The notes below the pieces were generated by a model. It was given only the letters and a program-made list of their open reading frames with translations. It searched no databases and was not told where the DNA came from. A stretch of DNA of 28,638 nucleotides from Opitutales bacterium (GTDB taxonomy: Bacteria > Verrucomicrobiota > Verrucomicrobiia > Opitutales > UBA953). The stretch covers positions 1 to 28,638 of the forward strand of contig JBBAUX010000011.1 of assembly GCA_040398005.1 (NCBI GenBank), written 5' to 3'. The translations under genes and the position numbers were made by a program. Positions 1 through 28,638 of the stretch are shown here, in pieces (positions within the stretch are counted from its first letter, which is position 1; each line of letters opens with the position of its first letter).

Positions 1-971
1 TAACGGGTGCTGCTGGTAATATCGGCTACGCCGCCATATTCCGAATCGCTTCAGGTGCAGTGTTTGGTGCGGATCAGCCTGTTGCTTTAAACTTAATTGA
101 AGTAGGTCCCGGTTTAAATGCTTTAGCGGGTGTGGTCATGGAACTACAAGATTGTGCGTTCCCTTTGCTTACCGACGTCGTTGCTACTGGAGATTTAGAT
201 GAAGGATTCAAGGACGCTGATTGGTGTCTCTTAATTGGTGCCGTTCCACGTAAAGACGGCATGGAGCGAAAAGACCTATTAGGTATCAACGGAAAAATTT
301 TCATCGGACAAGGACAGGCCATTGCGCGTTCTGCAAAAAAGTGCGTAAAAGTTTTAGTCGTGGGCAACCCATGTAATACGAATGCCTTAATCGCTCTGCG
401 TTCTGCTACTGGATTAAAAGAAGAAAACTTTTTTGCGATGACACGACTCGACGAGAACCGTGCGAAATCGCAGTTAGCTAATAAAGCAGGCGTGCATAAC
501 TCCGTGGTTAAGAATGTAGCTATTTGGGGAAATCACTCTTCGACGCAGTATCCCGACTTCACTAATGCCACCATCGCAGGTAAACCTGCCACTCATGTGA
601 TTTTGGATCACGCATGGTTAAAAGAAACTTTCGTCAATGACGTCCAAAAGCGTGGTGCCGCTGTGATTAAAGCACGTGGTGCTTCTTCGGCAGCTTCGGC
701 AGCGAATGCCGCCCTTGATACTCTGCGTAATTTACATTTCGCAACGCTCGTTGGTGAATGGCATTCGGTAGCCGTTCTCTCCAAGGGAGATTATGGTATT
801 ACCCCAGGGATTATGTTCGGATATCCTATTCGCACTCTCGCCGATGGCTCTTGGGAGATTGTTAAAGGATTACCAGTCGACGAATTCTCGCGCGGCAAAA
901 TTTCGATTACCGAAAAAGAGTTACTAGAAGAGCGTGCCACCGCGTCGGAAGCGCTCGGTCTAAAACTCTAA
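1..971 (+). CDS. mdh: Malate dehydrogenase (MDH type 2), 5'-truncated by the window edge
   Basis: The frame is open from position 3: TGAAGNIGY (NAD-binding motif), then [48 protein letters not shown] and [12 protein letters not shown]. The true start is upstream of the window; the ORF track's start at 60 is internal. Confidence 0.97.
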
Positions 972-975
972 GCAA

Positions 976-1977
976 TTATTCGGCTTTCAGTTTTATCAGG
1001 GTGATGTCAGCTGGGCGACAGGTGCCCAGTTTAATTTCACCATTATTGGCGGCTGAGAAAATAGCGGGCTCAGGGCGAATTGGCTCTACATTGCGCTCGG
1101 TTCTTCCGCCATTAATTTTTTGAAGTCCAATGTAGTCCAAGATAACCGGATTAGCGCTGGCGAGAATCGTTTTTTCTGACTTACACCAACTCGCGTCAAA
1201 GCTCGGTCCACCCAGTACTTGAAAGTTTTCTAACGAAACAATATTAAGAATATTCTTTGTAGAAAGTTCGGGTATCGCGCAAACTTCAATGGCTACCTTA
1301 GAAGCATTCGCGGGGTTGTCGTTGAATCGCTCGCTATTAGCGATGCTCCCCAGTGAGGCAGAACCCATGACACCAAAAACCCCGAGCGCTTTGCTGTCGG
1401 ATATCACGGGTAGATTAATCCAAAAATCGACTTCATCGAATAAGGTTTTGGGGAGAACGCTGATACGATTATCGCCCCAGGCCACGGTCGGAGAGCCCGG
1501 ACGTGGCATGACCTGATTTTCATAACAAAGTTTTTTATCCTTTGCCCAGTTAGTTGCTTCCGCTTCAAAAGCGATTACTGGTAGACCTTCAAAAGTTTGT
1601 GGATCGGTGCGGAGCGCAGGAAGGAAGCCGCACTCACGTAAGCTTTGCAGATTGGCATCGCACAAAATAATTGAGTCTCGATTAAAGCCTCGTTTTTCGA
1701 GGGCCTGACTTAAGGCGCGTACGAGTGGTTTGGGTGTGGCTAAGCCAAGTCCCGACTGTGAAGAAATTTTTAATCCACATTTTCCGAGTTTACCTGGTTT
1801 AAGTCCGATGCCGGTTTGTTTTTCAAATTCCTCAAGGATGCTATCCACTGCATAGGTGTAATGTTTGTCGCTGAACCCCTGAAGCTTTTGCTCGATGAGT
1901 AGCAACTTCGGGTCGGTGATAGCGTCTAAACTTAACACTAGGCTGCAAAAAGCAAAGAGAGTGAACAAGTGACGCAT
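976..1977 (-). CDS. Putative exported DUF362-like protein
   Basis: The ATG at 1977 gives a signal-peptide-like N-terminus (MRHLFTLFAFCSLVLSLDA). Segments GLKI...GLATPKPLVRAL...L...GF, DEVDFWINLPVISD and ILASANPVILD resemble DUF362 blocks from recollection; no search was run. Confidence 0.6.
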   Translation of the reverse strand: MRHLFTLFAFCSLVLSLDAITDPKLLLIEQKLQGFSDKHYTYAVDSILEEFEKQTGIGLKPGKLGKCGLKISSQSGLGLATPKPLVRALSQALEKRGFNRDSIILCDANLQSLRECGFLPALRTDPQTFEGLPVIAFEAEATNWAKDKKLCYENQVMPRPGSPTVAWGDNRISVLPKTLFDEVDFWINLPVISDSKALGVFGVMGSASLGSIANSERFNDNPANASKVAIEVCAIPELSTKNILNIVSLENFQVLGGPSFDASWCKSEKTILASANPVILDYIGLQKINGGRTERNVEPIRPEPAIFSAANNGEIKLGTCRPADITLIKLKAE

Positions 1978-2060
1978 CCCTAAATACTCTACTAAAAGTA
2001 GCATTTCGCAAGTTTGCTCTTTAGATTGCAGACTCACTGGGCAGTCTCTAGCCATTCAAC

Positions 2061-3395
2061 ATGCTCGAAGCCGCGCCCTTACCCCAACGTCGAATTTTGG
2101 GACTCATTTTTTTGACGGTCTTCATGGATATCATCGGGTTCAGTATCATTATCCCTCTTTTCCCGCATCTCTTAAATCATTATATAACAACCGAAGGCGC
2201 GCAGGGTAATTTGATTGGCATGTTGTCATCAGCGGCTGAATGGCTGGGCGGCACGACGACATTTCAGAAGACAGTCTTATTCGGTGGATTGTTGAGCACG
2301 TTATATTCTTTGCTCCAATTTATTTTTTCACCCATTTGGGGTTCGCTCTCGGATCGTTACGGTCGTCGCCAAATTTTAACCATCACCCTCGCGGGCAATG
2401 CACTCTCTTATTTTATCTGGATTTTTGCGGGGCAATTCTGGGTGGTCGTTTTAACCCGACTCATCTGCGGAATGATGGCAGGGAATATTGCCGTAGCGAG
2501 CGCAGCGGCTGCTGACGTTACTGATGAGAAGGAGCGTACTAAGGGCATGGCGATTGTCGGGGTGGCGATTGGGATGGGCTTTTTAGTTGGTCCAGTGATT
2601 GGCGGACTCTCCACGGTCTTAAAACCCATCTACGAAGCTAATCCGTTTTCCACTCCAGCCTTAATCGCCGCGTGTATGGCAGGCCTCAATTTTATTTTAG
2701 TACAGATGTATTTTCCGGAAACACTCGCGGAAAAGAACCGAGCGCAACACGACTCTAAACGTCCCTCGGTTTTTGACTTAGCCAATGTTGAATCGCGTGC
2801 CGTTCGCCGTACTTCACTCGCCAATCTCATTTACCAAGTCGCTTTCACGGGTATGGAAAACACCGTTGTCTTCCTGACATTCTTTTTATTCGCCTACAGT
2901 GCGCACGACAATGTTTACCTATTTTTATTTAATGGTACCTGCTTAATTGTCGCCCAGGGATTAGCGCGAGTGATTGTGAAAAAGATTGGTCAGCGCGGAG
3001 TCATTATGACTGGGATGATTTTAGCCATTATTGCTTTTAGTCTAGTAGCGTTCATTCCTAATCCGACGTCCGACTTGCCCATCGTGAGTTGGGGTAAGAC
3101 AGTGTTTTATGTTGGCATGGGACTGCTTTCTTTCGCGACGGGTTTAATTCTCCCGAGCGTGTCTGCATTGGTCTCACTTTATTCAAGTCCGAGTGACCAG
3201 GGTCGGAATTTAGGAATTCTCCGTTCGGCCGGTTCGCTCGCTCGAGTCATCGGACCGCTCAGTGCGGCGTTTCTATATTTTAAAACTGGGTCACACCAAT
3301 GGGTTTATATTGGTGCTGCCCTCTTAATGCTTCCCGCACTTTGGGTGGTCCGCGGCTTGCCCGATCCACATAAAGTTCAGAATACTAATTCTTAG
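2061..3395 (+). CDS. MFS transporter, TetA/DHA1-like
   Basis: IFLTVFMDIIGFSIIIP (motif D1), motif A GSLSDRYGRR, motif C-like GFLVGPVIGG and about 12 hydrophobic segments. Confidence 0.92.
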   Translation: MLEAAPLPQRRILGLIFLTVFMDIIGFSIIIPLFPHLLNHYITTEGAQGNLIGMLSSAAEWLGGTTTFQKTVLFGGLLSTLYSLLQFIFSPIWGSLSDRYGRRQILTITLAGNALSYFIWIFAGQFWVVVLTRLICGMMAGNIAVASAAAADVTDEKERTKGMAIVGVAIGMGFLVGPVIGGLSTVLKPIYEANPFSTPALIAACMAGLNFILVQMYFPETLAEKNRAQHDSKRPSVFDLANVESRAVRRTSLANLIYQVAFTGMENTVVFLTFFLFAYSAHDNVYLFLFNGTCLIVAQGLARVIVKKIGQRGVIMTGMILAIIAFSLVAFIPNPTSDLPIVSWGKTVFYVGMGLLSFATGLILPSVSALVSLYSSPSDQGRNLGILRSAGSLARVIGPLSAAFLYFKTGSHQWVYIGAALLMLPALWVVRGLPDPHKVQNTNS

Positions 3396-4722
3396 AAATT
3401 TTCTGGGCGAGGGAGTGTCCGCTCCGAATCACTTGCATTAAAGAGATTCCACCGCGGAACGCTCCATGGAAATAGAGGCCAGCATTTTTTGATTCGACCA
3501 GTGCTAAACTATTTTCCCTCTCAGTCTGTCCCAGGGTGTATTGGGGAATAGATTTCTCCCAACGCTGAATCCATTCCTTTTCGGGTCGGGCCGTGATTCC
3601 GAGAGTCTCTTTGAATTCGCGATCTAAAATTTCGCCCAGTCCGATATCTGACTTAGCTGCCATGTGCGGTTGGCGGGCACCACCAATAAAACTGGTAAGA
3701 AGTATTTTTCCTGCGGGTGCTCGTGCTGGTAAAACCGATGAAGAGAAAAGCGTCCCTAAAATTTCACGTTTTTCGGATTGAGGAATTAAATAACCAAACC
3801 CGTTGAGCAAGTGTGGAGCGTCGGATTGATTATAGCCTCGCGCTATCACGGTAACACTCGGCGATGGAGCCAATTTCCAATCTTCTAAATCTTTTAAAAT
3901 CTCGAAGGGTAGGGCCGAGGACCACTGCCAGTGAGGGATCGTAATAATTAAATTTTTAGCCCAACCCCCATGCTCTTCACCCCGAGTGTTACGCCAAGCC
4001 ACCTGCCAGCCACCTTTACTCTTTTGCATTAAGGTTAAGTGACAGCCTAGTTCTATAGTGTTTTTAAGACTATCCGCCATTGCTTCGGCTAATTGTTGCA
4101 TACCGTTTTTGAATCCGATGATGGAGCGTCCTTCTTTTTTGCTTTTGATAAGACCGAGTAAAATAGAGCGATGATTTTTTTCGAGTTCCGTTAAAAGTGG
4201 AAAACAATTTTCGACCATTAACTCGTGAGGATTGCCGGCATGGGTACCGGCGATGACTGGATCTATGAGTAGCTCGGCCGCGGCTGAACCAAATCTTCGC
4301 GAAATAAAATTAAAAACCGACTCGTTTTTTATTTTACTACGAGCGATAAATACTTCGGAGAGCAGGCGTAATTTTTCACTGAAAGACAGTAGGTCCGATT
4401 TTAAAAGAGAAGAAGGTTGAGCGTTGAGGGCATGAAGTTTGCCGCGCGAAAGGATGAAGCGGTTAGCGGCACTGCTATCGGCCCAAAGAATTTCTTTATC
4501 TAATCCGTAGCCGTGTAGGATTTTTAGATCACCCTCGCCGTTAATTTGTAAAGTGTTGGGTCCCGTTTCGACAATCCAGCCGCCCTGGTTGATGGTTCGG
4601 ATGGAACCCCCGACGCGTTGTGAGGATTCTACGACCTTAACTTTAGCTCCCGATTTATTTAGTTCATGAGCTACAGCCAGGCCGGCTGGTCCAGCTCCTA
4701 GAATGATGGTATCAAGGCTCAC
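3385..4722 (-). CDS. hemY: FAD-dependent protoporphyrinogen/coproporphyrinogen oxidase (HemY type)
   Basis: The likely GTG start at 4722 puts the Rossmann motif IILGAGPAGL at the N-terminus. Also RVGGSIRT, ETGPN, GFKNGMQQL, GFGYLIP, LGTLFSS..P.RAP.G and RW..SIPQY. The 3' end overlaps the convergent MFS gene by 11 nt. Confidence 0.9.
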   Translation of the reverse strand: MSLDTIILGAGPAGLAVAHELNKSGAKVKVVESSQRVGGSIRTINQGGWIVETGPNTLQINGEGDLKILHGYGLDKEILWADSSAANRFILSRGKLHALNAQPSSLLKSDLLSFSEKLRLLSEVFIARSKIKNESVFNFISRRFGSAAAELLIDPVIAGTHAGNPHELMVENCFPLLTELEKNHRSILLGLIKSKKEGRSIIGFKNGMQQLAEAMADSLKNTIELGCHLTLMQKSKGGWQVAWRNTRGEEHGGWAKNLIITIPHWQWSSALPFEILKDLEDWKLAPSPSVTVIARGYNQSDAPHLLNGFGYLIPQSEKREILGTLFSSSVLPARAPAGKILLTSFIGGARQPHMAAKSDIGLGEILDREFKETLGITARPEKEWIQRWEKSIPQYTLGQTERENSLALVESKNAGLYFHGAFRGGISLMQVIRSGHSLAQKISKN

Positions 4723-4776
4723 TATTTCATCTTTCTCTAATTGGCTGATAAATAGAGACAAAAGTGAATCCACGCC

Positions 4777-4814
4777 AATGTCTAAAAATAGGCAGTAATG
4801 TCTAAAAATAGGCA
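4777..4814. promoter_or_regulatory. Two identical 18-bp boxes (AATGTCTAAAAATAGGCA) with a 20-bp period; putative sites for an enhancer-binding activator
   Basis: Exact direct repeat at 4777-4794 and 4797-4814. Each copy contains the near-palindrome TGTCTA-AAAA-TAGGCA, upstream of a sigma54 motif and glnA. Confidence 0.6.
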
Positions 4815-4846
4815 ATTGAGGTTGTGAATGTTTCTGGATTGTGCCG

Positions 4847-4862
4847 TGGCACACTGGGTGCT
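4847..4862 (+). promoter_or_regulatory. Putative sigma54 (-24/-12) promoter of glutamine synthetase
   Basis: TGGCACACTGGGTGCT is GG-N10-GC with a perfect TGGCAC; it ends 23 nt before the glnA ATG. Confidence 0.7.
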
Positions 4863-4885
4863 GATTAGAGGGGTATATTTCTAAC

Positions 4886-7039
4886 ATGAGTACCAACCCA
4901 GCCCGTCAAAGCGCAATTGCTTCAATTGCCTCTCAACCTCGTCTCGAAGGGACGTTCGACTTCCGTAATGAGAAGATCGATCTCATCTACGGACAAAATG
5001 TTTTCTCACTCGAGAAAATGGAAAAGCGTCTACCCAAAGATATTTTCAAATCTCTCAAGTCGAGCATCGAGACCGGTAGCAAACTGGATGGTACTGCTGC
5101 TGACATTGTTGCTTCAGCAATCAAGGATTGGGCGCTTGAGTGTGGTGCAACTCACTACGCACACGTCTTTTATCCTCTCACCGGTTTCACCGCTGAGAAG
5201 CACGATACTTTCTTCGAGCCCAATGGTACGGGTACCCTCGCTCAATTCTCTGGTAAGGCTTTAATCCAAGCTGAGCCAGACGCTTCATCGTTCCCTAACG
5301 GTGGTCTTCGCTCAACTTTCGAAGCTCGTGGTTACACGGCGTGGGACGTCACTTCACCTGCTTATATTTTTGACGGTGAAAACGGTTCAACCCTTTGCAT
5401 TCCTACTGCGTTCGTTTCTTGGAAGGGTGAGGCGCTTGATAAAAAGACTCCCTTACTTCGCTCGATGCAGGCTGTGAATCGTGCTGCTCAGCGCGTGTTA
5501 GCACACTTCGGCAAGAAAGTTGGATTCATCAGCGCATCCTGTGGTCCAGAACAAGAATACTTCTTAATCGATTCTCGTTTATTCCATTTACGTCCTGACC
5601 TTTATACCTGTGGTCGTTCTCTCTTCGGTTCCAAGCCAGCTAAAGGACAAGAATTTGAAGACCAATACTTCGGTACTATTCCTGATCGCGTGCTCGCCTG
5701 CATGATGGAAACCGAACGCGAGTGTTTCAAACTCGGTATTCCAATTAAGACCCGTCACAATGAAGTGGCTCCTGCGCAGTACGAAGTAGCTCCGATTTAT
5801 GAGTCTGCTAACGTAGCGCACGATCACCAAATGTTAACCATGACGCTGCTGCGTCGCGTTGCTACCAAACACGGCTTCGTTTGTCTTCTCGCTGAGAAGC
5901 CATTCGCAGGCGTGAACGGTTCCGGTAAGCACGTTAACTGGTCCATCGGTGGTCCGGGCGTAGGCAATCTTCTCGAGCCAGGCAATGATCCTCACACCAA
6001 CGCACAGTTCCTTGCTTTCTGCTCCGCGGTGATTCGTGCCGTTGATTTACACCAAGGTTTACTCCGTGCGTCTGTTGCCTCTGCCGGTAACGATCACCGT
6101 CTCGGTGCGAACGAAGCTCCTCCCGCAATCATCTCGATTTACTTGGGCGATATGCTCAACGAAGTGATCGAACAAGTTAAAGCCAGTGGTGCCGCATCCA
6201 GCTCACGCAAAGGTGGCACGATGACTCTCGGTGTCGATACCTTACCCGTACTTCCCAAAGATGCTGGTGACCGTAACCGTACCAGTCCGTTCGCCTTCAC
6301 TGGAAATAAATTCGAATTCCGCGCCGTAGGTTCTGCCTTCTCTGTAGCCGGTCCATTGACTGTATTAAATACAATCATGGCCGACTCACTCGATATGTTG
6401 GCCGACGAACTCGACGTCGAAATGAAGTCCACTAAGGATTTCAACATCGCTCTCCAGAAAGTTCTCAAAGCGATTCTTACCAAGCACGGTCGTATCATCT
6501 TCAATGGTAATGGATACTCTGAAGAGTGGCATAAAGAAGCGGAGAAGCGTGGACTCAAGAATCTCCGCACCACTCCTGAGGCGCTTCCTGAAATCGTTTC
6601 CAAAGCTGCTGTTGAATTATTCGAACGCCAAAAAGTTCTCAGCAAAGACGAGCTACACTCCCGCGAAGAAATCTACACTCACTCTTACGTCTTGTCGGTT
6701 AAGACTGAGGCGAAGTTAACTTCCGAGATTGCGCGCACGCTTCTGTTGCCGGCCGCATTTAAATACGCGATCGAACTCACCGCCGTGGCTGATAGCAAAT
6801 CGGGTAAGAAACTACGCTCCGAAATCCTCGCACTCGCCGATCAACTATCTGACGCTATCGACGCTTTAGATAAAGAACGCGCAGTTGAGTCCGACACCCA
6901 CAGCAATGCTAAGCACGCCTGCGCTAAGGTTCTGCCTGCCATGTTGAAGGTTCGTGCTGCCGCTGACGCCCTTGAGGAGTTAGTGTCCGACGAATATTGG
7001 CCATTACCATCCTACCAAGAGCTTCTCTTCCTCCGCTAA
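4886..7039 (+). CDS. glnA: Glutamine synthetase type III
   Basis: 717 aa with GSIII motifs [111 protein letters not shown] and C-terminal WPLPSY.ELLF. Confidence 0.97.
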
Positions 7040-7064
7040 GCCTTCCCGGCCTAGCCGACATCAT

Positions 7065-7098
7065 GGGTCGAGTCTTCACAGACTCGGCCTATTTTTTT
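7065..7098 (+). terminator. Intrinsic terminator after glnA
   Basis: GGGTCGAGTC-ttcaca-GACTCGGCCT stem (with G-U pairs) followed by ATTTTTTT. Confidence 0.8.
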
Positions 7099-7118
7099 AC
7101 CTGGAAAGATCGGCTAAC

Positions 7119-7146
7119 AAAAAACCCGCCAGAGTCGGCGGGTTTT
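7119..7146 (-). terminator. Intrinsic terminator after rpsU (possibly bidirectional)
   Basis: AAAACCCGCC-agagtc-GGCGGGTTTT; T6 tail on the minus strand and T4 on the plus strand. Confidence 0.8.
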
Positions 7147-7172
7147 GGGTTAGATAACCTAAGTCGGTCGAC

Positions 7173-7373
7173 TTAGTTGTTATCCCACTTCTTACGTAGG
7201 TAGCTATTGAAGTTCTTTACCTTCGTCTTGCGACGACGACGTTCACAGGGCTTTTCATAGCCACGCTTAGCGCGGACGTCTTTGATTACGCCCTCGCGGT
7301 CGATTTTTTTCTTAAGGCGGCGGAGAGCCTTATCGATGGTCTCGCCTTTACGTATCTTGATTTCTACAGACAT
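7173..7373 (-). CDS. rpsU: 30S ribosomal protein bS21
   Basis: 66 aa, basic: IKIRKGETIDKALRRLKKKIDREGVIKDVR...YEKP.ERRR. Confidence 0.95.
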   Translation of the reverse strand: MSVEIKIRKGETIDKALRRLKKKIDREGVIKDVRAKRGYEKPCERRRRKTKVKNFNSYLRKKWDNN

Positions 7374-7526
7374 GATTAATCAGTTGGAGGGTTGAAAGAA
7401 CAGAGTCTGGTCGGGGTCGTCAACCCAGAAACCACGACTTTTTAGGATGTGAAAAACTTATCAAGAAAGGCAGATATCACGCTTGCGGAGGGGGTAAAGC
7501 ACGGCAATCGTGGCAAACAACCCTCG

Positions 7527-10500
7527 ATGTACCTCAAGGAAATCGTAGCCAACGGATTCAAAAGCTTCGCCGATCGTACTCGAATTGAGTTACGCCCCGG
7601 AGTCACGGCTGTCGTCGGACCCAATGGCTGCGGAAAATCGAACATCGTGGATGCCATCCGTTGGGTACTCGGCGAGCAAAGTGCTAAGTCCCTCCGCGGA
7701 CAGAGCATGCAAGACGTCATCTTCAGTGGTACGGATACTCGTAAGCCACTTCCCCAGTGTGAAGTAGAATTAGTTTTTGCGGATTGTGAAAAGGACCTAG
7801 GAACCGCTTTCGCAGAAGTATCTGTCATGCGTCGCTTGTATCGCGAAGGTACGAGTGATTATTTTTTAAATGGTAAGCCGGCTCGCCTAAAAGATATTCA
7901 ACGTCTGTTCATGGATACGGGTATCGGCCGGATGTCTTACTCGTTCATGGTTCAAGGACAGATCGAACAAGTTCTTTCTTCTAACCCATCAGAGCGTCGT
8001 TATCTTTTTGAAGAAGCGGCCGGTATCACTCGCTATAAATCGCAACGCAAAGAGACGCTGAATAAATTATCGGGCGTTGATGCTAACTTAGCACGTGTCA
8101 CCGATGTGATTGGTGAAGTGGGTCGACAAATTTCTAGTCTGCGTCGCCAAGCTGCTAAAGCTCTTCGTTACCGTCGCTTAAAACATCGCTACACTCATTT
8201 AGATTTAGCCTGGCAGACCAAACAGTTTATCGATCGTCGCCAACAAGTGGAAAAGCTGGAAGGTGAAGCCAAGGCCTGCCGGGCCCAAGTACAATCGTTG
8301 TCCGATAGTTTACAGACCCGCGAATCAGCCCTCGCCTCTACCCGGGCCGCCCGCATCGAATTAGCAGAACTCGTCCAACGCGCCCAGCAGGCTTTGTTTG
8401 ATTTACGCACGGCTCGAGAAAATTCTGAAGCTGAAGCGCGTACCGCCGATTTAAGATCGGACGATTTAACGGCACGCTTGGCTGATATTAAACGCGAAGC
8501 TGCTGAAGCCGAACAAGCTATTACTGAATATGAAACACGCTTACGGGGCAGCACCGATGTTAAATCGGCCGCCGCGGGCGATGTTTCAGTTGCCGATGCC
8601 AGCTTCCGTGAAAAAACCGCCGAAGTAGATCAACTAGGACGATTAGTCACGGAGTCCGAAGTTCGCTTACGTATGGCGCGACAAGATATTTTAATTGCGG
8701 AAGGTGAAATGACACGAGCACGTGGAGACGTTACTAATTCAGAAATTGATTTACGCGGACACCAAACTCGCTTGGTGGATTTAAATGATTCCCTCACGCA
8801 AGCTAAAGCCGAACGTCACGGCCTAGAGCGTCGCGCTAACGAAAGCGCTACAGTCGTAAGCACCCGCCACCAAGATTTACAGACTGCGCGGAGCACCGAA
8901 AGTGCAGCGGCGGAAAAGGTGAAGGTATTCTATAATGATTTTCGTTCACTTCAGCTGACCATCTCGGAACAAGACCGGATTGTTGCTAAACTTTCAGCTC
9001 AGTTAGGTTTACTCGAACAAATGCAATCGCGCCTCGAAGGATTCTCCGATGCGGCGAAAGCCGTTTTACGCGGGGAACTTTCCGACGGTAAAGAAGCGGG
9101 TAAAGCATTAGCTGATCTCGTCAGTGTGACCGACGCCTCGGTCGCTGGTCCATTAGAGAGTATTCTCGGTGCAGCTTCTGAAGCGGTCGCTTTGGATAAT
9201 ATTGATTTCTTACCGGCTATCGTATCGCAGATGGGCGAACGCGAATTGGGTCGTGCGGTATTCCAAGTGGAAGCCCCTCAAACTCAAAAATCTTCAGTAA
9301 ACGCGCCAACTTGGCTCCGCCAGGCATCCACCGCAGTTCAACCCAAGGCCGCCATTCACGCTCGCCTCATCTCTAACCTTTTCGATGGATGTTACATTTG
9401 TGATAGCTTGAGCGATTTCCTTAAATGGTGGCGCACTAACCCTGGCTTCGAATTCTTTTTAGTCGCAACCACGAGTGGTGATCTCATCGATCGTCGCGGT
9501 CTGGTCTTCACTGGTCGTCCGCGTAAAGCGTCTTCGGGTGCTGCTATGGGCGTATTTTCACGCGAGAGCGAAATTCGCTCCGTCCGCCAAAAACTGGAAG
9601 AAGAAAACGATAAACTTACCACGCTCAATGAGCAGGCAATCAGTTTACAAAGTCAGATTGATGAAGCGGAAGCTAATTTAGTTAATTTACGTTCGTCCAC
9701 CGAAGCTGCAGCCGAAGAGCTTTCTGTGGCCCAAGCGGATGAACGTTCTGCGCGTGCTACTTTGGCGGCGATGGACGAAAGAATTTCTCGCGAGCAGCGT
9801 TTGTTAGATGAAACCGAAGTGGCTAAAGGTGAATCCATTATTCGCCGGAATCGCGCCCAAGATTTATTATCAGCCAAAGACGGCCAAGTCGCCGGTCTGC
9901 GTCAGGCCATTGTTGATGGCGAACAAGATGTTGAACGTCGTCGCAAAGATGCTGAAACCAGACGCTCTCTCTTGGGCGATGTGCGTTTAAGTTTAGCGGA
10001 ACAACGTCAACGCCTCGAATTGGCAGGCCGTGAATTAGCCGATTTAGAATCACGCAAAATTGAAGCTACCGCCCGCTTGGTTGCTCGCCGCACGGAAGGG
10101 CAGAATAGTGAGCGTGCGATTGCCGAATTAAAAGCTCAGGCGCAAACGGCTCGCGAAAATTCTCAGCGTCTGGCTGGTGAAATTGAAACTTCAACTAACG
10201 CTCTTGCGGGTCTGCGTGATGAATTAAGTCAGAAAGATTCTATTTTAGAATCGGAAGACCGGGTATTATCCGTTGATCGCGAACGTCTCCGCCAAACCGA
10301 GAGCCAACTCAAGTCTTACGAAGTTTCCCTCGCGGAACAGAGTTCGCAGTGTAATTTTATTTCAGAAAAAGTTCTATCCGATCACCAGACTGATGTGACC
10401 AAGGTAGATTGGCGTATCGAATTATGGTGGGCGGATGGTGAGCCTGAAGGTGCTGCGGGCTTTGATGATTTAGAAGAGGCCGAGGAGGGTGAAGTCCAGC

Positions 10501-11273
10501 CGGTGAAGGAAGCTTCAGTCCAACGCGGCCAACCCACCGAGGATGACCTCAAAAATATTGAATCCGTGGATTGGCCACCCTTAGTCCGTGAAATTTCCCA
10601 ACTGCGTGAGCGTATGGCCGGAATGGGCTCAATTAATTTGGTCGCTGTCGAAGAATATTCTTCTCTGCGCGACCGTCATGATTTCTTAACGAAGCAAAGT
10701 GACGATTTATGGAAGGCGAAAGAAGAACTCACCAAAGCCATTAACGAGCTCAATGAAACTTCGCTCCGCTTATTTACGGAAACCTTTGAGCAAATTCGCA
10801 AGAACTTCAAATTTACCTTCGACCGCTTATTCGTCGGCGGATTTGCCGACTTACAATTAGTGCAAGCGGAAGACCCCCTTGAAAGCGGTATCGAAATTAT
10901 TGCTCAGCCTCCGGGTACAAAGTTAAGAGGCATTTCTTTACTCTCGGGTGGTCAACGCACGATGACCGCCGTGGCTTTACTCTTTGGTATCTACATGGTG
11001 AAGCCTTCACCGCTTTGCGTGTTGGACGAATTAGACGCTCCGCTCGACGACACCAATGTCGGTCGATTTACCGATATTTTAAGAGACTTCACTAAATTCT
11101 CCCAATTCTTAGTGATTACGCACAATAAGCGTACGGTCTCAGCGGCTGATACGATTTTTGGTGCGACGATGCAGGAACGTGGTGTGACGAAACTTTTCTC
11201 GATGCGCTTTAATAAAGAAAGCGATGAAGCAGAGCCCACCCCTCCGGGTGGTGGGTTTACGATGGCTCGTTGA
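7527..11273 (+). CDS. smc: Chromosome segregation protein SMC
   Basis: The ATG at 7527 gives MYLKEIVANGFKSFA. Walker A GPNGCGKSN, long coiled coils with a central hinge, signature LSGGQ, Walker B/D-loop VLDELDAPLD and QFLVITH. Confidence 0.97.
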   Translation: MYLKEIVANGFKSFADRTRIELRPGVTAVVGPNGCGKSNIVDAIRWVLGEQSAKSLRGQSMQDVIFSGTDTRKPLPQCEVELVFADCEKDLGTAFAEVSVMRRLYREGTSDYFLNGKPARLKDIQRLFMDTGIGRMSYSFMVQGQIEQVLSSNPSERRYLFEEAAGITRYKSQRKETLNKLSGVDANLARVTDVIGEVGRQISSLRRQAAKALRYRRLKHRYTHLDLAWQTKQFIDRRQQVEKLEGEAKACRAQVQSLSDSLQTRESALASTRAARIELAELVQRAQQALFDLRTARENSEAEARTADLRSDDLTARLADIKREAAEAEQAITEYETRLRGSTDVKSAAAGDVSVADASFREKTAEVDQLGRLVTESEVRLRMARQDILIAEGEMTRARGDVTNSEIDLRGHQTRLVDLNDSLTQAKAERHGLERRANESATVVSTRHQDLQTARSTESAAAEKVKVFYNDFRSLQLTISEQDRIVAKLSAQLGLLEQMQSRLEGFSDAAKAVLRGELSDGKEAGKALADLVSVTDASVAGPLESILGAASEAVALDNIDFLPAIVSQMGERELGRAVFQVEAPQTQKSSVNAPTWLRQASTAVQPKAAIHARLISNLFDGCYICDSLSDFLKWWRTNPGFEFFLVATTSGDLIDRRGLVFTGRPRKASSGAAMGVFSRESEIRSVRQKLEEENDKLTTLNEQAISLQSQIDEAEANLVNLRSSTEAAAEELSVAQADERSARATLAAMDERISREQRLLDETEVAKGESIIRRNRAQDLLSAKDGQVAGLRQAIVDGEQDVERRRKDAETRRSLLGDVRLSLAEQRQRLELAGRELADLESRKIEATARLVARRTEGQNSERAIAELKAQAQTARENSQRLAGEIETSTNALAGLRDELSQKDSILESEDRVLSVDRERLRQTESQLKSYEVSLAEQSSQCNFISEKVLSDHQTDVTKVDWRIELWWADGEPEGAAGFDDLEEAEEGEVQPVKEASVQRGQPTEDDLKNIESVDWPPLVREISQLRERMAGMGSINLVAVEEYSSLRDRHDFLTKQSDDLWKAKEELTKAINELNETSLRLFTETFEQIRKNFKFTFDRLFVGGFADLQLVQAEDPLESGIEIIAQPPGTKLRGISLLSGGQRTMTAVALLFGIYMVKPSPLCVLDELDAPLDDTNVGRFTDILRDFTKFSQFLVITHNKRTVSAADTIFGATMQERGVTKLFSMRFNKESDEAEPTPPGGGFTMAR

Positions 11274-11315
11274 GGTCGGCTTGCCTTGAATCCCTGAAGT
11301 CTTATCAATAGACGC

Positions 11316-12446
11316 ATGAGCCGTCTGTTTGCCGCCATCTTATTATTGCCCGCATGCGTTTTTGCGGGGGTGTCTTTTGAAACCGACGCGCGCGATCTAA
11401 ATCGTTCACGAGCTGGAGCAAGCTACGCCGACATGTTATCACATATAACTCCAGCGGTTGTGAGTATTCGAATCGCTAAAACTATTCCTACGGAAATTGT
11501 TCGTCGTTTGCGCGGTCGTTTAACCGCTGAAGATTTAAAACAGTTGAAAGTGGATTCGCAAACGGGCGAAGTGCAGGCCTTCGTGGGTTTGGGTTCTGGT
11601 ACGATTGTGAACTCCAACGGTTATATTATTACCAATCGCCACGTTGTTTTAGTCAGCGATAATCGCACGGGCGCGACATCGATTGCGACGGCTGCCTATG
11701 TGACGCTCGCCGATAAAAGAGAATTTAAAGCACAGGTTATAGGTGTAGATGAGAAGACCGATATCGCTGTTTTAAAAATTAACGAAAAAAATCTTCCGTT
11801 CGCGCGATTTGCAGACAGCGAAAAATGTCGCGTCGGTGATGTCGTTTTTGCCATTGGGAATCCTTTGGGCGTTGGCATGACGGTGACATCGGGAATTGTT
11901 TCGGGGCTCAGTCGGTCAGACACTGGAGTGGGATTGGCTTATCAGGATTTTATTCAAACCGACGCAGCGATTAATGCCGGTAACTCGGGAGGCCCGCTGA
12001 TTGATTTTGAGGGCAGAATTATTGGGATGAATACCATGATACGTACGGCCAGCGGGCAGGGCGGAAACATCGGTATCGGCTTTTCAATTCCGTCTAATTT
12101 AATTTCAGGGGTGGCTTTAGATTTAGCCAATACCGGTAAAGTAACTCGCGGATTTTTAGGATTATTTGGAGAAGATGTTGAGACGGTTGCGGCGAAGAAG
12201 CTGATGTTAAATAATGGTGCTGTCCGTATTACGGAAGTTGCCGAAGGCTCGCCGGCATTTCGTGGTGGCTTGCGTAAAGATGATATCATCACGGCTGTGG
12301 ACGGTAAATCGTTTGAGAGTTGGAATGAATTGCGTATAATCATTGCCCGACGTAAACCTGGCGAAGTCATGCAACTATCCATGGTTAGAAACGGCGCGAA
12401 CTCTCTCGTGAACATTACCGTGTCGGAGCGCGCTCCGGGTAATTAA
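11316..12446 (+). CDS. HtrA/DegP-family periplasmic serine protease with one PDZ domain
   Basis: Signal peptide; GLGSG; catalytic triad in TNRHVV, DIAVLK and QTDAAINAGNSGG; one C-terminal PDZ (RGFLG...GSPA..GGL..DDII). Confidence 0.93.
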   Translation: MSRLFAAILLLPACVFAGVSFETDARDLNRSRAGASYADMLSHITPAVVSIRIAKTIPTEIVRRLRGRLTAEDLKQLKVDSQTGEVQAFVGLGSGTIVNSNGYIITNRHVVLVSDNRTGATSIATAAYVTLADKREFKAQVIGVDEKTDIAVLKINEKNLPFARFADSEKCRVGDVVFAIGNPLGVGMTVTSGIVSGLSRSDTGVGLAYQDFIQTDAAINAGNSGGPLIDFEGRIIGMNTMIRTASGQGGNIGIGFSIPSNLISGVALDLANTGKVTRGFLGLFGEDVETVAAKKLMLNNGAVRITEVAEGSPAFRGGLRKDDIITAVDGKSFESWNELRIIIARRKPGEVMQLSMVRNGANSLVNITVSERAPGN

Positions 12447-13216
12447 TGCGCTTACTCCGTTCCATTCGCGAATTAACCGGTGGTCAAGTGCCGCCGATCA
12501 CCCGTCGTGCCACCCTTGTGGTTGGTATTTTATTTTTTATATCTCTTATTATTTTCAAACCGCAAGCGAAGGTCTACCCGCGTGCACAGTCGTTGGCTCA
12601 CCCCGTTCAACTTTTACCTAAAGGAAGTGCGTTGGCTGAAAACGAGAGTTTGCTGGATGCTTCAGTGATTTATTTACCAGCGACCATGACAGAACGCCGG
12701 GTCACGTCTTCATCCGAGACCATTCAAGTGGAAGATGCTCCGCTCCCTGGCTTCGGCCCTCAATTTCGTTTTAATCCGAACCGTCCGCTCGATCTGCCTT
12801 TGGAGGCAGAAAAGTCTCAAGCTCCCAGTGCTTACCAGGCTATACCCCTCAAGGACACCCAACCGTTCGCTTCGATGGGCTCTGCCAATTTGTCCCAAAA
12901 CTCCATGGAGCCTAGGAGTGGTTTATACGAAGTTTATCCTGTAAGTGGGGCAAATAAGCCAATTTTAAGCGGCAAATTACCGACTAAAATCAAATTATTA
13001 GGAAATAATCCCATAAAAAAGGATAAATCAGCCCCACTTTATACAAATTTAGAGCTTTTAATTGCCTTAGATTCGATGGGAATGCAGGGGCAAGCTCGAT
13101 TATTGAGGTCTTCCGGGGATATTGAAGTGGATAATGAGGTAAAACAGTGGAGTTCTGGGATGGACTGGGGTCATCTCTTAGCTCCCGGCTTTTACCGTTT
13201 GGTGATCGGTCCGTGA
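12446..13216 (+). CDS. Hypothetical single-pass membrane protein with a possible TonB-C-like C-terminus
   Basis: TAATG stop/start overlap with the protease gene; one N-terminal hydrophobic helix (LVVGILFFISLIIF); Pro-rich middle; C-terminal LLIALDSMG...LLRSSGDIEVD. Confidence 0.6.
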   Translation: MRLLRSIRELTGGQVPPITRRATLVVGILFFISLIIFKPQAKVYPRAQSLAHPVQLLPKGSALAENESLLDASVIYLPATMTERRVTSSSETIQVEDAPLPGFGPQFRFNPNRPLDLPLEAEKSQAPSAYQAIPLKDTQPFASMGSANLSQNSMEPRSGLYEVYPVSGANKPILSGKLPTKIKLLGNNPIKKDKSAPLYTNLELLIALDSMGMQGQARLLRSSGDIEVDNEVKQWSSGMDWGHLLAPGFYRLVIGP

Positions 13217-13320
13217 GGTTGAAACCCTGGGGTAAAAGAAGCCAAAAAAACCGCTTGACGATGGGCAAATCGATTGGCATTCAAACCCTTCCCTTGACGT
13301 CCAAATCGCGTTGACGGTTC

Positions 13321-13396
13321 GCCCCTGTAGCTCAGTTGGCAGAGCGCGTCCTTGGTAAGGACGAGGTCGACGGTTCAAATCCGTTCGGGGGCTCCA
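13321..13396 (+). tRNA. tRNA-Thr (GGT)
   Basis: Cloverleaf: acceptor GCCCCTG/CGGGGGC, D arm GCTC/GAGC, anticodon arm CGTCC-TTGGTAA-GGACG, T loop TTCAAAT, encoded CCA; 76 nt. Confidence 0.97.
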
Positions 13397-13442
13397 CCAC
13401 TTTCCACAACCACCACCAACCACCTCCTCAACAAAAAATATT

Positions 13443-14630
13443 ATGGCAAAAGAGAAGTTCAATCGCACTAAGCCTCACGTGAATGTCGGCACTATCGGTC
13501 ACATTGACCATGGTAAGTCTACCACCACTGCTGCTATCGTTGCCGTTCAGGCACGTAAAGGTCTCGCTGAGACCAAGTCTTATGCCGAAATCACCAAGGG
13601 TGGTACGGTTCGTGACGCTACAAAAACTGTGACCATCTCCGTGTCGCACGTTGAGTACGAATCTACCAATCGTCACTACGCACACGTCGATTGCCCAGGC
13701 CACGCTGACTTCGTGAAGAACATGATCACCGGTGCTGCGCAAATGGATGGAGCGATTCTCGTTGTATCCGCTGCTGATGGTGTGATGCCACAAACCAAGG
13801 AGCACATCCTTCTCGCACGTCAGGTTGGCGTTCCTAAGATTGTTGTCTGGTTAAATAAAGTAGACCTTTCCGAGCCTGATCTTATCGATCTCGTTGAAAT
13901 GGAAGTTCGCGACTTACTGAATAAATATCAGTACGATGGCGACAATGCTAAGATCGTTCGTGGTTCCGCTACGGCTGCTCTCGAAGGTACCCCCGAAGGC
14001 GAACAAGCGATTCAAAATCTTCTCGACGCTCTCGACGCAGAAATTCCTGAGCCTAAGCGCGAAACCGACAAACCTTTCATGATGTCTGTTGAAGACGTCT
14101 TCTCAATCACGGGTCGTGGTACTGTTGCCACTGGTCGTATTGAGCGTGGTGTTGTTAAGGTTGGCGAAGAAATTGAAATCGTCGGTCTCCGCGATACTCT
14201 CAAGACAACCGTTACGGGTGTTGAAATGTTCCGTAAGGAACTCGATCAAGGTCAAGCTGGCGACAACGTCGGTCTCCTTCTTCGTGGTGTTGAAAAAGCT
14301 CAAATCGAACGCGGACAAGTTCTCGCGAAGACTGGCTCAATCAAACCTCACACTCATGGTAAGGCACAAATCTACGTTCTGAAACAAGACGAAGGTGGCC
14401 GCCACACTTCCTTTACTAATAACTATCGTCCTCAGTTCTTCTTTGGAACTTGTGACGTTACCGGTACCGTCATCCTCCCTGAAGGAGTTGAAATGGTAAT
14501 GCCTGGTGACAACGTCACAATCACCATCGAATTACAAAAACCAATCGCTATGGAAAAAGGCCAACGCTTCGCGCTTCGTGAAGGTGGTAAGACCATTGGC
14601 GCAGGTCAGATCCTTGATATCATCAAGTAA
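13443..14630 (+). CDS. tuf: Elongation factor Tu
   Basis: [74 protein letters not shown] and [14 protein letters not shown]. Confidence 0.99.
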
Positions 14631-14708
14631 TCTCTAACCAGACGCTTCGACAAGGTGCCGAGGTCCCCTAAAAAGGTACCCGGCATTTGTCACTTCTAAC
14701 GAAATCAT

Positions 14709-14784
14709 AGGACGGTAGCTCAATTGGCAGAGTAGCGGTCTCCAAAACCGTTGGTTGTGGGTTCGACTCCCTCCCGTCCTGCCA
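14709..14784 (+). tRNA. tRNA-Trp (CCA)
   Basis: Acceptor AGGACGG/CCGTCCT, anticodon arm GCGGT-CTCCAAA-ACCGT, T loop TTCGACT, G73 discriminator, encoded CCA; usual position before secE. Confidence 0.96.
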
Positions 14785-14818
14785 CTCTCGCCTAAAAAAA
14801 CACACACTCATCACCACC

Positions 14819-15025
14819 ATGTTCGCCTTCCTCGGACGCCTTCGCACCTTCTGGAACGAAACCCTCAATGAGGTTTTTGTGAAGGCGACTTGGCCTACGG
14901 CGAAGGAACTCGTGGACTCTACACTCGTGGTGATCGCTGCTGTTTTTCTTTTGGGTACCGTGGTTTTCCTCTGTGATTTTTCACTCTCAAACTTTGTCCA
15001 ATTCGCGACCCAACTGGTTCGCTAA
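14819..15025 (+). CDS. secE: Preprotein translocase subunit SecE
   Basis: F..E...E..KATWPTAKEL motif followed by a single transmembrane helix; lies between tRNA-Trp and nusG. Confidence 0.93.
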   Translation: MFAFLGRLRTFWNETLNEVFVKATWPTAKELVDSTLVVIAAVFLLGTVVFLCDFSLSNFVQFATQLVR

Positions 15026-15030
15026 ATTAA

Positions 15031-15603
15031 ATGTCTAACTCTCCTTCAGATTTCCGCTGGTACACCATTCAAACGCTCTCGAACAACGAGGGTAAGGTGA
15101 AGCGCACCATTGATCGCAATATCAGGGAAGAAGAAATGGGTGATTACATCGCCGAAATCTTAATGCCTGTAAAAACGGTCAAAGATTTCCGTAATGGAAA
15201 AAAGCGTGAGAGCGAAATGAAGTTGTACCCAACGTACCTCTTTGTGCGTGCCCGTTTATTCGACCAAGAAGGCACCCTGTTAGAAGGACCTTGGAACTTT
15301 ATCAAAAAAACCGACGGCGTTACTGGTCTCATTGGTGGCATGAATCCAACTCCACTGCGCACCGAAGAAATCACCACCATCATTCAACAGATGGCTGATT
15401 CTGCTGATAAGGTCGTACCTAAACTCAGTTTCAATATCGGTGAACGCGTCAAAATCACGGACGGACCTTTCAAGAGCGTTTCTGGAACTATCGACACCAT
15501 CGACAACGATCGTGGCCGCCTCCAAGTCTCCGTCGATATTTTTGGTCGCTCGGCTCCCGTGGAACTCGAGTTCTGGCAAGTTGAACGCGACGACCGCGAA
15601 TAA
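15031..15603 (+). CDS. nusG: Transcription termination/antitermination factor NusG
   Basis: WYTIQTLSNNE.KV, LYPTYLFV, GVTGLIG and the KOW domain GERVKITDGPF...IFGRSAPVELEF.QV. Confidence 0.97.
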   Translation: MSNSPSDFRWYTIQTLSNNEGKVKRTIDRNIREEEMGDYIAEILMPVKTVKDFRNGKKRESEMKLYPTYLFVRARLFDQEGTLLEGPWNFIKKTDGVTGLIGGMNPTPLRTEEITTIIQQMADSADKVVPKLSFNIGERVKITDGPFKSVSGTIDTIDNDRGRLQVSVDIFGRSAPVELEFWQVERDDRE

Positions 15604-15635
15604 TTTTTACCAACCCTAAACTTTAACACACTACT

Positions 15636-16061
15636 ATGGCAAAGAAAGTCATCGGCGAAATTAGGCTCCAGCTCCCTGCAGGTGCCGCTAATCCAGCTCC
15701 TCCCGTAGGTCCCGCTCTCGGGGCTAAGGGCGTGAACATCATGGCCTTTTGTAAAGAGTTCAATGCTCGTACCAAAGACCAAGCAGGTTTGATCCTGCCG
15801 GTAATCATTTCCGTTTTTCAAGATAAGTCTTTCACCTTCATCTTAAAATCTCCTCCCGCTTCCGTTTTACTGAAGAAGGCTGCGAAGATTGAGAGCGGTG
15901 CTGCTGTTCCTAACCGCGATAAAGTCGGTAAGGTTACCAAGAAGCAACTTCTCGAAATCGTCGAGTTGAAGAAAAAAGATTTAAACGCCACGAACCCTGA
16001 AAACGCTGCTCGCATGATTGCGGGTACGGCGCGCTCGATGGGTATCGAAGTTGTCGGCTAA
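15636..16061 (+). CDS. rplK: 50S ribosomal protein uL11
   Basis: [28 protein letters not shown] and [10 protein letters not shown]. Confidence 0.99.
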
Positions 16062-16122
16062 TTTTCACCCCCAATATCCAAACCAAAAAATTACTGCATC
16101 ACGCAGGAGACCACAAGTCGCT

Positions 16123-16830
16123 ATGAAAACCAAAAACAGCAAACGCTATCGCGCTGCATTACAAGTCGCCGACTTAAATGCAAAGTACGATATTAACCAA
16201 GCCACCGAAATCATTAAAAAGATGCCTGGTGCTAAATTCGACGAGACCGTCGAAATTTCCGCCTTCCTTGGCGTAGATCCTAAACAGTCCGACCAAATGG
16301 TTCGGGGTACTGTTTCTCTACCTAATGGCTCCGGTAAGAAAATTAAAGTTTTAGCTTTTACGGAAAACGCTAAAGAAGCTCTCGACGCGGGTGCCGACTA
16401 TGCGGGTCTCGCCGATTTAATCGCGAAGGTTAACGGTGGTTTCCTCGACTTCGATGTCGCGATCTCCACTACCTCAGCGATGAAAGACGTGCGTCAAGTA
16501 GCCCGCGTTCTTGGTCCTAAGGGTTTAATGCCTAATCCTAAATCGGGAACCGTTTCCGACGATCTTCCAAAGACCATTAAGGAAGTTAAAGCCGGCCGTG
16601 TTGAATTCAAAATGGATAAGACCGGTAACATCGTCATCGTCGTGGGTAAGAAATCTTTCAGTGCTCAGCAGCTTTCTGAAAATGCTGCGGTAGCCTTATC
16701 CGCCTTAGTGAAATCTCAGCCTGCTGGTTTTACCGGTGGTCGTTTCATTAAATCACTTACCCTCAGTGCCTCCATGAGCCCTGGTGTGAGTATCGAACTC
16801 AAGCCCTACGCGGCTGCAGTCACGGCCTAA
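16123..16830 (+). CDS. rplA: 50S ribosomal protein uL1
   Basis: Start at ATG 16123 (MKTKNSKRY); AKFDETVE, LGVDP..SDQMVRGTVSLP.G.GK, LGPKGLMPNPKSGTV and MSPG. Confidence 0.98.
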   Translation: MKTKNSKRYRAALQVADLNAKYDINQATEIIKKMPGAKFDETVEISAFLGVDPKQSDQMVRGTVSLPNGSGKKIKVLAFTENAKEALDAGADYAGLADLIAKVNGGFLDFDVAISTTSAMKDVRQVARVLGPKGLMPNPKSGTVSDDLPKTIKEVKAGRVEFKMDKTGNIVIVVGKKSFSAQQLSENAAVALSALVKSQPAGFTGGRFIKSLTLSASMSPGVSIELKPYAAAVTA

Positions 16831-16863
16831 TCACCCCAACTATAAACCTAAAAGCAAACTAAC

Positions 16864-17352
16864 ATGCGCGCTGAAAAAAAATTCCTCGTTGATGAAGTGG
16901 CCTCACAGTTGGCCAGTTCTAACTATCTTCTTATCGCTAACTTCACGGGCGTCACCGTGAAAGATGCTACTGCCGTTCGTGATCAACTCCGTGCTCACGG
17001 TGCGGAATACCACGTCGTTAAGAATAGCATTCTTAATATCGCTACCAAGGAAGCTAAACTTCCTGATCTCGCTCACTACTTATCGGGTCACACGGCCTTA
17101 GTCACTGGTGGAAATAATCCAACCGGAGTGGCTAAAGTTCTCGTAACTTTCTTTAAGGATTTCCAAAAACTTGAAGTTAAAGCAGGTGTTTTGGATTCTA
17201 AAGTTCTCTCGAAAGCCGAAGTCGAAGCCCTTTCCAAGTTGCCTTCGCTCGATGGTATTCGTGCGCAGCTCCTTTCGCTCTTCTCCACGCCAGCCTCTTC
17301 CTTTGTTCGTTTGCTCGACGCCAAACGTCAAAAAGAAGAAACGCCTGCCTAA
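16864..17352 (+). CDS. rplJ: 50S ribosomal protein uL10
   Basis: MRAEK, VVKNSIL, L.G.TAL and ALSKLPS. The short C-terminal helix has E. coli-like length, suggesting two L12 dimers (inference). Confidence 0.96.
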   Translation: MRAEKKFLVDEVASQLASSNYLLIANFTGVTVKDATAVRDQLRAHGAEYHVVKNSILNIATKEAKLPDLAHYLSGHTALVTGGNNPTGVAKVLVTFFKDFQKLEVKAGVLDSKVLSKAEVEALSKLPSLDGIRAQLLSLFSTPASSFVRLLDAKRQKEETPA

Positions 17353-17507
17353 TCCCTTTCCTCGTGGAGGTTGGTCCGTGTGGACTGATCCGAACGGGGG
17401 GAAATCCAAACCCAAAAACAAAATACATATCCAAAGAACCCCGGTTAGGAGCCTCGTGCTCTCAAATGTCTTTCATCGGACGCTAACCATTCAAGGAACC
17501 AAACATC

Positions 17508-17888
17508 ATGAGTAACATCACAAAAGATCAAGTAATCGAGTGGCTGAGCGCACAAAGCGTTCTCGAAGTCGCCACTCTCGTTAAAGACCTCGAAACTAAG
17601 TGGGGCGTTTCCGCCGCTGCTCCTGTCGCCGTCGCTGCCGCCGCTGGTGGTGCCGCTGCTGCTCCTGCAGAAGAGAAGACTACCTTCGACGTCATCCTCA
17701 AAGCTAAGGGTGCGACCCCAATCAACGTCATTAAAGAAGTGCGTGCGATTACTGGTCTCGGACTCAAGGAAGCCAAGGACCTTGTCGATACTGCGCCTAA
17801 GCCCGTCAAGGAAGGCGTCAGCAAAGACGAAGCCAAGGACATTGAGACTAAGCTCAAGGCCGCCGGTGCAGAAGTTGAAGTTAAATAA
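17508..17888 (+). CDS. rplL: 50S ribosomal protein bL12 (L7/L12)
   Basis: [15 protein letters not shown] hinge, [30 protein letters not shown] and AGAEVEVK. Confidence 0.99.
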
Positions 17889-17920
17889 TTTCATCTTCGC
17901 CTACGCGTAAGCAAATTTGA

Positions 17921-17962
17921 GCGGGGAGGGGGTTCGCCTCTAAGTTTTCTCCCCGCATTTTT
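17921..17962 (+). terminator. Terminator/attenuator-like hairpin between rplL and rpoB
   Basis: GCGGGGAG...CTCCCCGC stem enclosing a GGGG-TTCG-CCTC hairpin, followed by ATTTTT; position analogous to the E. coli rplL-rpoB attenuator. Confidence 0.6.
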
Positions 17963-18048
17963 AAAACGGCAGTCTGGGCCGCCCAAAACCAGACAACCCA
18001 TTTTTTAAAAGCTAAAATAACCAGCCACTTCGACACTCTACACCCGCC

Positions 18049-21000
18049 ATGCTACAAGTACGTAATAACTTCGGAAAACTCACTGAGGTAATCCCACCTC
18101 CTAATCTTATCGAGAATCAAATCTCTTCTTACCGAGAGTTTTTACAGCTCGATAAGAGTTCGGGTGCGCTCGACAAATTAGGTCTCAACGCGGTCTTCCA
18201 CGAGGCTTTCCCCATCTCCAGCAACAACGGAAATTTCAGTCTCGAGTATCAAGGTTATAGCTTAATTTTCCCAAAGACCACGGAGTTAGAATGTATCCGC
18301 GAAGGCATCAGTTATGCCGTCACGGTAATGCTTAAATTACGTCTCTCCGAAAAGAGCACCTTTAAAGACGAAGAAATTATGATGGGCGAAATCCCTATGA
18401 TCACCGAGCGTGGTTCCTTTATCGTGAATGGTGCTGAACGTGTCGTGGTTTCCCAATTACACCGCAGCCCTGGTATTTGCTTCGAAGAATCTCAGCACAC
18501 CAGCGGAAAACAATTACACGCCTTCCGCATTATTCCTGATCGCGGAACCTGGATCGAAGTTCAATTCGACCAAAACGATTTACTTTGGGTTTACCTCGAT
18601 CGCCGTCGCCGTCGCCGTAAATTCTTAGTCACCACTTTACTCCGCGCCTTTGGTTATAAAGACGACAAGGACATCCTGAGCCTCTTCTACGCCAGCAAGG
18701 AATACACTGCCGAGAGCGCACTTAAACTGGAGCCAGAGAGATTAGCTAATTTAGTTTATGCTGATCACATCGTGGATGTTGATACCAACACCAGCAAAGT
18801 GATCGCTAAACAATACGATAAACTTTCACGCGAAACTCTGAAAGAAATTCACAAGCAATTACCTAAACAAAAGTTTAGCGTCTTTGACACGAGCTTTGAT
18901 GACGGTGCCGTGATTCTCTCACTCCGTAAGGACATCAGTGCCGTTCGTAACGAAGAAGAAGCTCTTAAAGAAATCTTCCGTAAGTTACGCCCCGGTGAGC
19001 CAGTGAACGTGAAGAACGCCCGTGCTCACATGCAACGCCTCTTCCAAGATCCTCTGCGTTATGATTTAGGTCGCGTCGGTCGTTATAAACTTAATCAGAA
19101 ATTAAGTCTGAAAACTTCGATCGATACTCGTATCATCACCCCTGAAGACATTGTTGCCGCTACCAAACTCCTTTGCGAACTCCGCAAAAAAGATGGTCCA
19201 GTCGATGACATTGACCACTTGGGTAGCCGTCGTGTTCGTAACGTGGGTGAGTTACTAGCTAACCAATGCCGTGCCGGTCTGAAGAATGTGATCAAGACCG
19301 TCAAAGCTCGTATCAATGAATACGATCAGAGTGTTGATTCCATCACTCCTCAAAAATTAGTTAACCCCAAGCCTTTCGCTAATTTAATTCGCGAGTTCTT
19401 CCAACGTAGCCAACTCAGCCAGTTGATGGACCAAATCAATCCGCTGTCCGAGTTAACCCACAAGCGTCGACTTTCCGCCCTCGGTCCTGGAGGTTTAAAT
19501 CGCGATCGTGCTGGTTTCGAAGTCCGCGACGTTCACCCTTCGCACTACGGTCGTATCTGTCCGATTGAGACCCCTGAAGGTCCCAATATCGGCTTAATTA
19601 ATTCACTCTCCACCTACTCACGTATTAATGAGTTTGGTTTTATCGAAGCGCCTTATCGTAAGGTTGTTCGCGGTAAAGTGACCAACACCGTGGAATACAT
19701 GACGGCTGACCAAGAAGAAAAATTCAAGGTAGCTCAAGCGAACTCTGAACTCGATGCCGCTGGAAATCTTAAAGGCAAAGTTACCGTTCGTTACCGTGAT
19801 GACATTTTAGAAGAAGATCCGGACTCCGTGGATTACATGGACGTTTCTCCGCAGCAGGTTGTTTCGGTGGCTGCCGGATTAATTCCTTTCCTGGAGCACG
19901 ATGACGCGAATCGCGCACTCATGGGTTCGAACATGCAACGCCAAGGTGTACCTTTGGTGATTACCGAATCTCCTTACGTAGGCACTGGTTTGGAACGCCG
20001 TGTGGCAATCGACTCGAAGACGGTTGTTGTTGCTGAAGGTGTTGGAATCGTGGCCGCCGCTGATGCACGTCGCATCGTGACGACCAAGGATGGCGAGATT
20101 TCTCCTGGCCAACTTGAAAGTAAAAAATTCAAGAGCGATCCTGCGAAAGGTCTCTTCGTTTACGATCTTCGTAAATTCTTAAAGACCAACGCATCGACCT
20201 GTTTCAATCAACGTCCGCTCGTTCGTCGTGGCGATAAGGTGAAAACCGGTGATATTATTGCCGATGGTGCTGCCACCGATAAAGGTGAGCTCGCCTTAGG
20301 TCGTAACGTCCTTGTCGGCTTCATGCCATGGAACGGTTACAACTTCGAAGATGCTATTCTTCTCTCTGAGCGTTTACTGAAAGACGACGTCTTTACTTCG
20401 ATTCACATTGAAGAATTCGAAGTCACTGCTCGTGATACGAAACTCGGGCCTGAACAAATTACGCGCGATATTCCTAATCTTGGTGAAGATGCTTTACGCA
20501 ATCTGAACCGCGATGGCGTTATCCGCATTGGTGCTGAAGTTAAACCGGACGATATTCTCGTCGGTAAAATCACTCCTAAGAGTGAAGGGGACTTAGCTCC
20601 GGAAGAAAAACTTCTCCGGGCAATCTTCGGTGAAAAAGCTCGTGATGTAAAAGATACTTCTCTCCGCGTACCTTCGGGTATTTCCGGTATCATCATGGAC
20701 GTGAAGGTTTCTTCACGTACGGATAAGGATGATGGTCGCCTTTCGCCCAACGATCAGCGCCGCGCCCTGAAGAAAGTTAACGAAGAATACCGCACTCAAG
20801 AATCTCGTCTTCGCGAAGAGATGACCGAGTCGCTCTCCAATATTTTACTCGGCGAGAAAATTCCTCTCGACGTCAAAAATTCCGAAACGGGTGAAGCGAT
20901 CATTCCTGCTAATCGCAAGATTACCAAGACTTTGCTCCGCCGCCTGGCTTCTGTTTCTCGCACCATCGAGATGAACGATTCTCCAGTGAAGCAGAAGATT

Positions 21001-21849
21001 CGCCAAATCGTTGATGGCTACCACCGCAAATTCGATGAGCTTGATCAAGAGCGTACCCGTAAAGTGGAATCGATTGAACAAGGTATCGACGAAGGTGGCG
21101 CGATTAAGAACGTCAAAGTTTTCATCGCGACCAAGCGTAAGATTCAAGTCGGTGACAAGATGGCCGGCCGTCACGGAAATAAAGGTGTCGTCGCCCGTAT
21201 TGTTCCGGTTGAAGACATGCCCTTCTTATCTGACGGTACTCCCGTAGATATCTGTCTGAACCCTCTCGGCGTTCCTTCTCGTATGAACGTAGGTCAGGTT
21301 TTAGAAACTCACTTAGGTTGGGCCTGTTCCAAGCTAGGATTAAAAGTAGCTACTCCGATCTTCGACGGTATTCCCGAAAAACAAATTCGTGAATACTTGA
21401 AGCAAGCAAACCTTCCTGAGACCGGTAAAGCGATGTTGGTGAACGGTCACACCGGTGAAGCTTTCGACCAAGACGTCGTGGTTGGTCACATCTACATGAT
21501 GAAACTTAATCACTTAGTCGCGGACAAGATTCACGCTCGTGCAACCGGTCCTTACAGCCTCATCACGCAACAGCCTCTCGGTGGTAAAGCCCAGTACGGT
21601 GGCCAACGTTTCGGTGAAATGGAAGTTTGGGCACTCGAAGCTTACGGTGCTGCTTACACTCTCCAAGAGCTTCTTACCGTTAAGTCTGACGACGTCGCAG
21701 GACGTACTAAGATTTATGAACAACTCGTTAAAGGTGACAACACCCTCGTCAGTGGTACTCCGCAATCTTTCAACGTTCTGATGAAAGAAATGCAGGCCCT
21801 CTGCTTGGATGTTCGCCTCGGATCCACCACTCCTACCGAGCGTAACTAA
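18049..21849 (+). CDS. rpoB: DNA-directed RNA polymerase subunit beta
   Basis: [62 protein letters not shown] and [19 protein letters not shown]. Confidence 0.99.
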
Positions 21850-21878
21850 TCACTAAAAACTCAAACAACCTTACCTAC

Positions 21879-24800
21879 ATGATTCACCCGGAACATTCCC
21901 CTGAGTTTACCGCCAACGAAGCCAAGGAGCAGTCCTTCGACTTCGTTTCTATCTCGATCGCTTCACCCGAAGAAATTGTCGCCTGGACCGGAGAGCAGTT
22001 CCTCGACGAACTGGACGAGCACGGAAATCGCAAAGTAAAAGGACTCAAAGAAGTTAAGAGCCCTGAAACGATTAACTATCGCTCATTCAAGCCTGAGCCT
22101 AACGGTCTTTTCTGTCAGCGTATTTTCGGACCTGTCCGTGACTACGAGTGCTATTGCGGAAAATACAAAAAAGTTAAATATAAAGACGTCGTTTGTGATA
22201 AGTGCGGCGTTGAAGTAACCGTCTCCCGCGTTCGTCGCGAACGCATGGGTTACATTCGCATGGCGATCCCTGTTTCGCACATTTGGTTCTTAAAGAGCAT
22301 GCCTAGCCGTTTATCGCTGATGCTCGACATGACCACTCGTCAGTTAGAACAAGTCATCTACTACCAAAAATACTTAGTGGTCGATCCTGGTCAGACTGGC
22401 ATGGTTGAAAAAGAATTATTAGATGAAGAAGGTTACCGTAAAGCGGTTGAGACTCACGGTCCTGACGCGTTCAAAGCGCGTATGGGTGCAGAAGCTCTCC
22501 AGCAATTACTGAAGAAGATGGATTTAGCGGCGACCGTTGAAGGTTTACGCGATCAACTTCGCTCCACTCGCTCGAAGCAAATCAAGAAGAAGATCGCTCG
22601 TCGTATGAAGATTATCCAAGGCTTCTTGGCCTCTGGAAAACGTCCTGAGCACATGATCTTAACGGTACTCCCCGTTATTCCTCCTGACTTACGTCCTTTA
22701 GTTCCTTTAGAAGGCGGTCGCTTTGCGACTTCTGACTTAAACGATCTCTATCGTCGCGTCATCAATCGTAACAACCGATTGAAGCAACTCATCCAGATGA
22801 AAACGCCTGACGTAATCATCCATAATGAAATGCGTATGTTACAAGAAGCCGTGGATGCACTCTTGGACAATGGTCGTCACGGTAAGCCCGTTAAAGATCG
22901 CGATCGTCAGCTCAAATCCATCAGCGACATGTTGAAGGGTAAGCATGGACGTTTCCGTCAAAATCTTTTAGGTAAGCGCGTCGATTACTCCGGTCGTTCC
23001 GTCATCGTGATCGGTCCTGAATTAAAACTCAATCAGTGCGGTCTTCCTAAGAAGATGGCGCTCGTTTTATTCGAACCTTTCATTATTCGCCGCCTCAAAG
23101 ATCTTGGCTTTGCGCACACCGTTCGCGGTGCACGTAAGCATATTGAACAAAAGAAGCCTGAGGTTTGGGATATTTTAGAAGAAGTGACTAAAGGTCACCC
23201 TGTCTTCTTAAATCGTGCACCAACCCTGCACCGTCTTTCGATTCAGGCTTTCGAGCCTGTGCTCATCGAAGGTGATGCGATTCGTTTACACCCACTCGTT
23301 TGTACGGCGTACAATGCTGACTTCGACGGTGACCAAATGGCCGTTCACGTTCCGCTTTCACTGGAAGCTATCATGGAGTGTAAGCTCTTGATGATGTCCA
23401 CGAACAACATCTTCTCACCTTCAAGCGGTAAGCCGATCTTAACTCCATCCCAAGATATTGTGTTGGGTGCTTATTACCTGACGCTTGAACCTGCGAATAA
23501 GCCTAAGAGCGAACAACACTTACCCGTGATTGGTTCAGTCGAAGAAGCTAATTACGCCGAAGCCGAAGGTGCGCTGCACTTCCACGATTGGGTACGTTAT
23601 GCGAATCCTGACTTAGGTCGCGACACGGTGCACGGCGACAAAAACGCTCGCACCATTGTGACGACAGTCGGTCGTATTATTTTTAATACCATTTGGCCTT
23701 CCGAACTCGGCTTCTTTAATGAGACCGTGAAGAAGGGTCAGTTGGGCGATTTAATTCTTAAGACATACAAGGCCGTTGGTAAGGAACTTTCTATTCCTGT
23801 TCTTGATGCTCTGAAGGACACAGGTTTCCGCGTCGCAACTAAAGCTGGTATTTCAATCGGTGTATCCGACATGATTTATCCGGCCGAAAAAGATGCCGTC
23901 GTGAAAGAAGCCACCATCAAGGTTCGCGAATACCAAAAGCAAAACGAAAGTGGTACCATCACCAATGATGAGCGCCGAAACAAGGTCGTTGATACCTGGT
24001 CTAGTGCGACTAACACGATTGCTCAGTCTGTTTATAACACCCTCGCCGAAGCTGCGAAAGTAGCAGGTGTTCGTAAGGGTGACCCTCGTCACACCCACCG
24101 GATGATCATTAATCCAGTTTACGCGATGATGGATTCTGGTGCGCGTGGTAATAAAGCCCAGGTTAAGCAGTTGTGCGGTGCGCGTGGTTTGATGGCTAAA
24201 CCTTCCGGTGAAATTATCGAACGCCCAATCTTATCTTCATTCCGTGAAGGCCTCTCCGTTCTCGAGTACTTTATCTCGACGCACGGTGCGCGTAAGGGTC
24301 TTTCGGATACAGCGCTGAAAACCGCTGACGCCGGTTACATGACACGTAAGTTGTGTGACGTGGCGATGGATGTGATTGTCACCGACAATCGTAATCTTTC
24401 ATCCGGTTCCGAAGTTATTCCATTAAGCGATGCGGCGATTGGCCGTCACGTTTCAATCGACGTTCCTAATCCATCCGGTGCAGTTAAGCCTTTAATTAAA
24501 GCTGATACAACACTGACGGAAGAGATGGTCGCGAAGTTGCGCGATGCGGGTGTTGATCGTGTAGCCGTGCGTCTCCCTAATGGTGTTTGGAAATCCACGA
24601 TTTATGACGGTGACGAAATTCTCGTTCCTTTGGCTGACCGCATCATCGGTCGTTGCCCATCGGATGACGTCGTCAACCCTCTCAATCCTTCCGAAGTTAT
24701 CGTAGCTGCGGGTGAACTCATCACTGAGGACATCGCTAAAGCTATCGAGAAGTCCGGTATCGATCGCGTTAAAGTTCTTTCGCCACTCACGCACATGCAC

Positions 24801-26216
24801 GTGAATGCAATTCCGCCTAAGTCGTACGGTCTCGATCCATCGACTGGTCGCATCGTAGAACGTGGTACTGCGGTTGGAATTATTGCTGCACAATCCATCG
24901 GTGAACCAGGTACTCAGTTAACTATGCGTACTTTCCACATTGGTGGTGTTGCTCAGTTAAAGACTCCTGAAATCAAAACCGAAATCAATGGTCACATTGA
25001 ATTCGTGGATCTTAACACGGTACCTCTGCATGATGCACTCGTTGCCGTTAACGGTACGGGCTTAATTCGAATCGTGGGTGAAGCTAATCAGCCCGCCAAA
25101 GAATATCGTATTCTCGCCGGTACGGTGATCAAGGTGAAGGACGGACAAGCAATCAAGAAAGACCAAATCATTGCTGCTTGGGATCCGAACAACACGCCGA
25201 TTCTCGCTAACGCAATCGGTAAGATTCGTCTCATTGATATGATCAATGGTGTGACTTACAATGAAGAGCGCGATACCGCTGCGAATAAATTCATCAAGAG
25301 CATCATCGAACACTCCGATGAACAAAATCCGCAAATCCAAATCGTAAATGAGAAGGGTGATAACCTCGGAACATTTTCGATTCCGGCCGGTGCTCGTGTC
25401 GTCGTCGAAGAAGGCACCGAAGTTGAAGTAGGAACCTTGCTCGCAAGAATTCCACGTCAGGCTGCGAAGACTCAAGATATTACTGCTGGTTTACCGCGTA
25501 TTTCCGAACTCTTTGAAGCTCGTCCTCCCAAGGATGCTGCTGAAATTGCGAAGATCGATGGCGAGGTTGAATTCCAACCTTCCGTTCGCGGTAAGAAGCG
25601 CTTGGTCATCAAAGATTCCATCGGTCGCGAAGAAGAACACTTAATTCCTCACGGTAAACACATCAACGTGGTTGCTGGCGAAAAAGTTAAGCAAGGCCAG
25701 CCGCTCACGGATGGTGCCGTCGACCCTCACGATATCTTGGATATTCTCGGTCAATCGCGTGTACAGGATTACCTCATCACCGAAATTCAAAAAGTTTACC
25801 GTTCACAGGGTGTTGTCATTAACGACAAGCACATTGAAATCATCGTAGCTCGAATGCTCCGCAAGGTACGCATTACCGAGCCGGGTGATTCTGATTACTT
25901 GTGGGGCGAACACGTCGATCGTAGCACGCTCGCAGCAGTGAATCGTTCGATTCATGAACGCGGTGGTCAGATCGCCGAATACGAACCCATCCTTCTGGGT
26001 ATCACCAAAGCATCGCTTGAGACTGAGTCCTTCATCTCGGCCGCTTCTTTCCAAGAAACCACCCGTGTTCTGACCGATGCAGCTACCATGGCTCGTCGCG
26101 ATCCATTGACTGGATTCAAGGAAAATGTGATTATGGGACACCTCGTCCCAGCGGGTACCGGACTACCTATGTATCGTAAGATTAAGGTAACCCCGACCGA
26201 ACTCGCTGCTGAGTAG
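21879..26216 (+). CDS. rpoC: DNA-directed RNA polymerase subunit beta'
   Basis: Intact N-terminal Zn ribbon (CYC...CDKC), catalytic NADFDGD, bridge helix [17 protein letters not shown], trigger loop [15 protein letters not shown] and [12 protein letters not shown]. Confidence 0.99.
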
Positions 26217-26248
26217 TAAGTAAGTAACTAATACACAGTTACTTATGT

Positions 26249-26283
26249 AAATAGGCGTACTTAAATGTACGCCTATTTTGTTT
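26249..26283 (+). terminator. Intrinsic terminator after rpoC
   Basis: Perfect 12-bp inverted repeat AAATAGGCGTAC-ttaaat-GTACGCCTATTT followed by TGTTT. Confidence 0.85.
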
Positions 26284-26351
26284 ATCCCTTTCTTTGTTGA
26301 GATTAGCCTTTAAATTGGAATTATTCTGAACTTCTAACCTAGCCTAAATTT

Positions 26352-27677
26352 ATGCCTAAAACGAAGTTTTTCTTAGCCGCCGCTACCTTGCTCGGCACTA
26401 CTGCGTTCGTCAGTGCCGCAACTATTTTTCCGACCTCTCCCTTGATCCAGATTGGCGATGATACCGACATATTTTTCAACGGCGCCTTGTCTTTTGATTT
26501 TAAGGATAATTTGTACTCCGTTGTTGATAAAAAATCTGCGGCATTAATGACTTTTACGCCTGGGTTCGATTTGCTTTATGCCAAAGACAGCCCTCTCTCC
26601 GCAAATTTGAAGGCCTCACGATCTTTCTTACGTTACAATAAATCTGAATATAAAGATTTAGAACAAGGTCAGAGTAATATTAGCGCGAGTGCGAATTATG
26701 AGACTGGCGGACCCTTGGTTGTTGGAGTTTCTACCTCTTATAATGAGTCCGCCCGAAACGATAATTTGGCCAGTATTTTAGGGGCGGATAGCGGTAAAGT
26801 TCTCGGTGCTACTTTGGTGCGTCAGGCTAATTATTCTCACTCATTGAATATTGGGTATAAGCTCAGCGAAAAGTTGAACCTAAAAGTAGGCTTTATCAAT
26901 TCCTACAATCACTACTTAAACCCCGTTAAGACTAGCACAACGACAGTAGCTCCAATCACCCTCATTGAAACTACGGACATTGCCTATAACACAAATACTC
27001 TGAGTGAAATTAACACCAAATCGATTCCAATCAGTATTACTTATAAGACCCCTAGCGAAAAATTGGAGTACGGATTGAATTTTACGCATGATTTAAGCAA
27101 CTACTCGGCCGCACCTTACTTCCATACAAAGCAACAAACATTACCTCTGCTGCCAGGAGTTACGACTATACCCCGTCCACCTGGACAACAAAAATTTACC
27201 AAGGATTTCGTCGGCTTAACTGTAAACGGACAGCCTACTTCTTCCGGCAAGATTCGCATCACCACCAGTCTTGGTTATTTCAGTTCTGATTTAGATGGAG
27301 TGTCGAACAACGGTCTGTCGTACAATTTGACAGTTTCACATAACTTAACCGAAAAATTTACTCACGAACTTAATTTAGTTCATGATGTATCGGCTTCCGC
27401 AGCTGGTGGATCAATCAAGAACGACACTATCGGTTATACCGTGTCCTATGCCTTATTAGAAAATGTTGCGCTCAGTTTTCACGCATTAAAATCTAAGGCC
27501 GTCTCAGGTACCACCCAAGTTGACTCACTAGACTTTAACGCGGGTGTTAATTGGGAGTACAATAAATACATCAGATTTGCTGCCAAGGTTGATGCTCTAG
27601 ATTCCAAAGTTAAGAACTCGCCCGCCTCCAATTTTAAAGCGAATTCCATCAATCTTTCGACCACTTTCCGTTATTAA
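26352..27677 (+). CDS. Outer-membrane beta-barrel protein, probably associated with polysaccharide export
   Basis: Signal peptide (MPKTKFFLAAATLLGTTAFVSA), many amphipathic strands with aromatic ends (LNIGYKL, YNLTVSH, AGVNWEYN), C-terminal BAM-type signal NLSTTFRY; directly upstream of an OPX gene. Confidence 0.75.
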   Translation: MPKTKFFLAAATLLGTTAFVSAATIFPTSPLIQIGDDTDIFFNGALSFDFKDNLYSVVDKKSAALMTFTPGFDLLYAKDSPLSANLKASRSFLRYNKSEYKDLEQGQSNISASANYETGGPLVVGVSTSYNESARNDNLASILGADSGKVLGATLVRQANYSHSLNIGYKLSEKLNLKVGFINSYNHYLNPVKTSTTTVAPITLIETTDIAYNTNTLSEINTKSIPISITYKTPSEKLEYGLNFTHDLSNYSAAPYFHTKQQTLPLLPGVTTIPRPPGQQKFTKDFVGLTVNGQPTSSGKIRITTSLGYFSSDLDGVSNNGLSYNLTVSHNLTEKFTHELNLVHDVSASAAGGSIKNDTIGYTVSYALLENVALSFHALKSKAVSGTTQVDSLDFNAGVNWEYNKYIRFAAKVDALDSKVKNSPASNFKANSINLSTTFRY

Positions 27678-27714
27678 AAAATCTTACGTAGGCCAACCCC
27701 TCAGCAGATTTTTT

Positions 27715-28461
27715 ATGTTAGATTGTCCGACCCCTTTCATCCGAAAATACACTGCGTTAGTTTGTGTTTTTATTTTCGGACTGGGCGTGATTCGTCTTTC
27801 CGCTGAAATTTTAGAATTAGGTCGAGTGTCGAAGCCACCCGCACCGGAAGTTGCTAACGAAATTGTGGCAAGTTCACCCGTGGATACAGCTGCAAATGCC
27901 TCCGTGACTACCAAGCCGGCGGGCAAGGACGAGGTAAAAGCCGACCCCGCTCTTACTAAAACTTCCTACCGCCTACGTTCTCGCGATTTTATCCGTGTCG
28001 GCGTCATCAATGAAAACGACACCGTGATTGAGCGGCGAATCAATCCTGATGGTACCATCGACGTCCCTTTTTTAAAACAACTTGTGCCCGTGGCTGGTTT
28101 AACGATTACCGAGGCACAGGATTTACTAACGAAACGCTTTAGCCGCTATTTCAAACAACCTCAGCTAATTATTGCGATTGTCGGCTATGCAGAACGACGG
28201 GTTTATATTTCTGGTTATGTGGGTCGTGCGGGTCCCGTAACAATCCCGCCAGAAGAGAATCTTACTCTAGGTAAAGCTCTCTCTATTGCCGGTGGTATTC
28301 AGGCGCGTGGACGTCGATCCGATGTTGCGATTAAACGACTGAAACCCGACGGAGAGACTGAAGTCATCTTAAAAGATATGCGTAAAATTGATTCGGGCGA
28401 CGAGCCCGATTTTATCCTTCAAGATGAAGACGCTATTTATGTAGAAGATAGTCGCTTTTAA
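27715..28461 (+). CDS. Polysaccharide export protein (OPX/Wza family), short Poly_export + SLBB form
   Basis: PES-type domain YRLRSRD.IRVGV..E.D.....INPDGTIDVPFL...VAGLT..EA...YFKQPQ; SLBB domain VYISGYVGRAG...LTLGKALSIAGG; ends LQDEDAIYVEDSRF. Confidence 0.9.
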   Translation: MLDCPTPFIRKYTALVCVFIFGLGVIRLSAEILELGRVSKPPAPEVANEIVASSPVDTAANASVTTKPAGKDEVKADPALTKTSYRLRSRDFIRVGVINENDTVIERRINPDGTIDVPFLKQLVPVAGLTITEAQDLLTKRFSRYFKQPQLIIAIVGYAERRVYISGYVGRAGPVTIPPEENLTLGKALSIAGGIQARGRRSDVAIKRLKPDGETEVILKDMRKIDSGDEPDFILQDEDAIYVEDSRF

Positions 28462-28464
28462 TTC

Positions 28465-28638
28465 ATGAGTGAAGAAAACCCAAATACCGGTAGCACCAAC
28501 AGTTCTTCCTCCAGTGGAAGCGCTAGCGGGACTAATAATACAAGCCGGGGTTCTCAACGTCGTGGTTACGGTGGTGCCGGCTATGGCGGAAACTATGGCG
28601 GAAACTATGGCGGAAACTATGGCGGAAACTATGGCGGA
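28465..28638 (+). CDS. 3'-truncated ORF with a Ser/Gly/Asn/Tyr low-complexity N-terminus; by position possibly a Wzc-like polysaccharide co-polymerase
   Basis: ATG 3 nt after the OPX stop and open to the window end: MSEENPNTGSTNSSSSSGSASGTNNTSRGSQRRGYGGAGYGGNYGGNYGGNYGGNYGG. Not in the ORF track (58 codons, no stop). The product call rests on synteny only. Confidence 0.55.
   Translation, partial: MSEENPNTGSTNSSSSSGSASGTNNTSRGSQRRGYGGAGYGGNYGGNYGGNYGGNYGG
28581..28638 (+). repeat. Perfect 12-bp tandem repeat (CTATGGCGGAAA), at least 4.8 copies, encoding YGGN
   Basis: Directly visible; continues to the last base of the window. Confidence 0.97.

What the first reader, a model, noticed from the sequence alone, without database searches (positions are those of the whole stretch)
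24405..24779. Tandem duplication of a ~55-aa module in RNA polymerase beta' between the bridge helix and trigger loop
Seen: [51 protein letters not shown] aligns without gaps to [51 protein letters not shown], with 19/51 identities by hand count (copies at about aa 843-898 and 911-967). Known: E. coli beta' has one such segment (PLRDRVLGR...DAVKVR), and it resembles the BBM2-type modules that form lineage-specific RNAP insertions. Inference: the first copy is an extra, diverged domain inserted where the conserved DDCGT motif normally lies. It may be an uncatalogued lineage-specific beta' insertion close to the catalytic mobile elements.
Basis: partly seen in the sequence, partly recalled or inferred. 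Interest (0 to 1): 0.72.

Follow-up and report, generated by a model that had tools for sequence, protein, structure and literature searches.

The report
Duplicated BEAN module in RNA polymerase
Two related genera of uncultured Opitutales bacteria, known mostly from fresh water, carry an extra 58-amino-acid copy of a small module in the beta' subunit of RNA polymerase; it likely arose by local duplication and is predicted to fold as a surface appendage, making it a late-arising example of a known way this enzyme grows.

Summary
RpoC aa 848-898 and 917-967 align ungapped at 19/51 (0 of 5000 shuffles reach the score). Against sister genera the net gain is 58 aa (G843-P900), a copy of native G911-P969. 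The native unit is the universal beta'-bD5 BEAN/BBM2 domain. The insert's model (pLDDT 80) matches the BEAN carriers: beta', beta-i4, MoeA, decarboxylases and uL10. The insert occurs in 97 of 98 matched genomes of two genera (one clade) and in 0 of 28 from three sister genera, with dN/dS about 0.13. It sits just after the former Zn-ligand loop. That Zn site was lost earlier, across the sampled order, so the insert did not displace DDCGT. An unrelated lineage duplicated the same module independently. The same clade also has a rudder deletion, an 18-aa N-terminal insert and faster RpoB/RpoC/NusG evolution. The site is not in the 2024 BEAN catalogue's text or Table S4; Lane and Darst 2010 could not be read. 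No effect on catalysis is shown. The scan noted this feature before in another genome (e1-5334621). Verdict: new variant of a known kind, interest 0.37.

The parts
21879..26216 (+). rpoC, RNA polymerase beta' (1445 aa), in a tuf-nusG-rplKAJL-rpoBC cluster
24384..24404 (+). 7-aa loop (aa 836-842) at the position of the first Zn-II cysteine in other bacteria (E. coli ~811-817); no cysteine here
24405..24578 (+). Inserted BEAN/BBM2 copy A (G843-P900, 58 aa)
24579..24608 (+). Native 10-aa strand (aa 901-910) that separates the two copies
24609..24785 (+). Native BEAN/BBM2 copy B (G911-P969, core of beta'-bD5), the likely donor
24786..24833 (+). Degenerate Zn-II region (aa 970-985): the three C-terminal cysteines are absent, as in the other sampled members of the order
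21990..22043 (+). Second clade-specific insert in RpoC, 18 aa, acidic, just before the EVK-PETINY motif; co-inherited with copy A
22875..22913 (+). Clade-specific 1-aa deletion plus substitutions in the beta' rudder region (aa 333-345; 'rudder' label recalled); co-inherited with copy A

Best explanation
The 58-residue insert is a second copy of the beta' BEAN/BBM2 module that likely arose once by local duplication in the ancestor of two Opitutales genera, and it is predicted to fold as a separate surface domain. Likely steps: (1) the order first lost the Zn-II cysteines, leaving a loop without a metal ligand after the bridge helix (distribution shown; permissive role inferred). (2) A 69-codon tandem duplication then lost the 10-11 leading codons of the first copy, or a 58-codon copy landed 10 codons upstream (both fit the junction; inferred). 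(3) Copy B kept the native position, since it keeps its flanks and the invariant Arg and Cys of the R-x-x-GRC motif, while copy A replaced them with Ala and His (shown in sequence; docking inferred). (4) Copy A closes on its own first and last strands and projects from the loop (single-domain fold predicted; orientation not modelled). It is now kept by purifying selection, most likely as an entrenched structural appendage on the outside of the enzyme rather than as a part of catalysis (inferred).
For: HHalign of the copy A profile against the native module of insert-free relatives: probability 97.7, E 2e-12. In a six-frame search of the whole genome (15,883 frames) the only other hit is copy B (E 5e-5); RpoB is not hit. 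The copy A profile scores native modules of the order at 33-34 bits on average against 17 for other phylum members. A G-x-[DE]-R-V-x-V-x-x-P-type end motif occurs in 50 of 54 copy A sequences, 33 of 36 native modules of the order and 0 of 19 outside it. AlphaFold2: insert alone pLDDT 80.3; in the two-copy model both module cores score about 73-85. Fold hits: MoeA Z 9.5, beta' Z 7.5, beta-i4 Z 6.8, Orn/Lys/Arg decarboxylase Z 6.8, uL10 Z 3.7, and Z 10.8 with rmsd 1.3 A over 59 residues to E. coli MoeA; this is the set of BEAN carriers listed in PMC11515920. The tree built without the insert gives one clade of 17 bearers, SH-aLRT 100. dN/dS is 0.13 for copy A and 0.09 for copy B over 28 disjoint pairs. 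Arg: 41 of 41 copy B, 17 of 17 outgroup, 0 of 54 copy A.
Against: Scores alone do not fix the donor: one of 4 distant modules scored 40 bits, equal to the best in-family modules, and the Xanthomonas-type beta' module in the PDB scored 26 bits against 23 for the window's own copy B. No Foldseek hit reached E <= 0.001. The two-copy model is poor overall (pLDDT 57.8, pTM 0.40; linkers under 50), so the packing of the copies is not resolved. Independent duplications with Zn-II intact exist (P0028-P0033), so Zn loss is not required. dN/dS cannot separate fold maintenance from a binding function.
Confidence: 0.72

Rival explanations
1. Copy A is a new binding surface for a regulator or for downstream DNA, gained during a clade-specific remodelling of the transcription machinery.
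For: Copy A has its own invariant residues (GRH, LRDA) and is less acidic than copy B (mean net charge -1.8 against -3.8). The same stem carries an invariant rudder deletion (75 of 75 insert-bearing loci, 0 of 21 others) and an 18-aa N-terminal insert (49 of 49 against 0 of 15) (loci are partly redundant). The stem's share of tree length is 0.11-0.12 for RpoB, RpoC and NusG against 0.022 for four ribosomal proteins, with non-overlapping ranges over 12 resamplings. E. coli beta-i4 has a proposed regulator patch (PMC2939025, passage).
Against: No partner was identified. Omega (24 of 25), the GreA N-domain (25 of 25) and DksA-type zinc fingers (25 of 25) are present in bearers and non-bearers alike. 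EF-Tu also has a long stem (0.09), so the acceleration is not strictly limited to transcription. Copy A is no more conserved than copy B (80% against 83% mean identity).
Confidence: 0.15
2. Copy A came from elsewhere (an RpoB BBM2 repeat or a free BBM2-repeat protein) and resembles copy B only as a family member.
For: BBM2-like repeats with a similar helix signature occur in non-RNAP proteins and in arrays in other RpoC/RpoB proteins (P0004, P0007, P0009, P0020). Some distant modules score as high as local ones.
Against: No other donor was found in the genome. The window's two RpoB segments tested score 26-40 against 80-86 for the order's beta' modules, and the order-specific end motif is shared. 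The copy sits 10 codons from its homologue with matching boundaries.
Confidence: 0.08
3. Copy A structurally replaces the lost Zn-II site or has taken over the native module's position.
For: It lies next to the former Zn ligand, in a lineage without the site. VIA-align superposes model residues 16-84 on E. coli beta' 808-887.
Against: All 21 insert-free members of the order also lack a complete site and manage without the insert. Copy B keeps the native flanks and the invariant Arg. The superposition only reflects the shared fold.
Confidence: 0.04
4. Assembly artefact or chance similarity.
For: None; the genome is metagenome-assembled in style (14 contigs).
Against: Present in frame in 97 genomes with 57 distinct protein variants in the loci read; the copies are only 42% identical in DNA.
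Confidence: 0.01

Closest known systems
beta'-bD5, the BEAN domain of all bacterial beta' subunits (CATH 3.90.105.10; Alvarez-Carreno et al. 2024, PMC11515920)
   Same: Copy B is this domain; copy A is homologous to it (HHalign 97.7) and predicted to share its fold.
   Different: Type 1 beta' has a single such domain. Here there are two, 10 residues apart, and the extra one lacks the leading strand and the invariant Arg.
BBM2 lineage-specific inserts of RNAP beta, e.g. E. coli beta-i4/SI1 with two tandem BBM2 (Opalka et al. 2010, PMC2939025)
   Same: A compact BBM2 unit added in a loop, occurring in tandem copies; fold hit to beta-i4 (7egs_A Z 6.8).
   Different: It is in beta', not beta; it lacks the TG[DE] motif of beta-type BEANs; and it is confined to two genera rather than to whole phyla.
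Rare beta' variants with inserts in beta'-bD2, bD4, bD5 (second half) and bD7 (PMC11515920 text and Table S4)
   Same: Extra domains added to beta', including within the same domain bD5.
   Different: Those are in deep Terrabacteria/DST lineages (16 listed proteins, none from PVC). This one is at the N-terminal loop of bD5 in a late-branching Gracilicutes clade. I could not see Figure S2, so the exact bD5 variants were not compared.
Unnamed RpoC group P0013, P0028-P0033 found here
   Same: An extra BEAN copy at beta'-bD5 (segment 194-195 aa against 138; repeat scores above shuffles in P0028 and P0030).
   Different: Unrelated RpoC (about 38-45% identical), different register (head-to-tail, after the leading strand), all four Zn-II cysteines kept.

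Membership tests
BEAN/BBM2 domain | Core of two bracket elements, helix-strand-strand / strand-strand-helix (CATH 3.90.105.10) | tested here: met
   Model shows a short helix, four short strand or bridge elements and a long helix; the top structural hits are BEAN carriers. Based on a prediction, not a solved structure.
BEAN/BBM2 domain | Full-domain profile similarity, HHalign probability > 70 | tested here: met
   97.4 and 97.7 against profiles of the native beta' module built here; the authors' own profiles were not available.
BEAN/BBM2 domain | Insertional: interrupts a host domain | tested here: met
   58-aa block absent from sister genera with intact flanks.
RNAP-beta-type lineage-specific BEAN (beta-i4 etc.) | TG[DE] motif and location in RpoB | tested here: not met
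   The hairpin loop of copy A reads NPSG in the consensus, and the insert is in RpoC.
Catalogued beta' lineage-specific insertions (Alvarez-Carreno 2024) | [quoted passage not shown] | tested here: not met
   The insert precedes the first strand of the module, at about E. coli 817/818. Judged from the main text and Table S4 only; the supplementary PDF could not be read.
Lane and Darst 2010 / Iyer 2004 beta' inserts | Matches a numbered beta' insert site | not testable with these tools
   PMC2813377 and PMC2813324 are not held; Iyer 2004 was not read.
Canonical beta' Zn-II site | Four cysteines (E. coli 814/888/895/898; numbers recalled, the first checked) | tested here: not met
   None of the four in the window's RpoC; 0 of 21 insert-free order members keep all four; 19 of 19 other phylum members do.

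The most novel reading that the evidence does not exclude
The ancestor of these freshwater Opitutales rebuilt its RNA polymerase in one burst: a new BEAN domain beside a Zn-less site, an altered rudder, an acidic N-terminal insert and fast RpoB/NusG change. Copy A is a functional surface that changes pausing or factor binding. With the independent duplications found elsewhere, beta'-bD5 would be a still-active source of BBM2 copies, showing in recent time the local-duplication mechanism behind RNAP insertions thought to have stopped early in bacterial evolution.
Probability: 0.2. Interest if true: 0.65.

Novelty: new variant of a known kind. Interest (0 to 1): 0.37.

Why it matters
The 2024 survey (PMC11515920) argues that BEAN/HABAS insertion into RNAP largely ceased after early bacterial evolution and says the mechanism is unclear. 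This is a datable, sub-family-level case in which the likely donor sits 10 codons away. A second, independent case exists at the same module, so local duplication is a concrete mechanism and insertion has continued. It is also a clean clade marker, and it exposes an RNAP that lacks the otherwise conserved Zn-II site. It is not a new kind of domain or system, and no functional consequence is shown.

Tried and rejected
(1) Pfam finds no family for either copy alone. (2) The 2898-aa open frames in two g21 genomes are not RpoB-RpoC fusions; the upstream part is off-frame text. (3) The idea that the insert compensates for a lost factor: omega, GreA and DksA-type genes do not track the insert. (4) P0011 looks like an independent duplication in the same register (0 of 2000 shuffles). 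But it is one unnamed protein with aberrant ends; a search for longer relatives found none among 85 candidates, and the one metagenome locus returned (L144) has no insert. I treat it as an unconfirmed lead. P0013's own repeat is weak (19 of 2000 shuffles). (5) Literature searches listed no paper describing this insert; the library lacks most subscription papers. (6) The careful IQ-TREE run did not finish; the quick tree with SH-aLRT only is reported. (7) The two-copy model could not place the insert on the enzyme; no coordinates of a solved RNAP were available to scripts. (8) No complex prediction or read mapping was run: there was no candidate partner, and the spread across genomes already excludes an artefact.

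Full report
Observation. The finding lies in rpoC (window 21879-26216, 1445 aa) within a tuf-nusG-rplKAJL-rpoBC cluster. The two quoted 51-aa segments are at aa 848-898 and 917-967, with 19 ungapped identities. The score of 98 compares with a shuffle mean of 26, and 0 of 5000 shuffles reach it. DNA identity is 65/153.

Anatomy. From the bridge-helix motif to the trigger-loop motif the window has 197 aa. Eight genomes of other families have 139 (one 146), and ten genomes of sister genera have 139 (one 137). The gain is G843-P900, a 58-aa copy of G911-P969. The 7-residue loop before it and the 10-residue strand after it are native. By offset the site is about E. coli beta' 817/818, just after the first Zn-II cysteine. 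The 60 of 78 PDB beta' sequences listed all have 136-141 aa here.

Distribution. In the family (137 genomes), 98 genomes of genera g1 and g21 matched, counting the window's own. Of these, 97 show insert sequence continuous with rpoC (91 over the full query, 6 partial), and 1 is an uninformative fragment. None of the 28 matched genomes of g18, g19 and g20 has it. Eleven genomes, all at most 76% complete, gave no match. An order-wide draw with the insert profile hit 6 of 301 genomes, all g1 or g21. In a phylum draw, 249 of 251 matched and only the two g1 genomes matched in one piece; that test cannot exclude other inserts at the site, but 22 segments read directly were 138-143 aa. A few titles name other taxa and look like mislabelled bins. 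A tree of 35 RpoC rows with the insert removed puts all 17 bearers on one side of a branch (SH-aLRT 100, quick search; stem 0.54), which fits a single origin.

Fold. AlphaFold2 gives the insert alone pLDDT 80.3 and pTM 0.59. In the two-copy model both cores are confident but the linkers are not (mean 57.8). Foldseek had no hit at E <= 0.001; its best rows are MoeA, RNAP beta' and beta, and gephyrin. VIA-align over 48,161 chains ranks MoeA (Z 9.5), beta' (7.5), beta-i4 (6.8), Orn/Lys/Arg decarboxylases (6.8) and uL10 (3.7). In the two-copy model copy A fits E. coli MoeA at Z 10.8, rmsd 1.3 A over 59 residues. These are the carriers that PMC11515920 lists for BEAN, and that paper names the native beta' unit beta'-bD5, present in all bacteria.

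Donor. The copy A profile matches the native module of insert-free relatives at HHalign probability 97.7, and across the whole genome it hits only copy B. It scores modules of the order higher than those of other phylum members (33-34 against 17 bits), and it shares an end motif found in 33 of 36 modules of the order and 0 of 19 outside it (50 of 54 copy A sequences under a slightly looser pattern). Against this, single distant modules score as high. A local origin is likely but not proven.

Selection. Over 28 disjoint close pairs from 59 indel-free sequences, dN/dS is 0.13 for copy A, 0.09 for copy B, 0.02 for the downstream stretch and 0 for the bridge-helix end. Copy B and outgroups keep an invariant Arg (41 of 41, 17 of 17), which copy A never has (0 of 54); copy A has an invariant His where copy B has Cys. 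I infer that copy B keeps the native docking.

Zinc site. All four cysteines are present in 19 of 19 phylum members outside the order and complete in 0 of 21 insert-free members of the order; four of those keep one. The loss therefore predates the insert. That this site aids RNAP assembly in E. coli is recalled, not read here.

Parallels. An unfiltered search of 1.84 billion representatives returned 25 proteins. P0013 and six full or long relatives (P0028-P0033) have a head-to-tail extra module at the same domain, 194-195 aa in the segment, with Zn-II intact and only about 38-45% identity to the window's RpoC. Their taxon was not shown by any search. P0011 shows the same register as the window but is a single, unconfirmed sequence. 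P0009 and P0004 carry arrays of such modules near the beta' C-terminus.

Context on the same stem. Bearers also share a 1-aa rudder deletion (75 of 75 loci against 0 of 21; the 60 listed PDB chains keep the longer form) and an 18-aa insert near the N-terminus (49 of 49 against 0 of 15), at a site where cyanobacteria have a shorter insert. Locus counts include repeated genomes. The stem takes 0.11-0.12 of tree length for RpoB, RpoC and NusG, against 0.022 for four ribosomal proteins (18 taxa); EF-Tu is intermediate at 0.09. Omega, GreA and DksA-type genes do not track the insert.

How it most likely works. A local duplication placed a self-closing BEAN domain in a surface loop, and the native copy stayed in place. 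The extra copy became entrenched, persisting even in 1.4-Mb genomes, most likely as a structural appendage (0.72). A new binding surface is the main rival (0.15). That this region belongs to the shelf is recalled; PMC9378689 (two passages) only confirms that the shelf is part of the swivel module. No effect on catalysis is shown.

Literature seen. PMC11515920: parts 1-5 of 6 of the text, a term search of the spreadsheet and its last part with Table S4; the supplementary PDF with Figure S2 was unreadable and may bear on the novelty claim. Its bioRxiv version, PMC2939025 and PMC9378689: passages only. Lane and Darst 2010a/b: not held. Iyer 2004: not read. Searches (listings only) showed no paper on this insert. 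An earlier scan note (e1-5334621) describes the same feature in another genome with the same basic reading; I had reached that reading before seeing it, and it is not independent support.

Verdict. Real, old, single-origin and predicted to fold; a known module and a known mode of RNAP growth, at a site and a late date not found in the catalogue I could read. New variant of a known kind; interest 0.37.

Noticed in passing
window 22875-22913 (RpoC aa 333-345): One-residue deletion and charge changes in the normally very conserved rudder region; invariant in insert-bearing loci and not seen in the 60 PDB chains listed. Possibly more consequential than the insert.
   Followed up: partly
window 21990-22043 (RpoC aa 38-55): 18-aa acidic insert in the same clade, at the site where cyanobacterial RpoC1 has a shorter insert.
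   Followed up: partly
window 24384-24404 and 24786-24833; L023-L030, L038-L047, L122, L123, L142: The beta' Zn-II site is lost across all sampled members of the order, in steps: one family keeps only the first cysteine. One search found no paper on it.
   Followed up: partly
P0013, P0028-P0033; P0011: Independent duplications of the beta' BEAN module in unrelated, unnamed lineages with Zn-II cysteines kept; P0011 is unconfirmed.
   Followed up: partly
P0009 aa ~1370-1620; P0004: RpoC with a long array of BBM2-like repeats near the C-terminus.
   Followed up: no
P0007, P0017: Proteins with no Pfam hit, hydrophobic ends and about three BBM2-like repeats; non-RNAP carriers of the module.
   Followed up: no
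L102:1999-2043: One relative's rpoC has an in-frame 62-codon gap that removes the end of the bridge helix and most of copy A; likely a misassembly. Reads were not checked.
   Followed up: no
G000:C2:40604-40765: The omega match in 7 of 8 g1 genomes spans 153-162 nt instead of about 129, suggesting a small insert in omega limited to that genus.
   Followed up: no
window 13443-14627: EF-Tu is 92-97% identical within the clade but only 74-79% to sister genera and outgroups, a sharper drop than in neighbouring ribosomal proteins.
   Followed up: no
window 976-2055 (-), 12446-13216 (+), 26352-27677 (+): Three ORFs of 359, 256 and 441 aa with no Pfam match.
   Followed up: no
L062, L083, L081: Records titled Akkermansia, Klebsiella or Coraliomargarita carry this clade's rpoC; the titles look like mislabelled bins.
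   Followed up: no
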